From a virus (taxonomy: Duplodnaviria; Caudoviricetes), in the IMG/VR virus record IMGVR_UViG_3300021082_000318, positions 1-40,517 of that record: a DNA stretch of 40,517 nucleotides; one strand, written 5' to 3'. This document shows positions 1 through 40,517 of the stretch, one piece after another (the first letter of the stretch is position 1; every line of letters begins with the position of its first letter). The notes under the pieces were generated by a model. The model did not search any database, had not been told where the DNA came from, and saw only the letters and a program-made list of their open reading frames with translations. A program made the translations under genes and the position numbers.

Positions 1-2
1 TG

Positions 3-248
3 GTGAAGCTGGCCGATGACGATTGGAACAAGTATCGCCAGCACAAGACGATCTCGGACATTCAGCGATACGCTTGCAGTTTCCTCAAGCTGGAGCGGCC
101 CTGGCTGCTCGACGCTGAGATCACGGCGGCGCTGTCCGAGTGCCCAAGCTGCTTCGAGAAGGTCAACCCGCGCGCAATCGTCTGCTCGCATTGCCGATTC
201 GTGCTGGACGAGGCTCGTTACAAGGCAGCACAGTTCGCATCGCTTTAA
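3..248 (+). CDS. 5'-truncated hypothetical protein with C-terminal Zn ribbon
   Basis: ORF open at the window edge; CPSC...CSHC pair; stop TAA at 246-248. Confidence 0.6.
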   Translation: MKLADDDWNKYRQHKTISDIQRYACSFLKLERPWLLDAEITAALSECPSCFEKVNPRAIVCSHCRFVLDEARYKAAQFASL

Positions 249-263
249 GTTCATCGGCTGAAC
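249..263. promoter_or_regulatory. palindromic operator-like site GTTCA-N5-TGAAC (copy 1)
   Basis: GTTCATCGGCTGAAC in the intergenic gap; the same palindrome recurs at 31909, 33644, 34726 and 40286. Confidence 0.6.
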
Positions 264-279
264 AATTACAGGGACTGCA

Positions 280-927
280 ATGCCTGACACAGCGGGACAG
301 GTAATGATGGAGTCGAAGGCACTACTCAACGATTTGGGTGGCGTCTTCTACACCAGCGACTCGCTTCTCCCTTACCTGAACAAGGCATACAGGGAGTTGC
401 AGGACTACTACAACCTTCATGGGTTGAAGACGACGGTGGACGTGTCCGCAATCTCCACCATCGTAGCAGGCACTGTGCTTCTTCAGGTTCCTCCGCCCGA
501 CATGCTGAGGCCGATCGAGATTGCAGAGCGCTCGCCGGGGTCCTCTGATCAGTTCAGCGAGATGGACGAGCGGTCTTGGGAACCCGATCAAGTCCCGACG
601 ACTCACCTGAGAGTTTGGATTTGGCGTGAGGAGCAGGTTCACTTCCTCGGTGCGACGGCGGACAGAGAGATTCGGATACGTTACGTCAAGTCTCTCACGC
701 CGTTCCAAGGCGAGAACAGCACCATCGGAATCATCAACGCGATGTCAGTGCTCGCAGCAAGAACGGCAGCACTCGCAGCGCGGTTCATCGGTGAGAATCC
801 GACGCGGGCTGACGAACTCGATTCCGATACCGGGATGGCACTGGACCGCCTGATTGTCACCGCGATCAGGCAGAATCAGGGACTCCCGGCAAGAAGGCGT
901 CGGACACGGTATCGCAGACCGAACTAG
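280..927 (+). CDS. putative head-tail adaptor / tail tubular protein A-like
   Basis: 215 aa; N-terminal helical 'LLPYLNKAYRELQ' segment; first gene of the tail block, ahead of a nozzle-like gene, as in podoviruses. Confidence 0.6.
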   Translation: MPDTAGQVMMESKALLNDLGGVFYTSDSLLPYLNKAYRELQDYYNLHGLKTTVDVSAISTIVAGTVLLQVPPPDMLRPIEIAERSPGSSDQFSEMDERSWEPDQVPTTHLRVWIWREEQVHFLGATADREIRIRYVKSLTPFQGENSTIGIINAMSVLAARTAALAARFIGENPTRADELDSDTGMALDRLIVTAIRQNQGLPARRRRTRYRRPN

Positions 928-935
928 GAGGGGAC

Positions 936-1229
936 ATGTTTTCTGGAGTCGTAAGCAAGCGTTCCGAGAGGGTCGTAGCGTCAGCGAACATCATCAACGC
1001 TGATGCGGACATTCTCGTCATCTCGGGTTCGGTGGTCATCAAGACCATCCTGCCCAAGACTGGCGGAGTCGCTTCACAGGAGGTCACACTCATTCCTCTG
1101 GCGGCGGGACTCGCCACGGACGCCACTGGCAACATCGCGGTTGCCGTCGCTCTGGTGCAGAACCGTGCGCAGAAGTTGACCTGGAGCGACTCGCAGAACA
1201 AGTGGTATCCCGCAATCGCGGCGGTGTAA
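936..1229 (+). CDS. hypothetical virion-associated protein
   Basis: GGAGG RBS; 97 aa beta-rich ORF packed between tail genes. Confidence 0.55.
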   Translation: MFSGVVSKRSERVVASANIINADADILVISGSVVIKTILPKTGGVASQEVTLIPLAAGLATDATGNIAVAVALVQNRAQKLTWSDSQNKWYPAIAAV

Positions 1230-1232
1230 CAC

Positions 1233-3107
1233 ATGCAGCGAGACCATCAGCCAATTACGGTTAGCGAGTTCCGAGGCACGTTTGATCGGGGCGAGGATGA
1301 CGTCTGCCCGCCCAATCACTTCCTCGATTCTCTGAACGTGATTTTCACTGAGCTTGGCGTGGGGACAAGGAAGGGCACCGAGCAGTCCTTTATCCTCGCC
1401 AACATTCGCCGGATGCACTCTTACAAGAGGACTGGTGAGGCTGATCGTCTACTCATTCTCGACGGCAGTGGGCGTATCTGGGACACAACGGATCTGGATA
1501 CGCCCATACTCACTGTTGCTGGAATGATTGATTTCAGCATGGTGTCGCTTTACAACCGTGCTTACATCACTCCACACAATGGCGTTCGCGGACTACCCGG
1601 CGAGAAGGTCTACGTCTATGAAGGCTCTGGTGTGGCTCGACCCGCTGCTGGAGCAGCTCCAACGGGCGCTCCGATTGTGGCGGCTACGGCGACGTTTGAT
1701 GGCAGCGTGGAGAAGGGCAAGCACCTCTTCGCTGTCTCTTACGAGACAAGTTCAGGCCACCTGACACAGCCCGGACCATCACCGTTCACGCTCTACGATG
1801 CGCCAGGAGCGAGGAAGGTCGACCTGAGCAATGTCCCTGTTGGACCTGTTGGGACGGTTGCGCGCGTCCTGCTGGCAACAAAGAAGCTCGCGACCGACTA
1901 CGCAGGCGACGCGGCCAATCAGGAGTTCTTCATCATCCCGAACGGTCGCATCGGTGACAACATCACCACGACCATCACGGTTGATTTCTTCGACGCCGAC
2001 CTACAGGGCAGTGCCGATTACCTGTTGGACGAGCTGGCTATCATCCCCGCAGGCGTGGGCATCGGAGTCTACAAGAACCGCATGACGGTGTGGGGAACGG
2101 ACACTGTCGAAGCAGGAGTCTTCTTCTCGCAGGCAGGGCAGCCAGAATCGATATCGGCGACGGAAGGATTCATTCTCGCTTTCCCTGGTGATGCTGCCGG
2201 AGGTGTTAAGAACTGCGTCGAGTTCCGGATGCAGTATTACATCCTCAAGGGTGGTGGTAAGACCTACGTCACCGCTGAGACCGATGACAATCCTGTGTTC
2301 TGGCAGGTGAACAACGTGGATCTGTCTGTCGGGACGGAGTGCCACGGTGTCGCCAAGATTCTGGACCAGAACGGTGCGACGCTTGACAACTTCTTCTGCG
2401 CTGACCGGAGTGCCCTCTACCTGTTCAACGGAACCTTCTCGGAGAACGACCTGAGCAGGAAGATTGAGGACATCTGGAATCGAATCAACCGGAATCATTT
2501 CAACCAGGTAGAGGTTGTTTACGACCCAATCAAGTCGCTCATCTACGTCGCTGTTCCCCTCGATGATGCGGTGACCAATTCCCATGTCCTCGTGGGTGAT
2601 GTAGTAGACGGAATTGATCCGGCGAATATCCGATGGACGACATGGAGCTTTCCGAAGACTCCGACGACTATCGCAGTGGACCTGAACGCAGCGACCAAGC
2701 GTGCTCAATTCCGCTTCGGATCGATTGAGGACAACGTCTACGTTTACGATATCACGAAGCTAACCGACTCCAACACGGCAATCGAGAGCTTCATCGAGAC
2801 TGCTCTCTTGCCTGCTGATGCGGACGAAGCTGATCCAGTGATCTATCAGTTCGGACACCTTCAGCTCAGGGTGAAGGGCAACGGGCCGATGGACATCATC
2901 ATTACTGGTATCGACCGAGCGCGCGCGATTCAGCCCGCAGGCATCGCATTGAGCAGCGCGCCTGGCCGCACACTCGAGCGCATGTTCAACTTTCAGGACG
3001 AGCGCGCCTCGGTGAAGATCCGGACGAATGGGATTGAGGACTATTTCCATCTCACTCGTCTGAAGTTCTACGCGACAATGCTTTGGGTCGGACGTGTCAA
3101 CGTCTAA
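1233..3107 (+). CDS. putative tail nozzle / tail tubular protein B (P22 gp10-like position)
   Basis: 624 aa, beta-rich; size and position after the adaptor typical of podovirus nozzle proteins. Confidence 0.6.
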   Translation: MQRDHQPITVSEFRGTFDRGEDDVCPPNHFLDSLNVIFTELGVGTRKGTEQSFILANIRRMHSYKRTGEADRLLILDGSGRIWDTTDLDTPILTVAGMIDFSMVSLYNRAYITPHNGVRGLPGEKVYVYEGSGVARPAAGAAPTGAPIVAATATFDGSVEKGKHLFAVSYETSSGHLTQPGPSPFTLYDAPGARKVDLSNVPVGPVGTVARVLLATKKLATDYAGDAANQEFFIIPNGRIGDNITTTITVDFFDADLQGSADYLLDELAIIPAGVGIGVYKNRMTVWGTDTVEAGVFFSQAGQPESISATEGFILAFPGDAAGGVKNCVEFRMQYYILKGGGKTYVTAETDDNPVFWQVNNVDLSVGTECHGVAKILDQNGATLDNFFCADRSALYLFNGTFSENDLSRKIEDIWNRINRNHFNQVEVVYDPIKSLIYVAVPLDDAVTNSHVLVGDVVDGIDPANIRWTTWSFPKTPTTIAVDLNAATKRAQFRFGSIEDNVYVYDITKLTDSNTAIESFIETALLPADADEADPVIYQFGHLQLRVKGNGPMDIIITGIDRARAIQPAGIALSSAPGRTLERMFNFQDERASVKIRTNGIEDYFHLTRLKFYATMLWVGRVNV

Positions 3108-4600
3108 TGGCTACCCAACGCATCACTACGTTCGCCTCGCTGGTTGAAGGATACCAGCATACTGATCCGAAGCTGTATCAGATTCTGCAGATGTTCGTTC
3201 AGACGATTGGTGAACTTCAAGCGGAAGTAGACCCAATCGTTCGCCAGATCACGCAAGGGCCAGGGTCGATTGCAGCGATTCCGACATCGCCGACGACCAT
3301 CAACTACGAGATTCTCAATCAGCGCATCCTGAGAATCTACTGGTCTGGTGCAACGAACGCCGCGTCATACGAGGTTCGTAAAGGAACAGAGTGGGACACA
3401 GCTACATTCGTGACGGCGACGAATCAACAAGAAGTGCGACTCGATCCGATTTTGGTCGGGAGTCACACCTACTTGGTGAGAGCGAGGAATGGTATCGGGG
3501 TCTATGCGGAGACCTTCAAGTCAATCGTGGTTCCAATTCCCCCGATTGGCTCAATATCAATCACCGCTCAGGTTATCGACAACAACGTCCTCCTGCGGTA
3601 TTCGGAACCTGATTCGACGTGGGAGATCGATTACTACGACGTCTATCGGAACAACGCTCTACTTGGACACATCGACTCGAACTTCTTTGTCTGGTTTGAG
3701 AATCTGGCAGGCACGAATGTCTACTCCGTTGAGGCCATTGACATTGCTGGTAATCGGAGCGCTCGTGCTTCTGTTACTGCTGTAGTCAACGCGCCACCGG
3801 ACTTTGAGCTTCAAGACATTCGCGTCTCGCTTCTCGCTGGGACAAGAGTCAATGCCCTCATCTGGGGTGAACCAGCCCTCGGATGGGACTACACAGATAC
3901 GCAGGGTTGGGCAACCACGGATTACGTCTGGTTCGCCAGCAACACTGGCAAGCTTCTCGTCTGTGTGGACCTTGACGATACGTGGGAGAGTCACTGGCTT
4001 GAAGATAGTTGGGACCAGCCGTCTGATCAGGTCAGCGCTGGATACCCGGTCTACCTGGCACCTATGGCCCTCACGGCCATGTATCAGGAGACTATCGATT
4101 ACGGAGGCGTGTTCAACAACGTCATCCTGAACTTGAGCTGGGTGCTGGACCAACTGTCGAATCTTGGAACAGTCGGTGCTCAACCACAGATTGAGTTCTC
4201 ACTTGACGGCATAAACTGGAGCGAGCCAGCTTTGAGTGCGTCGGCATTCGCTGAGAGCTTCCGGTATGCAAGGCTTACGTTCAACTTCACGTCAGACAAT
4301 GCGAAGGCCCTTGCAATCTTCTCGAACTTGGTCATCCTGTTGGACGTGAAGCGGGACATTGATTCTGGATTCGTAAGTGCGCTGTCTGCTGATGTAGGTG
4401 GAACTCCAGTCTACTTCAACAAGACCTTCAAAGACATTGACTCCATTACGCTCGGACCGACGAAGCAGGTGGAGCCTTTGACAGCGATTTACGATTTCAT
4501 TGATGTTCCGAATCCACTTGGTTTCAAGGTGTTCGTGTTCGACAGCACCGGGAATCGAGTCACGGCGGTTTGTAGCTGGAAGGCTAGGGGGATAGTCTAG
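3107..4600 (+). CDS. tail protein with fibronectin type III-like repeats
   Basis: ATG at 3107 overlaps upstream stop (TAATG); FN3-like motifs 'IYWSGATNAASYEVR', 'TYLVRARNGIG', 'YSVEAIDIAGNRS'. Confidence 0.65.
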   Translation: MATQRITTFASLVEGYQHTDPKLYQILQMFVQTIGELQAEVDPIVRQITQGPGSIAAIPTSPTTINYEILNQRILRIYWSGATNAASYEVRKGTEWDTATFVTATNQQEVRLDPILVGSHTYLVRARNGIGVYAETFKSIVVPIPPIGSISITAQVIDNNVLLRYSEPDSTWEIDYYDVYRNNALLGHIDSNFFVWFENLAGTNVYSVEAIDIAGNRSARASVTAVVNAPPDFELQDIRVSLLAGTRVNALIWGEPALGWDYTDTQGWATTDYVWFASNTGKLLVCVDLDDTWESHWLEDSWDQPSDQVSAGYPVYLAPMALTAMYQETIDYGGVFNNVILNLSWVLDQLSNLGTVGAQPQIEFSLDGINWSEPALSASAFAESFRYARLTFNFTSDNAKALAIFSNLVILLDVKRDIDSGFVSALSADVGGTPVYFNKTFKDIDSITLGPTKQVEPLTAIYDFIDVPNPLGFKVFVFDSTGNRVTAVCSWKARGIV

Positions 4601-5751
4601 TGCCTACTCGCTGGATGCGGTGGAACGAGACGACGCACATCTTCGAGTATTCGACAGATGGTGTCGCGTTCGGACAACTCCCTCTGGATGCCTCCATCCT
4701 TACACAGGGTATCATCGACCCCGCTCGCCTGCCTGATGTAGGTGGTGGTGTCGACCCAACGGTGCCTATTGATTGGACTGGCCAGCAGACCTATTCCGGT
4801 GTCGCGCCAAGTCTGAGGTTTCAAGAGACTGATCAAGCTGCGAACCTGAAGCTTTGGGACATGCAGGTTGATGCCCAAATCCTCCGATTCCGCTCACTCA
4901 ACGATGCCTTCGTTGCCACTGAGTTGATGACGCTCACACGAGGCGGCATCCTCACAGTCAAGGCGACAGGTATCGGCTCGCACGATTTCCAAGCCAACTA
5001 CGCAGGCGGCAACACTCTGAGCATGAGCAACACGAGTGCGGCTGCGTCTGCGTATGCTGGTATCATCTTTGCAAACAACCTCGGGGCCAACCGCTCCCAG
5101 GTTCTGCACATGTCGAGCACGTATGGAGCAGTCGCGGGCTACTACCCAGACATGCTCAATATGGTCAGCTTGGCTGCGGCTGCTGGCATCAACATCAACG
5201 CGAAAGGTGGCACTCTTACCATCAGGACCAACGACATTGCTCGTATCGGTATTACCAATGCTGGTGCCATTTCAATCGTTGGTGACATATCACTAACTGG
5301 AGTTTTGGTAGCTACCGGCTATGTCAATGCTGCAACTGGATACTACGAGTTCGGCAGGACTGTTCCTCAGGGTGTCTGGATTAACGTTCCATACAGTGCT
5401 GGTCTATTCACAGCTTCGACTGGAACGTGGACGGTAGAGGCTGGCGACTTCGGCTATCTCCGATACATGATAGTCGGGAAGACCTGCACGGTTTCGTTTA
5501 ACATCGCCACTTCGACCAACAGTGCAAGCACTACTTATCTATACATAGCACTTCCCGCTGCTTGCACGTGCGGAGCATACACTGCTCAGGCTTCTGGTCG
5601 CGGCGTTCTTAGCAACGCGTGGCAAGGTGTCTCGATATCCATAGCGGCAGGTGCAGCCACTCTGGTTTTGGGCACGCTCAATGCTACGAATATCGGTTCG
5701 TTTGCCAACTCTACTTACGCTGCAGGGACAATCACTTACGAGATTCCATAG
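4600..5751 (+). CDS. putative tail fibre / receptor-binding protein
   Basis: TAGTG coupling; Gly/Ala/Thr/Ser-rich beta repeats; C-terminal 'YMIVGKTCTVSF...LYIALP' domain resembling fibre tips. Confidence 0.65.
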   Translation: MPTRWMRWNETTHIFEYSTDGVAFGQLPLDASILTQGIIDPARLPDVGGGVDPTVPIDWTGQQTYSGVAPSLRFQETDQAANLKLWDMQVDAQILRFRSLNDAFVATELMTLTRGGILTVKATGIGSHDFQANYAGGNTLSMSNTSAAASAYAGIIFANNLGANRSQVLHMSSTYGAVAGYYPDMLNMVSLAAAAGININAKGGTLTIRTNDIARIGITNAGAISIVGDISLTGVLVATGYVNAATGYYEFGRTVPQGVWINVPYSAGLFTASTGTWTVEAGDFGYLRYMIVGKTCTVSFNIATSTNSASTTYLYIALPAACTCGAYTAQASGRGVLSNAWQGVSISIAAGAATLVLGTLNATNIGSFANSTYAAGTITYEIP

Positions 5752-5760
5752 GAACCGACG

Positions 5761-5955
5761 ATGCCGCTGAACGCTAACATAACGGATGCTCTCGCACTGC
5801 TTGGTCTCAAGACGCTGGAAGTCGAGCAACTTCGAAACCAGATGGAGTTGATGACCATCGAATACAACAAGCTCAACGACGAGAATCAGGAGCTCAGAGG
5901 AAGACTTCTGGTGCCTGACAAGGAACATCAACAGGCGTTGCGCGAGGTCAAGTAA
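5761..5955 (+). CDS. small coiled-coil protein (possible fibre chaperone)
   Basis: heptad-like 'LEVEQLRNQMELMTIEYNKLNDENQELRGRL'; TAATG coupled to next gene. Confidence 0.5.
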   Translation: MPLNANITDALALLGLKTLEVEQLRNQMELMTIEYNKLNDENQELRGRLLVPDKEHQQALREVK

Positions 5956-6419
5956 TGGCTGACTGGCTGAAACCGACGATTACCAGCGACTACATCAATT
6001 TCGTGGCCGAGCTCGATAGCCGCTTGAATGATGCAGCGCAGATGTTCGTCAATGACCCTGCAAATCCACCAGCGGGTGCCATCAGATACCAACGCTCCAC
6101 TAACCTGCTTCAAGAGTGGGATGGTGCGGCGTGGCAGAACAAAGTCATCTCCATTGCTGGTGGCGGCACGGGCGCGAGCACTCCGTCAGGTATCTTGGGC
6201 AATCTCAACCTCGGCACGATGGCGCTTCAGAACGCCTCTGCCGTTGCAATCACCGGCGGTTCGCTCTCTGGTATTACGTCACTGACTCTGGCAGGCAATC
6301 TCATTTTCGCTGCTGACGGAGTTGCTAGCATCGGCACGAACACAGTGAGGCCAAATGCGCTCTACATCCGCAACGGCCTCGTCATCCCGGTCGGCACTGA
6401 TAAGTTCGTCTCAGCATAA
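5955..6419 (+). CDS. tail fibre-like protein
   Basis: fibre-type motifs 'GAIRYQRSTNLLQEWDGAAW', 'IAGGGTGAST', 'LGTMALQNASAVAITGG'. Confidence 0.6.
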   Translation: MADWLKPTITSDYINFVAELDSRLNDAAQMFVNDPANPPAGAIRYQRSTNLLQEWDGAAWQNKVISIAGGGTGASTPSGILGNLNLGTMALQNASAVAITGGSLSGITSLTLAGNLIFAADGVASIGTNTVRPNALYIRNGLVIPVGTDKFVSA

Positions 6420-7534
6420 TGGCTAAGGTCCCTGGTAGCATTTGGGTGGAAGGAACTGCCCTTCACTTTGTCGCGAGTGACATGAGTGAGTGGAAGTATC
6501 AGGGCGAGACTGTCATTGGTGTCATAGAGATTGGACTTCCCGGCTCCCTGTGGATTGAGTCTGATTTTCTTTATTACGTCGGAGCAGACAACTTCGAGTA
6601 TCGGATTCTCCACACGCTCATCAAGCAGACGACTGGCATTGCTGGTAGTGTTTGGATTGACAACCAGAAACGCATCTCCTGGCTGGACTTTAGTCGGGCG
6701 CACAGGCAAGGGCACGGTGACGTTGCTCATTCGGACCATCAAGACAACACGCACTCGGATGGCGCGCATGGGGACATCGTTCACGAAGATTCGGCGCACT
6801 CTGATGTGGCGCACTCGGACCATCAGGATAACACTCATAGTGATGTTGCTCACAGTGACGTCACTCATGTTGATCATACTGATAATGACCATGATGATAT
6901 AAGTCATCTGGACAGTCACACTGATACAGCTCATGGTGATGTGGCTCACGCTGACCAGCCTCATTCTGATTGTGCGCATCAAGATAATCATGCTGATTCA
7001 GAATACAGTCTCCATCATGATTGGACACATCCGGGATGCCATAACGACCATACTGATGGCTCTCATGGGGATACTACTTATCCATCGAATCACGTGGATA
7101 TTCCCCAATGGGGTTCGCCTCCCAATTATGGTCATTCCGACTTCCATGCCGATACACCTCATTATGACTATGCTTCTCAGAATTCGCATACTGACGTTGC
7201 TCACAAGGACGTAGCTCATTCTGATCGATCGCATACGGACCATACGGATAACGATCACGATGACATTGTGCATAAGGACACCGCTCACTCTGACGCGACG
7301 CACAACGATCATCGAGACACTCACGGAGACGCAGGACACCAGGACGTAGCATTCCAAGACGTGTCGCATCAGGATGAGGGTCACAACGATCATCAAGACC
7401 AAGCTCTCGTTGCACAACCAGCGTTGGTTGAATTGCATACTGATATAGCTCACACTGACGTAGCTCATGGGGACCATGAAGATGGTGCTCATACGGATAT
7501 CGCCCACAGTGACTCGGGACACCAGGACATTTAG
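6419..7534 (+). CDS. His-x-Asp repeat protein; candidate virion substrate of the adjacent radical SAM enzyme
   Basis: TAATG coupled to fibre gene; 98-aa N-terminal domain with three GSxW[VI][ED] repeats, then about 51 HxD triplets (manual count). Confidence 0.85.
   Translation: MAKVPGSIWVEGTALHFVASDMSEWKYQGETVIGVIEIGLPGSLWIESDFLYYVGADNFEYRILHTLIKQTTGIAGSVWIDNQKRISWLDFSRAHRQGHGDVAHSDHQDNTHSDGAHGDIVHEDSAHSDVAHSDHQDNTHSDVAHSDVTHVDHTDNDHDDISHLDSHTDTAHGDVAHADQPHSDCAHQDNHADSEYSLHHDWTHPGCHNDHTDGSHGDTTYPSNHVDIPQWGSPPNYGHSDFHADTPHYDYASQNSHTDVAHKDVAHSDRSHTDHTDNDHDDIVHKDTAHSDATHNDHRDTHGDAGHQDVAFQDVSHQDEGHNDHQDQALVAQPALVELHTDIAHTDVAHGDHEDGAHTDIAHSDSGHQDI
6713..7531 (+). repeat. coding HxD(xx) repeat array
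   Basis: HGD VA HSD HQD NT HSD GA HGD IV HED... with mostly 5- or 3-residue period. Confidence 0.9.
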
Positions 7535-7542
7535 GAGTTGAC

Positions 7543-7800
7543 ATGCCTTCCTCAATCAGCATCGGATATCCGCAGGTGATTGCGGACAACGTGCCTCGCG
7601 CACTGCCTGGCAAGAAGTGCCGCCTGTTCATCACGGCAGGGACGGCGACTTCGATCGACATCAGCAACAACTCGGACATGACTGGCGCCAAGAACAGCGT
7701 CGTTGCGACCGGGGCGGCGTTCTCGGAATCTGGCGTCGACGTGGCGGCTGGCTTCCTCCGAGTCAACGGTGGGACGGCGACAGTGAGGTTGACGGCGTGA
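7543..7800 (+). CDS. small hypothetical beta-rich protein
   Basis: AGGAG RBS; 85 aa; stop overlaps the radical SAM start (GTGA). Confidence 0.7.
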   Translation: MPSSISIGYPQVIADNVPRALPGKKCRLFITAGTATSIDISNNSDMTGAKNSVVATGAAFSESGVDVAAGFLRVNGGTATVRLTA

Positions 7801-9014
7801 GCGTAGAACTTAATCCGTCCGGTGTCGCTTGCAATATCGGCTGCGTGTATTGCTACGAGAATCCCCTGCGTGACGCGAAGAACGTCAACGTGCCGTGGGA
7901 CTGGGAGAAGGTGCGCGCCGAGTTGGACAAGCATGGACAGTTCTCCCTTCACGGTGGAGAGCCATTCCTCGCGCCCATCGATCGCATCGAGAAGGCGCTG
8001 GAGTATGGCTTCAAGCGTCATGGAGCCACTGGTGCACAGACCAATGGGACGCTGATCACGGAGGCGCACATTGATCTATTTAAGAGATATAATACGCATA
8101 TCGGTATCTCTTGCGACGGCCCGGAACGATGCTCTGATGCGCGAGCGGCAGGAACGCAGGAAGAAACTCGCGCAGCAACTAAGAAGACAACGGACATTAT
8201 CGAGAGGCTCCATCGCGAGGGAATCCAAGTCTCGATAATCACTACCCTCTGGCGGGGGAACTGCCATGAGGACACGTTCTGGATGCTCTGCGAATGGTTC
8301 GAGAGATTGGACAAGCTGGGACTTCGGTGGGTCAATCTGCACTACCTTGAGGTCGATAGCAGACAGGCGTCCAAGCTCAGGGTCGATACACCGATCTTGA
8401 TCCAGCGCATGAAGCACCTGATGGGAATGGAGAGATCTTTCAAGAATCTCCGTTTCGAGAACTTCAAGGCATACCAGAATCTCCTCCGTGGAAACACCGA
8501 GGGGACAAACTGCGTCTGGCATGCTTGCGACGTGATGACGACGCCAGCGGTTCAGGGCATCAACGGTCAGGGCGAGCTGACGAATTGCAACCGCACGAAC
8601 AAGATGGGAGTCGATTGGAAGAAGGCTGACACATCCGGTATCGAGCGCCAGCACGCGCTCTACAACACGCCATACAATTACGGTGGCTGCAAGGGATGCC
8701 GTTTCTTCCTCATGTGCAAGGGTGAATGTCCCGGCACTGGACTCGACGGCGACTGGCGGAATCGGACCGAGCATTGCGAGGTCATCATGGCGATCTTCGA
8801 GCACTACGAGAACATGATGATCGATCTCGGCCAGACTCCAGCGTCACTGTCTCCTTGCAGGCCAAAGTGGGAACAGGAGTTCTTCGCTGGCAATCGCCCC
8901 ACTGCTGCTCATGGCGATGCCCCACATGGGGACTCGAAGCACGGCGATGCGCACGGTGATCACACAGATGCTCGGGTGCAAGCCTACGCGGAGGTTCGCC
9001 GTGAAGTGCGCTGA
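7797..9014 (+). CDS. radical SAM / SPASM-domain enzyme (peptide/protein maturase-like)
   Basis: GTG start 7797 with GAGG RBS; CNIGCVYC (CxxxCxxC), HGGEP, QTNGTLI, ISCDGP; SPASM pattern Cx14Gx4C...Cx2Cx5Cx3C...C. Confidence 0.92.
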   Translation: MSVELNPSGVACNIGCVYCYENPLRDAKNVNVPWDWEKVRAELDKHGQFSLHGGEPFLAPIDRIEKALEYGFKRHGATGAQTNGTLITEAHIDLFKRYNTHIGISCDGPERCSDARAAGTQEETRAATKKTTDIIERLHREGIQVSIITTLWRGNCHEDTFWMLCEWFERLDKLGLRWVNLHYLEVDSRQASKLRVDTPILIQRMKHLMGMERSFKNLRFENFKAYQNLLRGNTEGTNCVWHACDVMTTPAVQGINGQGELTNCNRTNKMGVDWKKADTSGIERQHALYNTPYNYGGCKGCRFFLMCKGECPGTGLDGDWRNRTEHCEVIMAIFEHYENMMIDLGQTPASLSPCRPKWEQEFFAGNRPTAAHGDAPHGDSKHGDAHGDHTDARVQAYAEVRREVR

Positions 9015-10341
9015 TTTCAGGTTGGAGGACTTCACTCGGAGCCAATGGGCACCGGGCGCGCGTGAGATCTGGGAGCCGCGCTTCAGGGAAGTCTCTGCGA
9101 TGTGGCGTGATCTGGAGATTCAGCTAGTAGCACGCAACCTGAAGGCAGGTGCGCTACTGGTCGTCTCACCAGAGGACATGCCGAGGCTTTCGCGCACGGT
9201 TCACGATCTTGGCCTGATACTGGTCATCCTTGCACAGCAGGGTAGGGGAGGTCAGCCTTATGCGTCGACTACTCCGGCCTACGTCGAGGGTCAGCCGTTC
9301 GACTACCGTGTCGCAGTCTGCACAAACATGGTTGCGACGGTCTGGCTCAACGCCTGGGAAACCGGAGACAACGAGACCATTGGTATCCTCTTGGGATATC
9401 CTGAGTGCTGTCGTCGATTCTTCAAAGCTACCTGGGTGGAGAAGAACCTAGTCGATACCACTTGGGAGCAGGCAAGGAACGGCAACGAGCCGGATCTCTA
9501 CGATGTCATCACTGTTGCGCCTGATCCTGCTTGCAACGTTACTTTGCGTCATCTCGGGTTACGCTGGGTGTCGCATCTACCGTGCTCTCTTCACTGCCGA
9601 GCGACCATCGACTACGTTGACAGCATTCGACCTGTCATTCGAGAGCTTTATCCTGAGGCGTATCGGACGCTGAGCGAGGCTCTCCAGTGGCCGGTGAAGT
9701 GGTCGGCACTACATGGCATCGCAGAGATCGTGACCCCGGTGTGCCGCATCATCTCCAGAACCGATGCGACGCTGGTGAAATATACGGTGCACCAGGTAGG
9801 TTCACTGTATCCGGAAGCAGGTGCGAGAGGAACAGAGTTTCCATTCAGGACTCCGGAGCGTCAGCGTATCATGTTTCAGAAGAAGAACACTTGGTCGCTG
9901 AACGGATTCAGCAGCTACGATGCAATGATCAAGGCTCACAACACTGTCATCCATGCGGCGGGTGACATGAAGGGCAAGACGCTCATCGATCTCGGATGTG
10001 GGACTGGACAGCTCTTGAAGGTCTATCGAGGTATCGCTTCTGAGCTGCATGGGGTTGACATCAATCCGGCTGCGATTGCTGCTGCGATACCGGATATGAA
10101 TGTTCGCACTCTGAACATTTTCGACCCCGCCGTATTCGACCGAGACTTTGACGTCGCGTTCATATCGGTCCAACGGTTTGAGGAGAATCCAGAAGGTGCC
10201 GAGATCTTCCTGACCAACCTGATGAGCCGGACCAAGGAGGTTGTGTTCTACTCCTATGCCGAGACGACTGGCTGGGAGTGGGTCCCAAAGACTCCATCAA
10301 TCGTCAGTGGTCACACTTCTGCGACAAAGGTCGTATGGTGA
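9001..10341 (+). CDS. Cys/His-rich (DUF483-like) domain fused to class I SAM-dependent methyltransferase
   Basis: GTG start 9001 after GGAGG; 'LLGYPECC' and 'HLPCSLHC' motifs; C-terminal 'LIDLGCGTG' and 'GVDIN' methyltransferase motifs. Confidence 0.75.
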   Translation: MKCADFRLEDFTRSQWAPGAREIWEPRFREVSAMWRDLEIQLVARNLKAGALLVVSPEDMPRLSRTVHDLGLILVILAQQGRGGQPYASTTPAYVEGQPFDYRVAVCTNMVATVWLNAWETGDNETIGILLGYPECCRRFFKATWVEKNLVDTTWEQARNGNEPDLYDVITVAPDPACNVTLRHLGLRWVSHLPCSLHCRATIDYVDSIRPVIRELYPEAYRTLSEALQWPVKWSALHGIAEIVTPVCRIISRTDATLVKYTVHQVGSLYPEAGARGTEFPFRTPERQRIMFQKKNTWSLNGFSSYDAMIKAHNTVIHAAGDMKGKTLIDLGCGTGQLLKVYRGIASELHGVDINPAAIAAAIPDMNVRTLNIFDPAVFDRDFDVAFISVQRFEENPEGAEIFLTNLMSRTKEVVFYSYAETTGWEWVPKTPSIVSGHTSATKVVW

Positions 10342-10718
10342 ACGTCAGGCGGTATAGCCCAGCAGATCTGAAGGTAATCGACGAACTTTGGCAGAAACAC
10401 CATGCACATCAGTTCTCGTTGCCCAAGCTGCTGCCATCGATTATCGACTGTGTTGTGGAGGACGATAAAGGAATCATAGCGTTTGGGAACTTGAAGGTCT
10501 TTGCTGAGACGGTGATGATCATGGACCACGATCGGTCTCCCATCGTCCGAGCTAAGGCATTCAGGCAGATCATGCCAGTCGCAATCATGGGTGCGCAGAG
10601 GGCTGGCATAGCTGAGATACACGCAACGGTTCAGGACCCGGATTTCGGCGACGTCATGCGGAAACACTACGGATTCAGGGATGTTCTCGGCGAGCATCTC
10701 ATTAAGGATGTGGAGTGA
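10335..10718 (+). CDS. GNAT-fold-like protein in T7 gp13-like position
   Basis: 'VRRYSPADLKVIDEL' start and 'KHYGF' end typical of GNAT folds; lies just before ejection genes. Confidence 0.5.
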   Translation: MVNVRRYSPADLKVIDELWQKHHAHQFSLPKLLPSIIDCVVEDDKGIIAFGNLKVFAETVMIMDHDRSPIVRAKAFRQIMPVAIMGAQRAGIAEIHATVQDPDFGDVMRKHYGFRDVLGEHLIKDVE

Positions 10719-10858
10719 TGGCAATGACAGCAGTAGTCATCCTGTTGCTCTGTGCGGCAGCTTGTCTTCTCGCACACGTCGTCAAGCCAACCGTCCCCCT
10801 GTGGCCTGCAATCTTGTTCGTGCTCGTTGCAGTCCTCGTTACCGTTCTGCCGCGTTAG
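10718..10858 (+). CDS. 46-aa two-TM membrane protein (holin candidate), absent from ORF track
   Basis: TGATG coupling; MAMTAVVILLLCAAACLLAHVVKPTVPLWPAILFVLVAVLVTVLPR fills the intergenic gap. Confidence 0.6.
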   Translation: MAMTAVVILLLCAAACLLAHVVKPTVPLWPAILFVLVAVLVTVLPR

Positions 10859-10867
10859 GAGTGTGTC

Positions 10868-12277
10868 ATGGGTGGCGGGGCTGAGAAGAAAAAGACGAAC
10901 CAGATGATCGATGAGCAGAACAAGTGGGCGCGCTCCGGTGCGAACGCTTACAATGCCATCGCGCAGCCACAACAGCAACAGGCTGTCAACGCTGCGAACA
11001 ACATCCAGCAAACCGCCTTCGACAGCCTGAACAGGGTTGGACAGGGCGCGGGCTGGATTGATCCGTCACTCCGAGAGAAGTATCTGAACTCGCTCGGATA
11101 CGGAGGTGACGGTGGCGGAGGTGGTGGCGGTGGCGGAGGGGGTGGTGCTGCTCCCGGTAGCCGCTACGGTGGTGTCAAAGGACTCTACACCGAGTTCTCT
11201 GGCAAGGGCGGTGGTGTCGATGCAGCACCCATCCGAGCCGCGATGGCAGGGATGCGCTCGATTGCTGGCACTGGTGGCTGGAGTGCGGCTGATCGAGCAG
11301 CGCAGCAGAAGAACATCGCCGGGCTAGAGGAGTTTGGCCGCACTGGAGGCTTCGACGCTGACTCCACGAATCGGATGCGTGGTGGTGGTGTGTTCGAGGA
11401 GTTTCAGAACACAGGCGGTTACACGCCCGAGCAGATGGCCGACATCCGGGCGCGCTCGAACTCCACCCTGCCTGCCTTCTACGACACTGTCCGACAAGGG
11501 CAGAATCGTATGGCAAGCATCCAAGGTGGGAATCCCGCCGCAGCTGCCGCCATGTCTGCCAGGCTGGCCCGAGAGCAGTCGAAGGGGATGCGCGAGCAGA
11601 CTCTCGATACAGAGTTGGGCCTCTCCGACAGGATTCGGGAAGGTCGCCAGTGGGGTGCCGAGGGTGGTGCCGCAGCTGAGGGTGCCTATCAGGGTCTCCG
11701 CACTGGCAACATGATGCAAGGCTTGCAGGGTGCAGGGAGTATGCGTCAAGGCATGCTCTCCGACATCGCCCAGAACCAGCTGGCTGGATCGAAAGGCTGG
11801 ACTGAAGGCGAGCTGGGACTCGGTGGCCTGATTCAGCAGGGCCGATTCTTTGGCACCACAGGTCTGAAGGGTGTTGCAGATGCAGAGCAGGCTGCAGCTA
11901 ACGCAGCGGCCTCTCGATCAGCAGCATCGCGTGCTGACCAAACTCGTGGACTTCAGTGGCTGGCAAACTTCGAGTCCGGCAACACGATGGACTCCGCAGG
12001 TGGGATGATGGACCTCTATCAGTCCACGCCTGGGGAAGTCAACATGTGGAACAACGCCCTGCTCGCCAATCGTGGTCAGCAGATGAACGATACGAACTCG
12101 CAGGTCAGTCAGAGGATGCAGAACAATCCGAATCGTGATTGGGCATCGACCATCGGTGGCCTCGCTGGGGCTGCTGCAGGTGGCATGACTGGTCTCGGAG
12201 CGCTCGGCATTGGCAGTGGCGGACAGCGTAGACAGCAGGGCGGTGGCTATTACAACGGCGGTTACGTAGGAGAATAG
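10868..12277 (+). CDS. putative internal virion / DNA ejection protein
   Basis: MGGG start; Gly/Ala/Gln/Met-rich 469 aa with hydrophobic Gly-rich C-terminal segment. Confidence 0.6.
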   Translation: MGGGAEKKKTNQMIDEQNKWARSGANAYNAIAQPQQQQAVNAANNIQQTAFDSLNRVGQGAGWIDPSLREKYLNSLGYGGDGGGGGGGGGGGGAAPGSRYGGVKGLYTEFSGKGGGVDAAPIRAAMAGMRSIAGTGGWSAADRAAQQKNIAGLEEFGRTGGFDADSTNRMRGGGVFEEFQNTGGYTPEQMADIRARSNSTLPAFYDTVRQGQNRMASIQGGNPAAAAAMSARLAREQSKGMREQTLDTELGLSDRIREGRQWGAEGGAAAEGAYQGLRTGNMMQGLQGAGSMRQGMLSDIAQNQLAGSKGWTEGELGLGGLIQQGRFFGTTGLKGVADAEQAAANAAASRSAASRADQTRGLQWLANFESGNTMDSAGGMMDLYQSTPGEVNMWNNALLANRGQQMNDTNSQVSQRMQNNPNRDWASTIGGLAGAAAGGMTGLGALGIGSGGQRRQQGGGYYNGGYVGE

Positions 12278-12279
12278 CC

Positions 12280-13422
12280 ATGCCATACGAACCCTATCAG
12301 TCGCCGTTCATGAGCAACCGGGTCCAGCGTCAGTTTGGTGATGCGTTCCAACCGGATGACTCACTCTCTGCTTGGAGTCCACAGCAATACGATCCACAGG
12401 ATCAGATGGGCTCCAGCCAGAACTACTACAACGATGTGCGTCAGGCGTATGGTTCGACGCCCGCGCTGAACGCTTATCGTTCACATCTGAGCGAGATGCC
12501 TCAGTCTGAAAACTATCGCCCGACGAAGTGGGACCGCGTCGCTGCTGGTCTTGCTGGCATCTCGTCCGGATTCAAGGACGCCGGTGCTGGTATCAAGACA
12601 GCGATGGGCATGAACCGCTCACGCTACGACACAGCGCTGTCTGATTACTACAACCAGGCGGCACCGCTCAAGGAAGCTGCTGGTCTCGAACGTCAGGGCA
12701 TCGACGACATGGTTGGCCACATCATGAAGGCCAACGAGCTCGGGATCAAATACGACGATTACCGGCGCCAGCTGGAGAAGGATCGTGGAGATCTGGCGGT
12801 TCGGAATCGTGAAGCTGCGACAGGTGAAGGTCGTCTCGGCTGGGATCAGGAGTATGGCAGGAAGCGTCTCGGACAGTTCGACCGAGACATCAACTCCCTT
12901 GCCAGCTTCCGCAACGTCACGGGTGCGGCTCAGACCAGCAATGCCCAGACGAATCGGATGAACGCTGGCACCAATGCGTTCACTGCTCAGACGGGCCGCA
13001 TCAACGCAGGGACCCAGCAGCAGAGCGTCGCCAATCAGGGTCGGAATATCGACTCCCTGATCACCAATCGTGGAGAAGGCACGCTGCAGGGCTGGGCACA
13101 CATCGGCAACGAGAACGAGAGAATCAAGCTGATGGGTAAGTCGGGTGGCACCGACATGGAGAAGTTCCAGCAGAGCGAACTCCAGAACCTGAAGGCGAAG
13201 TATCCCGACTACGTCACAACAGACGACAACGGGGACTACACAATCGACCCGAACGGTGTGCCCTCAGTGAACTCGCCGGAGTATCAGGACTTCCTGAAGT
13301 TCCAGAGCGAGTTTGAGAGCAACGTGAACTACCGTGCGAGGATGGGTCAGATGCAGTTCGGCGGTGGTAACGACCAGAACAGCGCCGACAATCCGTGGGA
13401 ACTGCTCGGGCCAGGACAGTAG
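12280..13422 (+). CDS. putative internal virion / ejection protein
   Basis: 380 aa helical, Gln/Asn-rich; second of three large genes closing the virion operon. Confidence 0.55.
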   Translation: MPYEPYQSPFMSNRVQRQFGDAFQPDDSLSAWSPQQYDPQDQMGSSQNYYNDVRQAYGSTPALNAYRSHLSEMPQSENYRPTKWDRVAAGLAGISSGFKDAGAGIKTAMGMNRSRYDTALSDYYNQAAPLKEAAGLERQGIDDMVGHIMKANELGIKYDDYRRQLEKDRGDLAVRNREAATGEGRLGWDQEYGRKRLGQFDRDINSLASFRNVTGAAQTSNAQTNRMNAGTNAFTAQTGRINAGTQQQSVANQGRNIDSLITNRGEGTLQGWAHIGNENERIKLMGKSGGTDMEKFQQSELQNLKAKYPDYVTTDDNGDYTIDPNGVPSVNSPEYQDFLKFQSEFESNVNYRARMGQMQFGGGNDQNSADNPWELLGPGQ

Positions 13423-13424
13423 CC

Positions 13425-16400
13425 ATGTATCCACCAGACCCGCAACCACGTCGCTATGATCCGTTCGTGAGCCAGCAGACCAACTGGTTCACACCGGATT
13501 TCACACCTGAGGTCCAGCCCCCGGCTCCAAACTTCGGGATGCCAGAGCCATTCTCCTACAACTCTCGGCCACAGCTGGGAGATGGATCGTATGGTCCTGA
13601 AGCGATGCAGAGGCAACAGGCCCCAGCTCCGGCTCCACAGTCGCGACTGGACATACCAGAGCCTGGTCATGAACGCCAGACGAAGTTCCGGTTCCGTAAC
13701 AAGAACACTGGCGAAGTGATGGAGATGGACTGGTATGGTCAGCAGCCTCCAACGCGGGAGGATATCGAACTGTATCAGCGCCAGCAAGAAGGTGGTGGGT
13801 TACAGAAGGCGTGGGACTGGGCCAACAAGCCTCTGACCGATGCTCCCTCCAGAGCGGCTCGGTGGTTGACCAGCATCGCACCTGACGAAGTGGCGATGGG
13901 TGATCGAATCAATCAGTGGACTGGCACCAATCTGGGGGATTACACAGCGGCCGCGACCGGCTTCATGAAGGGCGCTGTCGAGGGGGCTGGTGATGTAGCT
14001 TCATCCTTCACCTCTCCCATGTCCCTCGGACTGATGGCTACCACGGGTGGTGCAGGTCTGTCTGCAAGGGCTGGTTTGGGAGCCGCATCCAAGGCACTGT
14101 CTGCAATCGAGGCAGGAGCCGGTGCTGGTCTGGCAGCACACGGTGGCTATCGTCTTGCCAACGCGGACAACTGGCAGGAGGCGGCATGGGCGCTGCCTGA
14201 GATCGCTGGTGGTGTGCTTGGTGCGAGGGGTGGCTACAATCGATACAATCAGCTTGCCAATCCCCCTGCTCCGCCTCCCATCACGGACCCGACGCGCCTC
14301 TTGCAGCAGGAGAACCCTGTCCTCCCACCGTCCAAGACGGGGCCGCGCTTCTACGCTGGTGCCGCTGGTGTCGCTGATGCTCATGAGGGTGTCTACACAG
14401 AGAACATGAGCAACCTCGCGAATCCGTTCACCGAGAACGCGATGAACATGACGTGGGGTCCGGAGCAGATTGGTGAACAGGTCAAGCTGCCTGCCCAAAT
14501 CGCGGCCGAGATTGGTGTCGAAGGACGACGCCGACCTGTGCGCCCGATGATCGAGCCTATCGAACCCGAGGTCTTCAATCCGGTTGGAGATCCGAATGTC
14601 CTTGCTCCCGGAGAGATTGCAGCACGTAACGAACTCCCCGCAGTGGGTCGTCCTGAGAACCGCCGTGACGTCATGGTCGACGTGATCAAGGACATGGTGG
14701 GTGACGAGCTCAATCTGCCCCGTGACGCACAAGGGAACATCGCTCGTGGTGGTGTTCCTCTGCGTCCACGTGTCGGAGCGATGCCAGACATCCTTGATCC
14801 CAACGCTCCTGCCCTGTCACCAGAGACACCATCGTCAGGTCCACCGGCACCTCCTCCCCCGCCACCCCCAGCTGGGCCGAGGATTGGTGCGGCTGGTCGA
14901 CGAGCGGTGGCGAAGATCGACGAGATTCTTGGGACTGATCCCATTGCTGGTCATCCAGATCCCGACAACGTCACCAACCCACGTCTTGTTGGACTGAAGC
15001 TGCTCCAGCAGGATGGTCAGCGAATCAACGCGGCTGCCGCGCAAGCTGGTATTCCACGCGCCATCTTTGTCAAGCACCTCAAGCGGCTGATCAAGGAGGA
15101 AGGTGGCTTCCTCGACGTCGGCGCTATCGGTGAAGGGTTTGGCAAGGCAAAGGCTGCTGTCGGTGCGAAGGCTACCGAGATAAGCGAGGCTGCCAAGAAG
15201 AAGTTTTCGACCAAAGTTTCGCAGATCGAGAAGACGATTCCGGAGGCAGTGCCGATTCTCCGTGATTGGATGGGCAAGAGGTCGGCGGCTGAGACTCGTG
15301 GTGTCATCGAGGGTGAGAAATTCCGTCATCTTGACGCACCTGAACTGGAGAAGGTCCTCGAGTATCAGGCGCACCCTGAACGCTATCCTGACGTGGCCAA
15401 GTATTTCGAGACCGGTCGCCAGCGTGCCATCGACGCAGACCTGGCACTTGGCCTGAAGGAGAACTACCTGCCCCAGCTCTGGGACAACACACCAGAGGAG
15501 ATCAGTGCAGCGTTCGCCAAGAAATACGGAACGACTGCCAAGCCAGGTGATCCCCTTGCAGTCCCACCTACCCCCAAAGGGCGGGTGACGATGAAGCCGA
15601 CGTTCACTCTCAAATCGGTTGTCGAGAACTACAAGGAAGGCCTGGAGATGGGCCTCAAACCGAAGATCAAGAACATCTCCGAGCTTGTCAACTGGTATGA
15701 GAAGTCTCTCGAAAAGGCCAAGGCTGACAGAGAGTTCTTCTTCAAGATGCGCGACTCAGGCCTCATCCGTCCTGCAGGCAAAGCGCCTCATGGATGGGAG
15801 GATCTGAAGTCGGATTACTTCCCCTCGTTCGGCAAGAAGGGACAGCTGAAGTATACCTATAAGGCGCATCCCGACATCGTGAAGGTGGTCGAGAACTACA
15901 TCAAGCAGCCCACCGGATTCTGGAGTTCCGTGGGTGACGTGGTGCAGACGAGCAAGGACATTGCCATGTCATCTGGCATGGTTCCGGGCACCGCATTAAA
16001 TGCTCATGGGCTGAACATTCTTGCGCGCACGGGAGCCGCTCGGGGAGTCATCAAGGGCACACTGGAGGGCATTGGCTACATGCTCAACACTGGTGCCGAC
16101 AATCCGGTAGCGAGGAAGATCGAGAAGGTCGCACCATGGCAGAGCGCGAAGGCTTACCTCAAGGAGAACTTGAAGGACGCACCGAAGTATGTCGAGCAGG
16201 GGCTGAACATGTCCACGGAGGGGTTCAAGTTTGGTGAAGAACGCCACACCAATCCCTTCCTGAAACTGCACGGCAAATACTTTGAGGACCCACTATTCCA
16301 GAACATGGTCCCAGCGCTCAAGCTCAAGCACGCCAAGGACCTCACCACTCAGTTCATGCGAGATGGCATGACTGAAAAGGTGGCGATGCAGAAGGCTGGC

Positions 16401-17126
16401 AAGATAGCCAACGAGACCTTTGGTGGTATCAATATCGACATGATGTTTCGGGACAAGTCGTTCCAAACCGTCATGCGTTCGGCCCTGATTGCACCAGACT
16501 GGCTGGAATCGAACGCGCGCGTCGGTGTGGGCATGGGCAAGGCGCTTGTCAAGGGAGGCGCTGAGAGCAAGCCTTACAAGCAGATGGCAGCAGGTTTCTT
16601 CGGATCGTATCTGCTTGCCAACGCAGCGAACAAGTTCATGTCGGGTCACTTCATGTGGCAGAACGACCCAGGCCACACGTTGCAGATCGACACTGGCCAG
16701 ACCATCAAATCGGGGAACAAGAGGAAGAAGGTCCACATCAACCCGTTCGGCACAGCATTCGACGCCATCCGACTTCCAGCAGAGACTGTCACTGCCGCGG
16801 CCAAGGGTGATCTAAGTCAGGCGGGACGAATCCTCAAGAACCGTGCCTCACTGCCTGCTGCCTCGTTCGGCAACTGGCTCTACAATGAGGACTGGAGAGG
16901 TCGGGAATTGGGAGGCAAGACGGCGTTCGGAAAGCCTGTTCCCTTTGGCACGTCGGTGCAGAGGAACATCTCCAACATCACTGATCCCTTCACGCCTCAG
17001 TATCTTGGGGCTGCGAAGGAAATGATGTTCGAGGGAACGAGCTTTCCGGAGGCAATCATGGGAGCGGTCGAGGCTCCTGTCAGATTTAGCAGCAAGCCTC
17101 GACCCAAGAGAGCGCGGCGTCGCTAG
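13425..17126 (+). CDS. large internal virion / ejection protein
   Basis: about 1233 aa from ATG 13425; Pro-rich linkers, Gly/Ala hydrophobic segments, basic C-terminal half; last gene of the virion operon. Confidence 0.6.
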   Translation: MYPPDPQPRRYDPFVSQQTNWFTPDFTPEVQPPAPNFGMPEPFSYNSRPQLGDGSYGPEAMQRQQAPAPAPQSRLDIPEPGHERQTKFRFRNKNTGEVMEMDWYGQQPPTREDIELYQRQQEGGGLQKAWDWANKPLTDAPSRAARWLTSIAPDEVAMGDRINQWTGTNLGDYTAAATGFMKGAVEGAGDVASSFTSPMSLGLMATTGGAGLSARAGLGAASKALSAIEAGAGAGLAAHGGYRLANADNWQEAAWALPEIAGGVLGARGGYNRYNQLANPPAPPPITDPTRLLQQENPVLPPSKTGPRFYAGAAGVADAHEGVYTENMSNLANPFTENAMNMTWGPEQIGEQVKLPAQIAAEIGVEGRRRPVRPMIEPIEPEVFNPVGDPNVLAPGEIAARNELPAVGRPENRRDVMVDVIKDMVGDELNLPRDAQGNIARGGVPLRPRVGAMPDILDPNAPALSPETPSSGPPAPPPPPPPAGPRIGAAGRRAVAKIDEILGTDPIAGHPDPDNVTNPRLVGLKLLQQDGQRINAAAAQAGIPRAIFVKHLKRLIKEEGGFLDVGAIGEGFGKAKAAVGAKATEISEAAKKKFSTKVSQIEKTIPEAVPILRDWMGKRSAAETRGVIEGEKFRHLDAPELEKVLEYQAHPERYPDVAKYFETGRQRAIDADLALGLKENYLPQLWDNTPEEISAAFAKKYGTTAKPGDPLAVPPTPKGRVTMKPTFTLKSVVENYKEGLEMGLKPKIKNISELVNWYEKSLEKAKADREFFFKMRDSGLIRPAGKAPHGWEDLKSDYFPSFGKKGQLKYTYKAHPDIVKVVENYIKQPTGFWSSVGDVVQTSKDIAMSSGMVPGTALNAHGLNILARTGAARGVIKGTLEGIGYMLNTGADNPVARKIEKVAPWQSAKAYLKENLKDAPKYVEQGLNMSTEGFKFGEERHTNPFLKLHGKYFEDPLFQNMVPALKLKHAKDLTTQFMRDGMTEKVAMQKAGKIANETFGGINIDMMFRDKSFQTVMRSALIAPDWLESNARVGVGMGKALVKGGAESKPYKQMAAGFFGSYLLANAANKFMSGHFMWQNDPGHTLQIDTGQTIKSGNKRKKVHINPFGTAFDAIRLPAETVTAAAKGDLSQAGRILKNRASLPAASFGNWLYNEDWRGRELGGKTAFGKPVPFGTSVQRNISNITDPFTPQYLGAAKEMMFEGTSFPEAIMGAVEAPVRFSSKPRPKRARRR

Positions 17127-17350
17127 GGGCCAACACGCTGTGTCCGAGCGACAGCACCATTCGCCCAGAACATGGCTTCCTCCAGCTTCGTGAACATGAG
17201 CGACTTCTCCCGTCCCTCGGGAATGGTGTCGTTCATCTTCAGGGCCAGGTCCTTGAACTCCTCACGAATCATGTCGTGAGCTTCAATGATCTGGTCCGCC
17301 GTGGGTGGATGGTGCTTGAATCGCTCGATGAGTTCTTCGTCACTGGTCAT
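17123..17350 (-). CDS. Acb2/Tad1-like helical hairpin protein (candidate immune-signal sponge)
   Basis: ATG 17350 with GAGG RBS; 75 aa; 'FKHHPP...GREKSLMFTKLEEAMFWANGAVAR' motif. Confidence 0.65.
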   Translation of the reverse strand: MTSDEELIERFKHHPPTADQIIEAHDMIREEFKDLALKMNDTIPEGREKSLMFTKLEEAMFWANGAVARTQRVGP

Positions 17351-17357
17351 GGTATCC

Positions 17358-18545
17358 TCACTGCGACAACTTGCTGAAGTTTTCGACAACCTTTGAGCTC
17401 AGTATGTAGTAGGTATCTCCACCCCCTTCACTGACCTTCACGGCCTTCTGCTGCTGCAAGGACTCCATGATACGATCCAAGTCATACGAGTCCAGATGCC
17501 CCCAGTATTTCGTTAGGATCTCTGACTTGGACGCTGAGAACGTCGGAGGCCTGCTAATAAGCTCCTTGAGAACAAGCGCTGTCTGTGGTCCGAGAGGATT
17601 CTTTCCGGCACCCATCGTAACGCGACGAACGCCAGGCACTGTTCGCCTTGCCTGCTCCAGAGCCTCCTCGATATCCTCCTTTTCAAGGACGAGGTCCAGT
17701 TTTCTGGAGAGGGAGATAAGCATCGCGATCTTGAGGATCGTGTCGTGGATTCTCTCCAACGTGCCCGTATCGTCATCGTTGACCTTTGAGTTGAACTCGG
17801 TATACCACTTGTCGTAAAGGTCGCGCCCTTCCTCTGACCACTTGAACTCACCCTCTATCGCCTTCACCTGCTCTACATACTTCTGTAGGTCCCCTATCTC
17901 CAGTGAGTTGACGGGCCTACGTGTCAGCGAGTTGATTCCATTCTTACGGTCAGCATACACGATCACAGTGCGCGCGATGAACCCACCGCCCAGAGCATTC
18001 TCCGGCACGGCCTCCTTGAAGTGGACCTCGTTACTGGCCCCTAGCATGGAGAGACAGACGTTCTTGAGCTTCTCATTGCCCGACACCTTCGTCATGTTCG
18101 ACCAACCATCAGGGTGGTAGTGCCCATCATATAGATCGGTGAGGATCGTGAGGGCTTGCTGGTCTTGGATGATGAACGACGCGAACTCTGAGCTGCTCAA
18201 GTAGCCTACTGAGTCGACAAGTGGTGGCCCTCCCTGAATCGAATGAGCGGTTGACAACTCGCTGATGACCTTCTGGATGGATGTTCGTCCCGAGATCACC
18301 CGCGTAACTTTCGCCCCTGACACCAGCTGCTTGGCAAGGGCGACTGGTATGCCCTTCCTGATCCCCGACTTTCCAATCAACAGGACGTAGAGGTTCGGAT
18401 AGAGCTTGTAGTAGAACTTGTCGAGGAACACTTTGTTCCGGACAACTCCCGACAAAGCTGCAAGACCGGCCCAATAGAAGTATTGCTTTGGAGATTCCGA
18501 TTCCCGAGCATACTCTAGGACCTTGTCAAGCCACGGACTTGACAC
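17358..18545 (-). CDS. DUF3987/YfjI-like P-loop ATPase (putative replicative helicase)
   Basis: 'YPNLYVLLIGKSGIRKG' Walker A variant, 'SSEF', 'LTDLYD', 'GGFIAR'; directly downstream of the polymerase. Confidence 0.65.
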   Translation of the reverse strand: MSSPWLDKVLEYARESESPKQYFYWAGLAALSGVVRNKVFLDKFYYKLYPNLYVLLIGKSGIRKGIPVALAKQLVSGAKVTRVISGRTSIQKVISELSTAHSIQGGPPLVDSVGYLSSSEFASFIIQDQQALTILTDLYDGHYHPDGWSNMTKVSGNEKLKNVCLSMLGASNEVHFKEAVPENALGGGFIARTVIVYADRKNGINSLTRRPVNSLEIGDLQKYVEQVKAIEGEFKWSEEGRDLYDKWYTEFNSKVNDDDTGTLERIHDTILKIAMLISLSRKLDLVLEKEDIEEALEQARRTVPGVRRVTMGAGKNPLGPQTALVLKELISRPPTFSASKSEILTKYWGHLDSYDLDRIMESLQQQKAVKVSEGGGDTYYILSSKVVENFSKLSQ

Positions 18546-21063
18546 GATACCCTCCGATTTCGAACTCTTTTAAGGCACCATAGTTCTGTCCTACCTTCAC
18601 TTCACAAGGGATGATCAGAGATTCCCTCGGTAACGTGCAGTGGGTGAAGTCGATCGGCCGCTCGAACGCCGGGATTGCGACCGAGAGATACTCGTCACGC
18701 CTCGCTTTCGGAACAATAGCTACCAATGCATCGTGCGCTTCTAGGCACAACCACTTGCGCGCGTCCGGTAGCTTGTCAACGATCTCCAATCCTGCCCTCT
18801 TCGTTTGATCTGCGACAGTGGACTGCGGTATCTGGGCAAATGCTTCACGGAGAAGCTCATCGTTCCATCTGCCAAGGAACTGTCGCCGTCGACCAAACGG
18901 GTTGACCAACGTCATCATGTTGTTGAGGAGGGCTTGCTCAACTTCGACATGGAAAACCTGACGTATGGAAGGGTTATACTCGTGAAACTTGTCGAGGATT
19001 TCCCCAGCACGCCACTCGGAAATCTCAACGTCAATATGATATCGCTTGGCATCAGTGTTGACGAGGAACATGAGACGTCGCTTTCGCATCCCATAATTTC
19101 CGGCGTGTCGCGTAGTCTTTCCGATAAACCGTAGTTCTTTATTAATTCTCTCAGGGTTGATACCGAATATCCAGGAAGCTGTAAGCTTATGGATATCCAC
19201 GCGTCCAAACATTTCAAGAGTTTTATCGTCTCGTCCGAGGAGAGCAACGACTCGTGCCTCCGCCTGCGACTGGTCGATCTCGATGAACTCATAATCATCA
19301 TCGGCTTCGAAGATCTCGCGAACTTCTGCGCCGTCCCCATACTTGGTTAGAGTCTGGAAAGCCAGACCGATAGACTTCTTCTTTTTCTTTCCGTTAATCT
19401 TAACGGTGACTTGGGGTCTGACTGGTGGCTTCAGGAGAGAGTTGCTAGTTCGTCCGGTTTCGGTTCCGACAATGCGAATGGATGTCCGCATTCTCCCATC
19501 GAAGTCAGGGACTGCGAGGAAGTAGGTGCCTAGAGCTTTCTTGAGACGACGCGTTGTGAGGATCTGCTCGCAAGAGTTTCGCTTCCTCGCATCTTTCTTG
19601 GCGTGGTTAGCTTGCAGTGCGACAATGGTTTCCTCGTCCGTATGGAACTTGAAGTAACGCTTGCCTGTCTTGGGATTGACTTTCCACTCACCACGTTCGG
19701 GAAACTTCAGTTCCTTGTAGAGATACGTAGCGACCTGTGGTTGCGAGTTGACATTCAGGTTGAACCCTGCCAGCTCCGTCATGCGAGCCTCGGCTTCGGC
19801 AACCTTCTGCATATACTCGCGGACTAGCTTGGCGCGCTTCTCCTTGTTGATCGGGAGGCCCACCTTCTCCATGTCCATGTAGAACTGATGGAATCTGTGG
19901 ACGAATCCAAAGTAGAAAGTGTCGAACCAGTTGGGGAAACCGGGCACTTCCACCTGTCGCGCCTCTGCCAGACACTTCTTCGCGGCTTCGAGAGTGACTG
20001 CTGCATCGCGCGCGTTGTAGATCAGGAAGTCATCTATCTTCTGTTTGGCCCAGTTGAAGTCCTTGCCATCGTCCTTGTAGTATGGCTCCTCAGTATAAAT
20101 GGACGTGCTGAAGCCCAGAGACTTGGGAAGCTCTGGATACAGCGTCGCCATCATCAACATCAGATCAGCACGGCAGTTGCCAATCCGAAAGCCACATGGA
20201 CGCTCTAGCTTGTCGTGGTCGAACTTGAAGTTCTGTCCGATGACTTTGAGTTCGGGGCGCGCGAGATGTGCGGCAAGGATACGCCACATCTGAACGAGTT
20301 CGTGCTTGTGTATCCCCGTTTGATTCTGGAGCGAGAATACGTCCAAGAGTGGAACCGATACCCCATGGTTCGGAGTAAATGAAAGGCCCACGCAAATGGG
20401 TATAGCTCGAATGACCTCGATGTCGACCGAGAGCGTATCATAATGCGAGTAGAACTCGAAAAAACGAGCAAGTGATACTGCCGAACGGATAATCTCCAGT
20501 CGCCTTCTCGGTGGTTTGTAGTCTGGGAAGCGCGAGTGCTCAACTGCACGTTTAATGTCGTGGGCAATATAGACACGAGCAGAGAACGAGTAAGCTCCAC
20601 CCTGCCCGCCACCCTCCGAGTGGAGGAGAGCCGCTGGATGGATAGACCCCACCACTTTCGTGCGAACGTCCTTCGCGAGTATGACGGACCCACGCCACTT
20701 CTGAATCCCATCTTTGTGTGCCGTCGCTTTGAGTGCTGTGTTGCCGAGGGCGAGGATACAGTTTGGTTGAACCGTGCGAATCTCAGTCCACAACTCCTCT
20801 ATGCACTTGTCGAGATCAAGTCCGATCAGACCTATCTTCTTCAGGTCATTCATCGGAGGCTGATACTTGACGACGTTGGTAATATAGACCTCGGACCTAT
20901 GGATACCTGCCTCGCTAAGCATCTCCTCCAGTAGTTCCCCTGAAGGGCCGACGAAGGGCCGACCGATCCTGTTCTCATGTGCACCGGGAGCTTCCCCGAT
21001 GATCATGAGTCGAGCATCGCCCGGCCCCTCGCCACGAACGTATTGCAGACCCTCTAAGTCCAC
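18526..21063 (-). CDS. polA: family A DNA polymerase with N-terminal uracil-DNA glycosylase-like domain (SPO1-type fusion)
   Basis: UDG family 4 motifs GEAPG, GRPFVGPSG, HPAALL; exonuclease DIE / NFKFD / YNARD; polymerase motifs TETGRTS, DQSQAEAR, KTTRHAGNYG, HDAL. Confidence 0.93.
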   Translation of the reverse strand: MDLEGLQYVRGEGPGDARLMIIGEAPGAHENRIGRPFVGPSGELLEEMLSEAGIHRSEVYITNVVKYQPPMNDLKKIGLIGLDLDKCIEELWTEIRTVQPNCILALGNTALKATAHKDGIQKWRGSVILAKDVRTKVVGSIHPAALLHSEGGGQGGAYSFSARVYIAHDIKRAVEHSRFPDYKPPRRRLEIIRSAVSLARFFEFYSHYDTLSVDIEVIRAIPICVGLSFTPNHGVSVPLLDVFSLQNQTGIHKHELVQMWRILAAHLARPELKVIGQNFKFDHDKLERPCGFRIGNCRADLMLMMATLYPELPKSLGFSTSIYTEEPYYKDDGKDFNWAKQKIDDFLIYNARDAAVTLEAAKKCLAEARQVEVPGFPNWFDTFYFGFVHRFHQFYMDMEKVGLPINKEKRAKLVREYMQKVAEAEARMTELAGFNLNVNSQPQVATYLYKELKFPERGEWKVNPKTGKRYFKFHTDEETIVALQANHAKKDARKRNSCEQILTTRRLKKALGTYFLAVPDFDGRMRTSIRIVGTETGRTSNSLLKPPVRPQVTVKINGKKKKKSIGLAFQTLTKYGDGAEVREIFEADDDYEFIEIDQSQAEARVVALLGRDDKTLEMFGRVDIHKLTASWIFGINPERINKELRFIGKTTRHAGNYGMRKRRLMFLVNTDAKRYHIDVEISEWRAGEILDKFHEYNPSIRQVFHVEVEQALLNNMMTLVNPFGRRRQFLGRWNDELLREAFAQIPQSTVADQTKRAGLEIVDKLPDARKWLCLEAHDALVAIVPKARRDEYLSVAIPAFERPIDFTHCTLPRESLIIPCEVKVGQNYGALKEFEIGGYRVKSVA

Positions 21064-21066
21064 GGT

Positions 21067-21336
21067 CTACTTGACCCTAGAAAAGATTGTCCGTCGGATC
21101 TGCTCCTCCAGGTCCTGCCTCTGCAGGTTCAGCTGGGCGATCTCGGTGGACAACTCCTCCGCTCGGGCCGCGCTCGACTTCGCCTTTTCCAGGAGATACT
21201 CTCTGACTCCCGCCTTCACTTCCAGGCGCATCTTCACCTGCATCAGGCGCTTCTCGATCTCCTCCCGCTGGCTCGGGATATCGCGGTGGCTCTGGGTAGG
21301 CGTGTTGGCCGATTCTGACTCCTGCTCGATTCGCAT
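21067..21336 (-). CDS. coiled-coil hypothetical protein
   Basis: ATG 21336 with AGGAGG RBS; 'ARAEELSTEIAQLNLQRQDLEEQIRR'; stop abuts the pol start. Confidence 0.6.
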   Translation of the reverse strand: MRIEQESESANTPTQSHRDIPSQREEIEKRLMQVKMRLEVKAGVREYLLEKAKSSAARAEELSTEIAQLNLQRQDLEEQIRRTIFSRVK

Positions 21337-21796
21337 GAAGCGTGATCCTCCTGAGGTCTTCCTCGTCGTCGTCTTTGTGTTCGGTCCAGTAGTAGGTCTT
21401 GGTGATGACCTTGAGCGCCTCGATGAGATCCTGCCGTGAGACGCTGTCCACATGGACGGTGAATCTGTCGTGCGTGAACAGGGACTTCTGTGCCCAGCCC
21501 CACACCACGACTAGCTTCCGCTGCTCCATCGCAATGCCGAGTTCCACCCACTTGCCAGTGGAATCGATCGACAGGATGGGGTCGTTGATCAGCAGGATGG
21601 CATCGGCGCGCGTCACGTCCCTGAAGTCGAGGTCGATGAAGTGCTGGTGCCCGAGCTTGCTGAGTTCCGCGTCCTCCTCCCCTTGCAGGAGCCAAGTGCT
21701 GGTGCACTCGAAGTCGGGAACCTCTTGCTTGATCGCATCGACGAGACGATCGATCTCGAACCGATGCGCGTATGACCCTGCCACGTAAAACTTCAT
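21077..21796 (-). CDS. nucleoside 2-deoxyribosyltransferase / nucleotide N-glycosidase-like protein
   Basis: 'KFYVAGS', 'DFRDVTRADAILL', 'GKWVELGIA' (catalytic Glu motif); C-terminal ~85 aa overlap the next ORF. Confidence 0.7.
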   Translation of the reverse strand: MKFYVAGSYAHRFEIDRLVDAIKQEVPDFECTSTWLLQGEEDAELSKLGHQHFIDLDFRDVTRADAILLINDPILSIDSTGKWVELGIAMEQRKLVVVWGWAQKSLFTHDRFTVHVDSVSRQDLIEALKVITKTYYWTEHKDDDEEDLRRITLHANRAGVRIGQHAYPEPPRYPEPAGGDREAPDAGEDAPGSEGGSQRVSPGKGEVERGPSGGVVHRDRPAEPAEAGPGGADPTDNLF

Positions 21797-21797
21797 C

Positions 21798-23129
21798 TCA
21801 ATCCTCCAACATCTGCGTTTCAGCTGCCGGTGCCACGACCTTCGGTGTCGTCTTGTCGATCTGCTTGTCGATGCGCTTTACGATGTTGTCGTAGAACGCC
21901 TTGTCCCTCTCGATCGTGACGTATTTCCTGCCGAGCCGGAGACATGCGTCGGCAGTGACCCCTGACCCACCGAAGGGATCGACGACGAACGCACCCTTGT
22001 AGGTGCAATCCTCGATCAAGTCCATGATCAGGTCAACCGGTTTCTCGTTAGGGTGCAGTAGAGACGGTGGAGGAACTGCCTTGTAGGTCTTGAAAGCACT
22101 GATATTGCCAGTGCGAGCCAGAACGGGAGAGCCCTTACATGCGACCAGGATCGTCTCGAAGTCACGGTCATACTCCCACGTCCGCACACCACGGCGAGAC
22201 AGCGCGTTGATTTTCTGCCAGAAGATCGGAGTCTTGGCCGTCTTGAATCCGATCTTTTCGAGCGCACCATACTTGTGCTTCTGGTTGCCCGCGTCGTCGA
22301 GGTAGTCATACCCCGAGTAGTAGATGTAGTCGTCGATCGAGACGAACATGAACAGGAACGCGTCAGCTTTGAGAACCCTGAACAACTGCTGGAAGACAGG
22401 CAGGGTGCGCGCGTCCAACGTCAGGGTGGGGTCGTAGAAGTTCAGCCACGGTGGGTCGGTGACGCAGGCATCGAAGGTGAAGTCGGGGATGCGCTCCAAG
22501 ATGTGCGCGCTGTCTCCGAGATAGACCTGATCTCCTTCGATCTCCAGCTCTCCCATCGACGCTATGGTTTCGGACTCCATGCGACGTATCGAGGCGCGCA
22601 CGAGCTTCACTGCGGTGCGTCGATCCTTGATGTTGCGGAGGGAGGGATCGATCTGGACAGCCTTCGCCAGATTCAAGTCCTCTGCGACACCGCCAAGGGA
22701 GAGTCCAAGTTCACTCGCGGTCTCACGGATGCCCCAAACCTTTTCGTCCTTCTTCGGACGGCCGCGCCCTTCCTTCTTGCCGTGCTGCTCTTGTCGCAGT
22801 TCATGGAGCTGCTGCACTAGCGTCACCGCTTCCCACCACGGGAGGTTGTGACGGTGCAGATTCTCGTGCACGCGCATGATCTTAGCGTCCACGTCGTTGG
22901 GCTGCTTCACTTCGGCAGCGAGCTCGGTCCAGCCCAACAGCTTGGCTGCCTCGTATCGCTTGGCCCCGGTGACTACCTCGTAGCCATCAAGGATATTGTT
23001 CAGCGGTCGAACAATAATTGCATGAAGCTGGCCCTGTTCCTTGAGCGAATCGAGGAACTCATCCCGCTCCTTGTCGTCATCCCACGTTACGGGGATGTTG
23101 CAGGTGATACGTTCGATTGGTATCTGCAT
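21798..23129 (-). CDS. ParB/Srx N-terminal domain fused to N6A/N4C DNA methyltransferase
   Basis: 'SLKEQGQLHAIIVR...VTGAKRYEAAKLLG...ENLHR' ParB; TDPPW, HPNEKP, DPFGGSG methylase motifs in beta-class order. Confidence 0.88.
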   Translation of the reverse strand: MQIPIERITCNIPVTWDDDKERDEFLDSLKEQGQLHAIIVRPLNNILDGYEVVTGAKRYEAAKLLGWTELAAEVKQPNDVDAKIMRVHENLHRHNLPWWEAVTLVQQLHELRQEQHGKKEGRGRPKKDEKVWGIRETASELGLSLGGVAEDLNLAKAVQIDPSLRNIKDRRTAVKLVRASIRRMESETIASMGELEIEGDQVYLGDSAHILERIPDFTFDACVTDPPWLNFYDPTLTLDARTLPVFQQLFRVLKADAFLFMFVSIDDYIYYSGYDYLDDAGNQKHKYGALEKIGFKTAKTPIFWQKINALSRRGVRTWEYDRDFETILVACKGSPVLARTGNISAFKTYKAVPPPSLLHPNEKPVDLIMDLIEDCTYKGAFVVDPFGGSGVTADACLRLGRKYVTIERDKAFYDNIVKRIDKQIDKTTPKVVAPAAETQMLED

Positions 23130-23144
23130 GGTGTCCTAAGTGAA

Positions 23145-23180
23145 AGGGATGAGCAACAGCGGTCACTGCTACCCACCCCT
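23145..23180 (-). terminator. 15-bp RNA hairpin (terminator or processing site)
   Basis: minus strand AGGGGUGGGUAGCAG-UGACCG-CUGUUGCUCAUCCCU pairs fully using G-U wobbles; followed by UUCACUU. Confidence 0.6.
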
Positions 23181-23189
23181 CTCGACTAA

Positions 23190-23393
23190 CTACTCGTCCT
23201 CGGCCCCGGTATCCGGAGCTTCGGGATCGTCAGGATCAGGCGAGTCCTCGTCATCCTCGTCGTCATCCTCGTCATCGTCGTCATCGTCCTCGTCGTCCTC
23301 TTCCTCCGAGGCATCGACTTCGAGTTCCGCTTCGTCCGCGGCGTCGACTTCGGAATCGTCGTCGACCTCATCCGGCATCATCCAGTAGCGCAT
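23190..23393 (-). CDS. extremely acidic small protein
   Basis: GGAG RBS; 41 of 67 residues are Asp/Glu. Confidence 0.65.
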   Translation of the reverse strand: MRYWMMPDEVDDDSEVDAADEAELEVDASEEEDDEDDDDDDEDDDEDDEDSPDPDDPEAPDTGAEDE

Positions 23394-23489
23394 GTAACAC
23401 GTCTCCTATACGAAAAGGTTGCCCCCGAATTCTCCACGGCTCGGGAGCCACACCGCGCCGACCCCTCTGTGAGAGCAGAGGTCTGGAGC

Positions 23490-23930
23490 CTAGAAGTCGG
23501 AGCCGGGGATGTTCGACGCCGACGCTGCAGCCGCTGCCAGATCCGTGACCGGCGCCCAGTCGCGGATGTTGTTGACCTTGCGGCCGTTGTATTCGCCCGG
23601 CTCCCAGAGGGCCAGCACCGTCTTGCCCTTGAGGTTCGGACCGAACGTGAAGTCAGCGCCCGCTTCCTCGCTGATCTTCGTCCCGAGCACCGCCTCCGCG
23701 AAGACCACCGCCATCGACGGATACTTCTCCGGGAAGTAGCACTGAGCGCGAGCACCGTCCGCGGCACCCTCGCAACCCTCGACCTCGACCACGGCGTTGT
23801 TCGACGAGGGGTCCTTCTTGGACTTCTCGATCGACACGTCCGCGATCTTGGTCTGATACCAGCCACCCTCGACGATCTTGTTGCGCTTGACGTCGGCGGG
23901 TGTAATCGTCAGTCTCAAGGATTCTGCCAT
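23490..23930 (-). CDS. putative ssDNA-binding protein (DUF669-like)
   Basis: 'GWYQTKIADVSIEKSKK' and 'EYNGRKVNNI' pattern; ends in DF; follows Sak4-like ATPase. Confidence 0.6.
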   Translation of the reverse strand: MAESLRLTITPADVKRNKIVEGGWYQTKIADVSIEKSKKDPSSNNAVVEVEGCEGAADGARAQCYFPEKYPSMAVVFAEAVLGTKISEEAGADFTFGPNLKGKTVLALWEPGEYNGRKVNNIRDWAPVTDLAAAAASASNIPGSDF

Positions 23931-23988
23931 TGTTCTCTCTAGCTCCTACGCTAAGGTTGTGTCTGTGTCAAGACCCGTTCCCGTAGAC

Positions 23989-24816
23989 TTACAGTGGTTG
24001 TTCGACCTCCTTCACTGGCTCGGGCACGGCAGCGTCCGGTGCCTTTTCTGCGAGCTTGATGCCATGCGCCTCGATAGCCGCCTTGATCAGCGGATACAGA
24101 CGCTTGCCGGTGATGTCGAGCACACCGGGGAGGGGCAGCGCGGTCTTGGTCATGGTGCGACCACCCGTCCAAACGAGACGCTTACCATCCAGACCTTCGC
24201 CGTCCCGCTCGAATGCCCATATCTCGTCGAAGTAGGTCGGCGCGATAGAGGCGATCTTGTTTCCGTATGACGCGATGCTCGTGTATCGCTTCGACTTGCC
24301 GCCCTCGTCCATCATCTTCTGGATCGGGTGCGCCGTCATGATCACGTTGCACGGAAGTATCTTTGCCACGTCGAGAATCTGAGACAGGCTCGTAGTCTCG
24401 CCGTTGTATTCGTCGAAGCCGGGGATCGGAAGACCTGAGACTGTCTTCTTCCCCTTGAAGTCATCGAACCCACCCCGGACCCGAAGCTGGTAGGTGATCG
24501 CGGTGTTCGACAGGTTGGTGAAGCTGTCGATCACAACGGTCGCCCACGGGCAGCGGTCCTGTAGGTTCTCAAACTCCACGCAGAACTGGAGGAAGTCGAT
24601 GATGCCCTTCGCAGGGATCGCCTTCGGTCCAACCGTCACATACTGCACATCCAGATTCGGATAGAACAGTTTGATCGGCTTCATGCGCCCGTCGAAGTCG
24701 AAGAACTTGATGGGACCAGGGAAGCTGGCAGCAGCTACTGACTTGCCGTCGCCGTTACCTCCCATGAACATCGCCATGATACGATGCCCAAGGTCTATGT
24801 CTCTTGTGCTCGGCAC
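23989..24816 (-). CDS. AAA_24 / Sak4-like recombination ATPase
   Basis: GTG start 24816 with AGGAGG; Walker A GGNGDGKS, 'FDFDG', Walker B VVIDS, 'MTAH'. Confidence 0.75.
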   Translation of the reverse strand: MPSTRDIDLGHRIMAMFMGGNGDGKSVAAASFPGPIKFFDFDGRMKPIKLFYPNLDVQYVTVGPKAIPAKGIIDFLQFCVEFENLQDRCPWATVVIDSFTNLSNTAITYQLRVRGGFDDFKGKKTVSGLPIPGFDEYNGETTSLSQILDVAKILPCNVIMTAHPIQKMMDEGGKSKRYTSIASYGNKIASIAPTYFDEIWAFERDGEGLDGKRLVWTGGRTMTKTALPLPGVLDITGKRLYPLIKAAIEAHGIKLAEKAPDAAVPEPVKEVEQPL

Positions 24817-24896
24817 TATTCGAACCTCCTCAACCATCGTTGATACCGCCATTCGCACCAGGCCCAACGCGCGCGCTCGATCAGCCAACGCACCAT
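24816..24896 (-). CDS. 26-aa Trp/Arg-rich peptide
   Basis: GAGGAG RBS; MVRWLIERARWAWCEWRYQRWLRRFE; TAGTG coupling to the ATPase. Confidence 0.45.
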   Translation of the reverse strand: MVRWLIERARWAWCEWRYQRWLRRFE

Positions 24897-24900
24897 GATG

Positions 24901-25263
24901 CTACTCCTCTTTATCGTCGTCGCTGTCATCTCCGAAGTCGAACAGGCCGAAGGTGGGGTCACCGAGCAACTCCTCCATCGACATGTTTTCGAGCTTGGAA
25001 ACGTCGACGTCAACCGCGTCCGCCTTGATCTTGCGCCGAACACACTTGACGCAGATCGGGTGCTTGATGCCACGCTTGCCCGGCCTCTGTCGGGGAACGA
25101 TGGTCTTCTCACCGCACCGCCAGCAGACAGTCTCCTTGTTCACCGCCAGCTTCTGTGCGATGTAGTGACTGCAAGCAGGCAAGACGCACATATAGACGAA
25201 GTAAACGCCCTTCGTCCCGATGGTCGTCAGTTCGTATTTGTGAATGTGTCTTTGACTCGCCAC
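24901..25263 (-). CDS. Zn-finger-like protein with acidic tail
   Basis: HIH, CVLPACSH, CWRC, CVKC motifs. Confidence 0.6.
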   Translation of the reverse strand: MASQRHIHKYELTTIGTKGVYFVYMCVLPACSHYIAQKLAVNKETVCWRCGEKTIVPRQRPGKRGIKHPICVKCVRRKIKADAVDVDVSKLENMSMEELLGDPTFGLFDFGDDSDDDKEE

Positions 25264-25274
25264 GATACCGTTCC

Positions 25275-26123
25275 CTACTTCTCGTCCCTAGTGTGGGGCG
25301 ACCACGGCTTGCCATCTTTGAATAGCATTGCCAGCTTGTGTTCCCGAACCTCGGGAATGCTGGCACACACCGGCTGAAAGATGCAACCCCCGTATTTGTC
25401 ACAGCTGGTGTAGTTCATTGGGTAGTATCCCTGATCCATCCACGAGATCAAGAGATGTGCGTAGTAGATAGCGTCCTTCTTCCACTGTTCGAGGTGCGCT
25501 TTCTGATACGGCATCCGATACCGATTGAAGCGTTCCTTCGGTGGCAGTGTCTTCTGGAAGCCAATCTTGTTGACTACGACATGAGACACGTTCAGCGCCC
25601 ATGAGTAACCCATGAACTGCGTGCTCAACAGGAAGGGCTGCTGCCTCCTGCTGCTGGTCTTGTGATCGACGATCGCTAACCCACCTGGGGTTTGGCACAC
25701 GAGATCGATGATGCCCTCGTAGAGAATCCTGATGCCGCGCTGTTCGTTCTGATACAAGACCTTCGAGAACGGCTGCTCGACTTCGAGGGGCTGCCAGCCA
25801 TCCTGTTTGTAGTAAAGCGCATACTGCCGATACTGATTGATGTTCTCGACAATCGTCGCTTGTGTAAGTTCCATCTCCTTCGATGCTTCGATTCCGACCC
25901 GCACCGATTCCTCGACGATATCCGTATACTGGTCCCGTCGTCCTGCCTTGAGCTGAAGGTAGTGATGCTCCAGTATCTGATGCATGAGGTCGCCCTTTTC
26001 GAGGGCTTCAGCCTTGTGCTCAGGCTCCTTGTGACGGACGAATCGCAGATACGCCTTGTATCCACAAGCCATAACGTCATTTAGGATCTGAGAATCCAAA
26101 GCTATCGTTCGCATTTCAGGCAT
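25275..26123 (-). CDS. PD-(D/E)XK exonuclease (Cas4/RecB-like)
   Basis: 'KGDLMHQILE', 'EVEQPF', 'GIIDLV', 'IVDHKT', 'QFMGYSWA'; Cys at the N-terminus plus three Cys near the C-terminus; start could be 26138. Confidence 0.85.
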   Translation of the reverse strand: MPEMRTIALDSQILNDVMACGYKAYLRFVRHKEPEHKAEALEKGDLMHQILEHHYLQLKAGRRDQYTDIVEESVRVGIEASKEMELTQATIVENINQYRQYALYYKQDGWQPLEVEQPFSKVLYQNEQRGIRILYEGIIDLVCQTPGGLAIVDHKTSSRRQQPFLLSTQFMGYSWALNVSHVVVNKIGFQKTLPPKERFNRYRMPYQKAHLEQWKKDAIYYAHLLISWMDQGYYPMNYTSCDKYGGCIFQPVCASIPEVREHKLAMLFKDGKPWSPHTRDEK

Positions 26124-26209
26124 CAGTTCGACCACCACGTCGCCACTACCAGCAGACCTAACAAGATTACGAGCCAGTTCTCAATCGACCGTTGTTGATA
26201 CGGAGTCAT
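26123..26209 (-). CDS. 28-aa single-TM peptide
   Basis: MTPYQQRSIENWLVILLGLLVVATWWSN; TGATG coupled to the nuclease; RBS weak. Confidence 0.35.
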   Translation of the reverse strand: MTPYQQRSIENWLVILLGLLVVATWWSN

Positions 26210-26399
26210 CTGGAGGTATCTCGATCGCAGCCACTTCCAGCTGGATGCGAATCTCATCCGCTTGCCTCCCGACTACATCCATAAGGGAGTGCATGGCGTC
26301 ATCGGAGCTGTCCTCGTGTCCGACGAAACCTTGCTTCCTCATGAAGTAATGGTCGAGAGCAAGTATCTCCTCGCTGCTCAACCTGAGTGTGTATTCCAT
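26181..26399 (-). CDS. hypothetical protein
   Basis: ATG 26399 (MEYTLRLSSEE...) immediately after the upstream stop. Confidence 0.5.
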   Translation of the reverse strand: MEYTLRLSSEEILALDHYFMRKQGFVGHEDSSDDAMHSLMDVVGRQADEIRIQLEVAAIEIPPDDSVSTTVD

Positions 26400-26401
26400 G
26401 A

Positions 26402-26860
26402 CTACTTTACGAAGAGTCCGGACAGTGCAACCTTGGGGTTGAAGCCGGACGCGCTCGCCTCCCTGAACAGTTCTCCGTTGATAATGATCTGCGCCTGGAT
26501 GACACCGAACCCTGACGCCTGAGCGTTGAGCACGATGAACAACTGGTCGCGGTATGTCTTGGTCGATGAGAACCAAGGCAGCGTCGAGAGGATACGAGAT
26601 GTGCCCTCCTGCGTGGAACCGAACTGAATCTCCGCGCCGTTCGTGCCGGGATCGAACGCGACATCACCCAACACACGGAACTCGATGTTCGTTGCCTTCG
26701 GTTCAGGGACAGGGGTTGGTGCAGTCGGCGATTCGCACTCCAGCATCTGTCGTCGACGGTCCTCGGCGCTGTCCGGTTCCCTACCACAGTCGAAGTCTTC
26801 GGCACATGCACACGAGAGCAGTGGCGCCGTTAGACCGAGCAAGAAGATTCGTCGATTCAT
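26402..26860 (-). CDS. putative lipoprotein
   Basis: 'MNRRIFLLGLTAPLLSCAC' signal with Cys; Pro/Thr linker; Ig-like beta domain containing 'LPW'. Confidence 0.65.
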   Translation of the reverse strand: MNRRIFLLGLTAPLLSCACAEDFDCGREPDSAEDRRRQMLECESPTAPTPVPEPKATNIEFRVLGDVAFDPGTNGAEIQFGSTQEGTSRILSTLPWFSSTKTYRDQLFIVLNAQASGFGVIQAQIIINGELFREASASGFNPKVALSGLFVK

Positions 26861-27060
26861 GGCTTCTTCTCCTCCGATACCGCCTCCTCGTAACTGACAG
26901 TGAAGGTGTAGCCCTGTTCGAGGAGTGGACCCAAGATCATCTGGTCCGTGTCCTCCTTGGCACCCGGAGCATAGGCACTGACACCCATATCCGTGGTGAC
27001 CTCAAGGCTGTCCGACATGATCGTCAGCCCGTTGCTTGTCCTGATTACCAGTCTTTTCAT
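26857..27060 (-). CDS. hypothetical protein
   Basis: coupled on both sides (TAATG, ATGA). Confidence 0.55.
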   Translation of the reverse strand: MKRLVIRTSNGLTIMSDSLEVTTDMGVSAYAPGAKEDTDQMILGPLLEQGYTFTVSYEEAVSEEKKP

Positions 27061-27575
27061 TAGAAATCCAAGTCCTCCATGCGACCGTAGTCATGTCCCT
27101 TGATCGGCTTGCCCTCTGCACAGTCGTTGCAGAGGTCGTAGCCCTTTGCGATTGGCTTCTGGCACCCGACACAGGTGTTGCTCGCCTTGCCGACGCTGCG
27201 TGAGCCTCGGTAATTGTTCACCGGCTGATCTTTGTAACGGCCATACTTCGCTGCCCATACAGGATCAATCTGCTCACGGATCTTCTGCTCGTCCCATCCC
27301 AAGACAGCGGCAGCACGTCGGCACCACCATTCCCGAGATAGTTTCTTCACGAACTCGATTCGACCAGCACACACGTTGGCATGGATAGTCGAACTCGGCA
27401 GTGAGGGAGTGTGGAACATCTTCATGCCCTCAGCACATCCCTCACTGCACTTGTTCGAATACCGGACTGCAATCTCGTCGTCGAAATCTTGGCACGAGAG
27501 CTCTATCTTGACGACCTCTCCGGCTGCCGGTGTTTGGATTCGCTCGACTTTCACAGTCCGACCTCGCGTCCCCAA
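27060..27575 (-). CDS. hypothetical protein with C-terminal Zn finger
   Basis: CVGC...CNDC; true start uncertain. Confidence 0.5.
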   Translation of the reverse strand: MGTRGRTVKVERIQTPAAGEVVKIELSCQDFDDEIAVRYSNKCSEGCAEGMKMFHTPSLPSSTIHANVCAGRIEFVKKLSREWWCRRAAAVLGWDEQKIREQIDPVWAAKYGRYKDQPVNNYRGSRSVGKASNTCVGCQKPIAKGYDLCNDCAEGKPIKGHDYGRMEDLDF

Positions 27576-27793
27576 TTAAGGGAGTGAACAAGCTGCTTGA
27601 TCGCCCATCTCACATCGTTCCAGTAGATCGCTGGCCCGGACGTTGGGTCGACGTTGGCTGCCCTTGTGTATTCCTCAACAACGAGGATGCGAGCTTTGAT
27701 GATGCCATGCTTGGCCACCATGTGTTTGATCGTGTCCCTGATCTTCTGCTCACGTGGAGTGTAGATGATCTGGAACGGTCCAAGGCGCTGCAT
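27551..27793 (-). CDS. hypothetical protein
   Basis: TAATG coupling to upstream gene. Confidence 0.5.
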   Translation of the reverse strand: MQRLGPFQIIYTPREQKIRDTIKHMVAKHGIIKARILVVEEYTRAANVDPTSGPAIYWNDVRWAIKQLVHSLNWGREVGL

Positions 27794-28071
27794 TACGCGC
27801 GCACCTTTCGAGTCTTGCGAGTCTTGGCCTTGCGACGCTTGCGAACGACACCGACCAGTTGGACCTGGGCCAGACGCTCCGTGATCGGAAGGCCCGTCGC
27901 ACTGTCCAGATTGAAGTAAGCCGAGACGATCTCTGCGATGACCCAGGAGACAGACTTCTTCTCCATGCGGGCGATCTGCCTCAACCCATGTTCGACCACG
28001 GGAATGAGGCCGGACGGCTTACTGAGCCTGGTCACTCCCTGAATCCTCGGCTGGCTTCTCCGCTTCTCCAT
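27793..28071 (-). CDS. putative ribbon-helix-helix DNA-binding protein
   Basis: 'GLRQIARMEKKSVSWVIAEIVSAYF' RHH-like helices; basic tail; GGAG RBS before ATG 28071. Confidence 0.55.
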   Translation of the reverse strand: MEKRRSQPRIQGVTRLSKPSGLIPVVEHGLRQIARMEKKSVSWVIAEIVSAYFNLDSATGLPITERLAQVQLVGVVRKRRKAKTRKTRKVRA

Positions 28072-28303
28072 CTGTTGACTCCGTTTCCGATTCCTGACAT
28101 TCCACCCAATCGTTGGGCGTGTGATACTCTTCAAGCTCGCGCAGGTGAATCTCGACTCTCTCGTTCAAGTTCTCACCTTTGCCAACCACCAGAGAGGTTT
28201 CCTTACCGCATATCGGGCAGAGGACAGTGTAGTATTGCATCCCTACACCGGCCTCCGCCATGACAGCGGTGATCTTCTCGTTCAGCGTGACGCCTTTGAT
28301 CAC
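28019..28303 (-). CDS. small CxxC-containing protein
   Basis: GTGA overlap with the helicase stop; 'CPICG...H...H'. Confidence 0.5.
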   Translation of the reverse strand: MIKGVTLNEKITAVMAEAGVGMQYYTVLCPICGKETSLVVGKGENLNERVEIHLRELEEYHTPNDWVECQESETESTDGEAEKPAEDSGSDQAQ

Positions 28304-29892
28304 TTGTATCCCCACCGCTTGAGACCGTTCTTGTAGATCGCGTCGGCCAGATCGCGCATGAGGCTCGACTCGTCCCACGTCAGTTCACGATTGTCCAGCG
28401 TGGACTTCACCGCACGGCGCTTGGTCTCGACCAGATCGCTGAGGAACTCGTCGATCGTCCCGAGAGCGGTGAGGTATATTGCGCTGATCTTATCCGCCAG
28501 CTGTCCAGGACGGGGGAAACGTGCTTCCGCCTGCTCCTCATTGGCCGGATTCCATTGACGCTCCAGCATGAGGCAGTCCGAGCAGCACTGGAGGTTGATG
28601 CCCTCACCCGCGGCGAGAGTCGATGCGATCATGATGCGGTTCTCTGGCAGATGGAACCGATCAATGATGTCCTGACGCTGCTGTCCGTCCAGCCCAGAGT
28701 GGAAGCTCAGGACTGGGGGACGCCCCATGTCCTTCATGGTCTTGTTGAGGCGCTCGGTGAGGAGCTGAGCCACCTGCTTGTGGTGCAAGAACACCACCAG
28801 CTTCCGGTCGCAGTCCAGCAGGAACTCCTCGATGTAGTCCACCGCAGCGGGAACCTTCGCGATACCCGTGATCTTCCGCATCTTGGCGAAGAACGCGAGG
28901 AGGTTCGTATAACCAGCGGGGGACAGCTTGTCCTCGTTGTCGTCCATCCACTCGTTGAACTCTTTCACGGTGTCCGTATACCGCTTGATGAGTTCCTCGT
29001 CGTCCATCTGAACTGGACGGAACGAGCGCATGACCTTGGGGAGATCAGGGAGAACCTCGGCGCGCGTCTTGCGGATGATGAAGTCCTTCGTCTTCTCATG
29101 GAAGCGCGTTGGATTCATGAGTCCGCGACCGAGACATTCGGTGGTGGCGAACTTCGTGAACGAGGGGAACAGTTCCGGTCGCAGGAAGTTCAGCACCGGG
29201 AAGTATTCGAGGGAGTTGTTCTTGACTGCGGTCCCTGACATCGGGATGCGATACTGAGCACCCGCGAGGTTGTCCTTCAGGGCGCGCGACCGCTGGCTGT
29301 CCGGATTCTTGATCGACTGGCACTCGTCGATGATCACAGTCTTATACTGCTTCCAGATTTCCGTGCCCCAGAAGTCGGGGTTAGGAATACCAGCAGTGCC
29401 GTTGCGAGTGATCGTCGGCTTGGTGACCTTGCCCAGCATATCAATCGACATGATGGTGATGGGGAAGATATCCAAGTGGGGACGTTCCATCCCCTTATCG
29501 ATCACTTGCGCGACCATACCGGCCCAGTCGAGGATCTCTCGCTGCCAGTTGATCTTGATCGATGACTTGCAGAAGATGATTGCGGGGAGGGCTGTCGGTT
29601 TATTGCGCGCCAGGAATCCAGTCGCACAGACAGTCTTGCCAAGCGCCATCTCATGGCCGACCAGGCACACGCCGCCTGCCTCTTCCATGAACTTGATTGT
29701 CTCGGCTTGGAATGGGAACAGAGACTTCCCAGACTTAGCAACGAGTGTGATCTCGGCTTCGTTGTTGATGTTCTTGAGGATGAGGCTGTGCCCGCACTTG
29801 AGCGTAATGAAACGTCCAAATGCCAGCTTGACCTCTGCTCCGACTTCAGCAATCTTGCCGCAGTCTTCGCATTTTCTGTGGACTGTTGCCAT
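28300..29892 (-). CDS. SNF2-family (HARP-like) helicase
   Basis: 'LFPFQ', 'EMALGKT', 'IIDECQ', 'SGT', 'GEGINL', 'WNPANEEQAEAR'. Confidence 0.9.
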   Translation of the reverse strand: MATVHRKCEDCGKIAEVGAEVKLAFGRFITLKCGHSLILKNINNEAEITLVAKSGKSLFPFQAETIKFMEEAGGVCLVGHEMALGKTVCATGFLARNKPTALPAIIFCKSSIKINWQREILDWAGMVAQVIDKGMERPHLDIFPITIMSIDMLGKVTKPTITRNGTAGIPNPDFWGTEIWKQYKTVIIDECQSIKNPDSQRSRALKDNLAGAQYRIPMSGTAVKNNSLEYFPVLNFLRPELFPSFTKFATTECLGRGLMNPTRFHEKTKDFIIRKTRAEVLPDLPKVMRSFRPVQMDDEELIKRYTDTVKEFNEWMDDNEDKLSPAGYTNLLAFFAKMRKITGIAKVPAAVDYIEEFLLDCDRKLVVFLHHKQVAQLLTERLNKTMKDMGRPPVLSFHSGLDGQQRQDIIDRFHLPENRIMIASTLAAGEGINLQCCSDCLMLERQWNPANEEQAEARFPRPGQLADKISAIYLTALGTIDEFLSDLVETKRRAVKSTLDNRELTWDESSLMRDLADAIYKNGLKRWGYK

Positions 29893-29961
29893 ATCTCCTA
29901 CTCGTTACCGTCGTAAAACGGTCTGCCGTCCAGATTGTCCTGAGCGCGACCGTGCAAGATA

Positions 29962-29990
29962 AGGATAGCACAGCCGCGCCCAAAAGTCAA
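29962..29990 (-). promoter_or_regulatory. sigma70-like promoter for the helicase/replication genes
   Basis: TTGACT-17 nt-TATCCT with extended -10 TG, intergenic. Confidence 0.6.
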
Positions 29991-29999
29991 GTTTTAAGT

Positions 30000-30242
30000 C
30001 TATTCCAGTCGTGCGAGGCGGTCCTGAATGAGCTGTGCGACAGCCTGGTCGATGGAGTTCTTGATGGTCGTATCAGTCAGACGCTTGGCGAGATAGACAT
30101 CGACTGCCTTCTCGATCTCGATCCTGTAACCTCCGAGCAGAGCGTCCACGCGGCTATCGACGACTCGACGAACTGCGTTGGCAACCGCCTCCTTGACAGG
30201 TGCCTCGAAGACGGCCTGCTCGATCTCGACTTCAATCTTCAT
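30000..30242 (-). CDS. hypothetical helical protein
   Basis: GGAG RBS; 80 aa. Confidence 0.55.
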   Translation of the reverse strand: MKIEVEIEQAVFEAPVKEAVANAVRRVVDSRVDALLGGYRIEIEKAVDVYLAKRLTDTTIKNSIDQAVAQLIQDRLARLE

Positions 30243-30244
30243 GA

Positions 30245-30484
30245 CTATGACTCCACTCCGTTGTAGCAGATGATGAGATGCTTCTCACTGAGCACGAGTG
30301 CGATCGACTCCTTGTGATCGTTCGTGGACATTAGATAGACCTCTGATGGCTCTGGCTTGACGTATTGACAGTGCCAGCAGGCGTATAGGTGGTAAGAACC
30401 GCTGCCACCATCCTGTAATGGTATGTTAGCAGCGGTTCCGATAAGCTCCCACGTGTGCTCGTGAACCTTCGTGGGAGGCAGCAT
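30245..30484 (-). CDS. hypothetical protein (HxH...CxxC)
   Basis: ATG 30484 by TAATG coupling. Confidence 0.5.
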   Translation of the reverse strand: MLPPTKVHEHTWELIGTAANIPLQDGGSGSYHLYACWHCQYVKPEPSEVYLMSTNDHKESIALVLSEKHLIICYNGVES

Positions 30485-30573
30485 TAGCCTTTGCGCTCCA
30501 TGACGTCCATGAACAACGCCAGGAGCCAGACGCCGATGACGGTCCATGTTGCTGTCCAAGCGAGGTAGGACAT
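30484..30573 (-). CDS. 29-aa single-TM peptide
   Basis: MSYLAWTATWTVIGVWLLALFMDVMERKG; TAATG coupling at both ends. Confidence 0.55.
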   Translation of the reverse strand: MSYLAWTATWTVIGVWLLALFMDVMERKG

Positions 30574-31673
30574 TACATCCACCCCATCTTCTTCAGCTGC
30601 CCGTCGATCCACTCGTCCGTGAACCCGTTGGCGCGCCAGTCCTCGCGGAACTTGTCGATCTTGTTCCGACGCTGCTGGGGACTGACCTTCTTGACTGTGC
30701 CAGTCCCGTCCCCCTGAGCCTTACGCTTCCGCTGCCCGATACGAACCCCGGCCTCTCGATAATACTTGTCCTTCTCTTCCTTCTTCATGCTCTCGACGCG
30801 CATGAGAAGCACGGTCCTGCTGGCCTTGAGCTGGAGCTTGGCGCGATGCAGCCGACGTTCCAGAAGATTGACTCTGGCCTCGACTTCCTCGATCGGTGTC
30901 GCTGCGTTGATCAGGACCTCGTCGTTGTAGAGGATCCGATCATCGTCATCCATCGTCATGACCTCGGCGCGCTGGGCCTCGTCAGGATGGACGATCTTGC
31001 CCTGCATCGGGTCATCGACTTCGTTGACAAGTGCCATCTCACCAGCGAAACAGACATCGCACATGAGGATCGGTTCCTTCATGTTGGGCGTCTTGACACT
31101 GTGGAGATGCTTCTGGATGAAGCCGCAGGCCTCACAAGCCGTTGTGGCCTCTTTCGTGGCCTCAACCGCTGCTACGACCTCGGGCAGGACACCAGGCAGT
31201 GCTTCAGAAGGCAGAGGCAGATCGGTCAGGGCGTTGATGGTCTCACCGATCGAGGGAGTCCGTGGTGTTGCAAGGCGCGCGTCCTGCTGCTCCTCGCTGG
31301 CCGGACTCCATGCGGTTGCCTCAGAATGAGCCTTTGCGTCGGGGACCGTCTGAGGGGATGGAGCGGACGAAACCGTCGCGGGAGTTGGGAAGTCCAGATC
31401 GTCCCATCCCGTATCGACGACCACACTTGAGGCATCGTCGCTCTTTGACGTGCTCTTGTCCGGAGCGGGTGCGGGAGTTGTCGACTCGGGCATTGCGCTC
31501 GACGATGGCACCACCGCAGCGGCAGGTGTCTCGCATTCTAGTATCTCCTCATCAACGAATCCGATCTCCTCAGCGGCCAGCGTCTCGATTCCTGCCTGGC
31601 ACTCATCACACGTGGTCCCTGCCATGTCGAGCGGCATGGTATCTCCACAAACATCGCAAAATCTCTGCTCCAC
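30573..31673 (-). CDS. hypothetical protein with two Zn-ribbon-like motifs, disordered linker and basic coiled-coil tail
   Basis: CDVC/CDEC and CEAC/CDVC; GGAGG RBS. Confidence 0.65.
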   Translation of the reverse strand: MEQRFCDVCGDTMPLDMAGTTCDECQAGIETLAAEEIGFVDEEILECETPAAAVVPSSSAMPESTTPAPAPDKSTSKSDDASSVVVDTGWDDLDFPTPATVSSAPSPQTVPDAKAHSEATAWSPASEEQQDARLATPRTPSIGETINALTDLPLPSEALPGVLPEVVAAVEATKEATTACEACGFIQKHLHSVKTPNMKEPILMCDVCFAGEMALVNEVDDPMQGKIVHPDEAQRAEVMTMDDDDRILYNDEVLINAATPIEEVEARVNLLERRLHRAKLQLKASRTVLLMRVESMKKEEKDKYYREAGVRIGQRKRKAQGDGTGTVKKVSPQQRRNKIDKFREDWRANGFTDEWIDGQLKKMGWM

Positions 31674-31675
31674 GA

Positions 31676-31888
31676 CTAACCTCCGATCCTTTCGATCATC
31701 TTCTTGACCGCGTTGAGGCCTTCCAGCACTGTGATCAGATCATCCTCGACGAGCAGGACAATGGCATCGAGCCGTTCCTGCGTGGGGACGTTGAGTGAGG
31801 GGATCTTGCCCGTCCGTGCATACGCCATGAGAAGCTGGCGCAGGACGGCCTTCTGAAAAGCCTTACGGTCTGTAACTGTGTGTTCCAC
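31676..31888 (-). CDS. hypothetical protein
   Basis: GTG 31888 with GGAGG RBS (MEHTVTDRKAF...). Confidence 0.6.
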   Translation of the reverse strand: MEHTVTDRKAFQKAVLRQLLMAYARTGKIPSLNVPTQERLDAIVLLVEDDLITVLEGLNAVKKMIERIGG

Positions 31889-31908
31889 TCGATCCTCCAA
31901 AAGAATAT

Positions 31909-31923
31909 GTTCAGCGGATGAAC
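31909..31923. promoter_or_regulatory. GTTCA-N5-TGAAC palindrome (copy 2)
   Basis: GTTCAGCGGATGAAC, intergenic, with an adjacent half-site ending at 31940. Confidence 0.6.
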
Positions 31924-31950
31924 TTATCCGTCCGCTGAACCTCGTTGCTG

Positions 31951-32172
31951 CTAGAACGACACCATCGCGTAGTCGTCCTTCTCCGCCTCCGTCATATAGT
32001 TCTGGAGGTTCCACTCCGTGATCGTGGCCTCATTCTCGCTGAGGTAGCGCATCACATCGTTGAGCGTCCTGAATCGGAGATAATCGAACATCTCCTCGCC
32101 GTCGATCACCTCGGTGGTCTTAGCTTCGAGGTAATACTTGAACGTCTCGCCCATCTTGCCAACGATCGCCAT
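31951..32172 (-). CDS. hypothetical protein
   Basis: ATG 32172 by TAATG coupling. Confidence 0.55.
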   Translation of the reverse strand: MAIVGKMGETFKYYLEAKTTEVIDGEEMFDYLRFRTLNDVMRYLSENEATITEWNLQNYMTEAEKDDYAMVSF

Positions 32173-32504
32173 TAGTAGTCGAATCCTCTCTCTGCTCGAT
32201 CCGCGCATGAATCACACTGATACCCGCGAGCGCGATCCGCTGGTGTCAGACGATTGGGTGCCTCGCAATTGGGGCACGGGAGGTTCCGGGGATTGTCGCG
32301 AGTCGCCGCTCTGAGGGCAGAGTTGCCACCGGGGTCAGCGAAGTCCGTCCCGTCGCCTGCCGAGCCGTAGTGCTCGTCATCGTAGTCGGGACCGAAGGCG
32401 CGATACTCGTGATCATCTTCCTCGAGATCTCGGTCATCGGTGTCCGGCTCGTCCTCGGGATAGTCGGCATCGCGGTCGTGGTCGATCTCATCATCCCATG
32501 CCAT
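32172..32504 (-). CDS. acidic protein with C-terminal Zn ribbon
   Basis: Asp/Glu-rich N-terminus; CPNC...CDSC. Confidence 0.65.
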   Translation of the reverse strand: MAWDDEIDHDRDADYPEDEPDTDDRDLEEDDHEYRAFGPDYDDEHYGSAGDGTDFADPGGNSALRAATRDNPRNLPCPNCEAPNRLTPADRARGYQCDSCADRAERGFDY

Positions 32505-32506
32505 GA

Positions 32507-32836
32507 CTATTTGCCCCCTTCCAGGACCATGTGCGTGAAGTCCCGATACTGCCAGCTGTGGAGCTTGGGGTTCAGCACACGATAGGGGATCGTGTTGACG
32601 TCGTGGCTGATGATCTTGACTTCAGCGACACCATTCTGGTCCTTGACGATCTCGTAATCCGCACGAGGGTTGTCCACCAGGGGGTGCTGAGGCTGGTCGT
32701 ATTTGTGGAAGCGGTCACAGAATAGGATGGTGACCGTCTGATTGGCGTCGTCGAACAGGCCCTGAAGATACCAGTTCCAGTTGATGCCGCCGCTGAGGTA
32801 GGTGCGAATCTCGATCTCGCCTTGCTGTTGTTCCAC
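32507..32836 (-). CDS. hypothetical early protein
   Basis: first ORF downstream of the consensus promoter; GGAG RBS. Confidence 0.6.
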   Translation of the reverse strand: MEQQQGEIEIRTYLSGGINWNWYLQGLFDDANQTVTILFCDRFHKYDQPQHPLVDNPRADYEIVKDQNGVAEVKIISHDVNTIPYRVLNPKLHSWQYRDFTHMVLEGGK

Positions 32837-32914
32837 GATTCCGTCTCCGTTTCCTTGCGAGGCCCGTCTGAGGGGGGCTGGATGCCCGGCCTAGACTTTC
32901 CCGCGATGCCGTCC

Positions 32915-32943
32915 ATTATATCACACTTTGGGGGCGGTGTCAA
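32915..32943 (-). promoter_or_regulatory. perfect sigma70 consensus early promoter
   Basis: TTGACA-17 nt-TATAAT with extended -10 TG on the minus strand. Confidence 0.9.
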
Positions 32944-33016
32944 GCGTATAGAGGCGCGCTCGATATGCGTCAATGCCCAATGACTTAATGTTCAGCGGGA
33001 ATGACGTATCCAATTT

Positions 33017-33442
33017 TGGTATCTTCATGGTATAGCTCTGGTATGGCTATGGTAGAGGGCTGGTAGGGCTATGGTATCGGAAAACTGCGCTGATCATTTA
33101 TTTCGCGCCCAAATATGCGGAAAGCGCGTCCACCCCCTCCCCCTCCACCAGGGGCGACCTCCCCCCTCCCTCCCCCCGCCTCAGCCACCACCGGATGATA
33201 CGTTTCCTCATTACTCTCTTATATATATATAATAGATAGTATAGAGGACCCAAGAGGAGGGCCGACAGTATGCCTGATTAACCACATCTGGAAAGGGGTA
33301 TATCGGGCGGGGGTCCATCGGGAGGGGGGACGGGGGGTCTGCCATGATCGCGCCAAAACCCCAATCAATCGGGGCGAAAATGCAGAAAAACTATACCAGC
33401 CCGATACCAGGATGATACCATAGCTCTACCATAGCTCTACCA
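33017..33442. repeat. origin-like element: inverted 11-bp-period iteron arrays around an AT core
   Basis: TGGTA at 33017/28/39/50/61/72; TACCA at 33394/405/416/427/438; (AT)n core near 33220-33235. Confidence 0.75.
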
Positions 33443-33643
33443 GAAAAGGGGGCGAAAGTCACGTCATTTCCCACGAGGTTAATGTTCATTTTCCGATTTG
33501 AACAATGATCGGGAGGGCTGCCCTGACCCACGCGGGTCGGCCATTGGAAATGATCTAGGCCCCTCCGAAAATGTTCAGGGGGCATCAGGCGCATCGGAGC
33601 CGTATCGTTCACCCGCCCCCTGTCGGAATAGTGACGTTAGAAT

Positions 33644-33658
33644 GTTCATCCGCTGAAC
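33644..33658. promoter_or_regulatory. GTTCA-N5-TGAAC palindrome (copy 3)
   Basis: GTTCATCCGCTGAAC, the exact reverse complement of copy 2. Confidence 0.6.
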
Positions 33659-33804
33659 AATTCGGACAGTGCAATGCAGTCGCGCGCGGCAGTTCGGTCA
33701 GTGCAAGGCATTGGAGCGCAGGCATAGCCAGGCACTTGCCGTGCTGGCCGGAGGCGCTCGAAGTCTGAGAGGGGGAAAGACGCGGGAGGGAGGGAAAGAG
33801 AGAG

Positions 33805-33832
33805 GGAGGGAGGGGTGGTTGCCCCTCCCCCC
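33805..33832 (-). terminator. putative intrinsic terminator
   Basis: GGGGGGAGGGG-CAACCA-CCCCUCCCUCC stem then a pyrimidine tract, just after the 33841 stop. Confidence 0.55.
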
Positions 33833-33840
33833 GTGGTAGG

Positions 33841-34224
33841 CTAGACCGGGAGGCCTGCCGCCTGCCGCTGCGCGACGATCAGCTCGCGCGCCGCTTCCGC
33901 CGTGAAGCCCTGCGTCACCAAGAAATCGACGCCCTTGGCAATCTGCTTCTCCGGACCCTGAGACATGCGGCTCGCCTTCTGCCGCTCCGCCTGGCGCACG
34001 ATCAGGTCGTGGCCGTAGTTGAAGGCGCGAACGATATAGGCGGCAGCGTCCGCCGTCTTTTCCTCGTCCGTCTCGCCCTTGGCACGCGCCTGAGCGATTG
34101 CCCGGATGTCGCCGTTGTTCTCCGCGACGTCCTTCACGTAGGAGTGCTTGAAGGGCGCCTTCGCGTTTCCTTCCGCGTCCTTGCCCTCGACCGGAATTGC
34201 CAGCTCGACCGTTTCCTTTTTCAC
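33841..34224 (-). CDS. stand-alone hypothetical protein with own promoter and terminator
   Basis: GTG 34224 with AAGGA RBS; 127 aa, strongly GC3-biased codons. Confidence 0.7.
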   Translation of the reverse strand: MKKETVELAIPVEGKDAEGNAKAPFKHSYVKDVAENNGDIRAIAQARAKGETDEEKTADAAAYIVRAFNYGHDLIVRQAERQKASRMSQGPEKQIAKGVDFLVTQGFTAEAARELIVAQRQAAGLPV

Positions 34225-34277
34225 GACTTCTGTCCTTTGATGTCGGGAGGTGAACCGAACCCCGCCGAACTGGATAC

Positions 34278-34307
34278 AGTATCGCATGGGGGGCGGGGGG
34301 CTGTCAA
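34278..34307 (-). promoter_or_regulatory. sigma70-like promoter
   Basis: TTGACA-18 nt-GATACT with extended -10 TG and an upstream A tract. Confidence 0.6.
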
Positions 34308-34555
34308 TACTTTTTTTCGCAAAGTGAGCGACAATGTTTTGACGCTAACCACGGGGCAGGGTGTAATATATACACAGTGCCAGAGGCGCGTAACATTTAC
34401 ACAGTTAAGTCTATCAGGCTCACATCCAGGCGCTTGGATAACCACATCCATTCGGTTGGATCGCAGGGTATGTATCATTATGAGACATGACAGAATCCCG
34501 ACATGATGTCAGCGCACCGACACCATGCGTCAATCCATTGACGTTGCCCGGCTCC

Positions 34556-34693
34556 CCCTCCCCCCTCCGGGGACCCTCACGGGTCCCATGTCCCCCCGGA
34601 GGGGGGAAGGGTTCCACGCGGTCAAAATACGCTAAGTCAGATTCACCCCGGACACAAGATCAAATCTCAAACGGGTCCCATAACGGGTCCCAT
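34556..34693. repeat. GC-rich inverted repeat plus three ACGGGTCCCAT direct repeats
   Basis: CCCCCCTCCGGGG...CCCCGGAGGGGGG stem; ACGGGTCCCAT at 34579, 34671 and 34683. Confidence 0.6.
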
Positions 34694-34725
34694 CCACTAC
34701 CTCGTAACTTCTGCCACGAGAATAA

Positions 34726-34740
34726 GTTCAGCCAATGAAC
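34726..34740. promoter_or_regulatory. GTTCA-N5-TGAAC palindrome (copy 4)
   Basis: GTTCAGCCAATGAAC, 37 nt upstream of the -35 at 34778. Confidence 0.6.
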
Positions 34741-34777
34741 ATATCGAAACTTGCGAAAACAGGCGCAAAAGGAGGGC

Positions 34778-34806
34778 TTGACAATTCAGGGGAACCATGC
34801 TACACT
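34778..34806 (+). promoter_or_regulatory. sigma70-like promoter for the rightward packaging operon
   Basis: TTGACA-17 nt-TACACT with extended -10 TG. Confidence 0.75.
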
Positions 34807-34830
34807 TGTCGCGCGGGAGAGTATCGATAG

Positions 34831-35598
34831 ATGTGGATTTCGGAAGACATTGCACAGGCGCGCATCAGGAGCAGTGCCAACATTCTCTCACGCGTCAATC
34901 GCGACGAGAGCGCACCAGCGGACTACCCTGTCGCCATCCCTGTGCTCCCTGACCCCGATTCCACGTCCGAGCCTGAACCTGAAGGCTTCATCAGTGAGAT
35001 TGGACATGCCAATGGAGATGGACAGAGGTCCGCCGACGAACTAGCATCGATCGCCGCCGAGGCGATACTGGCCACGTCAGACGATCTAGAACCTGGGGTT
35101 CTCGAAAGCCTCAGAGCAACGCTGGCCCTCGGTCGCCCGCGCAAGATGCCGCTAACCCATCGAGAAGCAGCAGACGCTGTGGTCGTGGGTCAGATGGTTG
35201 GCTTTGAGCACTCGGCAGCAATCTTCGACCGGAGCAGGCGTCATCTCGAACAGACTGGCACGCACGGCAATCAGGTGCACACGCCGGGCTACATCACACC
35301 GAACCACGATGTAGCAATCATGATCGAGGCGGAGCGCACCAAGCTCCGAACGAAGGCATACGACCGGTTGAATCACACGTTGGATTGCCTCTCCAACGAG
35401 AAGATCAACAAGGTCGAGAAAGCGCGCGAGCTGACCAGCATTGCCGTGCAGCTTGCAACCGTCGCAGACAAGATGCTACCGAAGGACATGAGGCAGGAGG
35501 AGAACGTGCACCTCCACATCTTCCGTCCCGAGGTGCGCAAGCAATCGGATTACGAAATCGTCGAGGTCGGCGAGCAGCGGGAACAGGAGCAGAGATAA
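34831..35598 (+). CDS. hypothetical protein, terminase small subunit candidate
   Basis: first gene of the operon leading to TerL; helical C-terminal half ending in a short beta strand; assignment mainly positional. Confidence 0.45.
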   Translation: MWISEDIAQARIRSSANILSRVNRDESAPADYPVAIPVLPDPDSTSEPEPEGFISEIGHANGDGQRSADELASIAAEAILATSDDLEPGVLESLRATLALGRPRKMPLTHREAADAVVVGQMVGFEHSAAIFDRSRRHLEQTGTHGNQVHTPGYITPNHDVAIMIEAERTKLRTKAYDRLNHTLDCLSNEKINKVEKARELTSIAVQLATVADKMLPKDMRQEENVHLHIFRPEVRKQSDYEIVEVGEQREQEQR

Positions 35599-35600
35599 CG

Positions 35601-35852
35601 ATGACCGGAATCGGACCAGTAAACGGATCAGTAGCAACACAACCACGTCAGGAAAACGGAGTCGTCCGTAAGCTCAAGGACGGCTTTGGCTTCATCGCTG
35701 GCAACGACGGGAAGGACTACTTCTTCCATTGGTCAGCAATGCAGAAGACCACGAAAGATTTCCGGCAGCTCGAAGTAGGCGATCGTGTCGAGTTCCTTTG
35801 TCTCGACGCAGAGAAGGGACCACGCGCCATCGAAGTTCGAGTGACAGGCTAG
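35601..35852 (+). CDS. cold-shock domain protein
   Basis: RNP1 'GFGFI', RNP2 'YFFHWS', 'GDRVEF', 'KGPRA'. Confidence 0.9.
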   Translation: MTGIGPVNGSVATQPRQENGVVRKLKDGFGFIAGNDGKDYFFHWSAMQKTTKDFRQLEVGDRVEFLCLDAEKGPRAIEVRVTG

Positions 35853-35905
35853 GATATCGGAATCAACCATCGTCGCACAAACCGTCAACCAGGAGAACGC
35901 ACACC

Positions 35906-36577
35906 ATGAAGAACCGACTCTCCAGCAAGATCGCGATCACCATCGCAGCCCTGTTGCTCAGTGCATCAATCGCGCGCGCCGACCAGATCGTCAGCTTCGG
36001 TCAGCTTGGCACAACGAACACCTTCCTCGCCACGAACAACGGTGATGGGACCACGACCCTCGATGTCACGCTAGGCGGCGTGTCCATCACGAACATCGTG
36101 ACTGGTGCAACCGACCCCAACGCCGTTTTCGAGTTCGATGCCACCAGCGTGGATGCCGCTTCCCTGCTGGCCGGGACGATCATCACGCAGAGCTTCGAGG
36201 GGACGTTCTCGCTGCACAATCAGGCGAACACGATCCAGTATCTCTACGGTGACTTTGGCGCGGCCCTCATGCTGGGCGGCAATGGCGGGACGGGATCTCT
36301 GTTCACGTCGAACACCGCGGGACTCGCGCCTCTCAACCTGTTCACCGATCTGCCGGTTACGCTCGGCGATCCGATGAGCTTCTCGCTCTCACTGTCGAAC
36401 GTGTCGCCCGCGCTCGGGATCAGTGGTGGGACGATCAACAGTTTCACCGCCAGCTACACTGGCACCGCAGACGCAGAGCTTCAAGTGCCCGTGCCTGAAC
36501 CGGCGACGCTGACGATGCTGGGCGCCGGACTGCTCGGCCTCGCGGGTGCTGCGCGTCGTCGTCTCAGCAGGAAGTAG
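35906..36577 (+). CDS. PEP-CTERM surface protein
   Basis: signal peptide ending ARA-D; C-terminal VPEPATLTMLGAGLLGLAGAARRRLSRK. Confidence 0.92.
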   Translation: MKNRLSSKIAITIAALLLSASIARADQIVSFGQLGTTNTFLATNNGDGTTTLDVTLGGVSITNIVTGATDPNAVFEFDATSVDAASLLAGTIITQSFEGTFSLHNQANTIQYLYGDFGAALMLGGNGGTGSLFTSNTAGLAPLNLFTDLPVTLGDPMSFSLSLSNVSPALGISGGTINSFTASYTGTADAELQVPVPEPATLTMLGAGLLGLAGAARRRLSRK

Positions 36578-36623
36578 TAAGACAGAACGGAGTCGCGTGC
36601 GCGAAACGCCATCAGGGGATTGA

Positions 36624-36821
36624 GTGCCTTACTGGTTGCATTACTGGTTGCATCCGGTCCTCTGGTGGCGTCACAGAGGTGGGCCAGCGTTCTATCTCTG
36701 GCTCGCCTGTAAGCTTCCGAAGCGCCTGTGTTATTGGGTGCTGATCCGAATGGCTGGCCGATGTGAGCTTGGCTGGGACATTCGGACGATGCTCAAGCAA
36801 TACGACGACTGGTATTACTGA
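36624..36821 (+). CDS. small Trp-rich hypothetical protein
   Basis: GTG start; TGATG coupling to next ORF. Confidence 0.4.
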
Positions 36822-36967
36822 TGCCTCTCAAGTCCGGATCTTCGCAAAGGGTTGTATCTCAGAACATCCGGACGGAAATTGGGCATGGCCGTCCCCGCAA
36901 GCAAGCGATAGCAATCGCCTTGCAAAAGGCAGGAAAGTCTCGCAAGTCAACAAAGCAGAGGAGATAG
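36821..36967 (+). CDS. 48-aa basic phage protein, absent from ORF track
   Basis: [48 protein letters not shown]; 'QAxAIAL' type I recall near phage head genes. Confidence 0.7.
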
Positions 36968-36971
36968 CAGA

Positions 36972-37397
36972 ATGTCGACAACGAAGCTCGCACTCATCAC
37001 CATCCTGGAGCACCGCGGATCAGGCGGCGCACGTCCCGACAACACGTTGCCTCAGCCTCCCGCGGTCGTCTGGCCTCCGCAGACACCGCCCGACGGTCCC
37101 GGACCCGACAACACCTTGCCCACGCCTCCGCCGGGATTCCCCGTGCACCTGCCCGTCTTCCCGCCCGAGGTCGACAACGCGCTGCCCGGATCGCAGCCGC
37201 GACCCGACAACACGCTTCCCGGTGGCGGCAAGCCCCCGTCAGGCGGCAAGCCGGACAACACGCTGCCCTCCGGTGGTGCGCGCCCCGACAACTCCCTGCC
37301 CGATCCGAACCAGCGGTTCGAGCTGAAGTGGACTCCGGTCTACGGCTGGGTCCTCGTGCCCGTCAAGGACGAGGTCGCCGAGCCGAAGCGTCGCTAA
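36972..37397 (+). CDS. Pro-rich protein with six [PV]DN[TAS]LP repeats
   Basis: GAGGAG RBS; repeats visible; ends 'LKWTPVYGWVLVP'. Confidence 0.75.
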   Translation: MSTTKLALITILEHRGSGGARPDNTLPQPPAVVWPPQTPPDGPGPDNTLPTPPPGFPVHLPVFPPEVDNALPGSQPRPDNTLPGGGKPPSGGKPDNTLPSGGARPDNSLPDPNQRFELKWTPVYGWVLVPVKDEVAEPKRR

Positions 37398-37438
37398 TCC
37401 GTTCCCAGCGGTAAACGAAGACAGCAGAGGGTTAAGTC

Positions 37439-38002
37439 ATGGCTCTTGGTCAACCAATGCGTCCCGGCGCACCACAACGGGGAGCAACGCCTCAGACTCC
37501 CTCTGCTCGTCCTCGTCCCGGTATGGGAGTCCGTCCCGCACCACCCATGCGCCCTGGTCCTCCGATGGGGCCTCCCGGACAGATGCAGACAGCCGGTCCC
37601 CCGATGGGATCATTCAACAATCTCCAGATTCCCGGTCGGCCTCCGATCGGACCAGGCGGACCGATGCCTGGTCAGCTCCCTGCTGGTCCACCGCCGATGA
37701 TGGGTGGCCCGCAAGGTCCCGGCCCGCAAGGTCCAGGTCCGATGCCTGGTCGCATCCAGATCCCACAGCGAGGACAGCCCGGACCTGGCCTCATGGACCG
37801 TATCCCTCCCGGTGTCGTAGGCCCTCAGGGACCTCCGCCGCAGATGAACTCCATTCAGCCGCCTGGCATGATGCCCAATCGAGGTGGCGGCTTCGATCCG
37901 ACTGGCGGTGGAATGGGTCCCGATCCCGGCCGTCAGGCGATGCTGCAGAGGATTCTGCAGAACCGTGCGATGCAGCAACAGCAGGGCGGTCGGATGTATT
38001 AG
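37439..38002 (+). CDS. Pro/Gly/Met/Gln low-complexity protein
   Basis: GAGG RBS; GPPM/GPQG/PGPM repeats. Confidence 0.65.
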   Translation: MALGQPMRPGAPQRGATPQTPSARPRPGMGVRPAPPMRPGPPMGPPGQMQTAGPPMGSFNNLQIPGRPPIGPGGPMPGQLPAGPPPMMGGPQGPGPQGPGPMPGRIQIPQRGQPGPGLMDRIPPGVVGPQGPPPQMNSIQPPGMMPNRGGGFDPTGGGMGPDPGRQAMLQRILQNRAMQQQQGGRMY

Positions 38003-38027
38003 TCGGGCCATCAGCAGGAGAAGAACA

Positions 38028-38624
38028 ATGACGGACAAGAAGGGCAAGGACGAAGCCGCCGGTCTGGGAACCGCCGTGCTCGAAGGACCAGTCGGACAGT
38101 TGCTCAAGGACCGGGCCGGGAACGATCTCGAACTCGTCGGCCAGGACCCCGAAGGGCATCTCATCACGAACCCGCTCGTCGGCGGACCGGAGATCAATCA
38201 GCTGTGCACCGTCGTCGAGGCGCGTCAGTTCCTCGGTTACGGTGGCTTCATCGCCATCGAGAACCAGCACGGCCTCCAGAAGGCGCTTCATCGCGACGGC
38301 ATCTACACGCTCTCCAACGGTCAGCGATACGTCGTGCCGTTCGAGATCCACGAGGCGCTCGGCATCCCCCTGCCTCCGGTCAGCGTTCCCGAGGATCTGC
38401 TGATGAAGGGGCTGGTCGATCCTGGCGACGAGATGCTCACCGGCGAGGCCCTCGACTTCGCGATTCGGTCGAAGGCGGCGCGTGAAGGTCGGGACGTCCC
38501 CGACTACAAGAAGGAATACGCGAAGGACGCGCGCGATGCTCGGCCGACGACTCAGGTGAACCCCCGAGTCCCGCCACCGGCAACCACGCCGTTGCGCTCC
38601 GGGCCGATGCAGGGCGAGCTCTAA
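38028..38624 (+). CDS. hypothetical protein
   Basis: ATG 38028 with AGGAG RBS; directly precedes TerL. Confidence 0.7.
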   Translation: MTDKKGKDEAAGLGTAVLEGPVGQLLKDRAGNDLELVGQDPEGHLITNPLVGGPEINQLCTVVEARQFLGYGGFIAIENQHGLQKALHRDGIYTLSNGQRYVVPFEIHEALGIPLPPVSVPEDLLMKGLVDPGDEMLTGEALDFAIRSKAAREGRDVPDYKKEYAKDARDARPTTQVNPRVPPPATTPLRSGPMQGEL

Positions 38625-38633
38625 GCGAGCAGC

Positions 38634-40256
38634 GTGGCAATCGAGGTAGTAGACCGTTACACGAAGATCTGGAAACCGCACGATAGACAGCAGCGGTTCA
38701 TAGAGATTCCTGACACGGTCTTTGAGGCGCTCTACGGAGGGGCAGCTGGTGGAGGGAAGTCAGAACTCCTCATCATGCTGCCCATCCTTCGTGGCTGGCA
38801 TTTGCATCCGCGATTCCACGGGATTCTATTCCGTGAGACTTTTCCGCAGCTAGAGGAGTCACTGATTCCTCGCGCGGACGTATACTATAAGTTAGCTGGT
38901 GCGACGTTCAATGAAGCTAAACACTATTGGCGATTTCCGTCAGGCGCTGTTATCCGGGCTAGCTATCTCGAAAAAGAGAAACACGCTCGGAGACACGACA
39001 CTACGGAATACCACTATGCAGGCTTCGATGAGCTCACGAGCTTCAAGGAGTTCGTCTACAAGTTCCTCACATCACGTGTTCGTAGTTCCGAGCCTGATCT
39101 TCCGCCCATCGTCCGAAGTGCCAGTAATCCTGGCAACCAAGGCCACGTCTGGGTTCGGGAACGATTCGTTGACCCGGCGCGTGAGGGTGGGAAGATCATC
39201 TTTGATCGGGCGAGTAAGACGTATCGTATCTTCATTCCTGCGAAGTTAGAGGACAATCCGTATCTTAACGACGCAGACCCTGGTTATGCATGGCGCCTCG
39301 AGATTCTTCCAGAGGCAGAGAGGCGCGCGAAGAAGGATGGTGACTGGTATGTATTCAGCGGACAGGTCTTCTCCGAGTGGCGAGACTTCCACCGGTCAAA
39401 TGAACCTGAGAACGCGTTACATGTCATTCAGCCATTCGAGATACCGACGTGGTGGCCGAGAATCCTTGCCGTTGACTGGGGTTTCACGGCTAAGACCTGG
39501 GCGGGCTGGGCTGCTGTATCTCCTGATTCTCGGTGTTTCCTGTATCGAGAGTATGCTAAGGATAAGCAGAACATTGAGACTTGGGGGGCGGATCTTGCGC
39601 GGCTCTCGCAATATGAGCGGGCCGAGATTCATTCTGTTGTTCTCGATCCGTCGGCCTGGGCGCACAGGGGAGACAAGTTCACCATAGCGCAGCAGTTCGA
39701 ATCTGCGTCAGGGTTCAAGCCTTCACAGGCCGACAACGATCGTCTCGGTGGGAAGATGCTCTTGCATTCCTTCCTGAGATGGCAACCGCGACCTGCGAAG
39801 TATATTCCTGCGGAGGGTTATAGCGAGGAGCGCGCAGCTTACATCTACCGGAACTTCGGTGCAGACGCCTTTGCGAAATATCAGGACGTATTCACTGTTG
39901 AGCCTCCGGAGATGAACCTGCCGCGGCTTCAAGTGTTTGACACGTGCAAGGAGTTCATCAAGACGATCCCCATCTGCATCTACGACAACAAAGATGGAGA
40001 GGTCGTTGAGGACGTAGCGGAGTTCAACGGAGACGATCCTTACGACGGTGGACGGTATCTGATCAAAGAAGTTGATCAATACATTCGCCTCGTTTGGAGC
40101 CGAGACCAACGTGTTCAAGCGTTGGCCAAGGTGATGGACAACTTCGCTAAGACTCAGAATTGGACATCGTTGCATCGTCAAATGGAGGCGCTGGAGGCCA
40201 AGAAACAGCCATCGAAATCGATTCAACGGAGACGGAGGTTCGGTGCGTATCGCTGA
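38634..40256 (+). CDS. terL: terminase large subunit
   Basis: 'PHDRQ', Walker A YGGAAGGGKS, Walker B GFDELT, 'ASNPG', nuclease 'AVDWGF', 'DDPYDGGRY'. Confidence 0.95.
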   Translation: MAIEVVDRYTKIWKPHDRQQRFIEIPDTVFEALYGGAAGGGKSELLIMLPILRGWHLHPRFHGILFRETFPQLEESLIPRADVYYKLAGATFNEAKHYWRFPSGAVIRASYLEKEKHARRHDTTEYHYAGFDELTSFKEFVYKFLTSRVRSSEPDLPPIVRSASNPGNQGHVWVRERFVDPAREGGKIIFDRASKTYRIFIPAKLEDNPYLNDADPGYAWRLEILPEAERRAKKDGDWYVFSGQVFSEWRDFHRSNEPENALHVIQPFEIPTWWPRILAVDWGFTAKTWAGWAAVSPDSRCFLYREYAKDKQNIETWGADLARLSQYERAEIHSVVLDPSAWAHRGDKFTIAQQFESASGFKPSQADNDRLGGKMLLHSFLRWQPRPAKYIPAEGYSEERAAYIYRNFGADAFAKYQDVFTVEPPEMNLPRLQVFDTCKEFIKTIPICIYDNKDGEVVEDVAEFNGDDPYDGGRYLIKEVDQYIRLVWSRDQRVQALAKVMDNFAKTQNWTSLHRQMEALEAKKQPSKSIQRRRRFGAYR

Positions 40257-40517
40257 ATGGTTCGGATACGGGAAAGAACAGAAAAGTTCAGTGGCTGAAC
40301 AATACGCAACGGGATGCGAAACTTGTGCAGCCTTACGAGACACGATCTCTCGGCAACAGGAGACGATTGATTTACTTGAGCGTCTCCTATCCGAAGAGAA
40401 GGACGAGCGTCAGGCTCTACTGGAACGCTTCAACGTCATACGGCCAGCGGAACCGGCAACGTCGAACGGGTCTGAAGTAAAACAGATTCGAACCTCCAGA
40501 ATCCCTTGGTCTCACAG
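40243..40517 (+). CDS. 3'-truncated coiled-coil hypothetical protein
   Basis: GTG 40243 after GGAGG; MRIAEWFGYGKEQ...CETC...LLERLLSEEKDERQALLERF, open to window end. Confidence 0.55.
   Translation, partial: MRIAEWFGYGKEQKSSVAEQYATGCETCAALRDTISRQQETIDLLERLLSEEKDERQALLERFNVIRPAEPATSNGSEVKQIRTSRIPWSH
40286..40300. promoter_or_regulatory. GTTCA-N5-TGAAC palindrome (copy 5)
   Basis: GTTCAGTGGCTGAAC, 30 nt after the terL stop, inside the next ORF. Confidence 0.5.

Follow-up and report, generated by a model that had tools for sequence, protein, structure and literature searches.

A tail module of a virus of the Caudoviricetes combines a predicted fibre-cap protein rich in His-x-Asp triplets with a radical SAM/SPASM enzyme that may cross-link them

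We present an analysis of a gene module in the DNA of a virus (Duplodnaviria; Caudoviricetes; IMG/VR record IMGVR_UViG_3300021082_000318, positions 1 to 40,517). The window, i.e., the whole stretch of DNA that was analysed, is 40,517 nucleotides long, and all genes discussed here lie on its plus strand. They encode, in order, a 154-aa tail-fibre-type protein with the C-terminal docking motif LVIPVGTDKF (5955..6419), a 371-aa protein with an array of His-x-Asp (HxD) triplets (6419..7534), an 85-aa protein (7543..7800), a 405-aa radical SAM/SPASM enzyme (7797..9014), and a DUF483-like/methyltransferase fusion (9001..10341). A sequence-only reading of this DNA had described the last four as tightly packed genes; all four open reading frames are present, but the TAATG junction belongs to the fibre and HxD genes, where stop and start overlap, and the HxD and 85-aa genes lie 8 nt apart, with GTGA joining the 85-aa gene to that of the enzyme. 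Scans for promoters and terminators gave results at chance level. Protease and transporter families are absent from the 35 window ORFs scanned, as had been noted before. The genes downstream had been called ejection genes, a label that derives from gene order, and they have no family match. A second sequencing run contains the locus too, with at least 99% identity in most pieces, so it is not an assembly artefact.

The HxD protein starts with an attachment domain (6419..6712), in which alignment reveals three GS[IL]W repeats (W9, W45, W79), and continues as an array of 51 HxD triplets (6713..7534) at a spacing of mostly 5, predicted to run out and back as a hairpin whose centre (about 6962-7189) is variable. 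The previously reported count of about 51 triplets holds: 51 of the 56 His residues lie within HxD triplets, and 10,000 shuffles of residues 95-371 yielded 10.9±2.7 triplets with a maximum of 21. The array is not a DNA tandem repeat, because TRF returns only one weak 36-bp row for the gene and the His and Asp codons are mixed. In the phage module neither a leader nor a recognition element is apparent. The HxD protein sequence has no NCBIfam match and no glycine-rich (polyglycine) motif, and it gave no match under E=0.8 to solved chains and no gp38 PHROG.

Related array proteins span 200-1,400 aa and carry tens of motifs each. Triplets in 46 of them comprise 1297 HxD, 209 HxN, 128 FxN and 105 YxD. 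Asp or Asn stands at +2 after 98% of His, 61% of Phe and 41% of Tyr residues (45 proteins; background 23%) and after only 5-8% of Ile, Leu and Val, which is under the background. Judged by these sequences, the family motif is aromatic-x-Asp/Asn. Residues 1 and 3 of the triplet covary, Phe occurring with Asn and both His and Tyr with Asp, and one fibre, which is nearly His-free, has 37 FxN versus 6 HxD.

The enzyme is a member of the radical SAM/SPASM superfamily by its sequence, as proposed earlier: it matches PF04055 over the cut-off (E=4e-13) and has the motifs CxxxCxxC and HGGEP and eight SPASM cysteines (C239, C244, C264, C298, C301, C307, C311, C327), and none of the 3+8 Cys varies among the 69 aligned relatives. 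Two auxiliary clusters are predicted, and the closest solved folds are anSME (TM 0.60) and the cyclophane synthase ChlB. Its own tail contains five HxD triplets (about 8910-8969), which the sequence-only reading had missed. The suggested placement among SPASM families put it over the cut-off of no named triceptide synthase model. The NCBIfam scores against the respective cut-offs are 70.5/425 for AmcB, 49.6/310 for GrrM, 44.4/445 for YhhB, 33.3/370 for FxsB and 30.7/450 for XyeB, and the window enzyme and ten other members all fall under the curated cut-offs of the named triceptide synthases. The enzyme family is monophyletic (SH-aLRT 99.3) and sister to unnamed SPASM rows, not to GrrM, FxsB or YhhB-like rows, in a tree whose references are model-labelled loci rather than characterised synthases and whose supports are of SH type only, with 71 for the cellular clade. 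The anaerobic sulfatase maturase model TIGR03942 gives 73.6/349, likewise under its cut-off. In anaerobic sulfatase maturases an acidic residue (Asp) follows the last Aux-I Cys; position 265 of the present family is G, N, S or T and never D (60 members). The His-Xaa-Ser system HxsA-D likewise pairs radical SAM enzymes with a protein of His-x-residue repeats and differs from the window in motif and partners; no Hxs model is among the best 25 of 43 NCBIfam rows of the window enzyme.

The fusion protein had been recognised as a Cys/His domain joined to a methyltransferase, and the architecture stands, with a Cys-rich domain at about residues 1-288 and a class I SAM methyltransferase at about 289-446. 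Its start is most likely GTG 9001 rather than 8911, judging from the GGAGG upstream and from relatives that begin there, which gives 446 aa. DUF483 (PF04467) is not among the best 5 of 7 Pfam rows of the window protein; a 64% identical relative (L002) matches it under the cut-off (E=6e-5), another (L109) exceeds the cut-off (26.5/25) and five more are slightly below. Fold searches with the partner returned only methyltransferases and barely sampled the N-terminal domain. Among the loci of the enzyme family, 52 of the 56 viral ones and 27 of the 29 cellular ones have a DUF483-like partner, but the methyltransferase domain is optional (45/56 and 6/29). The 85-aa protein has no Pfam, PHROG or NCBIfam match, and tblastn over all collected loci confines its gene to the four closest contigs (L001-L004); by this distribution it is a lineage-specific passenger and not core to the module, to which it had been assigned.

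The module recurs widely: a triplet array accompanies the enzyme at 53 of the 56 viral loci, the three misses being short or cut contigs, although such counts overstate independence because many loci are close relatives. Viral co-occurrence of array, enzyme and partner, proposed earlier as a check, is thus seen, with the methyltransferase as the less constant part. Under a strict HxD rule, arrays are absent from all distant radical SAM loci compared, 23 viral and 50 cellular. A reverse scan, queried by DNA pattern, yielded 18 contigs that have a long HxD-rich ORF; the enzyme is present on 15, five of them new. Two candidate HxD ORFs lacking the enzyme were rejected, because one (G412) reads a pentapeptide-repeat gene out of frame and the other (G415) is a giant ORF, rich in Thr, whose tandem units are exact. 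Homologous enzymes with no HxD neighbour are rare among the viral loci, but 10 of the 29 cellular loci have no array: two have xK tails, two short Tat-like peptides and six no candidate substrate. In cellular genomes the module stands alongside short or Tat-like peptides or giant proteins. Cellular neighbours of the enzyme include PqqD (4 loci), HExxH peptide hydroxylases (4 over the cut-off) and RiPP C-methyltransferases (2), i.e., these family members sit in what their gene content identifies as peptide-modification clusters. A genome-wide HxD pattern search in ten cellular genomes with no obvious neighbour returned off-frame or His-rich background and no precursor; in three of the ten, xK tails or long proteins encoded upstream are present, which fall outside the HxD density rule. 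Plasmids gave no match at E<1e-40, and 400 genomes of the order of L108 gave one further family member.

The location of the HxD protein is suggested by the gene upstream. The docking motif terminates the upstream gene at 31 of 46 distinct loci with the N-domain, and these upstream genes belong to unrelated families. In a complex model, a trimer of fibre residues 78-154 is predicted to bind the N-domain via residues 141-154, and each N-domain Trp touches residues 144-145 of a different fibre chain. The model scores 0.92 versus 0.01 for the best control. Of 157 solved pairs 116 attain this mark, as do 2 of 215 mismatched ones, and it is only roughly valid for a 3+1 job; at least 97% of contacts are common to the runs and partner pLDDT is at least 91. 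The HxD protein is consequently predicted by modelling to be a monomeric cap held on the fibre trimer by three Trp. A homologue's N-domain gave only leads below 0.9 in the Atlas (Mtd_N, trimerisation region). Among 107 proteins with the N-domain, 85 carry an array and the rest other cargo or none, and arrays also occur in fusions with collagen fibres, with LamG virion proteins and with a J-type central tail fibre protein. From these fusions and the docking model, the HxD protein is likely a part of the virion. A comparable arrangement is that of phage S16 gp37(3)-gp38, where a monomer caps a trimeric fibre via three Trp around the axis (PMC6851490, accessible part). The gp38 adhesins share with the HxD protein, as predicted, the monomeric cap, three Trp, hypervariable distal loops and a low-complexity scaffold, but have a helical bundle and a polyglycine scaffold in place of beta-type GS[IL]W repeats and HxD, and that part of the paper describes no modifying enzyme.

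We consider it probable, from the co-occurrence and the motif, that the array is a substrate modified by the enzyme, and put the chance that the bond formed is an i to i+2 carbon-carbon cyclophane, as in triceptides, at roughly 0.5. The adhesin-like HxD protein would cap the tail fibre, and the enzyme, likely helped by the DUF483-like partner, would bond the ring of the aromatic residue in each triplet to C-beta of the Asp that lies two positions further. With every triplet linked in this way, the repeats would form a rigid hairpin running out and back, whose variable tip may bind the receptor; the methyltransferase may add optional tailoring on His or Asp. Somewhat more tentative, at a little under even odds, is the wider proposal that viruses of bacteria and archaea make a class of receptor-binding needles shaped by an enzyme: a virus-encoded, leader-free radical SAM enzyme would staple palindromic arrays of tens to more than 100 triplets on three-Trp modules, and the cellular clusters would descend from the viral system.

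Triceptide synthases/3-CyFEs (XncB-XyeB, OscB-GrrM, MscB-FxsB, YxdB, HaaB, YhhB, HtkB, ChlB) resemble the window system in their aromatic-X-X3 motifs, in His, Phe or Tyr at position 1 and in a residue that tracks X3, and resemble the cellular family members in having HExxH and PqqD neighbours. Phe-x-Asn, Tyr-x-Asp and His C2 to C-beta are known triceptide products, and His-to-Asp is absent from the cross-links listed in the accessible part of the source (PMC11002830). They differ in that a triceptide comes from a small leader precursor that is cleaved and exported, whereas the window encodes a 371-aa protein with an attachment domain, in a substrate family of 200-1,400-aa virion proteins and with a DUF483-like partner; some cellular loci match the small leader-type precursor in part. 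The earlier proposal of triceptide chemistry on a structural protein is supported as to likely substrate, likely virion location and motif; the enzyme lies below the cut-offs and in its own clade, and the chemistry itself is a prediction.

Enzyme and substrate also appear to change together. Position 266, which adjoins the cluster ligand C264 and is R266 in the window enzyme, is Arg or Lys in 58 of 60 members; at L103, L108 and L204 it is Asn or Leu, with Asp at 268, and the upstream protein ends in YxK/HxK repeats. Loss of the Arg where tails read His/Tyr-x-Lys suggests enzyme-substrate covariation, although it counts as a single event because the xK loci form one clade. A single active-site residue tunes X3 in HtkB/HaaB (PMC11499958). 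Position 241 showed no clean tracking of FxN content.

If the cyclophane reading is true, part of a virus particle is constructed by radical chemistry of the RiPP type, and a determinant of host range hinges on a polymer made by an enzyme, which structure prediction from sequence would miss. An enzyme that processes tens of motifs in a large protein with no evident leader would also be useful for peptide engineering.

The enzyme pair might instead modify the same triplets in another manner, namely by a cross-strand ladder, a His N to C-beta bond, epimerisation, dehydrogenation or beta-modification of Asp/Asn. We regard this as rather unlikely. In its favour is the geometry of the arrays, which are mirror-symmetric family-wide with a hypervariable centre: in 58 arrays mirror spacing gives a mean z of 2.15 versus 0.77 for direct order (Wilcoxon p=3e-5). 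The symmetry of the window array is weak (p=0.73 for the whole; p=0.048 after trimming chosen post hoc), and this array has a 33-aa C-terminal extension missing from its three closest relatives. Across the hairpin, Phe motifs favour His motifs as opposite partners, and Phe faces Phe 4 times versus 11.9 expected (L012 left out), which points to cross-strand contacts unexplained by ring formation alone. The separate enzyme clade, with no characterised member, and the frequent Cys-rich partner, which the accessible texts do not list for triceptide systems, fit a different reaction as well. The covariation within the triplet speaks against such other reactions, as does L012, where 16 of 17 rungs are Phe:Phe. 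So do the tail of the enzyme itself and the short peptides of cellular loci, which keep the triplet without a long hairpin.

The T4 gp37 needle is a trimer with seven His-bound irons along its length and a receptor site at the turn (PMC6957217, accessible part), and is, like the HxD array, a His-rich elongated tip. That the array is such a metal-bound needle, held by His and Asp of facing strands while the enzyme acts elsewhere or tunes ligands, seems improbable to us. HxD does face HxD in 348 of 577 rung pairs, several cellular peptides carry Tat-like signals that suggest export of a loaded product, and in three incomplete viral records no radical SAM gene was found with a collagen-type fibre carrying 14 HxD, a case that also weighs against the cross-linking reading. 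However, Phe, which is no metal ligand, replaces His in register, even in the nearly His-free fibre; where tails read HxK/YxK, the enzyme differs correspondingly; the model predicts a monomeric rather than a trimeric cap; and the tight enzyme linkage is left unexplained. The T4 needle, as described there, has neither Asp triplets nor a radical SAM neighbour.

It is very improbable that the target of enzyme and partner is phage DNA or a nucleotide, with the HxD gene an unconnected neighbour. Cyanobacterial homologues are reported to adjoin deazapurine genes (PMC11437467, accessible part), and at L059 there are QueC/FolE/QueD motifs on the opposite strand at a distance of 4 kb. Against this, a pattern search finds such motifs at 1 of 88 family loci, the module is embedded in tail genes, the genes next to cellular members serve peptide modification, and the best solved match of the methyltransferase profile is the peptide methyltransferase BpumL (E=4e-12).

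The sequence-only reading knew of no characterised phage equivalent. No protein-stapling account of the module appears in the open-access literature searched, including the accessible part of PMC12186529; subscription papers, e.g., the 2022 triceptide survey and its supplements, may list the enzyme family. The gene module itself is already published with another guess: Kolesnik et al. 2024 (PMC11437467) report an 'rSAM module' in Thermus phages Cumys and phiMa and propose DNA modification, and the word histidine is absent from the accessible text. What is added here is the predicted docking of the fibre cap, the array symmetry, motif and enzyme covariation, and the setting of cellular members in clusters for peptide modification. 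The module is carried by three cultured phages of Thermus thermophilus HB8 (Cumys, phiMa and phiLo), which makes the stapling reading testable, and the published guess predicts otherwise. In Cumys and phiMa the radical SAM gene (42% identical), the adjacent DUF483-domain gene and a third gene stand in the same order as in the window; the partner differs in having no methyltransferase domain, and the third gene, labelled unknown, encodes an HxD protein with 54 and 53 HxD triplets, respectively.

The module to which the window's tail cassette belongs is real, widespread and uncharacterised, and we put the probability that its enzyme pair modifies the His-x-Asp (HxD) array at roughly 0.8. The 371-aa array protein (6419-7534) holds 51 of its 56 histidines within HxD triplets, spaced mostly by 5, compared with 10.9±2.7 HxD in shuffled versions, and the pattern is kept at the protein level because the codons are mixed and the DNA contains no real tandem array. 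The radical SAM enzyme (7797-9014) carries eight SPASM cysteines that are invariant across 69 aligned relatives, and the partner, whose most likely start is 9001, is confidently predicted (pLDDT 91) to fold as a Cys-rich domain followed by a class I methyltransferase. The sequence-only reading had described a protein with about 51 HxD, a radical SAM/SPASM enzyme and a Cys-domain/methyltransferase fusion, all three of which are borne out; as to the four-gene set it proposed, these three genes recur and the 85-aa gene was found only in the four closest contigs. The enzyme's own C-terminal tail has five HxD in a low-confidence region of the predicted structure, and tails with at least two HxD occur in 59 of 119 relatives. 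The window's array protein ends in a 33-aa extension (7433-7531) with seven further HxD beyond the usual C-terminal end; in a relative found in sequencing run X2, the stretch across the array is 222 nt shorter.

At E<=0.001 a word-limited search matched at least 1,487 proteins, of which the top 120 were at least 43% identical. Further scans listed at least 56 distinct viral and at least 29 cellular family loci, several of them near-identical, so that the counts do not represent independent events. Among the matches listed, arrays of His/Phe-x-Asp/Asn occur in 53 of the 56 viral loci, the partner in 52 and its methyltransferase domain in 45; of the three loci lacking an array, two are truncated upstream, at 1.4 kb and 0.4 kb, and the third lies on an 8-kb contig. 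Control loci with distant radical SAM enzymes (23 viral, 50 cellular) yielded no arrays in either group under a strict HxD rule, and a looser rule was passed by 6 of the 23 viral controls. The co-occurrence that the sequence-only reading wanted checked in viral sequences holds. Of the cellular loci among the matches listed, 19 of 29 have arrays, in short peptides, peptides with Tat-like signals and giant proteins.

A converse scan of viral contigs, with a nucleotide pattern encoding four HxD, matched mostly short or off-frame tandem repeats; where an ORF of at least 150 codons held at least 12 motifs, the enzyme adjoined the array in 15 of 18 contigs, 10 of them already found by the forward scan. 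One of the three contigs without the enzyme was rejected as a counter-example, being an off-frame reading. A possible exception to the pairing is a collagen-type fibre ending in 14 HxD near glycosyltransferase-like genes (L240:9815-10921, minus strand; also L288 and L324); no radical SAM gene was found in these records, which are 15-41% complete. The module is also present in cultured Thermus phages (Cumys, 54 HxD; phiMa, 53; phiLo, 72+101+47) and as proviral copies in Bacillota and haloarchaea.

Position 1 of the triplet is limited to aromatic residues, and Asp/Asn follows at +2 of His in 98%, Phe in 61%, Tyr in 41% and Trp in 31% of cases, against a background of 23% and 5-8% after Ile, Leu and Val. 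Among solved structures, the enzyme's fold comes closest to anSME and ChlB; in the proposed placement among SPASM families, the enzyme falls under every named-family cut-off and forms its own clade. The system would work like a triceptide system, one making three-residue cyclophane rings, but belongs to none of the named families. Known synthases of such rings accept Phe-x-Asn and Tyr-x-Asp, according to passages of PMC11002830, and the odds seem about even that the enzyme forms a triceptide-type ring inside each triplet. HaaB, YhhB and HtkB form a bond between His C2 and the beta-carbon of Ala, Arg or Lys, and a His-to-Asp link is not among the cross-links given in the relevant passages (PMC11002830; PMC11499958); another bond on the same triplets is a possible, somewhat unlikely alternative. 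Still less probable is that the array is a metal needle. DNA modification, suggested in passages of Kolesnik et al. 2024 (PMC11437467) for the three-gene module of Cumys and phiMa, is very improbable, deazapurine-pathway motifs occurring in 1 of 88 family loci. That locus, L059, has QueC/FolE/QueD-like genes on the opposite strand (15002-18035) and an array (7111-9294) with many His-x-Glu triplets. The sequence-only reading knew of no characterised equivalent in phages; the module is in print for these two, and no open-access main text was found tying the enzyme to repeats or a virion protein. New here are the docking motif and the model of its complex, the variability of the tip and the rule for cross-strand pairing.

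Position 266 of the enzyme, two past cluster ligand C264, is Arg/Lys in 58 of 60 members; at both exceptions and a third locus fetched later (L103, L108, L204) the upstream proteins end in YxK/HxK repeats and the enzyme gains Asp at 268, a change that represents one clade. Arg is retained at 266 in an HxD-tailed relative that belongs to the same order, and we infer that this residue faces the substrate.

Comparing first-half spacing with the reversed second half in 58 arrays gave a mean z of 2.15, against 0.77 in direct order (p=3e-5), and two arrays show exact mirror spacing over 18-19 steps. The three closest relatives of the window protein gave p=0.005-0.02; the window protein itself gave p=0.73, or 0.048 without its private C-terminal extension, a trimming chosen afterwards. 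Identity among the closest four is lowest at the array centre (0.16-0.44 vs 0.7-0.9 in the flanks), as it is between Cumys and phiMa; the L057/L058 pair shows no such dip. Mirror spacing and variable centre together suggest an antiparallel hairpin whose turn would bind the receptor. Phe motifs lie opposite His motifs more than expected (F:F pairs, 20 observed vs 27.9 expected; 4 vs 11.9 without L012, whose cross-hairpin pairs are nearly all Phe:Phe). Cys pairs roughly symmetric about the midpoint (L030, L031, L042, L043, L049, L054) are consistent with a disulfide that would close the array tip.

The array protein probably belongs to the virion. Some arrays form fusions with a central tail fibre of J type, with collagen fibres and with LamG virion proteins, and the commonest form begins with a 98-aa N-domain bearing three GS[IL]W repeats, which no solved chain matches by sequence. 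An LVIPVGTDKF-like motif ends the gene directly upstream in 31 of 46 distinct loci, in unrelated families of 95 to 1,426 aa; in the window this gene is translationally coupled to the array gene by TAATG. Three copies of upstream residues 78-154 with one N-domain gave a predicted complex scoring 0.92, against 0.01 for the best of three controls, with at least 97% of contacts common to runs and partner pLDDT of at least 91; 116 of 157 solved pairs and 2 of 215 mismatched ones attained that score mark, a calibration only rough for a 3+1 complex. W9, W45 and W79 each contact residues 144-145 of a separate fibre chain in this model, a geometry recalling the three-Trp attachment in S16 gp38-gp37 as passages of PMC6851490 present it. 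Since 85 of 107 proteins with the three-Trp domain carry an array and the remainder other cargo or none, the domain is a general snap-on module, an unnamed fibre-tip adaptor; it sits at either protein end, and the other cargo is Ig-like, LamG, lectin or Cys-rich (P0130, P0133, P0145, P0173, P0185, P0207, P0223 and others).

Among the neighbours of the cellular loci are PqqD (at 4), HExxH peptide hydroxylases that score over cut-off (at 4) and RiPP C-methyltransferases (at 2), and no candidate substrate was found in six of the 29. Giant proteins of 830-1,660 aa and no clear family lie directly upstream of the enzyme with a C-terminal HxD tail (L087, L089, L110, L203) or YxK/HxK tail (L103, L108, L204). 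Short HxD peptides follow twin-arginine-like signals, judged by eye, at L088, L095, L098, L099, L100, L101 and L104, several of which adjoin PqqD, HPr-kinase-like and NTP_transf_5 genes. A viral origin of the cellular enzymes is possible, as the 19 non-proviral ones placed on the tree group in a single clade inside the viral enzymes (weak support, 71).

Three large phages (L027, L049, L054) have two paralogous family enzymes beside fibres in which both HxD and FxN occur. One paralogue carries 13-25 HxD in its tail, and the pair may divide the two motifs between them. Three of the six viral controls passing the looser rule (L065:6137-11092, L066, L068:3003-7794) hold a second phage system, whose enzymes form another clade and in which a tail-region protein of repeated Tyr-x-Asp/His-x-Asn/Trp-x-Asn units (YSDHTNTG-like) precedes three radical SAM genes, with no DUF483 partner. 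This system is possibly a convergent solution.

The window is a linear virus record of 40.5 kb, 84% complete, in which family searches identified an SU10-type adaptor, a tail/host-specificity protein, DNA polymerase A, helicase and terminase. Two freshwater-sediment runs, one possibly the source run, hold 0.99 and 0.97 of its sampled words, and both contain near-identical pieces of the HxD/enzyme locus. A PEP-CTERM protein (35729-36577, plus strand; PF07589 over cut-off) carries a host surface-sorting signal, which may point to a Gram-negative host that has exosortase. On the minus strand, a uracil-DNA-glycosylase-family domain is fused N-terminal to DNA polymerase A in one gene (18526-21063), and a ParB-N fusion with an N6/N4 DNA methyltransferase (21077-23129) adjoins a nucleoside deoxyribosyltransferase-like gene.
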